In this document: in pieces, positions 1 to 47,124 of the stretch
Numbering within the stretch: the first letter of the stretch is position 1
How the letters are laid out: every line of letters starts with the position of its first letter
Assembly: GCA_003552325.1 (NCBI GenBank)
Contig: PUKM01000007.1
Location: 1-47,124 of the forward strand
Reading direction: 5' to 3'
Length of the DNA stretch: 47,124 bases
Source of the DNA: Natrialbaceae archaeon
GTDB lineage: Archaea > Halobacteriota > Halobacteria > Halobacteriales > Natrialbaceae
Program-made: the position numbers and the translations under genes
The notes under the pieces: generated by a model
Database searches by the model: none
Seen by the model: only the letters and a program-made list of their open reading frames with translations
Told to the model about the DNA's origin: nothing

Positions 1-260
1 AAGCGGCTGTGTTAGGCACGCCGACAGTTCGATTGAGTGCCTTCGATCGAGAGAGAGAACTCATGAACTTTAGAGAACTCTCCGAGCGGTACGATCTGTT
101 AGTAACCACATCGGAGCCAACGGAAGCGATCAACGTCTCGACCGCGCTCGTCCGTGACCCAGCAACGAGTCAGAGGTGGGAAGAAAACCGGTCTCGGTTG
201 CTCGCCGAGAAGATCGACGTCACTTCGTTTATTCTGTCCTGTATTCGCGACGCTCGGTAG
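1..260 (+). CDS. DUF354-like protein, C-terminal part (5'-truncated by window edge)
   Basis: Frame open from the window start: AAVLGTPTVR...LLAEKIDVT resembles the EAAxLGTP motif and C-terminus of DUF354 (glycosyltransferase-fold) proteins. Confidence 0.65.
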   Translation, partial: AAVLGTPTVRLSAFDRERELMNFRELSERYDLLVTTSEPTEAINVSTALVRDPATSQRWEENRSRLLAEKIDVTSFILSCIRDAR

Positions 261-380
261 GTGCTCCTCGAGTACGGGTAGCGGGTTTCAACACGCTGAA
301 TAGTCGGTGCCGTCTGTATATCTCATTATCTGTAGTACATACTGCAGATTGTCTTTGAAATTTGCAGATTACTCGGAGTA

Positions 381-393
381 AAAGTTTATAAAT
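381..393 (+). promoter_or_regulatory. BRE/TATA promoter of the lyase-like gene
   Basis: AAAGTTTTATAAA ending ~23 nt before ATG 416; palindrome TTACTC-G-GAGTAA (369-381) directly upstream. Confidence 0.6.
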
Positions 394-415
394 CATTGCC
401 CAAGCCGTTCTTTCG

Positions 416-1312
416 ATGGCAGATAAACGACCGCGTTCTACACAACATGCTGTTACCCGGACCGAAGACATCGGCGGAACGTCACGACGCTCGGTATTGA
501 AAACGATCGGTGCATCCGCGGTGGGTGTCACTGCACTGCTTCCCTGGACGGCACAGGCGACAGACACCTGGCAACGGGAGTCGATTCGAATCGATTACGA
601 TGACTACGACGAGCCGGCGGACGTCTACGACATTTCGGACGTCCGTTCGAATCAGGCACCGGTGTTCGACGCCGACCCGACGGATGCGGATAATCGAGTC
701 TTATCGACCACGTTCGATGGGTCACAGAAGACGGCGAACATCGGGTATGACTTCACAGACCACATGACAACGGACGAAGTCTACTCTCGGATCATGTATC
801 ACCCGAACGACGTGACGATCGCCGACTCCGGCACCCTCCGTTTCTACTGGGCTGGCGTTCGCTCGGGATCGAATAACTCGGGGGTAAACGGTGCCCCGAC
901 CGGGAACGATGGATGGACAAACGCACTCAGTATCGCTCACCGTGGCAACCACGACCATCCCGACGGGTATACACTCTCGCTGTACACCTATCACATGGAC
1001 CAACCCAGCACGTCCGGCGAAGTGTTTCGATCGGACGGCGTCGTCGCTGTCGATCAGTGGAACGAAATCGAGTGTTACCAGCGTCTCAACTCCTACCAGA
1101 ACGGGACTGCTAACGCCGATGGGATCTTCCGACTCTGGCTCGATGGCGAACTGGTGTTCGAAAAAGACGATTTCAGATGGGTGAGTGAATCAGGTCAGGA
1201 GGCAGACTACGTCGGCCCAGTTGGCTACTGGTACATGTCGGACCAGCAAGGCCAGACGATGTACTACGACGAGCACGAAATCGTTCTCGGTGGCATGCCG
1301 TGGGTTCGGTAA
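416..1312 (+). CDS. Tat-exported polysaccharide-lyase-like (beta-jelly-roll) protein, copy 1
   Basis: SRRSVLK twin-arginine signal; YTYHMDQ...WNEIECYQRLN...NADGIFRLWLDGELVF typical of polysaccharide-lyase-like domains. Confidence 0.65.
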   Translation: MADKRPRSTQHAVTRTEDIGGTSRRSVLKTIGASAVGVTALLPWTAQATDTWQRESIRIDYDDYDEPADVYDISDVRSNQAPVFDADPTDADNRVLSTTFDGSQKTANIGYDFTDHMTTDEVYSRIMYHPNDVTIADSGTLRFYWAGVRSGSNNSGVNGAPTGNDGWTNALSIAHRGNHDHPDGYTLSLYTYHMDQPSTSGEVFRSDGVVAVDQWNEIECYQRLNSYQNGTANADGIFRLWLDGELVFEKDDFRWVSESGQEADYVGPVGYWYMSDQQGQTMYYDEHEIVLGGMPWVR

Positions 1313-1431
1313 CGTTCCTTCCCTATCGACGAGAGAATTGCTCGTGTCTGTGATTGTCACGGTCTTCTGATTTAAACGCTACCTCATTGCAACAGTGACG
1401 CTTTGCGAGTATACTCATTTTACCGGAGTAC

Positions 1432-2790
1432 ATGGCACGCGAACGAGCAGCGGATACATCCGAAACCGACAGCGACGCACACACCCACTCACTCAATCGG
1501 AGACGGTTCTTACGGACGAGCACCGTCGCCGTTGGTGGCCTGGCACTGCTTGGCGGGCAGGTGAGTGCCTCCAGTACGGAGGACGAATCGGTACGAATCA
1601 CCCTCGATTACGACGACTACGACGACCCCTCGGAGCTGTACAACATCTTTGACGTCCGTACGAACCAGGAGCCGCGGTTCAGTTCATCCCGGACGTACAC
1701 TGGCAATTCGGCCCTCGAGACAACGTTCGATGGCAATCAAAAGACCGCGAACATCGCGTACGAATTCGGCGAGCACGGCTATGAAACCTATCAAGATGAA
1801 GTCTACTCGAGATTCCAGTTCCACCCCGACAACGTCACCATCGAGGAAAGTGGGACGTTGCGTTTTTATTGGGCCGGCGTGAGACAGGGGCCCCAAAACT
1901 CGGGCGTCAACGGGGCTCCCTCCGGCGACGACGGTTGGACGATTGCACTCAGTTTAGCCCACAGGGGGGCGCACGAGCACCCTGATGGGTACACGCTTTC
2001 AGTCTACACCTATCACATGGATCAGCCGGGGAGTGCCGGCGAATCGTTCCGCACTGAGGGGGTCGTCGATGTCGATCGGTGGAACGAGATCGAGTGCTAT
2101 CAACGCATCAATACCTACCAGAATGGGACCGCCAACGCCGACGGGATATTCCGTCTCTGGCTCGATGGCGAACTCGTCTTCGAAAAAGAAGACTTCCGGT
2201 GGGTGACTGCAGACGACCAAGGTGTCCAGTACGTCGGCCCACTGGGGTACTGGTACCTTTCGGACCAACAGGGTCAGTCGTTGTACTACGATGATCACGA
2301 AATTCACCTCAATGGGGCCCGAGAACCAGAGCCGTACCCACTCGAGGAGTACGAGGATCGATTGACGTACCGCGATCCTGGCGAAGAGACGTCGTATCGG
2401 TTCTATGTCGACGGCGAGATCATCCAACACGACTGGAGTCAGGCTACCGAAAACGAGACCGTCGAAATCGATTCTGATGGTGACTATCAGGTCGTCACTG
2501 CAACCTCTCCCGCAGAGAACGTCGACGGGTACGTGTTCACTGGCGATCTCGTCGCGATCGATACCGACGGTGACCCACGAATCTGGATCTCCGGTGAACG
2601 CGTCGACCTCGAGGAGTACCCGTCCACCCCACCGTCTGCGGACGAGGAAGACGATGTCGTCGACGCGTATCGGAACGCCGACGGTGACGTCGATAACATG
2701 GGCTTACTCGAGGCACTCGAGGATTACCGCAACGACGACCTCTCGGCGACGGAGTTCCTCGATGTCCGCGACGAGTGGCGCTCGAACTAG
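1432..2790 (+). CDS. Tat-exported polysaccharide-lyase-like protein, copy 2, with extra C-terminal modules
   Basis: NRRRFLR signal; strongly similar to 416..1312; extra beta-rich domain and dockerin-like tail (YRNADGDVDNMGLLEALEDYR...WRS). Confidence 0.65.
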   Translation: MARERAADTSETDSDAHTHSLNRRRFLRTSTVAVGGLALLGGQVSASSTEDESVRITLDYDDYDDPSELYNIFDVRTNQEPRFSSSRTYTGNSALETTFDGNQKTANIAYEFGEHGYETYQDEVYSRFQFHPDNVTIEESGTLRFYWAGVRQGPQNSGVNGAPSGDDGWTIALSLAHRGAHEHPDGYTLSVYTYHMDQPGSAGESFRTEGVVDVDRWNEIECYQRINTYQNGTANADGIFRLWLDGELVFEKEDFRWVTADDQGVQYVGPLGYWYLSDQQGQSLYYDDHEIHLNGAREPEPYPLEEYEDRLTYRDPGEETSYRFYVDGEIIQHDWSQATENETVEIDSDGDYQVVTATSPAENVDGYVFTGDLVAIDTDGDPRIWISGERVDLEEYPSTPPSADEEDDVVDAYRNADGDVDNMGLLEALEDYRNDDLSATEFLDVRDEWRSN

Positions 2791-2886
2791 AACAGTATCC
2801 CCTGGCCGGTCCCCCGTTTTCGGCTGCTAACTGCACTGGAAGAACCAGCACCCCATTTTAACCACCCCTGTAACGTATCGTCGGGT

Positions 2887-3321
2887 ATGGCAAAACGTAT
2901 CCTCGTCCCCGTCGACGAATCTGACCGCGCAACTGACGCCCTCGAGTTCGCCCTCAACGAGTTCCCGGACGCGACGGTCATCGCACTCCACGTCCTCGAC
3001 CCGGCGGATATGTACGGGGCCTCCGGCTTCGAGGGTGGGGCCATGGTCAACTACGACGAGTTGCACAAACAGAACCGGGCCCGGGGAGAGACCCTCCTCG
3101 AGAAGTTCGAAGCACACGCCGAGGAACGGGGTGAGACGTGTGAGACGGACATCGTCGTCGGGAGCGTTGCCCGCTCGGTCGTCGACTACGCCGAGGAGAA
3201 CGAAGTCGATCAGATCGTCATCGGCAGCCACGGCCGGACCGGTGCGAGCCGAATCCTGCTCGGGAGCGTCGCCGAGACCGTCGCTCGACGATCGCCGGTT
3301 CCCGTGACGATCGTCAGATAG
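2887..3321 (+). CDS. Universal stress protein (UspA family)
   Basis: RILVPVDES...IVIGSHGRTG...LLGSVAETVARRSPVPVTIVR; TTTTAA at ~2856. Confidence 0.95.
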   Translation: MAKRILVPVDESDRATDALEFALNEFPDATVIALHVLDPADMYGASGFEGGAMVNYDELHKQNRARGETLLEKFEAHAEERGETCETDIVVGSVARSVVDYAEENEVDQIVIGSHGRTGASRILLGSVAETVARRSPVPVTIVR

Positions 3322-3604
3322 CGTCGGCGTCCTCGAGCACTGACTGGACCCACGTCGCGTGTGCGGTGGTCCGTTCGGCACCGACCGCCGTCAGGGAGTA
3401 CACGTCATGTAATCCTTCCGGTGTCTGCTCGACGTCTCCCGCGTCCACCAGCGCCGAGAGCGAACCATAGAACGCCTTGGGCTCGAGGCGTTGGTCGTAG
3501 TGTGCCTCGAGGGCTGTTTTGAGTTCCTGCCCGCGCGCACGCTCGAGTTCGAGGAGCAGGATGCAGATATCTCGGCGTCGCCCGCTCTGTAGCCACTTGC
3601 TCAT
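3314..3604 (-). CDS. PadR-like winged-helix protein
   Basis: MSKWLQSGRRRDIC...GQELKTALEAHYD...FYGSLSALVDAG...YSLT; start placed at ATG 3604. Confidence 0.7.
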   Translation of the reverse strand: MSKWLQSGRRRDICILLLELERARGQELKTALEAHYDQRLEPKAFYGSLSALVDAGDVEQTPEGLHDVYSLTAVGAERTTAHATWVQSVLEDADAI

Positions 3605-3750
3605 ATCGGGGTCGTGGGTCGCCTGCGTCACAGCCGTTACGATTTCTCGAGGTGTGGGAGACGGATCAACTCATACTGTTGGCTGTAACTGTGTAACGAT
3701 TCTCGCCACCCGGGGAGGCGAGAGTCGTGAACGACGTACAGCCGACAGTA

Positions 3751-5112
3751 TCAGAAGTAGCCGAACAACGTCCCGACGAGGACGAAACCCCACATGGCCA
3801 CTCCCGCGATGAGCATGTCGTTGAGCCGCGATTCCCGAGTCGCCCGTCTGGCCGCACCGCCAGCGATCAGTCCGAGGGCGATGATGACGAGCATCCGCTG
3901 GAGGACGACATCCACGGGCAGGGAGTTGACTTCCATCAGGCCGTAATCGAGCCAGATTGCGAGCGCGAGCGAAAGCGAGGCGGCGACGGCAGCATCGAGT
4001 CGGCGCTCGAGCCCGCTCGCGATCGCGTACGTCGCAATCGGAATCCCGAGGGCGATGACGGGATACAGGAGCGCGGCGATCATGTGCATGGTCAGGAAGT
4101 CGGTCCATCGCTCCAGGGCGATGCCGACGATCCGCACGCCGAGGAACATCGCCAGGATGGTCATCGCGAGGATGAGGTGGCGTGCCTCGACCCGATCGTA
4201 GGCGGCCTCGAGTCGTCGCCGATCGACAGCCGTCAGGTTGTCTTCGACGGCGTCGGGCGTGTGTTCTCGTATTGTGGCTTTGCCGCGGCTTCCCGCCATC
4301 CCGAACAGGAGGACGAGCATGCCGACGAGGTCGACTTTCGTCGCCCAGCCGTCGGCATCGGAGGGACCGGTGTTGCCGACGTTGATTCTGACGACATCCT
4401 CCTGTGGATCGACGCCGGGGAGGTCCATGAACTCCTGTTCGATGGCCAGTTGGGCACTTTCGACGCCGTCGACACGATGGCGGAGGGTGAACCAGTCGAA
4501 GTGTTCGGTGTGGCCCTGCATCGCGACCCACTTGTCATCGCTGTTTGGACTCTCGTACAGGCGGATGTGCATCCGTTCGCCGTAGTAGTCGCCGTCGTCG
4601 AGTTGAAGGGTCTCGGTTACCCATTGTGGGTCGTCCCCACCTGGATCGATCCACGCGTATCGGGTTGTTCCAGCGGCTTCGCCCCACTGGGTGCCGGTGG
4701 CATGATGGCCTTCGTCTTCGATGAACGCGAACGTTTCAGGCTCGGCGTCCATCTCCTCCTCATCCATCTCTTCCCAGTCGCCCTCGCCTTCCTCGGTGAG
4801 GAGGTGGACAACCTCACTCGAGTTGCCTCGAACGAAGACGTTGAGCGGGCTTCGCTTGTCGTGGGCCTCTCGAGCGCTCATAAACGCCCAGATGGCGCTG
4901 TCTGAACCCTCGAACTCGACCAGTTCGATCTCCGGTTCATCGGTTTCTTCGGGAGCCACGTCGCTCGTGGAGGGTGAGAAGAACAGCGAGGGCCCACCCA
5001 TAACCACGAACGCGATTGCCAACAGGACGACGCCAACCACGATCGAACGACGCATTACCCCCGGAATAGGAAGACTGTCTATATGAATGTCTGGTTCGGG
5101 TGAGGGGGCCAC
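3751..5112 (-). CDS. Membrane protein with extracellular domain (LssY_C-like) and C-terminal multi-TM region
   Basis: N-terminal TM, acidic soluble domain (PLNVFVRG...RMHIRLYE), then ~6 hydrophobic segments; function unknown. Confidence 0.6.
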   Translation of the reverse strand: MAPSPEPDIHIDSLPIPGVMRRSIVVGVVLLAIAFVVMGGPSLFFSPSTSDVAPEETDEPEIELVEFEGSDSAIWAFMSAREAHDKRSPLNVFVRGNSSEVVHLLTEEGEGDWEEMDEEEMDAEPETFAFIEDEGHHATGTQWGEAAGTTRYAWIDPGGDDPQWVTETLQLDDGDYYGERMHIRLYESPNSDDKWVAMQGHTEHFDWFTLRHRVDGVESAQLAIEQEFMDLPGVDPQEDVVRINVGNTGPSDADGWATKVDLVGMLVLLFGMAGSRGKATIREHTPDAVEDNLTAVDRRRLEAAYDRVEARHLILAMTILAMFLGVRIVGIALERWTDFLTMHMIAALLYPVIALGIPIATYAIASGLERRLDAAVAASLSLALAIWLDYGLMEVNSLPVDVVLQRMLVIIALGLIAGGAARRATRESRLNDMLIAGVAMWGFVLVGTLFGYF

Positions 5113-5239
5113 ACGAACACGTTCTCAGGGACAGTTTCTGCGTCCGGAGAGCGGCCCCATCGGTGATGGAGCGGTCTGCTCGAGGGTCGGTCGTCTCAGC
5201 GTCGACTTCTGGGACGCTCCAGAGGACGGACGAACCCGC

Positions 5240-5668
5240 TCAGGCGTCCGCTCCAACGGTCAACACGGGCGTCCGTGCCGTCCGAAAGACGCGTTCGGAG
5301 ACGCTGCCTACGACGTTTTTCTCGTAGTTGTCGCCACTCGTTCCCATCACGATCAGGTCAGCGTCGACATCGTCCGCACACGCGAGGATACACTCGGCAG
5401 GGCTGCCGGTATCGACAACGATCCGTGCCTCGAGACCGGCGTCAGCGGCAATCGACGCCGCAGTCTCGGCTGCCTCTCGAGCGCGGGTACGGAGTTCGTT
5501 TCGGACTGATTGGACGTGGTCATCGCCGAGGACCAAAAAAGCGCGGTCGTCGACGACGGAGACGATGGTCAACGTGGCGTCACGAGTCTGTGCGATGTCG
5601 ACTGCGTGGGCGGCGACGGTCTCGGCGTGATCGCTTCCGTCGGTGGCAAGGAGAATCCGATCGTACAT
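5240..5668 (-). CDS. Universal stress protein (UspA family)
   Basis: MYDRILLATDGS...DLIVMGT...VGSVSERVFRTARTPVLTV. Confidence 0.93.
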   Translation of the reverse strand: MYDRILLATDGSDHAETVAAHAVDIAQTRDATLTIVSVVDDRAFLVLGDDHVQSVRNELRTRAREAAETAASIAADAGLEARIVVDTGSPAECILACADDVDADLIVMGTSGDNYEKNVVGSVSERVFRTARTPVLTVGADA

Positions 5669-5841
5669 CACGTGAATGTCGTGTGGCGCCCTAAATGAGT
5701 CTCTCTATTGTGTGTGCGCGTTTCGGTGGGAACTGTTCGCTTCAGGTTTTCCCCCCTCACGTGCGAACCCCTGCTCATCAGTCGCGCTCTCGGTGAACCG
5801 GATGATCGTTCATCACATAGCGGCTGCCCATCCGTCAGGTA

Positions 5842-5908
5842 TTCCCAGGCCATGGGAAAATGGGTACTCGCTTTTGAGTACACCTTCCATACGATTAGAT
5901 AGAAGGTG
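5842..5908. promoter_or_regulatory. Three inverted repeats upstream of the DoxX gene
   Basis: TTCCCA-N5-TGGGAA (5842-5858), GTACTC-N6-GAGTAC (5864-5881), CACCTTC...GAAGGTG (5881-5908). Confidence 0.45.
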
Positions 5909-5915
5909 ACTGACA

Positions 5916-6479
5916 ATGTCCACAAACACCCAAAACCGATTCGAAAGCCGATACGCCGGAATTACCCTCGAGGGGCAGCCCCACGCGCTGTCGGCGTGGT
6001 TCGTGGTTGCGCTGCGATTGCTGATGGGTGGGATGATGCTGTTCGCGGGTCTCGGGAAGTACGCGTTCATCAGCGGTGAGGGGTTCAACGCCGCTGGCTT
6101 CCTGGCGAACGTCGATCCGGCGAGTCCGGTGAGCGGGCTATACGCGGCGATGGCGGCGAACCCGACGCTGATCGAGGTCGTGAACGTGATCATCCCGGCG
6201 ACGCAGGTCCTGATCGGGGTTGCGCTGATCGTCGGTGGCCTGCTCCGACTGGCCGCCCTCGGTGGCGCACTCCAGATGTTCGCGTTCTACCTCGGCGGCT
6301 GGGAAGGCGACATCCTGGCGGCGTTCGATTCGACGCTCATCTACGCCGTGTTGTTCATGGCATTGGCAGCGTTCGGGGCCGGACGCATCCTCGGCGCTGA
6401 CAAATACATCGAGCAACTCCAGGTCGGCAACCAGAAACTCATCGAGCGCTTCCCGAAACTGCGGTACATCCTCGGGTAA
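5916..6479 (+). CDS. DoxX/DoxD family membrane protein
   Basis: LRLLMGGMMLFAGLGK; LIGVALIVGGLLRLAA; GAGRILGAD; SD-like GAAGGTGA upstream. Confidence 0.85.
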   Translation: MSTNTQNRFESRYAGITLEGQPHALSAWFVVALRLLMGGMMLFAGLGKYAFISGEGFNAAGFLANVDPASPVSGLYAAMAANPTLIEVVNVIIPATQVLIGVALIVGGLLRLAALGGALQMFAFYLGGWEGDILAAFDSTLIYAVLFMALAAFGAGRILGADKYIEQLQVGNQKLIERFPKLRYILG

Positions 6480-6712
6480 CCTCCCAGGCACTGTTCGGGC
6501 CGCTCCTCGTTTTTCACACCCACACCCACTCGAGTGCAACGACGCCGTGCTTACTGTTCAGCGTCGTTGCTCGAGTGTGTAACTCGCATCTAGACGGGAG
6601 CCCCAGGACGATGAACGTTCTTGCCCGCTCACTCGAAGAGGCTGCAGTCGGCGGCTTTCGAGCGCGCAGGCACATAACGTGGGTTTTTAGCCTCCGGCAC
6701 GAAACGGCGGGT

Positions 6713-7540
6713 ATGGCAGTCGTCGGTATCGTCGCCCAACGAGGAAACGACCGTGCACACCGACTCGCGACCGCCCTCACCAACCTGATTCGTGAACACG
6801 GTGACGACCCGCTGGTCGATGCCGAAACGGGGGCGGTGGTCGACGCCCCGTCGGCCCCGGTCGCTGCGATGAACGAGTGTGCCTTCGTCGTGAGCATCGG
6901 TGGTGACGGGACGTTCCTCTTCGTTGCCCGGGAGGCCGGCGGCGTCCCCCTCGTCGGGGTCAATCTCGGGGAAGTCGGCTTTCTCAACGCGATTTCTCCA
7001 CCCGATGCGATCGAAGCCGTCGGGTCGTTGCTCGAGGAACTCACGGAGACCGGGACGGTCGGTGGCCGGACCGTCAATCGGGTCCAGGCACACGGCGACG
7101 GCTGGTCGCTCGAGCCGGCACTAAACGAAATCTTAGTTCACGGCCCGAAACGCGGGCCGGCGGGTGGGGCGTCGATCTCGGTCGCTGTCGATGGCGAGCC
7201 CTATGCCTCGGGGTGGACGGATGGGGTTCTCGTCGCGACCCCGACAGGGTCGACGGCGTACAACTTGAGCGAGGGTGGCCCGCTCGTGCAGCCGCCCCTC
7301 GGTGCACTGGTGATTACACAGATGTGCGCCCGTGAGACGATGCCACCGCTCGTGGTTGGCGATGATCGAGAAATCACGTTGCAGGTGAGCGACGCCGAGA
7401 CCGCCTGGGCGATCAGTGACGGGCGCAACCGACGAGCGCTCGAGCCTCCCACCACGGTTCGCGTGACGGTCGCGGATGAGCCACTCACGTTAGCGGGGCC
7501 GCCGGTCAATTTTTTCGATGCGTTAGAAAAACTCGAGTGA
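6713..7540 (+). CDS. nadK: NAD(+)/NADH kinase
   Basis: GGDGT, GVNLGEVGFL, ALNE and TPTGSTAY motifs; start at ATG 6713 downstream of TTTTTA. Confidence 0.93.
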   Translation: MAVVGIVAQRGNDRAHRLATALTNLIREHGDDPLVDAETGAVVDAPSAPVAAMNECAFVVSIGGDGTFLFVAREAGGVPLVGVNLGEVGFLNAISPPDAIEAVGSLLEELTETGTVGGRTVNRVQAHGDGWSLEPALNEILVHGPKRGPAGGASISVAVDGEPYASGWTDGVLVATPTGSTAYNLSEGGPLVQPPLGALVITQMCARETMPPLVVGDDREITLQVSDAETAWAISDGRNRRALEPPTTVRVTVADEPLTLAGPPVNFFDALEKLE

Positions 7541-7560
7541 ACGCCGGTTAGTGGTCCTCG

Positions 7561-8304
7561 TCACTCTCCACCCGGCTGTGCTGGCTCGTCCTCACCACTG
7601 GTTGTCTGCTGCTCGCGAAGCGGGAGGTTCGGGTCACGATACGGGGTGCGTCCGTAGGCGGGCAACTCGTCTCCAAGCTGGGCTTTGACCGTTCGACGGA
7701 GTCGGTTGAGTGCGGTCGTATCCAGCCCATGGTCGGCGGCGAGCCGTTTGAACGTCGCGTCGTCAGTGATGTCGTGGGCCCGATACTGAGCAAACAGTTC
7801 GTCCATCCGATCCGGGGAGAGTGAGCCGACGTCGAGATCATCGAGGCCGAAATACGCCTGCCGGTCGACGTCGACGACGTGCCGGATGACTACGAGTGCC
7901 ACCGTCGCGATTGCCCGCTGGCTCCCGAACGCGGTCAGATCGAGTTCGTCCATCACCCCTAGCGCCACGTCACGCTGCCACGGCGTGACCTCGAGGACGT
8001 TACAGAGTGCCTGTGTCGTTCGCAGGCGGTCCAGCCGGTGGGCGCGCTCGGCGTAGCCAGGAGTCGCGGGGTGTTGTTCGTCGTGCAGTCGGCGGGCACC
8101 GGGAGAGAGGTCGCCATCACCCGTCGGCCGGCCAATGACGGTGGCACTCGGCGTGATCACGCCCCACTGACGGACGGTCGCATCACGCTGATGGTCTGCC
8201 CGGGAAAGTGCGCCGGAACCAGGCCGTCTCTCGAGACGTCGGCCGGTGCCGTCACCGACGCCTGTTTCCTCGGGAGGCTGACCCGGGACGCCATGCTGGC
8301 TCAT
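7561..8304 (-). CDS. Haloarchaeal 'RNA polymerase subunit epsilon'-type / TFIIB-cyclin-like protein
   Basis: HRLDRLRTTQALCN..TPWQRDVALGVMDELDLTAFGSQR recalled as conserved in haloarchaeal proteins carrying this annotation. Confidence 0.6.
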   Translation of the reverse strand: MSQHGVPGQPPEETGVGDGTGRRLERRPGSGALSRADHQRDATVRQWGVITPSATVIGRPTGDGDLSPGARRLHDEQHPATPGYAERAHRLDRLRTTQALCNVLEVTPWQRDVALGVMDELDLTAFGSQRAIATVALVVIRHVVDVDRQAYFGLDDLDVGSLSPDRMDELFAQYRAHDITDDATFKRLAADHGLDTTALNRLRRTVKAQLGDELPAYGRTPYRDPNLPLREQQTTSGEDEPAQPGGE

Positions 8305-8518
8305 CGTATCCCAAATCGAACCCAGAGCGGTAAAAAGGCTTGCTCGAGTGTCATCCGTCTACAGTGTACCGGTACTCGAAGAAACCCGTTGCTTGAGGAT
8401 GAAGCCACACAAAATGCCCTTCATAGCTTTACCTTGTGACGAGAGGTACTTAAATGAGGACGCTCCCCCACACGCGTCGACAGGAATCCTTTTTTATCGT
8501 TTCTGAGTGGCCGGTAGT

Positions 8519-9379
8519 ATGCGACTCGAGGGGGCCAGCGAATCGGTTCACGCGAGCGTCCCGGAGGCATACGTCGACGCCGTGGTTGCGATCACTGATC
8601 TCGGCAGCCCAACGGTGATGATGTTTCTCCTCGCAACGGTGTACTGGCTCTTCGACCGCGAGCGGACAGTACTGGTCATCGGCTACGCCTTCGTCGGCGT
8701 CGTCCTGTTGATCACGATCAAGGCCGTACTCGGCATGCCTCGGCCTCCGGAATCGGCCTTTTTGATCGAACTCGACGGCGACGAGTACGGCTTTCCCAGT
8801 GGGCACACCTTCGCCGCTGTCATCGTCTACGGCGGACTGCTCGTAGTATTCGAGAAAACCCGTTCCCTGCTCGCGGTTTCGGCCGTCACCCTCCTGGTCA
8901 CCCTGATCGGACTCTCGAGGGTCGTCCTCGGTTTGCACTACCTCGGTGATATCCTCGCGGGTGCGGCGTTGGGAATCCTCGTCCTGGTGTGTCTCGAGTA
9001 TCTAACACAGAGTGACCCCCGGCGGGCGTTTGCCCTCGCGACGGTTCTCGCGTTTCCGGCACTCATCGCTACGGGCGTCGACGAGTACGCGCTCCTGGGT
9101 CTCGGCGGCGCACTCGGGGGGGTCATCGCGTCCGGTGCCGTCTCGACCCTTCCGCCGCTTCGGTCGAAACTCGAGGGCGCTGTCGTCTTCATCGCCGGGT
9201 GTACGTTCGTCCTGGTGCTCGAGGGTGCGACGGGACGCGTCCTCGCAATCGCCGACAGCAGTGGTGGCATGCTCGGCGTCGCTATCCTCGTGGGGGCCGT
9301 CGGCTTATTCGCGGTGCAGGTCGCGGGAATTCTCCTCGCCCCGGCGCTCGCTCGTTGGGTGCCGGCGACGTCACTATAG
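8519..9379 (+). CDS. PAP2 family membrane phosphatase
   Basis: KxxxxxPRP, FPSGH and SRVVLGLHYLGD motifs; TTTTTTAT ~25 nt upstream of ATG 8519. Confidence 0.92.
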   Translation: MRLEGASESVHASVPEAYVDAVVAITDLGSPTVMMFLLATVYWLFDRERTVLVIGYAFVGVVLLITIKAVLGMPRPPESAFLIELDGDEYGFPSGHTFAAVIVYGGLLVVFEKTRSLLAVSAVTLLVTLIGLSRVVLGLHYLGDILAGAALGILVLVCLEYLTQSDPRRAFALATVLAFPALIATGVDEYALLGLGGALGGVIASGAVSTLPPLRSKLEGAVVFIAGCTFVLVLEGATGRVLAIADSSGGMLGVAILVGAVGLFAVQVAGILLAPALARWVPATSL

Positions 9380-9498
9380 TACCAACTGAAACGGTTCACA
9401 CACTGATCGCCGATACGTCTGGCGATCAGGTGTGCAATGACTTGCAGTGGCTACGATAGCCTCCGAGCACTAACCGAATGGAGAGGAGAAAGCGGCCG

Positions 9499-10431
9499 CT
9501 ACTTGTGTCGCTCGAGCAGGTCGTAGCTGCGTTCCCACTCGGCGTCGTCGTCGAAGTAGCGCTCGGCCAGTGGCTCTCGTGGCATCTCGCCGAGATCTTT
9601 CTTCTGTTCCTGGTAGGACGGTCGTTCGTCGACGAAATACCGGCCCGTGAGGACGGTGCCCTCATAGAGCTGGGTTTCGGTCTCGAACATCATCTCTTGG
9701 GCCTCCTGGCGGTCGGTGATGTCGAAGTCGTAGTCGTCTGACTCCTGGACGTCGACGTACGGGACGTACTGACGGGCGTCCTTGTTCCAGGTCGGACACT
9801 GGGTCAGGAAGTCGATGTGGGCGAACCCGTCGTGTTCGATCGCTTCCTTGATGATCTCTTTGGCCTGGTTCGGGTTGACCGCCGCCGTGCGGGCGATGTA
9901 GGTCGCACCGGAGGTGAGTGCCAGCGAGAGTGGTCGAATCGGCGACTTGGCGTTGCCGTGAGGCGTCGTCTTCGACTTGTGACCTTTGGGGCTCGTCGGC
10001 GAGGTCTGCCCTTTCGTCAGGCCGAAGACCTCGTTGTTGAACACGATGTAGGTCATATCGTGGTTCTCTCGAGCCGTGTGCATGAAGTGGTTGCCACCGA
10101 TCCCGTAGCCGTCACCGTCACCGCCAGCGGCGATGACCTCGAGGCCGTCGTTCGCGAGTTTCGCGGCGCGGGCGACGGGCAGTGAGCGCCCGTGGATCGT
10201 GTGGAACCCGTAGGTGTCGAGGTAGCTGTTCAGTTTGCCCGAACAGCCGATACCGGTGACGGTCAGGACCTCCTCGGGGGTGAGTCCGACCTCCGGGAGG
10301 GCCTGTTTCAGCGCCTTGAGGACGCCGAAGTCACCACAGCCAGGACACCAGGTTGCCTGGGGCTCGATACCGGGCGTGAACTCGTTTCGGTCGATTTCAC
10401 GCTCTTCTCCGATTGCGTTGAATGCACTCAT
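9499..10431 (-). CDS. porB: Pyruvate:ferredoxin oxidoreductase beta subunit
   Basis: WCPGCGDFG, GIGCSG, GGDGDG TPP motif, GLTKGQ; MSAFNAIGE N-terminus is the haloarchaeal Por (not Kor) type. Confidence 0.9.
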   Translation of the reverse strand: MSAFNAIGEEREIDRNEFTPGIEPQATWCPGCGDFGVLKALKQALPEVGLTPEEVLTVTGIGCSGKLNSYLDTYGFHTIHGRSLPVARAAKLANDGLEVIAAGGDGDGYGIGGNHFMHTARENHDMTYIVFNNEVFGLTKGQTSPTSPKGHKSKTTPHGNAKSPIRPLSLALTSGATYIARTAAVNPNQAKEIIKEAIEHDGFAHIDFLTQCPTWNKDARQYVPYVDVQESDDYDFDITDRQEAQEMMFETETQLYEGTVLTGRYFVDERPSYQEQKKDLGEMPREPLAERYFDDDAEWERSYDLLERHK

Positions 10432-10433
10432 AG

Positions 10434-12335
10434 TTAGTCACCTGCGGCTGGTTCGATCCGCACCTGAGCGGAGGGATCTGCGTCCGAGCCGTTACTGTTC
10501 AGCTCGTAGCCCTCGACGATCTCGGCGGGTTCGAACGGGTTGCCGTTGTACTTGAGCAGGCTGGTCAGTTTGTCGCCGTAGCGGCCGAGTTCCTTCTGGA
10601 TGAGGCCACGGAACTGCGCCGTGGCGTTCATCTCGACGACCATCGCCTGGTCGACGCTCTCGATGAACTCGGTTACTTCTTTCTCCGGGAACGGCATCAT
10701 GTCCGAGACGCTGATCGCTTTGACGGCGTGGCCGTCGTCGTTCAGGCGCTCGACGGCTTCGAAGACCGCACCCTGGGACGAGCCCCAGGTAATAATGCCG
10801 AAGTCTGCGGTTTCGTCGCCAACGTACGTCTGGTTCGACTCGTGTTCCTCGTCGAGTTCACGACGGATATCCTCGAGCTTCTGGACACGGCGCTCCATCT
10901 GGGCGACGCGGTTGTCCGCGTCCTCCGAGATGTGCCCCGATGGCGTGTGCTCGTTTCCGGTCGCGAGGTATCGTCCACCCTTTTGGCCCGGCAGCGAGCG
11001 CGGGCTGACGTTGTTGTCGACGTCGTGTTGGAACCGGTGGAACTTGCCCGTCGGGTCGTGGGGCATGTCCTCGAGTTCGGCTTCCGTGACGACCGAGCCG
11101 AGCGTCGGCGCTGGCTCGCGGTCGAGCAAGCTGACGGGAACGTTCGTGTTCTCTCCGCTCAGCTTCTGGTCGTAGATGATGATCGTCGGGATCTGGTACT
11201 CGTAGGCGATGTGGAAGGCCAGACGCGTCTGCTCGTAGGCCTCCTCGATGTTTCCGGGTGCGAAGACGACGCGCGCGGAGTCACCCTGGCTCGTGTAGAG
11301 GGTGAACTCGAGGTCGCCCTGTTCGGGTTTCGTCGGCATCCCCGTCGATGGGCCGGCGCGCATGGACTCGAGCAAGACGACCGGCGTTTCGGTCATCTCC
11401 GCGAGGCCGAGTGGCTCGCTCATGAGTGCGAAGCCACCACCGGAGGACCCGGACATGGCTTTGACACCCGCGTGGCTCGCGCCGACAGCCAGTGCCGCGG
11501 CGGCGATTTCGTCTTCGACCTGTTCGGAGATCCCGCCCATGTCGGGCAGGTTCTGGGACATGATGGTGAAGACGTCCGTCCACGGCGTCATCGGGTAGCC
11601 GGCGATGAACCGACAGCCGGCGTCGATGGAGCCGTAGGCGATGGCGTTCGAGCCCGAGAGCAGCGCTTGCTCTTCGTCGTGGCTTCCCTCCGGGATGCGG
11701 AGATCGTGCTCGAACTCGTACTCCTCGGTGACCATGTCGTAGGCCTCGTGCAGGATGGTGAGGTTGGGCTCGAGGATCTTCTCGGGCATCGCATCCTCCA
11801 TCAGGTTCTCGATGTGCTCGAGGTCCATCTCCAACAGGGCGGCAGTGACGCCAACCCCTGCGGTGTTGCGCATGACCTCACGGCCGTGTTCTTTGGCCAT
11901 CGAACGGAGGTCGATGGCGAAGACGTGCCAGTCGTTTTCCTCGGCACGCTCCTCGAGGTTGAGTTCGGCGACGTCTTCCTCGGAGATGAGCCCCGAGTCG
12001 TAGACGATGATGCCGCCCTCGTGGAGCTCGTCTAGGTTCTCCGAGAGAGGCTTGATCTCCTCGTTGCCGTAGTAGGCATCTTCCTGTGGGTTTCGGGCAA
12101 AGGAGTCACCCAGTGCGAGTAGGCAGTTGTAGCCGTCTCCCCGTGACTGTACCTCGTGGCCTGCGGCTCGGATTTCGACGTAGGTGTGGCCACCGCGAAT
12201 CCGTGACGGATAATGTCGGTGGGTGAATACGTCGAGACCCGATCGCATCAGGGCCTTCGCGAAGTTTTGACTCGTCGAGTCGATCCCGTCTCCGGAACCG
12301 CCTGCGATTCGCCAAATAAGTTCATGATCGCTCAT
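10434..12335 (-). CDS. porA: Pyruvate:ferredoxin oxidoreductase alpha subunit
   Basis: WRIAGGSGDGIDS, YPSRIRGGH, GYPMTP, EDEIAA, RAGPSTGMPT; start at ATG 12335. Confidence 0.92.
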   Translation of the reverse strand: MSDHELIWRIAGGSGDGIDSTSQNFAKALMRSGLDVFTHRHYPSRIRGGHTYVEIRAAGHEVQSRGDGYNCLLALGDSFARNPQEDAYYGNEEIKPLSENLDELHEGGIIVYDSGLISEEDVAELNLEERAEENDWHVFAIDLRSMAKEHGREVMRNTAGVGVTAALLEMDLEHIENLMEDAMPEKILEPNLTILHEAYDMVTEEYEFEHDLRIPEGSHDEEQALLSGSNAIAYGSIDAGCRFIAGYPMTPWTDVFTIMSQNLPDMGGISEQVEDEIAAAALAVGASHAGVKAMSGSSGGGFALMSEPLGLAEMTETPVVLLESMRAGPSTGMPTKPEQGDLEFTLYTSQGDSARVVFAPGNIEEAYEQTRLAFHIAYEYQIPTIIIYDQKLSGENTNVPVSLLDREPAPTLGSVVTEAELEDMPHDPTGKFHRFQHDVDNNVSPRSLPGQKGGRYLATGNEHTPSGHISEDADNRVAQMERRVQKLEDIRRELDEEHESNQTYVGDETADFGIITWGSSQGAVFEAVERLNDDGHAVKAISVSDMMPFPEKEVTEFIESVDQAMVVEMNATAQFRGLIQKELGRYGDKLTSLLKYNGNPFEPAEIVEGYELNSNGSDADPSAQVRIEPAAGD

Positions 12336-12663
12336 GGTGGATAAGCGGCCTCGCTGGCCAGCAGTACTCAAAAATTTGCTCCAGCGAACCTAAAGCCTTT
12401 GCTATACATTACCAAGAATCTTTCATGAAGAATGAATGGCCGTGTATAATTAGTCAGAAACGATCGTTAATGACTTAGAAAACGAGTTTTTCGTTTACTT
12501 GGGATTGCAGTGAGCAGGACGATGACTCGAGTTGGGTGTCTTACAGTTTACAAACATCGGCATCCACCGTCACCGACGGAACGGGGGATCCGTCAACCGA
12601 TAGTCAGTGACAATAATCCCTCAGAGGTGAGAGATCACGATCGATCGGCGATACCGCTCGCTG

Positions 12664-13842
12664 TCAGTTACCAGTCCACTTTCGAAGGAGAGGCCTGCCT
12701 TCCCTGGGTCCGCGAGCGATGAGCACGTCGTCCGGACGGAGTTGCTCGTCGCCAGTCGGTGCCAACACCCAGTCGTCACCCCGATGGATCGCCATAATAG
12801 ACATTCCGGTCTGTTCCTCGAGTTCGAGGTCACCCAGCGTCCGCGCTGTGAGTGTGCTCCCTTGCTCGACGGTGGTCGTCGTGATGAGTTCGTCACTTTC
12901 GCCGATAGCTTGTCCGAACACCGGATGAACGGCCCCATCTCGTAAGACGATCTCCGCAATGTTCACCGCCGCGTCGCAGATGACTTCCGAGGCGGTAGCC
13001 AGATACAGGAGGCCTCGAAGCTGGCTCGGTTCCCGGACTTGATCCCCCGCCTCGATAACCAGGGTTTCGATGTCCCGCTTCAGACGGTCGGACTGCGCCT
13101 CGAGTTCTCGAACCTCCGTGGCCAGGTCGGCGTCGCCGAACAGCACCGACGCGTAACCGAGACCGACGGCGAGTTCAGAGATGTTCTTGAGGTCTACGAC
13201 CAGTTCGGCCGCCCGATCGAGAGCGTCGATCCCCGGATCGACGGTCTCATCTGACACGGTCGCCTCGCCCGTGAGCATCTCTCGAACGGTTTCGAGGCCG
13301 GCAATCGGGCCGCTGCCAATAACGGTATCGCCAGCCTCGAGAGCGACCGTCTCATCTGGGTCGATATCCCACTCGTTGCCCCGCCGGATAGCGATGACAG
13401 TCACACCTGAATCGGTTTCGAACGCGAGTTCGCCGAGCGGTTCTCCGATCACCGAACACGCGTCGTGGACGACGGCCCGCATGATGGCCTCGTCCGCCTC
13501 GGGAAGCGCCTCGCGAACTTCTCGGGGCACGCCACCGTTGCTAGTGACGACGCCGGCGATGTCGGCTGCCGCGTTCGTGATGTCGACGGCCGCACCGACA
13601 ATTTGGACGATACCGACCAGCTGTTCGGCGTCGGTGGACCGCTTCGCCGCCAGCATCAGCGCGATCGTCGCCGGATACTGTAACGATTCGGCTCGTGCCT
13701 CGAGCTCGAGGACTTCCTCGGCCAGCCCGGGGTAGCCGTACAGCGCTGCTGCATACCCCAGATCGACGGCCAGTTCGGAGACGTTCTTCAACTCGACAAG
13801 CGTCTCCCGCACGTTGCGAGATCGGTACGCGATATCTTCCAT
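12664..13842 (-). CDS. Duplicated PhoU-like/TrkA-C (RCK_C) domain protein
   Basis: Two repeats of LKNxSELAVxLGYA helices, each followed by an RCK_C-like segment (GVTVIAIRRG / GMSIMAIHRG). Confidence 0.8.
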   Translation of the reverse strand: MEDIAYRSRNVRETLVELKNVSELAVDLGYAAALYGYPGLAEEVLELEARAESLQYPATIALMLAAKRSTDAEQLVGIVQIVGAAVDITNAAADIAGVVTSNGGVPREVREALPEADEAIMRAVVHDACSVIGEPLGELAFETDSGVTVIAIRRGNEWDIDPDETVALEAGDTVIGSGPIAGLETVREMLTGEATVSDETVDPGIDALDRAAELVVDLKNISELAVGLGYASVLFGDADLATEVRELEAQSDRLKRDIETLVIEAGDQVREPSQLRGLLYLATASEVICDAAVNIAEIVLRDGAVHPVFGQAIGESDELITTTTVEQGSTLTARTLGDLELEEQTGMSIMAIHRGDDWVLAPTGDEQLRPDDVLIARGPREGRPLLRKWTGN

Positions 13843-13920
13843 GACCAGTTAGGTTCGCGTTCGAACGGCAGTAGGTTAAACCTATGTTCGTTACCCGCAG
13901 ATCACGGTCCGGGCATCCGA

Positions 13921-14586
13921 TCAAAGGATGATCGTGATGACACCAAAGAGGATCAGTACGCCACTGATGTCACAGACGTTCGTCACGACTGGGATCGTCG
14001 TATCGTCCGGATTGTATCCAAGTCGATAGGACGCCGACACCGACACCAGGCTCACGACGACCACGAAGGCGGCCAACAGTGTTCCGCTCACCAGGGATAT
14101 CGTCAACACCTCCACGAGGCCAAGCGTACCCCCGAGTAATCGCCCGATTCCCCACGCGGCGAAACCGACGAGCGTGAAGACGGTCACGCCGAGGGCGAGT
14201 ATCGCACCGGAGTTCGACCGAACTTCGGGGTTCGTCCGGGAGAGTTCGAACGTGCCGAGATGCAGTTGCGTCGACAGTCGTGAACACATGATCGACCCGA
14301 GATTACCCGCGGTCCCGATCTGCACCGGCACCAGAATAAGCAGGGCCGGATTCGTGAGAAGGACCTCCTCGAAGGACTCGAGTACGGAACCCGAAACCAT
14401 CTGCAAGACCGATAGCGCCACGAGAAGCGGGACCATCGTGTAGACCATCGGTTTGATCTGCCAGTCGTCATCGAGGTCAGCCCCAGCGAAGGGGTCGTCC
14501 TCCTCCGCGCCGGTCAACTCCTCGTATAATTCCCCGAGCGAGTCACTCAGGCCGGTGAGGTCGTCTCCAGCGTAGTCGTCGCTCAT
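13921..14586 (-). CDS. MgtE-type divalent cation transporter membrane domain
   Basis: GTAGNLGS...RLSTQLHLG; GYNPDDTTIPVVTNVCD. Confidence 0.85.
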   Translation of the reverse strand: MSDDYAGDDLTGLSDSLGELYEELTGAEEDDPFAGADLDDDWQIKPMVYTMVPLLVALSVLQMVSGSVLESFEEVLLTNPALLILVPVQIGTAGNLGSIMCSRLSTQLHLGTFELSRTNPEVRSNSGAILALGVTVFTLVGFAAWGIGRLLGGTLGLVEVLTISLVSGTLLAAFVVVVSLVSVSASYRLGYNPDDTTIPVVTNVCDISGVLILFGVITIIL

Positions 14587-15155
14587 AGGAACAGCCCCAC
14601 GAAGTAAATGGCGATCAACAGGAAGACGACGCCGAAGACGTCCCCGAGGGTCGTGACCAGCGGGCCCACGATGTTGTCGGGGTCGAGTCCCCGCCGATAG
14701 CCGATGAAAACGACGGTCACGAGCACCGAAAGCATGAGGATCGCCGACAGTAATCCGGCGACGACCATGATGCCGACGAGCTGGAGCAAGTTCCCACCGC
14801 CGGCGGTAATCCAGAGCACGAAAAACGCGGCGACGGCGATGAACACTGAGACGACCATACCGTTGACAAACGAGGCGATGACGGCGTTCGACAGGCGTCT
14901 GTCGGTGGTGATTCTGGGTTCGATGACGCCCTGATGGAGCCCGCTCGACAGGCGGGCCCCGAGCGATCCGTACACGCCGCCGCGGGTCGCCAGAAAGGCC
15001 GGTAGCAGGACGAGGATGCCCGGAACGCTCTCGATGCCGTCACGCATCGCTTCGCTGCCGAGAATCGTGCCGGCAAACAGCCCGGCAACCAGACTAACGA
15101 GAATAACCGGTATCGACTGTCGATAGATGTCAAGTGCGGACTCCCGTTCGAACAT
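14583..15155 (-). CDS. MgtE-type divalent cation transporter membrane domain
   Basis: ATRGGVYGSLGARLSSGLHQG; GLDPDNIVGPLVTTLGD; start at ATG 15155; 4-nt overlap with next gene. Confidence 0.85.
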   Translation of the reverse strand: MFERESALDIYRQSIPVILVSLVAGLFAGTILGSEAMRDGIESVPGILVLLPAFLATRGGVYGSLGARLSSGLHQGVIEPRITTDRRLSNAVIASFVNGMVVSVFIAVAAFFVLWITAGGGNLLQLVGIMVVAGLLSAILMLSVLVTVVFIGYRRGLDPDNIVGPLVTTLGDVFGVVFLLIAIYFVGLFL

Positions 15156-15300
15156 ATCGGCCAATTCTCGGTCGGCGGTATAAATCCACCCATCACCGTA
15201 ACGGGTATCGCCCGTCAGCGACCTGATGGAACTCGAGGGGGCGAAATTGGCCCAAGAACGACCCACTGGAGAGACGGAAACGGCCACCGACACACTGAGG

Positions 15301-16455
15301 CTACTCTTGCCGTGGATTGCTCGGGTGGTACTCCGTCTCGTACTCGCCCGGATTCCCGTCCACGCGGTCTGGGTTGAGTCGTCCCGAAAGGAGCATGAAG
15401 TCCACGAGCGTCAGGGCCAGCATCGACTCCACGACGGGCACCCCTCGAGGTGGCAACACCGGATCGTGGCGGCCGATAACCTGGGCATCCTCGACGACCT
15501 CGCCCGTCTCCCAGTCGACCGTTTGCTGTTCCTTGGGAATCGAGGTGGGCGCGTGGAGGGTAACCTCGCCGTAGATCGGTTCGCCGCTCGAGATGCCGCC
15601 CTGGATTCCGCCGTGATCGTTCTCGACGGGCGTCGGGTTGCCGTCCGCATCGAACTCCCAGTCGTCGTTTCGATCTTTACCCGAGTAGGCCGCGGCGTCG
15701 GTACCGAGGCCAAACTCGAACGCCGTCGTCGCCGGGACGGCCATCATCGCCTGACCCAACCGGGCGGACAACGAGTCGAATCGAGGGGCACCGAGGCCGA
15801 CAGGGACCCCCCGGACCTCGAAGTAAATCGAGCCGCCGATGGAGTCCCCCTCGCGCTGGTACTCCTGAATCAAGTCTTGCATCTCGGCTGCCGTTTCGGG
15901 ATGGGCACACCGGACGTCGTTCTCCTCACTGTGTTCGAGCATCTCCTCGAAAGTCACCTCGGGGGCCTCGACATCGCCGATCTGGTTCACGTGGGCCTTG
16001 AGTTCGATCCCCTCGAGCGCGAGCACCTTTTTCGCGATTGCCCCGGCGGCGACCCAGTTGACGGTTTCGCGCGCGGACGAACGGCCACCGCCACCCCAGT
16101 TTCGGGTCCCGAACTTCGCGGAGTAGGTGAAATCGCCGTGGCTCGGCCGCGGAGCGGTGATGAACGGCTCGTACTTCCCCGAGCGGGCGTCTTTGTTTTC
16201 GATGACGAGGCCGATTGGGGTGCCCGTGGTGTACCCGTCCTGGATCCCGGATTTGATCGAGACGGCGTCGGGTTCGCCGCGGCTGGTCGTGATCATCGAC
16301 TGACCCGGCTTGCGCCGGTCCAGGTCGCGCTGGATGTCCTCCTCTGTGAGCTCGAGACCAGCGGGACAGCCCGAGATGGTACAGCCCATGGCCTCCCCGT
16401 GACTCTCGCCGAACGTGGTCACCTGAAAGAGGCGACCGAAGCGGTTGCCGTTCAT
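15301..16455 (-). CDS. aroC: Chorismate synthase
   Basis: TTFGESHG, RPSHGD, GGGRSSARET, GGIQGGISSG, GRHDP; start at ATG 16455. Confidence 0.97.
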   Translation of the reverse strand: MNGNRFGRLFQVTTFGESHGEAMGCTISGCPAGLELTEEDIQRDLDRRKPGQSMITTSRGEPDAVSIKSGIQDGYTTGTPIGLVIENKDARSGKYEPFITAPRPSHGDFTYSAKFGTRNWGGGGRSSARETVNWVAAGAIAKKVLALEGIELKAHVNQIGDVEAPEVTFEEMLEHSEENDVRCAHPETAAEMQDLIQEYQREGDSIGGSIYFEVRGVPVGLGAPRFDSLSARLGQAMMAVPATTAFEFGLGTDAAAYSGKDRNDDWEFDADGNPTPVENDHGGIQGGISSGEPIYGEVTLHAPTSIPKEQQTVDWETGEVVEDAQVIGRHDPVLPPRGVPVVESMLALTLVDFMLLSGRLNPDRVDGNPGEYETEYHPSNPRQE

Positions 16456-16598
16456 TATCGGTCCTACAGCGTCGGGTACACTTATGCGTGCAGGATTGTG
16501 CAAGAACGGACAGCCGTGGTGATCGACGCCAGTTGCGGAGAGGTGGGTGGGCAACCTGAACGTTGATACCGGCCGGTGTGCATGGCGAAGCCATACCC

Positions 16599-17987
16599 AT
16601 GTCTGACCCATCTCCCGGCTCTGCCCCACTCGAGGCGGACGTCACGGACACGATCGACGACCTGCTTCGCGACCGCATGCGTGAGGACTCGATTCCCGGA
16701 TTGAGCCTCGCGATTACCGACGGTGACGGGATCCGCTACGCTCGAGGGTATGGCTCTCGGGATCTGGCATCCAACGCCCCGGCAACGCCCGAGACGGTGT
16801 ATGGCATCGGCTCGGTCTCGAAATCGTTCGCCTCGCTCGCGACACTCCTCCTGGTCGATCGGGGCGACCTGGCCCTCGAGGAGAGCCTGACCGACCACCT
16901 CGAGGTCGACCTGCCCGAGGCGATCACGATCCACCATCTCCTCAGTCATACCTCAGGGATCCCATCACTCGCTGCGAGCGAGGCTCTGATTGCCCGGCAG
17001 ATGGAAGTCGGCGAGTCCGACGTCCCACTCGGCACCTGGGAGGACGTTCTCGCTCACATCGAGGGGGCACGGGACGAAATCGCCGGCGATCCCGAGGACC
17101 ACTGGATGTACTGCAACTCCGGCTATACGTTGACTGGCGCGGTCATCGAAGCCGTCTCGGGGACGTCCTACGTCGACTTCGTGCGCGAGGAAATCCTCGA
17201 GCCGCTTTCTATGTCCCGGTCGACGTACCACCGCGACGTCTACGAAACGTTCGAGAATCGAATGACGCCATATCACAAAACCGAAGACGGGCTCGAGGAA
17301 ACCCCGGTTCCGATCCGTGAACTCAGCGCGGCGGCTGGGGGCCTCCTCGCGCCGGTCACCGACCTCGCCGCGTACCTCCGACTTCACCTCGCTGGTGGCA
17401 TCGCTGGTCAGGACCGACTGCTCGAGGCCGAGACGCTCGAACGGGCCTACGGAGCGTACGCCGAGACGCCATCGGGGCCGTACGGCTACGGCTGGCGGAC
17501 GCGCACGGTGGCCGGGGAAACCCTGATCGGCCACGGCGGCTCCATCGCCGTCTCGACGGCCTATGCGGGCTTCTCCCGGGACCACGACCTCGGGGTCGCG
17601 CTCCTCGCGAACACGAACCCCGGTTACGGGCTCGCCGAACTCGGGAAAGGCGTCTTCGCCGCCCTGGTGGGGAGCGATCCGCTCGAGCTTCCGTTCTTTG
17701 CGCGCAAGGCCCGCTTCGAAGCCCTCTGTGGTGAGTACGAATCCTACCGAGGAATCAAGGAGGCCGAAGTCGAACAGGAAGGCGGTATCCTCCGGCTTCG
17801 GATCGGGGGGCCAATCGGTGACGGCGGTTGGACGCCGCTGATTCCCGAGGACGTTGAGGCAGGGGAGTTCTATGCGATGACGATGACCGGAAACCAGCAA
17901 CCAGTCCGGTTCGAGGAGGACGGTGACGATCTGAGTCTGTATATCGATCGCTGGCGACTTCACCAGCGCCCCTCTGGTAGCCACTGA
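16599..17987 (+). CDS. Serine hydrolase, beta-lactamase/AmpC-like peptidase family
   Basis: SxxK (SVSK), LLSHTSG, YCN and HGG motifs. Confidence 0.88.
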   Translation: MSDPSPGSAPLEADVTDTIDDLLRDRMREDSIPGLSLAITDGDGIRYARGYGSRDLASNAPATPETVYGIGSVSKSFASLATLLLVDRGDLALEESLTDHLEVDLPEAITIHHLLSHTSGIPSLAASEALIARQMEVGESDVPLGTWEDVLAHIEGARDEIAGDPEDHWMYCNSGYTLTGAVIEAVSGTSYVDFVREEILEPLSMSRSTYHRDVYETFENRMTPYHKTEDGLEETPVPIRELSAAAGGLLAPVTDLAAYLRLHLAGGIAGQDRLLEAETLERAYGAYAETPSGPYGYGWRTRTVAGETLIGHGGSIAVSTAYAGFSRDHDLGVALLANTNPGYGLAELGKGVFAALVGSDPLELPFFARKARFEALCGEYESYRGIKEAEVEQEGGILRLRIGGPIGDGGWTPLIPEDVEAGEFYAMTMTGNQQPVRFEEDGDDLSLYIDRWRLHQRPSGSH

Positions 17988-18146
17988 AAGTCATTGTACT
18001 CCTGATCGCCAGGGAGGTCGGCGATCAGTGTGAAAATAGTTTCAGTTGTTACTCTAGCGGTCACACACTGGTGTGCTCCTTTGTGGATACCTTTTCACCA
18101 AGTGGGAAAATATATTCGTGAAAAAGCAACATCCTCTCCGAATTAG

Positions 18147-20318
<2,172 letters not shown>

Positions 20319-20473
20319 GGTCGACTCGCCGTTCGAGACTGACTTTCTGCTCGAGCAGATCCCAACTGATTGCAGTGGCGGATTCGTGCCGGATAGCTCT
20401 ACTCCCTGACTGTTGGCCATTGTTTCGAGAGACCTAAACACCTAAGCCCGTCCACACGGAACGCTGTGTCGGC

Positions 20474-21778
20474 ATGTTGGTTTCGGGAACAGTCGTCGTT
20501 GACGCGGAAACGGTGATCGAGGACGGTGCAGTGGTCGTCGAAGACGACCGCATTGTGGCTGTCGACGAGCGGCAGGCGTGTCTCGAGACCTATCCGGATC
20601 ACGAGCGACACCGCTACGACGTGATCGCACCGGGGAGCGTCGGTGCGCACATCCACTCCGTTCAGAGCCTCGGGCGGGGCATCGCTGACGACACCGAGTT
20701 GCTCGACTGGTTATTTGAATACGTTCTGCCGATGGAAGCCGAACTCGACGCCGAAGCCATGCGTGTCGCCGCCGAACTCGGCTACCTCGAGTTGCTCGAG
20801 AGCGGGACGACGACCTGTATCGATCACCTCTCGGTGGCCCACGCGGAGCAGGCGTTCGAGGCCGCACGCGAGCTGGGCATCCGGAGTCGCATGGGGAAGG
20901 TGCTGATGGATAAGGAGGCCCCGCCAGGATTGCTCGAGGAGACCGACGAGGCGTTGGCCGAGAGCGAACGCCTGATCGAGCGTTACCACGGTGTCGACAA
21001 TGGTCGAATCCAATACGCTCTGACGCCGCGGTTCGCGGTGAGCTGTACGGAAGCCTGTCTGCGGGGGACACGCGACCTCGCTGACGCCTACGATGGCGTG
21101 CGTATCCACACCCACGCCAGCGAGAACCAGGGTGAAATCGCGGCCGTCGAGGCCGATACCGGGATGCGAAACGTCCACTGGCTGGACGAAGTTGGCCTGA
21201 CCGGTGACGACGTCGTCCTCGCTCACTGTGTCTGGACCGACGAGAGCGAACGAGAGGTGCTCGCGGAGACGGGAACACACGTCACCTACTGCCCGTCGTC
21301 GAACATGAAACTCGCCAGCGGGGTTGCCCCGATTCAGGACTACCTCGAGCGTGGGATCAACGTCGCCCTGGGGAACGACGGCCCGCCGTGTAACAATACG
21401 CTCGATCCGTTCACGGAGATGCGTCAGGCCTCGCTCTTACAGAAAGTCGACCGCCTCGAGCCGACGGCCCTCCCGGCCCAGACGGTGTTCGAGATGGCGA
21501 CGATCAACGGCGCACGGGCGGCTGGGTTCGACCGTGTTGGAGCACTGAAACCGGGCTGGAAAGCGGATCTCATTGGCCTCGAGACGGATCTCACGCGTGC
21601 AACGCCGCTTCACGACGTGCTCTCACATCTGGTGTTCGCGGCCCACGGCGACGACGTGCAGTTTACGATGGTCGACGGCCGGGTGCTGTACGCCGACGGT
21701 GACGTGCAGGTTGCAGACGCCGATGCGATCCGCGAGCGGGCGCGGACAGTGGCCGCCGGACTCGAGGTTGCTCAGTAG
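20474..21778 (+). CDS. Amidohydrolase, 5'-deoxyadenosine/MTA-SAH deaminase type
   Basis: HIH, HTHASE, LAHCVW, CPSSNMKLASG, LGNDG motifs. Confidence 0.88.
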   Translation: MLVSGTVVVDAETVIEDGAVVVEDDRIVAVDERQACLETYPDHERHRYDVIAPGSVGAHIHSVQSLGRGIADDTELLDWLFEYVLPMEAELDAEAMRVAAELGYLELLESGTTTCIDHLSVAHAEQAFEAARELGIRSRMGKVLMDKEAPPGLLEETDEALAESERLIERYHGVDNGRIQYALTPRFAVSCTEACLRGTRDLADAYDGVRIHTHASENQGEIAAVEADTGMRNVHWLDEVGLTGDDVVLAHCVWTDESEREVLAETGTHVTYCPSSNMKLASGVAPIQDYLERGINVALGNDGPPCNNTLDPFTEMRQASLLQKVDRLEPTALPAQTVFEMATINGARAAGFDRVGALKPGWKADLIGLETDLTRATPLHDVLSHLVFAAHGDDVQFTMVDGRVLYADGDVQVADADAIRERARTVAAGLEVAQ

Positions 21779-21818
21779 CATCGAAGCGTCGGGTCTCACC
21801 CCCCGTCGTACACGTCCC

Positions 21819-22013
21819 TCACAGGCCAAGACTCTCGAGGACGGTCATCGAAATTCCGCTTTCGGCGACGAGTTTGTAGCCGAGATAGATTCCCACGATA
21901 CCCATGAGTCCGGGCAGTTCGGGCGGCGCAGGGATTGGGACGTCTAGCAAGGCGAAAAAGGCCCCGGTGATGAAGCCGGTCAGCAACCCAAGTACGATCA
22001 GTCGATAGGTCAT
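21819..22013 (-). CDS. XapX domain small membrane protein
   Basis: GAFFALLDVPIPAPPELPGLMGIVGIYLGY. Confidence 0.85.
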   Translation of the reverse strand: MTYRLIVLGLLTGFITGAFFALLDVPIPAPPELPGLMGIVGIYLGYKLVAESGISMTVLESLGL

Positions 22014-22156
22014 AGCTTCGAGCGAGTGTGCCATCGGCAAAAGCCCATTGACTCCGAAGGCCGCGCAAATCCATCATCATTAGTCGTCTATGTCCTGCGG
22101 TTATCGACGATTGTCGACACACAGTTTTAATATCGTCGAATTACTGAGTATCGCAT

Positions 22157-22384
22157 ATGCAACGCAACCTTCACGGACAACAGACCGTCACCGTCCCACC
22201 GGATCTGCAGTCACCACAGGCGAAGCTGATCTATTTCTCACTCGCCGTCGCCGACGATGCGAGCGTCGACGACCTCTGTCGCGATCTCCGCGTCGATAAA
22301 GGCGCAGCGCTATCGATTCTCGGGACGCTCCGCGAGCGCGGGCACGTCGAGCGCCAAGACGGCAGTTATCGCGTCGTTTCTTGA
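22157..22384 (+). CDS. Small winged-helix protein
   Basis: VPPDLQSPQAKLIY...LSILGTLRERGHVE; TTTTAA ~27 nt upstream. Confidence 0.75.
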   Translation: MQRNLHGQQTVTVPPDLQSPQAKLIYFSLAVADDASVDDLCRDLRVDKGAALSILGTLRERGHVERQDGSYRVVS

Positions 22385-22456
22385 ACTGCCGGTTTTCGGC
22401 AGCTGTATTGTATACTGTTCCGGCGCTCGAGACACAACGATCACGCGACCTCACAC

Positions 22457-22774
22457 TCACTCGGAGTCATGCTCGATCTCGAACAGGCGTGGCTGCAGGA
22501 TATCGGCGATCATCGAACCGACCATCAGCGGCAAGATGATGTAGCCAAACAGGTTGAGCAGGATAAACATCGTCCACTGGCCCAGCGGCTCAGTCGGCGG
22601 CCAAAAGAGCGCGATCGATTCGGCGAGGATGCCACGAGTGAGCACGATCAAGACGAGCAAGACCCCGAAACTACAGAGGAGTCGAAACCCGAGTTCCTGC
22701 CGGTCGATCTCGGGGAACCAGCCCGGTGACGGGTCGGGCCACTCTTCGTCGGACGTGGAGTCTTGTGGTGCCAT
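22457..22774 (-). CDS. Hypothetical two-TM membrane protein
   Basis: ORF immediately downstream of the HD gene, two hydrophobic segments. Confidence 0.6.
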   Translation of the reverse strand: MAPQDSTSDEEWPDPSPGWFPEIDRQELGFRLLCSFGVLLVLIVLTRGILAESIALFWPPTEPLGQWTMFILLNLFGYIILPLMVGSMIADILQPRLFEIEHDSE

Positions 22775-22776
22775 GA

Positions 22777-23604
22777 CTACAGTTCGATTCGCTCGACGAG
22801 TTGCTCGCGTGCCTCGTTCGTGTTGACGGCAACGATTCGGATATCGTCCTCGAGGCCCGAGCCTTTGAGTTTCGATTTGAGGAGGTTGTCGACCTGATAG
22901 ACGCCCGCAGCGTTCGTCATCGCTATCTCGACCATGACGGCACTCGCCGTTCCCGGATGTAACGAGACACGGTCGATAGCCTGGCTCGAGAGGGTGTTGA
23001 TCCCGCGACCACCCTGTTCGTAGGGGATCCGTGAGCGGCCGCGTTCCATATCGAGGGCGTCGGCGACACGGATCACGCCCGCTTCCGTCGTCAACGGGGT
23101 TTCAGCGGTGTGGTGACAGAGGATCGCGTGGAGTACTTCACCTTTCATCCGGACGCTGTCTGCTAAGCCGTAAAACTCGGGGAGGATCCGCTGGAGAATA
23201 TCGGCGGCCAGTGGGATCGAGTAGTAGGCGTGTTCGTCCCGATGCACCAGATGCCCAACGTCGTGGAGCGTGGCGGCGAGGGCGATGATGACGGCTTCGT
23301 CGGCTTCCTCGAGGCCCTGTTGTTTGGCACCGTTGAAATCGACGCCGCCGGCTTTGAGCAGGTCGTACAGACAGAGGGCCCGGTTCGTCACGATCTCGAT
23401 GTGTTTCGAGCCGTGATCGTTGTACCGTTTCCGGTCGACAGCGTTGACGTTTTGGGCCTCGAGATACGTCTGAATTTCCTCGTCGGCACGGACGTACTCG
23501 AGGACGCGATTGACCTTCTCGTCGGGAAACGAGTGGTCTGCTTCGGGGTCGTAGATCCGGTGGCCGTTCCCGTCGGGCGGCTCGGGGACCTCGGTATCGC
23601 TCAT
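22777..23604 (-). CDS. HD-domain phosphohydrolase
   Basis: YNDHG..H, LHDVGH, HAILCH, VADALD; start at ATG 23604. Confidence 0.9.
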   Translation of the reverse strand: MSDTEVPEPPDGNGHRIYDPEADHSFPDEKVNRVLEYVRADEEIQTYLEAQNVNAVDRKRYNDHGSKHIEIVTNRALCLYDLLKAGGVDFNGAKQQGLEEADEAVIIALAATLHDVGHLVHRDEHAYYSIPLAADILQRILPEFYGLADSVRMKGEVLHAILCHHTAETPLTTEAGVIRVADALDMERGRSRIPYEQGGRGINTLSSQAIDRVSLHPGTASAVMVEIAMTNAAGVYQVDNLLKSKLKGSGLEDDIRIVAVNTNEAREQLVERIEL

Positions 23605-23721
23605 ACCACTGCAGTAGGGGGGCAGATAAAAAAGCACTCGGTCGGGAAGCTATGTGGTGTGTCGAAGCAGCGCGTCAGCGCCATACAGTGGTGTGATTCT
23701 CGAGCACGCACGTTCCAGCAA

Positions 23722-24207
23722 TCAGGAGTTTGTCGCCGCTTCGACAGCCGCCTCGAGTTCCTCGTAGTCAGGTTCGACACCCGGGTCGTCACTCACCCAC
23801 GCGTAGGTGACCGTTTGATCGGCGTCGATAACAAACACCGCGCGCTTGGCGAGTCCCTCGAGGCCGATGTGGTCGAAATCCGTGCGAACGCCGTAGGCGT
23901 CGATGATCTCCTTTTCGAAGTCGCTGATGCAGGGGAACGAAAACCCGGCGTCCTCGCGAAACGCGTTCTGGGCGAACGGTGAATCCACGCTCACGCCGTA
24001 GACGCTCGCCTCGAGGTCCTCGAAGCGGTGTAAGCGCTCCTCGAGAGTACACATTTCGTTCGTACACACCCGTGTAAACGCCCCGGGGAAAAACGCGAGC
24101 ACGATCGGTGCCTCCGTCTCGAGGCGGTCGGTGAGCGAGAACGATTCGACGTCGCCGGTGGCTATCGGGGCCGTGATTTCGGGGGCCGTATCGCCGACAG
24201 TAACCAT
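23722..24207 (-). CDS. Peroxiredoxin (redoxin, AhpE/BCP-like)
   Basis: FFPGAFTRVCTNEMC, GVSVDS, KRAVFVID. Confidence 0.92.
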   Translation of the reverse strand: MVTVGDTAPEITAPIATGDVESFSLTDRLETEAPIVLAFFPGAFTRVCTNEMCTLEERLHRFEDLEASVYGVSVDSPFAQNAFREDAGFSFPCISDFEKEIIDAYGVRTDFDHIGLEGLAKRAVFVIDADQTVTYAWVSDDPGVEPDYEELEAAVEAATNS

Positions 24208-24370
24208 ACCGGCGGCTCCGCATGCGAGGTAATTGGAGGTTTCGAAAGCGGCGACTGATAGGGGACGTGGACGCAGGCCGCATGGAGGGAGGTGGCAACG
24301 AGGACCGGGTAGATGATGGGTAGTCGTCTGTGCTGGGTTGGCTCCGATCGGAGGGTGTTGGAAGCCAGTC

Positions 24371-24571
24371 TCAGGCGTTGTTCATCCGCTGACTCGAGCG
24401 CGTGCCACAGCGCTGACATTCGGTGACGCGGTATGGTTCGCGGGAGAACTGAGCGTTTTCCTTCTTGAGGCTTTCAGTCCGGATCTGCACGTTGACCTCG
24501 TGTAACGTATCCAGATTGCACTCCTCGCAGTGTTCGGTCATGCCGTTGAATGAGTTGTCTGTCGTTGCCAT
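24371..24571 (-). CDS. Small zinc-finger protein (CxxC...CxxCG)
   Basis: CEEC...SREPYRVTECQRCG...RMNNA, typical haloarchaeal small Zn-binding protein; TTTAAG on the minus strand ~30 nt upstream. Confidence 0.85.
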   Translation of the reverse strand: MATTDNSFNGMTEHCEECNLDTLHEVNVQIRTESLKKENAQFSREPYRVTECQRCGTRSSQRMNNA

Positions 24572-24902
24572 TGATAGATTAATTAGAGTAGGGGGCTCTT
24601 AAACCCAACTTTCATTTCGGACCGTGAGTTGGGAAAACCGCAAGCAGTAGTTACCTTTATCACTTTAGACTCTCGAGAGGGTTTTAGATGGTTTATCGGG
24701 CTCATTGAACGCTTATTTCATGGTGTTCCGAGTGACGTGTCGGATGGCTAAGATTGGATTACCCGGATTCGAGTAAACGCTCCTCGGGTGGTGGTTTGTG
24801 TCCGCACTCCACTCCCTGTCTGATAAGAGTGATAAAACCAAGTGGGGCCTCTGGTCCCTCAGTGATGATAAGCCCTATCACACCCCCTCGAGTGGATGAT
24901 AT

Positions 24903-25442
24903 ATGGACCAGGTGTTCGCCCCGTGGCGTATCGAGTGGATCCGACGCGAAGACAAGAATCCACGCGTCGAGGAGTGTGTGTTCTGTGAGTTGCCCACCTG
25001 GGAGGACGACCGAAACAACCTGCTCGTCGCCGAAAACCCCCACGCGTTCGTTTTGCTGAATAACGCCCCATACAATCCGGGCCACGTCATGGTGATCCCA
25101 CACGTACACACGGGCGACTATCGAGACCTCACTGACGAGCAACTGCTTGGCCACGCTCACCTGAAACAGCGAACGTTCGACGCGCTCGAGCAATCGCTTG
25201 CCCCGGACGGCTTCAACGGGGGCTTGAACCTGGGTGATGGGGCCGGTGGCTCCATCGATGACCACCTGCACACCCACATCGTCCCACGCTGGAACGGCGA
25301 CACCAACTTCATGCCCGTCCTGAGTGACACGACCGTCATCGTCGAAGCACTCGAGGAAACCTATGCCCTGTTGCACGAGGCGTTCGCTTCCCAGGAGGGT
25401 GCAACGGTCCCAGCGGACTCGAGTGCCGTCCAGTTCACCTAA
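24903..25442 (+). CDS. HIT family hydrolase (Ap4A phosphorylase-like)
   Basis: APWR, CVFC, PYNPGHVM, HLHTHIVPRW. Confidence 0.93.
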   Translation: MDQVFAPWRIEWIRREDKNPRVEECVFCELPTWEDDRNNLLVAENPHAFVLLNNAPYNPGHVMVIPHVHTGDYRDLTDEQLLGHAHLKQRTFDALEQSLAPDGFNGGLNLGDGAGGSIDDHLHTHIVPRWNGDTNFMPVLSDTTVIVEALEETYALLHEAFASQEGATVPADSSAVQFT

Positions 25443-26690
25443 TTAGACTGGCTCGGCGAACGCATACACCGTATTCGCACTCGTCACCTCGAGGTCGACG
25501 AACTGGCCGGGCTCGAGGCCGTACTCGCTGGCGTTCCTGACGATCAGCTGTCGGTATGCCGAATCCCGACACTTCACCGAGTCGCCGGTTCCCGGCTCGA
25601 CGACGAGCACGTCCTCTTTCAGGTCGCCGACCATCGCCTCGTAGGCGGCGCCGACGAGTTCCATTTTGAGCGCCGACATCTCCTTCGAGCGCTCCTTTTT
25701 GATCGTCCCGCCGAGGCCTTTCATGTCGGCGGCGTCGGTTCCCGGTCGTTTCGAAAATCGGGTGACGTTGACCTTCTCGGGACGCGTCCGCCGCAACAGG
25801 TCCATCGACTGTTCGTGATCGTCCTCGGTTTCGGTCGGGAATCCGACGATGAAGTCCGTCGAGAGCGTCCAGTACTCGAGGGCCTCGTCGAAGGTGTCGA
25901 ATATCTCGAGGTACTCCCGAACCTGGTGTTGGCGGCGCATATCGCCGAGCACGTCGTCACTGCCGGACTGCACGGGCGCGTGGAGGAAGTTGTAGAGTTC
26001 GTCGTTGGTGGCAAACACCGCAGCCAACTCCTCGCGGATTCCGTGAACGCCCTTTGGGTTGGCCATCCCCACGCGTACCCGAAACTCGCCATCGATCGCA
26101 CAGATCTCCTCGAGCAACCGGTGCAGCGTTCGTTCCCCCTTATCCCAGCCGTAGACGCCGGTATCCTGGCCCGTGATGCGGATCTCTTTGGCCCCGGCGT
26201 GGACCAGGGCACGGGCTTTCTCGACGTTTTCCTCGATCGGCGGCGAGTCGATCTTGCCCGTCGCGTGCTTGGTGATGCAGTACGAACAGTCGGACATACA
26301 CCCTCGAGCGATCGGCAAGATGCCGATGACACCGTCGAGAATCGGCTCGGCGTCCGGCGTCGTCGTCGGACACTCACCGTTCGTGACGGCTTGGGGAACC
26401 TCGTCCCAGTGAAGGACCGCGCCGTCGAGATCGGCGAAGGCCTCACCCTGAGCGAGTGCCATACAGCCGGTGACGAACAGGTCTGCAGTCTGTTCGCTTA
26501 GCTCGCTTGCCCGCTCGAGCATGTTTCGCTCGGTTTTCTCGACCACCGTACAGGTGTTCAGGATCGCGACGTCGGCGGCTTCGGGGCCGTCGACGCGATA
26601 GTGGCCCGCGTCACGGAGGCGTCGCTCGATCTCGCGGCTTTCACCGCGGTTCGAGGTACAGCCATAGGTTTCGATGTGGTATCGGGCCAT
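25443..26690 (-). CDS. tRNA methylthiotransferase, MtaB/MiaB-like radical SAM
   Basis: ETYGCTSN, NTC, CMSDCSYC radical SAM motif, PVQSGSD, C-terminal TRAM-like domain; start at ATG 26690. Confidence 0.92.
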   Translation of the reverse strand: MARYHIETYGCTSNRGESREIERRLRDAGHYRVDGPEAADVAILNTCTVVEKTERNMLERASELSEQTADLFVTGCMALAQGEAFADLDGAVLHWDEVPQAVTNGECPTTTPDAEPILDGVIGILPIARGCMSDCSYCITKHATGKIDSPPIEENVEKARALVHAGAKEIRITGQDTGVYGWDKGERTLHRLLEEICAIDGEFRVRVGMANPKGVHGIREELAAVFATNDELYNFLHAPVQSGSDDVLGDMRRQHQVREYLEIFDTFDEALEYWTLSTDFIVGFPTETEDDHEQSMDLLRRTRPEKVNVTRFSKRPGTDAADMKGLGGTIKKERSKEMSALKMELVGAAYEAMVGDLKEDVLVVEPGTGDSVKCRDSAYRQLIVRNASEYGLEPGQFVDLEVTSANTVYAFAEPV

Positions 26691-26829
26691 CGTACACCCT
26701 GCTCGGGGGTCACCAGTCAAAAGCCCGACGATCAGTGGCTGTCCTTGCGCATTCTCTCGAACTGGTGAGTGTTCTATGCCAACACGTACCTACAGTAACT
26801 ATTATCTGTTTGACCCTACATTTTTGAGT

Positions 26830-28749
26830 ATGACGCGAATTCAACAAGTTGGTGCACTCGCGTTTGCGCTCGTACTCATCACGAGTATGGGCGTTGCGGC
26901 CGTTGGGACCTCCACGACGTTCGACTCGTCGCCCGACGATCCAATGGGTGCCCACGAAGCAGATGAAGTGTACGTCCTCGATGACGGTGACGCCGTCCTC
27001 GTTTACGAAGAAAGCCACGAAGACGACCCTGACGCCGATGCCGTCGCCGGTGAGTTTGGCATCGAAACCCAGGCTGGATTGATGCACACACTCTACAGTG
27101 CTGACTTCAGTGAGATGGACGACGAAGACGACCCTGGCGTCACCGGTGATATGACGATGTTCATGACGCCGGAGATGATCGGGAGCTCCGGTGACTTCAC
27201 GTTCAGCGACGAGGATGACGAGTTCGACGAGTTCGATGCAAGCGTCGACGTCGAGCAATCACCGGACGACTCCTACGCCGATATGAGCCTCTCGACGGTT
27301 ATCGAGGAGGAGAACTTCGTCGAAGAAGAGACCGTTTACGAGGTCGACGCCTCGAGTGAAACGACGGCAACGAGTCTGAGCACGACCGGTTCGATGACGA
27401 TCGAATCGGCCGAGGAGACTGAGGTCGAGATGGACGAGTCCATGTCCGTGACGCTCACACAGGACGGTGACACCTACGATCTTTCGGTCGACGAAACACG
27501 AACCGTCACCGATCACACCGCCCCCGAGTGGGAGACTGAAGCAGACGCCCAGGAAGCCCTCGAGCGGGAATACCAGGCTATCGCGATGAACCTCGGCGGT
27601 GACTTCGATCTCTCACTCGAGGCCCACGACTTCGACGACGCGACTAACGAAGTCGACCTCGAGTACGAGGTGACCTTCGACGGCGTTCAGGACCAACTCG
27701 CGGAAATGATCGCGATGGAACTCCAGCAGGACCCTGAACTCCAGCTCGATCCGGATGAGGCACAAGCAATGGCTGACCGTCTGGTCTCACTCGAGATCGA
27801 GGAGGCACACGTCTCCGCTGAGATGACCGGCAGCGATGTCGACGCCGAGTGGAACGTCGAACTCGACAACTACGACGAAGTCGTCTTGGGAGTCGTCGAA
27901 ATCGCCGAAGCGATCGACGAAGTCGACGACGAGATGGCCGACCAGTTCGACGAAGTGCGCGACATGCTCGAGGCACAGGCGGACGCTGACCTCGTCCAGA
28001 CGAACGAGTTCGAACTGGCAATGACCGAGCGACCGGAAGAGACCGAACTCGACATGGCGTACAGCGCCGACGCCGACAACTGGGCTGCGTACGTCGACGA
28101 GCTGGAAGACCGTGGTGTCGACCAGTTTGCCGCCGACGTCCAGTTCGATCTCGACGCCGAAACCGACGGCGACGAACTGACGCTCTCGTACGACTACGAG
28201 TCCAGTGAGGAAGCGATGCTCGAGCGCGCACTCGAGGAGATGGAGACGGTGATCGAGCAGGATCCGATGGTCGATGACGAGATGGCCGAGCCGATCGAGC
28301 AGTTCCGTAACGCCGAGTTCGAACTCGCCCGGACGGATATGGAGATCACCGAGGAGTCCGTGGAGTTCGAGGCGGCCATGTCGTTCGATGATATGACCGA
28401 ACTCGAGGGCGTGCCGTTCGAGACTGACGACGGCCTCACGGTCACGTCGATCCACGCCGAAACGGACGACGCGACGACGACGATGTACCTCACCGTCGAG
28501 GACTACGTCAGCGAAGACGCTGACGAGGACGAGGTTCGTGAACACGAAACTGCCGGTGACGAGACGGAGATTCACATCGACGACTGGGACCGCGAGTTCC
28601 CATCGATCGACGAGGATGCCGTCGAGTCCTACTTAGAGGAAGCGACTGCGGACGATGACGACAGCTCGCTCCTCGTCATCGCTGGGGCCGCTGTCGGCGG
28701 AATTGCTGTCCTCGGTGGGCTGTTTATCGCCTACCGAAAACTCGGCTAA
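26830..28749 (+). CDS. Large very acidic secreted protein with C-terminal membrane anchor
   Basis: Sec-type signal (MTRIQQVGALAFALVL...), D/E-rich body, C-terminal TM followed by YRK. Confidence 0.75.
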   Translation: MTRIQQVGALAFALVLITSMGVAAVGTSTTFDSSPDDPMGAHEADEVYVLDDGDAVLVYEESHEDDPDADAVAGEFGIETQAGLMHTLYSADFSEMDDEDDPGVTGDMTMFMTPEMIGSSGDFTFSDEDDEFDEFDASVDVEQSPDDSYADMSLSTVIEEENFVEEETVYEVDASSETTATSLSTTGSMTIESAEETEVEMDESMSVTLTQDGDTYDLSVDETRTVTDHTAPEWETEADAQEALEREYQAIAMNLGGDFDLSLEAHDFDDATNEVDLEYEVTFDGVQDQLAEMIAMELQQDPELQLDPDEAQAMADRLVSLEIEEAHVSAEMTGSDVDAEWNVELDNYDEVVLGVVEIAEAIDEVDDEMADQFDEVRDMLEAQADADLVQTNEFELAMTERPEETELDMAYSADADNWAAYVDELEDRGVDQFAADVQFDLDAETDGDELTLSYDYESSEEAMLERALEEMETVIEQDPMVDDEMAEPIEQFRNAEFELARTDMEITEESVEFEAAMSFDDMTELEGVPFETDDGLTVTSIHAETDDATTTMYLTVEDYVSEDADEDEVREHETAGDETEIHIDDWDREFPSIDEDAVESYLEEATADDDDSSLLVIAGAAVGGIAVLGGLFIAYRKLG

Positions 28750-28806
28750 AGACGTTCCTTTTTCACCGTTCGATTCGGTTTCGGCTCGATCCCTCGAGTG
28801 GCTTCG

Positions 28807-29316
28807 CTACCGAGTCTCGACCAGCGAACGAAACCGGACGGTTTCATCGAGGGTGTTCAGGATGGCAACCGTTCGGTGCTGATCGGGGACGGTCGGGAAG
28901 TGGGCCCCGGGATTGAGGATCGTCGTTCGCCCGACCTCCTCGAGGCGACGTTCGTGATGGTGGCCGTGACAGACGACGTCGTAGGTTTCGCTTTCGGCGA
29001 GTGCTCGAACCTCTTCGAGGGATTCACCGTGAAGGGCGGCGATCGAGAGGCCGTCGAAGGTGAGATCGGCAAACCGACCGTGGAGTTCGCTTTCGCCGCC
29101 GAGATCGGCGAACGCGCTAGCGAGTCCGAGCCGTTCGCCGTCGTTGTTGCCCAGGACGCCGTGGACCTCGAACCGATCGAAGGCGGCGAGCAGCGGTGGG
29201 GCAACGAAGTCGCCACAGTGAACGATGACTTCGACGCCTTCCTCGGCGAAGACGCTGGCAGCGGCTTCGGCGGCCTCGACGTTGTCGTGCGTGTCGGCGA
29301 TAATACCAAGGTGCAT
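28807..29316 (-). CDS. YfcE/Vps29-like metallophosphoesterase
   Basis: ADTHDN, HCGD, GNND, HG, GHHH, NPG motifs. Confidence 0.92.
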   Translation of the reverse strand: MHLGIIADTHDNVEAAEAAASVFAEEGVEVIVHCGDFVAPPLLAAFDRFEVHGVLGNNDGERLGLASAFADLGGESELHGRFADLTFDGLSIAALHGESLEEVRALAESETYDVVCHGHHHERRLEEVGRTTILNPGAHFPTVPDQHRTVAILNTLDETVRFRSLVETR

Positions 29317-29363
29317 ACTCGAGGTGGCTGTCGGGAACTATATCAAGGTTCGGGGGCGGACCC

Positions 29364-30272
29364 CTATCCAAGCAGGGCGATCACCACGAGCAGGGTGGCA
29401 ACAGAGGCCACGGTCGTCGCGAAGACGTTCACCGAGGCGAACGGTGCGTCCCCACCGAGTTCGCTCGAGAACACGTACGTCGAGACGGCGGTAGGCATCG
29501 CGAGCATCACGACGGCGGCGGTGAAGGTATCACCGTCGGCACCCAACGCGGTGAACACGCCCCACGCGATAGCGGGCATACACGCCATTTTGAGTACCGT
29601 GACCGCGCCGGTCGTTCGGAGGTCGAGGCTGGGGAGGTCGACCTCGAGTGAGGCCCCGACACAGAGCACGGCGAGCGGGAGGGCGAAGCCGGCGAGGACG
29701 TCGAGGCCGGCGACGGCCGTCGCGTGGACCGGTACCCCTGCGGTGCCGACGATCATGCCAGCGAGGAGAGCGAGCAAGACCGGATTGCTCACCAGCCGTC
29801 GAACCTGCTGACGAACGGATGTCTCGGTGCCGTTGACGACGACCAGAATGGCGACGGTGAGCGGGACCTGGATCAGGGCCCCGATTCCGAGGATGACACT
29901 CGCGATTGCGGTCACGCTGTCGTCGAAGGTGGCGGCGATCAGCGGGACACCGAGGTAGCCCAGGTTGGCGTGATACGACTGGACGATGGCGACGCTTCGA
30001 CGCTCCTTCGAGACGAGGTGACGGTGCGTGAGTGAGGCAACACCTGCGGTGAGCACGAGGACGGTGGCGACGCCGGCCAGGAGCGTCGCCGAGACGATCG
30101 AGCCGATGGCCTGGTCGTAGGTCGCCACGAACAGGAGTGCGGGGAGGGCGACGTAGTAGGCGATCGCGTTCAGCGTGGCCGTTCGAGGGCCAGTGAGGAC
30201 GCCGCTCGTCCGCAGGCCCGTGCCGACGAGCAACAGGGCCAAAAGCGCGAGCAGTCGAAGGAGGACGTCCAT
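29364..30272 (-). CDS. AEC family transporter
   Basis: YYVALPALLF, NLGYLGVP, NPVLLA, AMPTAV; ~10 TM segments. Confidence 0.9.
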   Translation of the reverse strand: MDVLLRLLALLALLLVGTGLRTSGVLTGPRTATLNAIAYYVALPALLFVATYDQAIGSIVSATLLAGVATVLVLTAGVASLTHRHLVSKERRSVAIVQSYHANLGYLGVPLIAATFDDSVTAIASVILGIGALIQVPLTVAILVVVNGTETSVRQQVRRLVSNPVLLALLAGMIVGTAGVPVHATAVAGLDVLAGFALPLAVLCVGASLEVDLPSLDLRTTGAVTVLKMACMPAIAWGVFTALGADGDTFTAAVVMLAMPTAVSTYVFSSELGGDAPFASVNVFATTVASVATLLVVIALLG

Positions 30273-30370
30273 ACTGCTTCGGAGCCGACTCGAGCATTTG
30301 ATCGTTCGGTTTCGGTCGGGAGCACCAGAACGGACAAGGCTTTAACGGCGTCGCCGCGTATTTTCGTCAA

Positions 30371-31750
30371 ATGGTACTCGACGATCTCGGAAGCTCCCTC
30401 CGAGGCACCCTCGACAAACTCCGCGGGAAATCCCGTATCTCCGAGGAGGACGTCGAGGAGGTCGTCAAGGAGATCCAGCGGTCGTTGCTGTCGGCCGACG
30501 TGGACGTCTCCCTCGTGATGGAGCTCTCAGATAGCATCAAGAGCCGTTCACTCGAGGAAGAGCCACCCGCAGGCACACCGGCGCGGGATTTCGTTCTCCG
30601 TATCGTCTACGAGGAACTCGTCGACCTCATCGGTGAGTCCACGGAACTCCCCCTCGAGGAACAAACGATTCTCCTGGCGGGACTCCAGGGGTCGGGGAAG
30701 ACGACGACCTCCGCGAAGATGGCCTGGTGGTTCTCGACGAAGGGACTCAGGCCGGCAGTGATCCAGACCGACACCTTCCGTCCGGGCGCGTACGACCAGG
30801 CGAAAGAGATGTGTCGCCGTGCCGAAGTCGACTTTTATGGCGATCCCGACTGTGAGGACCCGGTCCAGATCGCCCGTGAGGGCCTCGAAGCGACGAGCGA
30901 GGCCGACGTCCACATCGTCGACACCGCTGGTCGACACGCTCTCGAGGAGGACTTGATCGACGAAATCGAGGACATCGAGGACGTCGTCGACCCTGACGTC
31001 GGGTTGTTGGTGCTCGACGCGGCCATCGGGCAGGGGGCGAAAGACCAGGCCCAACAGTTCGACGAATCGGTCGGCATCGACGGCGTCGTGATCACGAAAC
31101 TCGACGGGACGGCAAAAGGTGGTGGGGCACTCACTGCCGTCGATCAGACGGATTCCTCGATCGCGTTCCTGGGCACCGGCGAGGAGGTCCAGGATATCGA
31201 ACGGTTCGAACCGAACGGGTTCATCTCCCGACTGCTCGGCATGGGCGACCTCGCACAACTCGCCGAGCGCGTCGAGCGGGCGATGGAACAGACGGGTGTC
31301 GAGGAAGAGGACTGGGACCCCGAGGATATGCTCGAGGGACAGTTCACCCTCAAGGATATGCAAAAGCAAATGGAGGCGATGAACAACATGGGTCCACTCG
31401 ATCAGGTCCTCGATATGATCCCTGGCTTCGGTGGGGGGATCAAAGATCAACTCCCCGACGACGCGATGGACGTCACCCAGGATCGGATGCGGACGTTCGA
31501 GGTCATTATGGACTCGATGACCGACGCCGAAATGGAGTACCCACGGGCGGTCGGCGCGAGCCAGATCCGACGGATTGCTCGCGGGTCCGGAACGGACGAA
31601 GAGAGCGTCAGGGAACTGCTCCAGCAGTACAAAATGATGGAAAAGACGCTCAAGCAGTTCCAGGGGATGGGGTCGGACAAGGAGATGCAGCGGATGATGC
31701 AACAGATGCAACAGCAAGGTGGCGGCATGGGCGGCGGCCCCTTCGGCTGA
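30371..31750 (+). CDS. srp54: Signal recognition particle 54 kDa protein
   Basis: [33 protein letters not shown], Met-rich M domain. Confidence 0.98.
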
Positions 31751-31924
31751 ACAGGCAGTTCGTTCGTGCCCTCGAGCGGTCTTTTTACTCGGTTTCTCGC
31801 CTTCGAACCACCCTTGAGACACTGCTATCCTCGAGACTCGAGGCGGGTCCCCGAAAGGATTATCCGCGGCTCCGTCCTACCGCTGGGCAATGATTGTGCC
31901 TCGGGTACCGGGAGGTGAGTCGCC

Positions 31925-34414
31925 GTGGAGCTAATTATTACGGAGAAGGATAACGCGGCGAGACGCATCGCCGATATCCTCAGCGGTGGATCGGCGTCGG
32001 CGACACGCGAGAACGGCGTCAACGTCTACGAATGGGGCGGTAAACGGTGTGTCGGGCTGTCGGGCCACGTCGTGGGCGTCGACTTCCCACCGGAGTACTC
32101 TGACTGGCGAGACGTCGAGCCCGTCGAACTCGTCGATGCCCAGATCGAAAAGACCGCCACCCAGGAGAACATCGTCGGCACGCTTCGGATTCTCGCAAGA
32201 CAGGCCGAACTCGTGACGATCGCGACGGACTACGATCGTGAAGGGGAACTCATCGGCAAGGAAGCCTACGAGATCGTCCGGGAGGTCAACGAAGACGTCC
32301 CGGTCAACCGCGTGCTGTTCTCCTCGATCACCGAGAACGAAGTCAAACGGGCGTTTGCCGACCCCGACGAGATCGATTTCGACCTCGCGGCCGCCGGCGA
32401 AGCTCGCCAGATCATCGACCTCGTCTGGGGGGCCGCGCTCACGCGATTTCTCTCGCTCTCATCGGGCCAACTCGGCAACGACTTCATCTCCGTCGGCCGG
32501 GTCCAGAGTCCGACCCTGAAGCTCATCGTCGACCGGGAACGGGAAATCGAGGCGTTCGACCCCGAATCGTACTGGGAGCTCTTCACTGACCTCTTCACGG
32601 CGGACGACGAGACCTTCGACGCTCAGTACTTCTACTACGACGAAGACGACAACGAGGCCGAACGCGTCTGGGAAGAAGCCGACGCCGAAGCCGCCTACGA
32701 GACGCTCTCGAGCACCGATCGGGCGACGGTCTCGAGCGTCAACGGTCGCCGACGGACGGACACTCCGCCGGAACCGTTCAACACCACACAGTTCATCCGG
32801 GCTGCGAGCGCGATTGGCTTCTCGGCCCAGCGGGCGATGTCGATCGCCGAGGACCTCTATACGGCAGGCTACATCACGTATCCGCGGACGGACAACACGG
32901 TCTATCCGGACGACCTCGAGGTCGAGACCCTGCTCGATTCGTTCGTCGGCCATCCCGTCCTCGGCGAGAGTGCCGAATCACTCCTCGAGGCCGACGAGGA
33001 CCTCGTTCCGACCGAAGGCGACGAGGAGACGACCGACCACCCCCCGATTCATCCGACGGGCGAAATTCCGGCTCGCGGCGGCGACGTGAACGACGACGAG
33101 TGGAAGGTGTACGAGCTCGTCGTCAGGCGATTCTACGCGACGGTCGCGCAAGCGGCCGTCTGGGAGCACCTCAAAGTCATCGCCGACGCCGAGGGCTGTC
33201 TGCTCAAAGCAAACGGCAAACGGCTCGTCGAGCCCGGCTACCACGCGGTGTATCCGTACTTCAGCACCACTGAAAACTTCGTTCCAGCCGTCGAGGAAGG
33301 CGAGACGCTGCACCTTACAGACGTCGAACTCGAGGCCAAAGAGACCCAACCGCCACGACGGTACGGTCAATCTCGACTCATTGAGACCATGGAGTCGATG
33401 GGAATCGGGACCAAATCGACACGCCACAACACGCTCGAGAAGCTCTATGACCGTGGGTACATCGAGAGCGACCCACCGCGGCCGACTCAGTTGGCGATGG
33501 CCGTCGTCGACGCCGCCGAGCAGTACGCAGACCGGGTCGTCAGCGAGGAGATGACGGCCCAGCTCGAGGCCGATATGGACGCGATTGCCCGCGGCGATGC
33601 AACCCTCGATGACGTCACCGACGACTCACGGGAGATGCTCGAAACCGTGTTCGACCAGCTTGAGGCCTCCCGTGAGGAGGTTGGTGACCACTTGCGAAAA
33701 TCCCTGAAAGCCGACAAGCGCCTGGGGCCGTGTCCAGAATGTGGCGAGGACCTCTTGGTTCGACGGAGCCGATACGGCTCGTACTTCATCGGCTGTGACG
33801 GCTATCCGGACTGTGAACACACCTTCCCGTTGCCCTCGACGGGCAAGCCACTCATCCTCGAGGAGGTCTGTGATGATCACGACCTCCACGAGGTAAAGAT
33901 GCTCGCGGGCCGCCAGACGTTCGTCCACGGCTGTCCGTTATGTAAGGCCGAGGCCGCCGGTGAAGGGCCCGTGCTCGGTCGGTGTCCCGACTGTGGCGAC
34001 GAACACGACGGCGAACTCGCGGTCAAAACGCTCCAGAGTGGCTCACGGCTGGTCGGGTGTACGCGCTATCCCGACTGTGAGTATTCGCTTCCACTGCCAC
34101 GACGCGGGGACATCGAAGTGACCGAGGCGATCTGTGACGACCACGAGCTTCCCGAACTCGTCATCCACAACGGCGACGAGCCCTGGGAACTGGGCTGTCC
34201 GATCTGTAATTACCAGGAGTTCCAGGCCAGAGAGGCCGAAAGCGGCTCCGCACTCGAGTCGATCGACGGGATCGGCGCCAAAACCGTGGAGAAACTGGCG
34301 GCAGCGGGGATCGATTCACTCGATGATCTGACCGATGCCGATCCGGAGACCGTGGCTGACTCAGTCGACGGCGTGAGTGCAGACCGGATCCGTTCCTGGC
34401 AGGCGAAAGCCTAG
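31925..34414 (+). CDS. topA: DNA topoisomerase I (type IA)
   Basis: TEK, ATDYDREGE TOPRIM, GRVQSPTL, ITYPRTD active Tyr, Zn ribbons, C-terminal HhH; GTG start after GGAGGTGA. Confidence 0.97.
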   Translation: MELIITEKDNAARRIADILSGGSASATRENGVNVYEWGGKRCVGLSGHVVGVDFPPEYSDWRDVEPVELVDAQIEKTATQENIVGTLRILARQAELVTIATDYDREGELIGKEAYEIVREVNEDVPVNRVLFSSITENEVKRAFADPDEIDFDLAAAGEARQIIDLVWGAALTRFLSLSSGQLGNDFISVGRVQSPTLKLIVDREREIEAFDPESYWELFTDLFTADDETFDAQYFYYDEDDNEAERVWEEADAEAAYETLSSTDRATVSSVNGRRRTDTPPEPFNTTQFIRAASAIGFSAQRAMSIAEDLYTAGYITYPRTDNTVYPDDLEVETLLDSFVGHPVLGESAESLLEADEDLVPTEGDEETTDHPPIHPTGEIPARGGDVNDDEWKVYELVVRRFYATVAQAAVWEHLKVIADAEGCLLKANGKRLVEPGYHAVYPYFSTTENFVPAVEEGETLHLTDVELEAKETQPPRRYGQSRLIETMESMGIGTKSTRHNTLEKLYDRGYIESDPPRPTQLAMAVVDAAEQYADRVVSEEMTAQLEADMDAIARGDATLDDVTDDSREMLETVFDQLEASREEVGDHLRKSLKADKRLGPCPECGEDLLVRRSRYGSYFIGCDGYPDCEHTFPLPSTGKPLILEEVCDDHDLHEVKMLAGRQTFVHGCPLCKAEAAGEGPVLGRCPDCGDEHDGELAVKTLQSGSRLVGCTRYPDCEYSLPLPRRGDIEVTEAICDDHELPELVIHNGDEPWELGCPICNYQEFQAREAESGSALESIDGIGAKTVEKLAAAGIDSLDDLTDADPETVADSVDGVSADRIRSWQAKA

Positions 34415-34451
34415 AGCGATTGGTTTGGAGACGCAGACGGGTAAGGAGTCC

Positions 34452-34657
34452 TCACTCGTCCTCGAGTGCGCAGGTACGTCTCGGCAGTCTGTTGGTGGCG
34501 GGAGAGCGTGGACGAAAGACGAGCGGGAGGTGGACCACTCGTTCCCGGGAAACGAGCGGCGATGTGGCGACGGGCCGGGACGACGCGCAGATGCCGGTCG
34601 TGACGTGAAAAGCGTCGGTAACCGGCATCTACACCTTGGTGAGCGAGTACATAAATA
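34452..34657 (-). ncRNA. Candidate structured small RNA (or 58-aa small ORF 34628..34452) with its own TATA box
   Basis: TATTTAT at 34657-34651 (minus); 12-bp stem 34632-34621/34598-34587 and 9-bp stem 34559-34551/34543-34535, each with its single non-Watson-Crick position forming a G-U pair on the minus strand. Confidence 0.4.
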
Positions 34658-34690
34658 CACAGCGGTCGGCGTGGACAGTATCTCGGCCAC

Positions 34691-35527
34691 TCACAACCGG
34701 CGGTCCCGGAGCGGTGGGAACGTCTCACGCGTCTCCTCGACGACGGCCGGATCGATCTCCGTGATCACCATCGCTGGGTCGTCACGGCTCGAGGCGAGGA
34801 TCGTTCCCCAGGGGTCGTACACCGTCGAGTGTCCAAGTAGGGTGGCGTCGTCGAACGTTCCGGTTCCGTTGATCGTTGCGAGGTAACACTGGTTCTCGAT
34901 GGCCCGAGCCTTCGAAAGGGTCTGCCAGTGCTCGAGGCGGGGATACGGCCAGGCGCTTGGGACGAGGAGCAGGTCAGCGCCCTGGTCGATGAGCCGACGA
35001 TAGAGTTCGGGAAAGCGCAGGTCATAGCAGGTACTGACGCCAATGGTGAAGCCACACAGGTCCGTCGTCTCGGTCCGTTCACCCGGGACCAACAGCTCCG
35101 TTTCCGCCGAGCCGTAGCCAAAGAGGTGGTGTTTCCGAAAGACGAGTTCGATCGATCCAGCCGAGGATATGAGCGCGGTCGTGTTCGCGTACCCTGCTTC
35201 GGCCGGCGTCTCGTCCGTCTCAGTTGCAGCGAGGTCTTCGACGAAACTGCCAGCCAACACGGCGATATCGTTGGCCGCTGCGGTCTCCCGTAGCGCGGTG
35301 ATCGTCGCTCCCTCGAGCGGTTCCGCCGACTCCTCGTAGACGTCGAACGCGAAGTATCCCACGGTGAAGAGTTCGGGGAGACAGACGAGGTCGGCCCCAC
35401 GCCCGGCTGCCGTCTCGATTGCCCGACGGGCGGCTGCCAGATTCTGCTCGGGCTCGCGTGGTTCGATCTCGAGTTGCGCCAGTGCCAACGTGACTGCGTC
35501 CGATGTGGGTGTCAGCGAGGGAGTCAT
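34691..35527 (-). CDS. Carbon-nitrogen hydrolase (nitrilase/omega-amidase family)
   Basis: LPELF, RKHHLF, TCYDLRFPE triad; ARAIENQ. Confidence 0.93.
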   Translation of the reverse strand: MTPSLTPTSDAVTLALAQLEIEPREPEQNLAAARRAIETAAGRGADLVCLPELFTVGYFAFDVYEESAEPLEGATITALRETAAANDIAVLAGSFVEDLAATETDETPAEAGYANTTALISSAGSIELVFRKHHLFGYGSAETELLVPGERTETTDLCGFTIGVSTCYDLRFPELYRRLIDQGADLLLVPSAWPYPRLEHWQTLSKARAIENQCYLATINGTGTFDDATLLGHSTVYDPWGTILASSRDDPAMVITEIDPAVVEETRETFPPLRDRRL

Positions 35528-35955
35528 GCGTTTCGAATATCGCGGTCGAGTTCGCGTTTGAGATTGTCGAGTTCACCGTCGAGGTTACGTTTAAAAAACC
35601 GTTCGACACCTGGGACGTGGCCGTCGACGACGAACGTATTCTCGAGCCGGGTACCGGCTTCGGTGGGAACGATCTGGTGTTCACCCCGAACGTCGAGCAG
35701 TTTCGAGCGGCCCACGAACTCGACGTACTCGGGTGGGTTTCGAATGATGTCTTCGGTTTCGATACGCACCGTTTTCGTCACGAGAGGCAACGGGAGTTTG
35801 ACGTGCCACGTCGCGACGCGTCCGTCCGGATCAGCCGTCGTATAGTCGGTCACCACGCTGATCGACCGAGCGCGCTTTTCTGGATCGGCAATAAACGCCC
35901 AGACGCGCTCCGGCGTGGCCTGTACGTCAAACGATCGTTCGACCCGGACAGTCAT
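35524..35955 (-). CDS. SRPBCC/CoxG family protein
   Basis: MTVRVERSF..ATPERVWAFIADPE; start at ATG 35955. Confidence 0.85.
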   Translation of the reverse strand: MTVRVERSFDVQATPERVWAFIADPEKRARSISVVTDYTTADPDGRVATWHVKLPLPLVTKTVRIETEDIIRNPPEYVEFVGRSKLLDVRGEHQIVPTEAGTRLENTFVVDGHVPGVERFFKRNLDGELDNLKRELDRDIRNA

Positions 35956-36038
35956 ATCTGTCTCTCCGTGGCTGCACGGTAAAAAGACGGCGTATTGGGG
36001 CAGTCTGTGACGTACGTTTACCTCGGAACGAGCGACTG

Positions 36039-36263
36039 TTAGCTCATCGTCACTTTCCAGGTCGTCGACCGCGCGCGCCCCCACTTTTCGATGTCGATGT
36101 CCTCGGTTTTCTCAGCCAAATGGGGCAGGCGAACGCCGACCTGTTTCGCCGAGAGGTCGATGGCTTTCGCGATGTTCTTGGCTCTGAAGTACTGCTCGCC
36201 ACGAGAGGCACTCTCGCGGAGGTACGAGAGAATTCGCTGTTCTTCATCGGAGTACTCCGTCAT
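36039..36263 (-). CDS. Small conserved haloarchaeal winged-helix protein
   Basis: YFRAKNIAKAIDLSAKQVG...IEKWGRARSTTWKV. Confidence 0.8.
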   Translation of the reverse strand: MTEYSDEEQRILSYLRESASRGEQYFRAKNIAKAIDLSAKQVGVRLPHLAEKTEDIDIEKWGRARSTTWKVTMS

Positions 36264-36306
36264 CGTGGTCAGCAAAACGTACGACCTCGGTCGTCTTAAC
36301 TGTTCG

Positions 36307-36492
36307 TCAGTCCGCGTAGACGTGCATCCCGATGATCGCGACTGCCCCGAAGATCAGCGCCGCGGCGAATCCCCAGGCAGCCTCGAGTTCCGGTGCGGCA
36401 ATCAACATGACGAGCGCCCCGAGGAGGGCAACGGCACCAAACGCCAGCGCAACCCCGATCCCCTTGTCAGTCGAGTGAGCGTATTCTGCCAT
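36307..36492 (-). CDS. Small two-TM membrane protein
   Basis: MAEYAHSTDKGIGVALAFGAVALLG...AAWGFAAA...HVYAD, the 3' end of the long 36307..37545 ORF; TTAA upstream. Confidence 0.7.
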   Translation of the reverse strand: MAEYAHSTDKGIGVALAFGAVALLGALVMLIAAPELEAAWGFAAALIFGAVAIIGMHVYAD

Positions 36493-36582
36493 ACTGGCGA
36501 TTTTGAGCGGCGGTCTCTTAATTGCACCCCTTCGTCCCCGACCGAGAGGTTTACCTTCCGACCGGGGAACGCTTCGACAGGT

Positions 36583-37692
36583 ATGACGCTCCCCGTCGTC
36601 AAATCCCTCCTCTTTGGACGTACGTTTCGGCTGGTTGTGACCGTCGTTTTCGTGCTCGTGGTCGCCATCGGTAGTGCGGTTGCGGCCGGCGTCATCGGTA
36701 TTCCCTCCCTCGAGTCGATCGACAACGAGTTCGGTGACGTCGACGAAGAGCAAACCGAAATCCTGACCGAGATGAGCGTCGACAACCCCAACCCGATCGG
36801 CGTGGCATCGGCTGACGTCGATGCGACGTACGTGGTTTCGGTGAACGACGTCGAGATGGCCGACGGTGGAGGGACGGGCATCGCCCTCGAGCCAGGTCTG
36901 GCTACCGAATCGTTCCGCACCCAGATGCAAAACGATCGCATTCCGGAGTGGTGGGTGACGCACATCGAGAACGACGAACGAACGACGGTCGATATCGACG
37001 CGACGGTCTCGAGTGGCGCTCTCGATCGCTCGACGGAGATCAGTGAGCAGGAGACGGTCGAAACGGATCTCATGGCCGAGTTCAACTCCGATGAAACGCG
37101 GCCAGTCGATGCCGATCACGTGCTCGTGGATGATCCGTTCCTCTACGTCAACAGGACGGAGGGCGAGTGGGGTGACGTTGACGATGACCACACCGAAATC
37201 GACCTTCGGTTCGACATCTACAATCCACAGGTGTACACCGTACCAATGACCCAACTCGGCTATGACATTTCGATGAATCAGGTCGCGATCGGCGAGGGGG
37301 AAAGCGACCGTGAGCACGTTCTTCCGCCCGGTGAGACCACGACGGTCGAGACGACGACCCGCATCCAAAACGACAATCTCGACGTGTGGTGGCCAACGCA
37401 CATCGAAAACGACGAGGTCTCCGAGCTGGTGATCGAGTTTAGCGGCGAGTTCGAAGTCGTCGACGGCACGGTTATCCAGGTTCCACTCGAGGGACTCGAC
37501 TACGAGGATACGATCGAGACGGACATCTGGGGGAACGAGGACCAAGATCGGGACCAGGGCCAGGGCGAGAGTGCAGGAGATGATGGGTCAGAGGATGATG
37601 GGACGAGCGACGGGACCGACGATGGTGATGACACTTCAAACGAGGCTGGTGACGACGAAAGCGATGATGGTGCGCTCCCGCTCGATCTGTAG
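36583..37692 (+). CDS. LEA type 2 (WHy) duplicated-domain membrane-anchored protein
   Basis: N-terminal TM, two NP-containing repeats each ending WWxTHIENDE, acidic tail; start at ATG 36583. Confidence 0.85.
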   Translation: MTLPVVKSLLFGRTFRLVVTVVFVLVVAIGSAVAAGVIGIPSLESIDNEFGDVDEEQTEILTEMSVDNPNPIGVASADVDATYVVSVNDVEMADGGGTGIALEPGLATESFRTQMQNDRIPEWWVTHIENDERTTVDIDATVSSGALDRSTEISEQETVETDLMAEFNSDETRPVDADHVLVDDPFLYVNRTEGEWGDVDDDHTEIDLRFDIYNPQVYTVPMTQLGYDISMNQVAIGEGESDREHVLPPGETTTVETTTRIQNDNLDVWWPTHIENDEVSELVIEFSGEFEVVDGTVIQVPLEGLDYEDTIETDIWGNEDQDRDQGQGESAGDDGSEDDGTSDGTDDGDDTSNEAGDDESDDGALPLDL

Positions 37693-37876
37693 GCTTTGAA
37701 AGCCATCTCGTGGGCATCGTGCGCTCCGTATGGAACTCGGGGGTTATCACCGCTCGAGGACGTCCGATCTGTCTGGGCCCAGAACCGTCCCAGCCGACAC
37801 CATTAGCGCTCGTGGAGAACGGTCATCGGTCCTGATAGATGAAAGGTTCATGCTGTTGGATGTGGGGACGATTTGT

Positions 37877-38278
37877 ATGCGACGACGCGACTATCTGGCT
37901 GGTGCAACCGGTGCGATCGGCCTCGCAGTACTGAGTGGGACCTCGGCAGCCGACACCACGACCCCACGGTTTCACGTCATGGGTGATGGCCTCGGCGTCT
38001 CGATCAATCGAACGAACGCCCCGGTACAGGCCGGGGAGCGCCTCGAGGTCATGTACAGTGTCGGCAGTGGTACCGAACCGACGCGAGATGTGGTCAGACT
38101 GTTGGCGGGCGACGAAATCGTTGCGGCTGAAACGTGGGACCTCGTGGCGGAGGCAACGGTGACAGACGCGCTTCAATATCCGACGTTTCGGACCAATCAG
38201 GACGTCACGTTCGACGTGACACTGATGACCCATCGTGATCAGGATTCGACGACGGTGACTGTCGAGGCAAGCGAGTAA
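37877..38278 (+). CDS. Small Tat-exported hypothetical protein (Ig/CARDB-like)
   Basis: MRRRDYLAG twin-arginine signal; TNAPVQAGERLEV beta-rich body. Confidence 0.65.
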   Translation: MRRRDYLAGATGAIGLAVLSGTSAADTTTPRFHVMGDGLGVSINRTNAPVQAGERLEVMYSVGSGTEPTRDVVRLLAGDEIVAAETWDLVAEATVTDALQYPTFRTNQDVTFDVTLMTHRDQDSTTVTVEASE

Positions 38279-38280
38279 GT

Positions 38281-38288
38281 ACCCGACC
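38281..38288. repeat. Left target-site duplication ACCCGACC
   Basis: Identical to 39689-39696; abuts the left TIR. Confidence 0.9.
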
Positions 38289-38575
38289 GGCTTTGTTGAA
38301 ATTCTCGGTAGATGATAAGATTCAACTGCTGAATACACAGCGCGTATCTTGTACAGCGGTTATTCAGATAGCAGCCATCGAATTCGTTAGTACAGAATAT
38401 CGAAGCTACTGTCGTTTCAGACGGAGGATAGTGAGATCCCAGTCTGGTTTAGATTCATCATTGTGGAGAAGTTCATACCCGCAATCGCTTACGGTCACCC
38501 CATTCTGATGTGCCTGGCGGACAAGTTCATCTAAGGATTCCTCTAATTCGGCCTTCGAACTTGGAGACCACTCAC

Positions 38576-38827
38576 TCATTGCACAGACACGTAGCCGTCA
38601 CTACAGACTGTAACTTCGCACCCGTTGTAGGAGAAGGTCACTTGGCCTTCCTTCCGACCAGTGGTCGGCGTACTGACGAAGAGTTGGTCCAAAGCATCGG
38701 GGTCAATTACTTCGTAGAGCGGGGGAGATAGTTCCAGAGGGTCAACGCCTATTTCTCCGGCTACTTTTTTAACGACTTTGTGACATACAGTATTGACGTT
38801 CGCTGTTACGGTATTTTGGTGAATCAT
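38576..38827 (-). CDS. HalOD1 output-domain protein
   Basis: VAGEIGVDPLELSPPLYEVIDPDALDQLF...VTFSYNGCEVTV. Confidence 0.9.
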   Translation of the reverse strand: MIHQNTVTANVNTVCHKVVKKVAGEIGVDPLELSPPLYEVIDPDALDQLFVSTPTTGRKEGQVTFSYNGCEVTVCSDGYVSVQ

Positions 38828-38906
38828 TGCCCACTGTAGTCACTCACCCTTTTTAAACATATTGCTTTATTGATAATTTCCAGAGAGACTTAAGGCGGAC
38901 TGGAAA

Positions 38907-39395
38907 TTAGCCAGTGTCCCCCTCACTCGTAAACTCGTTCCCGAAGTGGTTGTACGGGTTTGTTTGTTCCTGTTTCATCATCTCCATTCGTTCAATATCG
39001 ACACCGAGAGAGTCCAAAGCTTCAAGGGACTCCTCTATGTCCTCCGACGTGCGGCCCACTACCTCCAGTGACAGATTTTCGTTGTTAGTCAATAGCTCAC
39101 GAACACTTACGATACCAGATACCTCCATAATCTCGTCCAGTATCTTCTCTCGGTCCGCGAGGGGGACTGTCGCAGTTATTAGGAGGTGGTGACCTAACCC
39201 CGTTTCACTGTACTTGATGATTGGGTGATAACCGATAATGACGCCGCGCTCCTCAAGACTGTTGATTCGATTAGCGACCGTACTGGACGAAACACCGACT
39301 TGCTCAGCCATGTCCTCGGTAGTGTTACGTCGGGCGTTCTCCTGGAGGAGATACAGTATGGCTTTATCCACATTGTCGAGTTCCTTGGAAACCAT
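38907..39395 (-). CDS. Lrp/AsnC family transcriptional regulator
   Basis: LDNVDKAILYLLQENAR...MAEQVGVSSSTVANRINSLEERGVIIGY; start at ATG 39395. Confidence 0.92.
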   Translation of the reverse strand: MVSKELDNVDKAILYLLQENARRNTTEDMAEQVGVSSSTVANRINSLEERGVIIGYHPIIKYSETGLGHHLLITATVPLADREKILDEIMEVSGIVSVRELLTNNENLSLEVVGRTSEDIEESLEALDSLGVDIERMEMMKQEQTNPYNHFGNEFTSEGDTG

Positions 39396-39688
39396 CAGTA
39401 GACTGTAGGGGTCGAAACCGGAAGTGGCTTTCCGGGGCAAACAACACACGCTGACCGCGCCGGTTGTTGCCGCGTGGTTATAGTCAATATTGAATAATAC
39501 ATCTATTACGAATAAACCGACCTGGACGATCGGAATACGGTGGAGACGAGCTTCGAGATACACACGTATAGTGAGCGGATGGTTCATCACTTTTGCCGAG
39601 AAACAAACAGAGCCGTCGTGCTGCACTAATACTCTGTATTCATCACGACGAGCGAAAAGTATCACCGCTTGAGGATTTCAACAAGGCC

Positions 39689-39696
39689 ACCCGACC
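39689..39696. repeat. Right target-site duplication ACCCGACC
   Basis: Identical to 38281-38288; abuts the right TIR. Confidence 0.9.
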
Positions 39697-39747
39697 CTAG
39701 CTCGAGCAACCACTGGGTTTTTGGACCTCCACCGGGTCCTCTCGGCT

Positions 39748-41013
39748 ATGACACTCGATCCGGTCCACTACGACGGGATCGCCCGTCTCGCCCGACGGAT
39801 CGATCACGGGGCAGACGATCGCGACCACCGGGCGTTCGCCGACACCGTCTGGAACGACTTTCTCGACCCGCTCGTCCACGATGGGCGTGTCGTCCTCGAG
39901 CCCGTCGGCGACGTCTCGAAACACCTGGTCCCGCTCGAGGACGTTGCTCTCTGTGACCCCCCGTTTCCGACCGTCCACGGCCTCGATGCGGGCACGATCA
40001 ACCCCACGATGTTCAAAAACGGGCTCATCATCGATATCGCCCAGGCTGCGATGAGCGCCACCCCATCGGACCTCGACATCCACCGGGCTCGGACCGTCGT
40101 CGCGACGGTTCACTCGAACGATCCGACAGCACACGTCCAAGAGGGCTGGGATCGGTTCGACGAGCGGTACAGTCGCTCACGTGCCGTCAAAATCCCGCCA
40201 CTCCCCCGGTTCGCCGAGGGCGTCGTCCACGCCATCGCGCTCTACCTCGCCGAGAGCGAACACGCCCTCGAACACGCCGAAGACGTGACCGATTTACTCG
40301 TTCTCGACGGACCGCTCTATCCGCGTGGGCTCTTGCGCTGGTCGGATCAACACCCCGACCTGGCGACGTTTCTCGAGGAGGAAACACAGCCAACGGAGGT
40401 GCTCGAGAACTACGTCCGCCTCGTGGAGACGTTCGTCGAACGGGAGGTCCCGCTCGTGGGGTTCGTCAAAAACCCGGCGACTCGCGTCATTACGCGAACG
40501 GTGAAAGCGAAAGGCGCTGACGCTCCCTGGGGTGACGATTCGGCGTTTTTCACCCGCATTCTCGAGCGAGGGGAGTACGTCGACGACATCAACGGCGATC
40601 GGTGGGAGCGCGATACCGATCACCTGACCCACACCTGTTGGTTCCGCTCTCGTGGTGGCGTCGATCACCCGCTATCGATCGACGGCGACGCGTTGGGTGT
40701 CGAACGGCGACTCGAGCGCGAGGCCTACGAAGTGACGTTTTTCGTCATCTACGATCCTCGAGACGATCTCGTCTATCGGGTGGAAGCACCCTACGCGTTC
40801 GTGCGGGATGCGGGGCTCCGGAAGCGACTGACCCGACACCTGCTCCAGGAGGTGGCGGTTGCACACGGTCCCCCACAGGCCATCGAAAAGGCCGACGAAC
40901 TCGCACGGATCAGCGCCACGGAGAAACAGTCACTCCAGACGGCACTCGAGGACCAATTCGAGACGGTCACCAGACGCAATTACAACGATAAGCGGTGGGG
41001 AGACGAGTACTAG
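39748..41013 (+). CDS. nurA: DNA double-strand break repair nuclease NurA family
   Basis: HGLDAG, LVLDGPLY, VGFVKN, YRVEAP, GPP..IEKADELARI; start at ATG 39748. Confidence 0.85.
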   Translation: MTLDPVHYDGIARLARRIDHGADDRDHRAFADTVWNDFLDPLVHDGRVVLEPVGDVSKHLVPLEDVALCDPPFPTVHGLDAGTINPTMFKNGLIIDIAQAAMSATPSDLDIHRARTVVATVHSNDPTAHVQEGWDRFDERYSRSRAVKIPPLPRFAEGVVHAIALYLAESEHALEHAEDVTDLLVLDGPLYPRGLLRWSDQHPDLATFLEEETQPTEVLENYVRLVETFVEREVPLVGFVKNPATRVITRTVKAKGADAPWGDDSAFFTRILERGEYVDDINGDRWERDTDHLTHTCWFRSRGGVDHPLSIDGDALGVERRLEREAYEVTFFVIYDPRDDLVYRVEAPYAFVRDAGLRKRLTRHLLQEVAVAHGPPQAIEKADELARISATEKQSLQTALEDQFETVTRRNYNDKRWGDEY

Positions 41014-41381
41014 TCGGCGTCGCCCTCTATCGTCCCGTCTTCGGTGGCGGGGATTTCGCCTTTTTCAACGGTGAACTCGACGCGGTCGGGGTCGACGCCG
41101 ATCCTGGCGAACTGTGTCTTGATGTGACTCTTCGCCGCCTCGAGTGCCCGCTCCCGTGTGTCGAATCCACGCGGCATCGGTGTGTCGAACGCGACGTTGA
41201 TGGCCTCGTCGTCGACACGTTGGACGGTCCCGCCGCTTTCGACCTCGTAGAACTCATCACAGATCCAGATATACGGGGCGTCCTCGTCCGGCGCACCGCG
41301 AAAGGTTGGGGCGTCTTCGCCCCGTTCGTAGAGCGTCCCGGTCAATTCCGTACCGCCGGCACGACCGCGTACGAATAACAT
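41010..41381 (-). CDS. Conserved haloarchaeal hypothetical protein
   Basis: MLFVRGRAGGTELTGTLYERGE...YIWICDEFYEVESGG...TQFARIG; acidic, typical codon usage. Confidence 0.75.
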   Translation of the reverse strand: MLFVRGRAGGTELTGTLYERGEDAPTFRGAPDEDAPYIWICDEFYEVESGGTVQRVDDEAINVAFDTPMPRGFDTRERALEAAKSHIKTQFARIGVDPDRVEFTVEKGEIPATEDGTIEGDAD

Positions 41382-41650
41382 GTCCATCTATAGGTTCTCG
41401 AAACGGAAAAAGCGGCGGGTGACCCACGACAGCTCTTTCATACATCTGGAGCTCTCAACCCGCTTTGTGTCCCAATTGCCCCTCCACATCCGCTTCCTCG
41501 AGCCGAGAACAGGTGAAAGACAGTGCACGTGCGCTGTCCCGTGGCGCGTCTGGAGTCTATCAATAGCAATTCGGAGGGATCCATACACCTGGGAAAAAAT
41601 ATTCGCAACAATTGAAAAGGTATTAGTGGCTTGTTTCGCAGGTGCAATGC

Positions 41651-43903
41651 ATGGTTACTCATCCAGATCGTAACTCAGAGCACGAGTCTCAGGCGGTCGA
41701 CCGCAGCCGTCGCCGGTTTCTCGGTGCAACCGCCGCTGGCTCACTTGCCGCCATGGTGCCAGCGAGTGCGGGCGTCGTTGCGAGCGACGGCGATGACACG
41801 ATTACCATCGTTCACGACACCCACTTCCACGGCCGATTCCGTGATGCTGAACAGGACGACTTGAATATCGCCCGGTACTACACTGTCGTCCAGGACGTTC
41901 TCGAGGACGCCGAAAACGCTCTCTTCCTTGGCAATGGTGACGACATCGCACCCTCGCTGCTCGGGCTCGAGTACGAAGGCAAACACATGATCGAGGCGCT
42001 GAACTACATGGATATCGACGCGGTCGGCGTCGGCAATCACGAGTACGACTTCGGCCCCGACGTCGCCGAAGCGCGCTTCGAAGAGAGTGAGTTCCCGTGG
42101 GTCGTCGCGAACCTGCTCACCGACGAGGACGAGCCCGTGCCCGGAACCGAACGCTGGACCACCCTCGAGGTTGGCGATCTCACCGTCGGTGTATTCGGGT
42201 TGGTTTCGGAGAACTTCAAGCGCCTCACCGATTATCCCGAGGAGTGGCAGGTGCTTGGCTACGTCGAGGGCTCACAGGAAGCGGTCGACGCCTTGCGTGA
42301 AGAGGAAGGCGCAGATGTCGTGGTCTGTGCCTCTCACGTAAGCAGCGGCGTTCACTTTACGATCGCGAGCGAGGTGGAGGGCCTCGACGCCATCGTCGGT
42401 TCACACTCGGGTGTGGTCTTCGACGAGCCACAGGTGGAAGACGGGACGATCATTAGCGAGTTCGGCGACGAGTTCGACCACGTTGGATCGATTACGATCG
42501 ACAGCGATGGCGACCTCGTGGACTGGCAACGAACCGACCTGTTGCCTGACGGCTGGGATCCTAATGAGGAAGAAGAAGAGTACGACGAAATCACGAGCCA
42601 GTACGTCTCGGATATCGAGGCGGACGACGGCCTGATGGAACTCTATGAGGAGTGGCAAATCCCACTCGACGAGGAACTCGACCAGCCGTTCTTTACGAGC
42701 GAGACCGACCTCAACGGGTCGTTCGATAACTACGCCATCGAGACTGGCTTCGGGAACCTGATTACGGACGCCATGCTCGAGATCGGTGAGGAAGCCGGCG
42801 TCGAGATCGACATCGCGGCCCAAAACGGCGGCGGCATTCGCGGTGGCGAGTACGAAGCCGGTGAGATCCCCGGTTCGGCCGTCATGGAAACGCTTCCGTT
42901 CCCCAACCTAATCGACGTCCTCGAGGTCACGGGCCAGGAACTGATCGACTTCCTCGGTGATCAACAACGGGCACATCCGAGCGATCAGTTCGGAACCCAG
43001 CCAGCCATTCAGGTGTCCGGTATCTCGTATGAGTGGTGGGGTCACACCGACGACAGCACCATCACCGACGACTGGGAGCAGTACGACGCCTTCGGAGACG
43101 GTATCTCTGCGGTGAAAAACGTCTTCGTCAACGGCGAACCGGTCGATCCCGACGAAACGTACGTCATGGCGACGAACGACTACTTCCGGGAGAACGAGTT
43201 CGGCATCGATGACGACGACCTCGAGTTCCAGTCGAACGCCACGATGGGTGCGTTCGTCCTGGACGTCCTCGAGGAGTGGGGCGAAGTCGCCCCCGAACGC
43301 GAACACCGCATGATCCGTGTCGACGAGGACGTTGGTGACGCAAGCGTCGAAGACGCTGGTGACGAGGTTCATCTCTCGTTTGCGTTCCCTGAAAGCGGAA
43401 CCGAAGTGCTCGAGGACTCCTTCCGGGCCGTCATCCGGACGGGCGACGAACTCGAGGCCACCGGTGTCGACGCGAACGACGACACCGTGACCGTTTCGTT
43501 CGACGCCGATGCCCTCGAGGAACTGGCCTCGAGCGTCGACGAGCCGGTGCTCCGGGTGTTCGGTGGCTACGAGAGCGACGACGACTTCTGGGACTACGAC
43601 TTCGACATCCCCACCTCGGACGGTTACGATCACCTCAAACTGCGTTCCGGTGTCGACGACGCGGCCGTGCTCGAGGCGTTGAGTGATGAGGGCGACGACG
43701 ACGATGATGACCATGATGACGCTGACGACGATGCTGACGACCACGCTGATGATGCAGACGACGGGGTTGCAGACGATACCGACGTTGCGGGTGACGACGG
43801 CTCGCCCGGGTTCGGTCCGCTCGCTGCTCTCGCCGGGGCTGGCGGTGGCGCGTATCTCTACTCACGCGTGAAAAGTGACGACACCGACGAAGAGCACGTC
43901 TAA
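41651..43903 (+). CDS. Tat-exported 5'-nucleotidase/metallophosphoesterase with PGF-CTERM, copy 1
   Basis: SRRRFLG signal; DTHFHG, GNGDD, GNHEYDFG, NGGGIR, LPFPN; C-terminal SPGFG plus hydrophobic segment. Confidence 0.9.
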   Translation: MVTHPDRNSEHESQAVDRSRRRFLGATAAGSLAAMVPASAGVVASDGDDTITIVHDTHFHGRFRDAEQDDLNIARYYTVVQDVLEDAENALFLGNGDDIAPSLLGLEYEGKHMIEALNYMDIDAVGVGNHEYDFGPDVAEARFEESEFPWVVANLLTDEDEPVPGTERWTTLEVGDLTVGVFGLVSENFKRLTDYPEEWQVLGYVEGSQEAVDALREEEGADVVVCASHVSSGVHFTIASEVEGLDAIVGSHSGVVFDEPQVEDGTIISEFGDEFDHVGSITIDSDGDLVDWQRTDLLPDGWDPNEEEEEYDEITSQYVSDIEADDGLMELYEEWQIPLDEELDQPFFTSETDLNGSFDNYAIETGFGNLITDAMLEIGEEAGVEIDIAAQNGGGIRGGEYEAGEIPGSAVMETLPFPNLIDVLEVTGQELIDFLGDQQRAHPSDQFGTQPAIQVSGISYEWWGHTDDSTITDDWEQYDAFGDGISAVKNVFVNGEPVDPDETYVMATNDYFRENEFGIDDDDLEFQSNATMGAFVLDVLEEWGEVAPEREHRMIRVDEDVGDASVEDAGDEVHLSFAFPESGTEVLEDSFRAVIRTGDELEATGVDANDDTVTVSFDADALEELASSVDEPVLRVFGGYESDDDFWDYDFDIPTSDGYDHLKLRSGVDDAAVLEALSDEGDDDDDDHDDADDDADDHADDADDGVADDTDVAGDDGSPGFGPLAALAGAGGGAYLYSRVKSDDTDEEHV
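43793..43873 (+). repeat. 81-bp PGF-CTERM coding repeat, copy 1
   Basis: 77/81 nt identical to 46097-46177. Confidence 0.9.
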
Positions 43904-44032
43904 GCCTCCTCCTCGTCTTCCGTTCGTCCCACTCGAGACCGACACTACGATTTTCACTCACTTGGAAACGTTATTGCGGCAACGAATACTGTCACAGAAA
44001 CTATTTTCAAGACAGCCTCCTGGCTCACGACC

Positions 44033-46207
44033 GTGACACGAAAAGACACACGCTTCGATATTACTGAGTCATCAGAGAACGCGATTGGGACCCACCGACG
44101 ACGGTTTCTCGGCGCAGCGGCAGGCGGGCTCTCGATGGCCGCCCTCGGACTTGGATCGAGTACGGCAGGCGCTGAAGCCGACGAAACACTGACTATCATC
44201 CACGACACCCACTTCCATGGTCGCCTCGAGGACGATGTCGCGACCATTGCTGAATACTGGGCGTTGATTCAGCACCTTCAGGACGAACACGAGAACGCGA
44301 TTTTTGTGGGAGCGGGTGACGAGTTCTCGCCGTCGGTCGAAGGTTCGTTTTTCGAAGGCGAACACATCGTCGAGGCACTCAATATCATGGACCCAGCGGG
44401 TGTGGCCGTTGGCAATCACGAAAACGACTTCGGTGAGGACGTCGCCGAAGAACGGTTCGCCGCGAGTGAGTTCCCCTGGCTCGCGACGAATATGGCGACT
44501 GAAGACGGCGAGCCCTATCCCGAAACGGAACACTACGTCACCACGGAGGTCGGGGGACTCACCGTCGGTGTCATTGGCTTCGTGCCGGACGGCTTTTCGT
44601 TCGACGGGGCCGAATCACTCGATCTGATCGAGTCGACACAGGACGCCGTCGACACCCTGCGAGAGGAGGAAGGTGCGGACCTCGTGGTTGCTGGCTCACA
44701 CCTCGGTGGCGTCTCGCCAAAACTCGAGGTCGCCGAGGCAGTCGACGGGCTCGATGCGATCGTCGGCGACCACTATGCGACGATCGAGGACGAGCCTCGG
44801 GAGGAAAGCGGGACAGTCATCAGCGTTGCCGGTGACGAGTTCGATCATCTCGCCTACCTGACCCTCGACAGCGACGGGGAACTGCTCGAGCACGAACTGA
44901 TCTCCCTCGAGGAGTACAAAGAAGCGGAGGGGATCGAACCAGATGCGGAAATGCAAGAACTGTACGAGGAGTATACCTCGATCATTGACGAGGAACTCGA
45001 CCAGGAGATCGCCTACGCAGGGGTCGATCTCGATGCCCGATTCGACTCGAGTTACAACCAGGAAAACGAGTACGGGAACCTGGTGACTGAAGCGATGGCT
45101 CACGGGACTGATTCCGATGTGGCGATCATGAACGCCGGTGGAATTCGATCGAACCGCATCTACGAGGCCGGTCCGATTACGGCCGGCGAACTCGTCGACA
45201 CACTCCCGTTCCCGGACCCCGTTATCCGGGCGGAGGTGACTGGTGACGAACTCGAGGGGATGTTGCTCGACCGGGTATCGACCTTGCCGGAGGCGAACTT
45301 CGGTGCCCAACAGCAGATTCAGGTCCACAATATCCACTACGACTGGACCGGCATCGAAGATCGGGCGGTCGAGAACGTCCACGTCGGTGGCGAGCCACTC
45401 GATCCGGACGCGACGTACTCGGCGGCGCTCACGAACGTCATGGCGAGCATCTTAGCCGGAATACGGGGAGAAGCAGAGGCCGAAGACCAGGGTGAGTTGA
45501 CCGACAGTCCGGGCAACCTTCTGCTCGAACACGTCGAAGACCTGGGCTACCTCGAACCCGAACTCCACAACCGGATTCACCGTTTCGACGAGGACGTTGG
45601 CGAGCCGACGGGCATCGATCACGGCGACCAGCAGGTAACCCTCGAGTACCCGGTGCCGGAACACAGCCTGGGTACTCACGAGTCGACGTTTTACGCGGTG
45701 AATCAACACGGCGTTCGTATCGAGGCGACGGCCGTCGACGAGCGCGACGATGCGGTCAGTGTCGGGTTCCCATCAGGGGCCTTCGAAACCCTCGCTACTG
45801 GCGTCGAGGAACCGACCGTTCGCGTCTTCGGTGGGTTCGACCCCGACGACAGCGACGATGGGTACGCACTCGAGCGGGACGGAGACCTCCTCGAGTTGCC
45901 GGTTGCCGCTCGCTTCGATTACTTCGTGCTCCGGGGAGACGTGCCTGTCGACGAACTCGAGCTCGAGGCCCTCGAAGCGTCTAGGGATGAAACGGACGAA
46001 ACGAACGATGACGACGGCGATGGGTCAGACGACGAGAGTGATGGTGAGGACACCGTGACCGAAGACGACGTCGGAGACGACACCGCTGTCGACGATGACG
46101 ACGGCTCACCTGGCTTCGGTCCGCTCGCCGCTCTCGCCGGGGCTGGCGGTGGCGCGTATCTCTACTCACGCGTGAAAGGCGATGTGAACGAGGAACAGGA
46201 CGGATAG
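44033..46207 (+). CDS. Tat-exported 5'-nucleotidase/metallophosphoesterase with PGF-CTERM, copy 2
   Basis: HRRRFLG signal; DTHFHG, GAGDE, GNHENDFG, NAGGIR, LPFPD; SPGFG tail; GTG start uncertain. Confidence 0.9.
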   Translation: MTRKDTRFDITESSENAIGTHRRRFLGAAAGGLSMAALGLGSSTAGAEADETLTIIHDTHFHGRLEDDVATIAEYWALIQHLQDEHENAIFVGAGDEFSPSVEGSFFEGEHIVEALNIMDPAGVAVGNHENDFGEDVAEERFAASEFPWLATNMATEDGEPYPETEHYVTTEVGGLTVGVIGFVPDGFSFDGAESLDLIESTQDAVDTLREEEGADLVVAGSHLGGVSPKLEVAEAVDGLDAIVGDHYATIEDEPREESGTVISVAGDEFDHLAYLTLDSDGELLEHELISLEEYKEAEGIEPDAEMQELYEEYTSIIDEELDQEIAYAGVDLDARFDSSYNQENEYGNLVTEAMAHGTDSDVAIMNAGGIRSNRIYEAGPITAGELVDTLPFPDPVIRAEVTGDELEGMLLDRVSTLPEANFGAQQQIQVHNIHYDWTGIEDRAVENVHVGGEPLDPDATYSAALTNVMASILAGIRGEAEAEDQGELTDSPGNLLLEHVEDLGYLEPELHNRIHRFDEDVGEPTGIDHGDQQVTLEYPVPEHSLGTHESTFYAVNQHGVRIEATAVDERDDAVSVGFPSGAFETLATGVEEPTVRVFGGFDPDDSDDGYALERDGDLLELPVAARFDYFVLRGDVPVDELELEALEASRDETDETNDDDGDGSDDESDGEDTVTEDDVGDDTAVDDDDGSPGFGPLAALAGAGGGAYLYSRVKGDVNEEQDG
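46097..46177 (+). repeat. 81-bp PGF-CTERM coding repeat, copy 2
   Basis: 77/81 nt identical to 43793-43873. Confidence 0.9.
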
Positions 46208-46248
46208 TCGGGAGGGACAGGTTCTACTTCTTCGTCGTTTAGCACTAC

Positions 46249-46731
46249 TCAGGCTGGTGTTGGTGGCAGTCGTACGTTTTCGAACCAGAAATCCTCGAGC
46301 GTACTGACGAGTTCATCGAACGCGGCTGGACTCGTGGGTTTGGTCAGATACGCATTGGCAGCTCGGTTGTAACTTCGTCTCACATCCTGCTTATCCCCCG
46401 AACTCGTGAGGATCAAGACGGGGACTCTGGCAAGATCGGAATGGGACCTAATGGCATCGAGGACGGCAAATCCATCCATTCCGGGCAAGTTCAGGTCCAA
46501 CAGTACGAGCTGCGGAATAGCGACGTCCGGGTCCTCGAGGCTGTTTTCGAGGATGGTCATCGCCTCGTTGCCGGTGTCAGCGAGTCGTAACGTAGGGTCG
46601 ACGTCCGCTGAGTCGAACGCCTCTTGGACGAGCCGTGCATCTCCCGGGTTGTCTTCGACGAGTAACACACTTTCGACAGCCGTGTCGGATCCAGCACCAA
46701 ACCCACCCCAGGTGGACGACGTTTGCTCCAT
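46249..46731 (-). CDS. Stand-alone response regulator receiver (Rcp1-like)
   Basis: LLVEDNPGD, LLDLNLPGMDG, LTSS, ANAYLTKP, FW; start uncertain. Confidence 0.9.
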   Translation of the reverse strand: MEQTSSTWGGFGAGSDTAVESVLLVEDNPGDARLVQEAFDSADVDPTLRLADTGNEAMTILENSLEDPDVAIPQLVLLDLNLPGMDGFAVLDAIRSHSDLARVPVLILTSSGDKQDVRRSYNRAANAYLTKPTSPAAFDELVSTLEDFWFENVRLPPTPA

Positions 46732-46841
46732 GATTGGGTTATGAGACGCACTCCGGTAAGGCTCGTTCCTAAATGGCTTGGTCGTCAGCCATACCTGAAA
46801 CACAAGCGGTATGGATCATCGCTCCTAGACACCGAATACGA

Positions 46842-47124
46842 ATGGTTGGAGAGAGTTCGGGTCCTCGTCGATGGTTCCTTTCTCGAGGAGGAGCCGTTGG
46901 CGGAACCCTCCTGGTAGCGGGCTGTCTGAGTGGCAGTGATGATGAGGAGCAAGCAGATGAGGCTGATGACGACGAAGCGGCAGATGATGACGGCGAGATG
47001 GATGACCTCCTCGCGTTCCCCGAAGTCGAAGACCCCCCTGCGGCCGTCTATCGGCCAACCCACCGCGAGGAGATGCTCATGCTCGAGCCAGTCGAAGCCG
47101 GTGAGTACCGGTTCGGGCCGATGC
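46842..47124 (+). CDS. Tat lipoprotein, probable haloarchaeal iron-transport-associated protein (3'-truncated; not in the ORF track)
   Basis: Manual translation MVGESSGPRRWFLSRGGAVGGTLLVAGCLSG...DPPAAVYRPTHREEM...: RR signal, VAGC lipobox; AVYxPTH recalled from haloarchaeal 'iron transporter' lipoproteins. Confidence 0.65.
   Translation, partial: MVGESSGPRRWFLSRGGAVGGTLLVAGCLSGSDDEEQADEADDDEAADDDGEMDDLLAFPEVEDPPAAVYRPTHREEMLMLEPVEAGEYRFGPM

Follow-up and report, generated by a model that had tools for sequence, protein, structure and literature searches.

How does a DNA segment that encodes no transposase come to carry regulatory genes between a pair of inverted repeats, and can what it carries change once it has landed? 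The question is raised by a 1,400-bp element in the window, the whole 47,124-nucleotide stretch of a Natrialbaceae contig (PUKM01000007.1) that was analyzed here. A preliminary description, made from the sequence, had read this element as a transposase-free transposon delivering a HalOD1 gene and an Lrp/AsnC gene.

Anatomy of the element

The features of the locus are as follows.

37877 to 38278, plus strand: upstream flanking gene, 133 aa, outside the element; twin-arginine-like N terminus (RRDYL), no Pfam match
38281 to 38288: left copy of the target-site duplication, ACCCGACC, identical in the conspecific contig L073
38289 to 38306, plus strand: left terminal inverted repeat, 16/18 against each end of the L059 autonomous IS5 element
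38326 to 38354, plus strand: site A, with outer arm (38326 to 38336), spacer ACAGCGC (38337 to 38343), and 11-nt inner arm; starts 37 nt from the element end
38406 to 38579, minus strand: acidic ORF of 57 aa without a Pfam match; overlaps the HalOD1 stop by 4 nt
38576 to 38827, minus strand: stand-alone HalOD1 protein, 83 aa (PF18545, E 1e-23)
38907 to 39395, minus strand: Lrp/AsnC-type HTH regulator, 162 aa (PF13404/PF13412)
39618 to 39646, minus strand: site B, an 11-7-11 dyad with spacer AGAGTAT; starts 42 nt from the element end
39671 to 39688, minus strand: right terminal inverted repeat, 16/18 against the ends of the IS in L059
39689 to 39696: right copy of the target-site duplication, ACCCGACC
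39748 to 41013, plus strand: flanking nurA, outside the element (PF09376)

The boundaries hold as first described: the terminal 18-mers match at 16 of 18 positions, and a perfect 8-bp duplication, ACCCGACC, encloses exactly 1,400 bp (38289 to 39688). The interior is AT-richer than its surroundings, as had been noted, with 48% GC against 59% and 63% in the 1.4-kb flanks, and the motif CTCGAG, said to be absent from it, occurs 0 times where about 6 occurrences would be expected. The reported lack of a transposase was borne out as well. None of the 5 interior ORFs scanned against Pfam contained a transposase catalytic domain, and tblastn of the partner transposase (from L059, below) against the element gave no match, so neither a transposase nor a remnant of one lies inside. 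In a scan of the 2.33-Mb source assembly, an 8-bp direct repeat around an inverted repeat of at least 15/18 occurred five times, and the same scan on two shuffled genomes gave 1 match; two of the five genomic matches contain the end sequence of the 1,400-bp element.

The left junction is not a misassembly, because a 696-bp contig of run X2, which is a separate sample, crosses from the flank into the HalOD1 gene with zero differences. None of the listed contigs spans the interior to the right end, and a joint omitting the whole element was found in none of four runs. One X2 contig (side 32) joins 38351 to 39632; it may represent another element with common ends and is not used as evidence. An empty site with a single ACCCGACC, which the preliminary description had proposed to look for, was not found: the exact 20-nt flank pattern matched once among metagenome contigs, in a filled allele. 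The upstream flanking gene was not adjacent to nurA in any of the 13 relatives examined.

The element had been placed just after the stop of a Tat gene and about 60 bp before nurA. The stop codon does lie 2 nt before the duplication, the Tat label being a motif reading and the assignment putative, and the nurA ATG at 39748 is 59 nt past the right end. The suggested effect on nurA expression is unsupported: a conserved T-run motif that precedes nurA in 13 of the 13 relatives examined lies downstream of the insertion. Elsewhere in the window, positions 41642 to 46207 encode a tandem pair of large secreted proteins, of 753 and 724 aa, whose N termini are alike and whose C-terminal tails are nearly identical, and a weak B-like site was scored between them at 44247.

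Both genes first described as intact, co-oriented cargo, HalOD1 and Lrp/AsnC, are on the minus strand, but a third ORF, of 57 aa, had been overlooked. This ORF is open in both related copies examined (G003 and G006; 87 to 88% identical) and gave weak leads only, with scores of 0.85 or less; we infer that it is a third cargo gene. Against the NCBIfam model for the disk-determining factor family, DdfA, the HalOD1 protein scores 71.3, barely above the cut-off of 70, and the Lrp/AsnC-type regulator falls under every named Lrp equivalog cut-off. In the G006 copy of the cassette (C20, L007), the Lrp gene has an early stop codon and there is no B end.

An autonomous IS5 partner

The ends had been likened to those of the IS5 family and the element called nonautonomous, and a matching autonomous partner was indeed found. 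The IS in L059 is 1,238 bp long with an 8/8 duplication, encodes a 273-aa IS5 transposase, and has ends that match each end of the element at 16 of 18 positions. Its transposase scores 219.6 against NF033579 (cut-off, 140) and is 92 to 95% identical to RefSeq-named ISHla2, ISHma13, and ISHxa2 and 81% identical to ISHvo2, all four of which are IS5-like by RefSeq naming. ISHvo2 and ISHla2 have the same ends as the transposase-free elements, which we call shells, and the 8-bp duplication is common to the 1,400-bp element, a second shell on contig C90, L059, and the surroundings of ISHvo2. The ISHla2/ISHvo2-type partner is a putative member of the ISH1 group. An 8-nt duplication is given for ISH1 in PMC7002104.

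In three loci (L057, L065, and L102), an IS end and a site-bearing end lie under one perfect duplication, so the two kinds of ends appear to work with one enzyme. The autonomous IS ends examined (L059, L055, L313, and L314) have no A or B sites. The source genome, which is 67% complete, encodes only a split IS5 gene, 45 to 48% identical to the partner and without shell ends. The copy of ISHvo2 on Haloferax volcanii pHV4 (L313:1449-2971) is 1,523 bp long, has an 8-bp duplication, and includes an extra hypothetical gene. An AT-rich transposase region in the source assembly (G000:C77:4550-5574, L026) is unlike the rest of that assembly and possibly represents a foreign contig in the bin. ISNma1 was rejected as the partner; its ends are different, its duplication is 9 bp long, and it intrudes into the sites described below.

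Shells with other cargo

A search for the pair of inverted repeats in this and other genomes, as had been suggested, turned up further copies with other cargo. A second shell in the source genome (C90:5737-6496, or L003:799-1558) is 760 bp long and flanked by an 8-bp duplication, GCTGGTTT. Its ends align with those of the 1,400-bp element at 88% over 58 bp and 83% over 86 bp, and it carries a 137-aa lipoprotein-like gene unrelated to HalOD1 or Lrp. Directly after this shell come another A site and a small gene of a similar kind (C90:7105). Single degenerate shell ends also occur in the source genome at C148:9223-9309, C184:14826, and C287:239; the C148 end precedes a cysteine-rich DUF326-like gene of a kind that is also cargo in G009 and G010.

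The shell-end pattern was found in 96 of 120 family genomes, with 0 for the reversed control. We fetched 20 inward end pairs from the 150 matches listed of 344. In the fetched loci, 26 of 51 inward end pairs, a count that includes nested and noncognate pairs, had a duplication of at least 7/8. In 14 of these 26, which spanned 463 to 4,977 bp, each end had a site, in every case A at one end and B at the other; a G003 element (L156) with ends on both sides and no perfect duplication was left out of the 14. No match to the partner transposase was present in 13 of the 14 two-site shells. The cargo was varied and included MMPL, GYD, alpha/beta hydrolase, PD-(D/E)XK, PLD-type nuclease, and PQQ-repeat proteins, and the 463-bp shell had no ORF past the filter. 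Two shells (L061:1027-2783 and L063:999-2356) carry the PD-(D/E)XK and PLD-type nuclease genes, which are possible defense cargo.

Recombination-type sites and cassette arrays

The preliminary description took the genes to be passengers of a mobile-type element. The element is of that type, but its cargo is a cassette that is bounded by two recombination-type sites of a separate array system and that differs between strains. Each site is a 29-bp dyad of two 11-nt arms around a 7-nt spacer, recognized by a profile and by arm complementarity, and the sites fall into two classes with spacer consensus AGAGCGC (A) or AGAGGAT (B). Loci selected because they had such matches, 1.22 Mb in all, contained 260 sites, versus 2 after shuffling. 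The A site pattern was found in 85 of 110 genomes of the order (haloarchaea; control, 0), and the strict junction pattern in 25 of 151 genomes from 6 of the 11 families listed, including the source genome (C88). The C88 fragment (G000:C88:3843-4970) has two junctions, a response-regulator-like ORF, and a HalOD1-like ORF.

Away from transposon ends, the sites occur as back-to-back pairs. Of 60 unique pairs, 55 are 37 nt apart, and 55 of 60 combine class A with class B. Among 186 unique site-bounded segments (median, 1.0 kb; 52% GC), 165 run from A to B, and the arrays take the form A-cassette-B-37 nt-A-cassette-B. Polarity was the same in 77 cases and opposite in 2, overlapping loci included, and the longest arrays have 12 to 15 junctions over 35 to 44 kb. 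At one locus (L217), a multisite array lies within transposon ends with an 8/8 duplication. Folding at the junctions is weak (mean z, -1.1 over 30 junctions), and attC-like hairpin folding was rejected on that score.

In G003, the HalOD1-Lrp cassette of the element is also present (86% identical), with a full junction on either side and no transposon ends, and sites likewise enclose paralogous HalOD1-Lrp pairs in G008, G009, G011, and a second G003 array. Nine HalOD1-like proteins from 8 genomes are encoded within 2.5 kb of a site, and a role for cassettes in the expansion of HalOD1 is plausible.

Palindromic, intergenic dyads next to AT-rich accessory genes, many of which are regulators, could be transcription factor boxes or promoter or terminator signals. 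We consider this highly improbable: the sites flank genes on either side, and homology breakpoints fall at them; by a crude ORF call, 80 of the 165 A-to-B cassettes have the start of the main ORF near A, 75 have it near B, and 10 have no ORF.

A second lineage of IS5 elements, of the ISNma1 type (L074 to L153, e.g., L077, L126, and L142), inserts into the sites. Of 62 such elements for which both ends are present, 34 lie exactly after the outer arm, the spacer, and one base, with a 9-bp duplication centered on the spacer, and none was found at offsets of 1 to 6 nt. Several ISNma1-like copies have mismatched flanks. Such elements could themselves shuffle the cassettes by inserting in the spacer, with copies that recombine or transpose intramolecularly and an IS that is later lost through its duplication; the exact targeting and the mismatched flanks fit this idea, and trace-free transposon loss through duplications is proposed in PMC3119063. 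We regard it as very unlikely, as it leaves the 37-nt junctions, the A/B pairing, and the recombinase clade described below unexplained, and there is no trace of an IS at the breakpoints of the 1,400-bp element, L073, or the G007/G008 pair.

Probable exchange of cargo at a fixed insertion

A conspecific metagenome contig (L073) has the same insertion with a different interior. Its identity to the window is 99.2% over 1,541 bp, a stretch that takes in the duplication, the left end, and the outer arm and spacer of site A; from the inner arm onward the allele diverges, with 29% identity over the remaining 96 bp, and the contig stops 152 bp inside the element. Run X5 has the same 8 flank SNPs as L073, and the two represent one haplotype seen twice rather than two observations. 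In X5, both ends of the element have depths of 34 and 23 and the HalOD1 stretch has a depth of about 5, contig depth being a weak measure and not a copy number. Judged from these depths, and with the right-end contig assumed to belong to the same haplotype, the L073 allele probably reflects replacement of the cassette rather than addition of another. A second case comes from G007 and G008, which have a common insertion site and ends around interiors of about 3.4 and 0.9 kb. At the A end the two are similar only as far as the spacer, and at the B end similarity extends about 127 bp inward.

Conversely, cassettes that are 94 to 97% identical occur in different arrays, and their alignments end within a few bases of the sites. 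We compared 21 breakpoint pairs, hand-picked from 106 rows and earlier comparisons. In the 18 site pairs with a common cassette, mismatches fall from 62% just outside the site to 29% in the outer arm, 14% in the spacer, and 12% in the inner arm; in the 3 pairs with a common shell, the outer arm has 0/33 mismatches and the inner arm 12/33. Some pairs (e.g., G010 10619 and L217 6192) have no clean inner match. Because the mismatch pattern changes at the spacer in both kinds of pairs, we place the crossover there. The spacer is also where tyrosine recombinases cut, according to PMC8371274.

An alternative hypothesis is that the element is a plain mobile insertion cassette or cargo MITE, that the site motifs are simply transposon-end sequence, and that homologous recombination or gene conversion within common ends of 60 to 90 bp replaces one interior with another. 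Gene conversion is efficient in polyploid haloarchaea, the shells do have 58 to 86 bp of their ends in common, the 127-bp extension at the G007/G008 B end fits this hypothesis, and many site-rich genomes have no gene for the recombinase introduced below. We find this hypothesis rather unlikely, however. The autonomous IS ends lack the sites; sites without transposon ends keep their 37-nt spacing and their single polarity; the contexts between which cassettes move are mismatched at 62% of the outer 15 nt; and a clade of recombinases is tied to the sites.

A candidate recombinase

Among 38 tyrosine recombinases, mostly from array-rich genomes, one family of 224 to 241 aa had sites near all four of its members. 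The short clade was first noticed through those four site-adjacent members, and loci of their kin are not independent of them. Among relatives with at least 60% identity, a site lies at a fixed distance upstream or downstream of the gene in 26 of 30 unique loci (the starting four are partly included), and in 20 of the 30 there are sites on both sides, arranged as A-gene-B or B-gene-A. At most of these loci, the distance is about 45 to 65 nt before the start and 28 to 35 nt after the stop. More distant homologues outside the clade had a site in 1 of 22 cases, and the clade itself has an SH-aLRT value of 100 in a quick tree.

The short recombinase matches PF00589 above the cut-off. In 51 sequences, R72, K131, H188, R191, W214, and Y223 are invariant or nearly so, including the HxxR motif, and there is a conserved CxC motif. 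The structural model (pLDDT, 82) has a confident catalytic-domain fold with XerA (5HXY) as the best match, and by length and fold the protein is without a core-binding domain. It scores 20.9 bits against the integron integrase model TIGR02249 (cut-off, 265) and 47.7 against the NCBIfam XerA model (cut-off, 220). From its position, we predict that the short clade is the enzyme that acts on the A and B sites.

A search for the short recombinase found none in the 67%-complete source genome or in the site-bearing genomes G001, G003, G005, G163, G191, G011, and G021; the positive controls G009, G010, and G209 were matched. A close member of the clade is present in only 14 of 138 family genomes. Arrays without an enzyme could have been orphaned from a mobile enzyme, or another recombinase could be acting on them, and both would fit. 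CALINs, for comparison, are arrays orphaned from a mobile integrase.

It could therefore be supposed that the sites are real recombination sites on which some other host- or island-encoded tyrosine recombinase acts, with the short recombinase a passenger or cofactor. The short clade is found in far fewer genomes than the A site, three long arrays (G005:C10, G010:C1, and G021) begin just after an island integrase of 373 to 396 aa, and a 335-aa family lies near arrays at L036, L154, L166, and L167, in two cases on islands beside a tRNA-Val gene. Against this, the 373-aa family has a site nearby in only 6 of 30 loci, for which reason we rejected it as the dedicated enzyme, and no member of it was detected in G003 at E 1e-20; fixed-distance sites on both sides were found only for the short clade. 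We judge another enzyme to be unlikely. One region of G009 (C5:1842054-1864762; L167 and L036) consists of 20 kb of cassettes between two inward-facing 335-aa integrase genes near tRNA-Val, and it contains the short recombinase.

Proposed mechanism

Taking together the ends and their duplication, the partner IS, the grammar of the sites, the same-locus shells with different interiors, and the breakpoints at the spacer, we consider it likely that the element is a transposase-free, IS5-ended shell that is mobilized in trans by an ISHla2/ISHvo2-type transposase and whose A/B cassette is exchanged by site-specific recombination, with the short tyrosine recombinase as the predicted enzyme. Like sites would recombine, A with A and B with B. 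A circular cassette would integrate at A to give end-A-new-B-linker-A-old-B-end, and excision between the two B sites would then remove the old cassette and leave a shell with new cargo. This one reaction, circle integration followed by B-by-B excision, would explain arrays, single-slot shells, and the L073 allele alike. The IS5 transposase would then scatter loaded shells to new loci. The recombinase gene sits between an A and a B site, at the place usually taken by the 37-nt linker, and in genomes that lack its gene the enzyme would act in trans or transiently.

More broadly, we lean, by a modest degree, toward a natural two-site cassette exchange system in haloarchaea, an equivalent of integrons in archaea that is made of other components. 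In it, cassettes in arrays of tens of kilobases would be loaded, reordered, and replaced by a minimal tyrosine recombinase whose gene lies between the heterospecific A and B sites, IS5 shells would serve as reloadable vehicles that ISHla2/ISHvo2-type transposases move, and a second IS5 lineage would parasitize the site centers.

Relation to known systems

Integrons consist of an integrase (IntI), an attI site, and arrays of attC sites; they include CALINs, and class 1 integrons are transposon borne. The haloarchaeal system resembles them in its polar arrays of site-bounded cassettes, a tyrosine recombinase beside the sites, arrays without an enzyme, and carriage within transposon ends. It differs in that each cassette has two types of site instead of a single attC, the 29-bp dyads fold weakly as single strands (z, -1.1), cassette genes lie in either orientation (80 versus 75 by the crude ORF call), the enzyme is encoded in the linker position, and the candidate enzyme is outside the IntI family (20.9 versus 265).

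In engineered cassette exchange, heterospecific lox or FRT sites with different spacers are used, and like recombines with like. The likeness lies in two sites with different spacers that flank a cassette and would recombine like with like, whereas the system described here is natural, chromosomal as well as plasmid borne, and coupled to a transposon shell, and the incompatibility of A with B is putative.

In the pdif modules of Acinetobacter plasmids, as portrayed in PMC6449649, adaptive genes similarly have a short dyad site on either side. The 11-nt arms are those of Xer/dif sites, which have an 11-6-11 layout in PMC8371274; by comparison, the A and B sites have a spacer of 7 nt rather than 6, two spacer classes, and pairing across a 37-nt linker. 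The candidate enzyme, of 234 aa, belongs to a mobile clade distinct from archaeal XerA (47.7 versus a cut-off of 220). The system works like a transposon-borne integron and is built more like dif modules, and it lacks defining properties of each.

As for the shells, they have IS5-type ends rather than the IS4-type ends that MIC231 reportedly has, they occur in an archaeal host, and dedicated dyad sites enclose their cargo, which is probably exchanged while the insertion stays fixed. They are otherwise like the mobile insertion cassettes of Bacillus cereus (MIC231/IS231) and passenger-carrying IS as outlined in PMC2266710, with IS ends, a target duplication, passenger genes, no transposase, and movement in trans. 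Haloarchaeal IS5 MITEs of the ISH9/ISH1 type likewise have ends in common with an autonomous IS and the same duplication length (PMC3119063 and PMC7002104). The MITEs are described as short and mostly noncoding, whereas the shells reach 5 kb and have intact genes and internal sites that are absent from the IS.

Our literature search found no description of A/B sites or of cargo-exchanging IS5 shells in haloarchaea, and single shells may be catalogued as named MITEs. If exchange operates as proposed, this would be an apparently undescribed archaeal way to shuffle and spread accessory genes.

Implications

The model is directly testable, with short parts and a tractable host, Haloferax volcanii, that has the cognate IS, ISHvo2. 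A recombinase of 234 aa with two spacer specificities, as predicted here, could also serve halophile genetics as a tool for cassette exchange. The DdfA match raises a putative role in cell shape for the HalOD1 protein of the element.

If the model is true, integron detection based on IntI and attC would miss this cassette system, and much of the haloarchaeal accessory genome, including regulators, sensor kinases, HalOD1 modules, lipoprotein-like proteins, and nucleases, would consist of exchangeable cassettes. HalOD1 reaches up to 49 copies per genome according to PMC5847659. Cassette exchange would offer a mechanism, open to testing, by which genes turn over rapidly in hypersaline populations, and some of the HalOD1 expansion may perhaps be traced to it as well.
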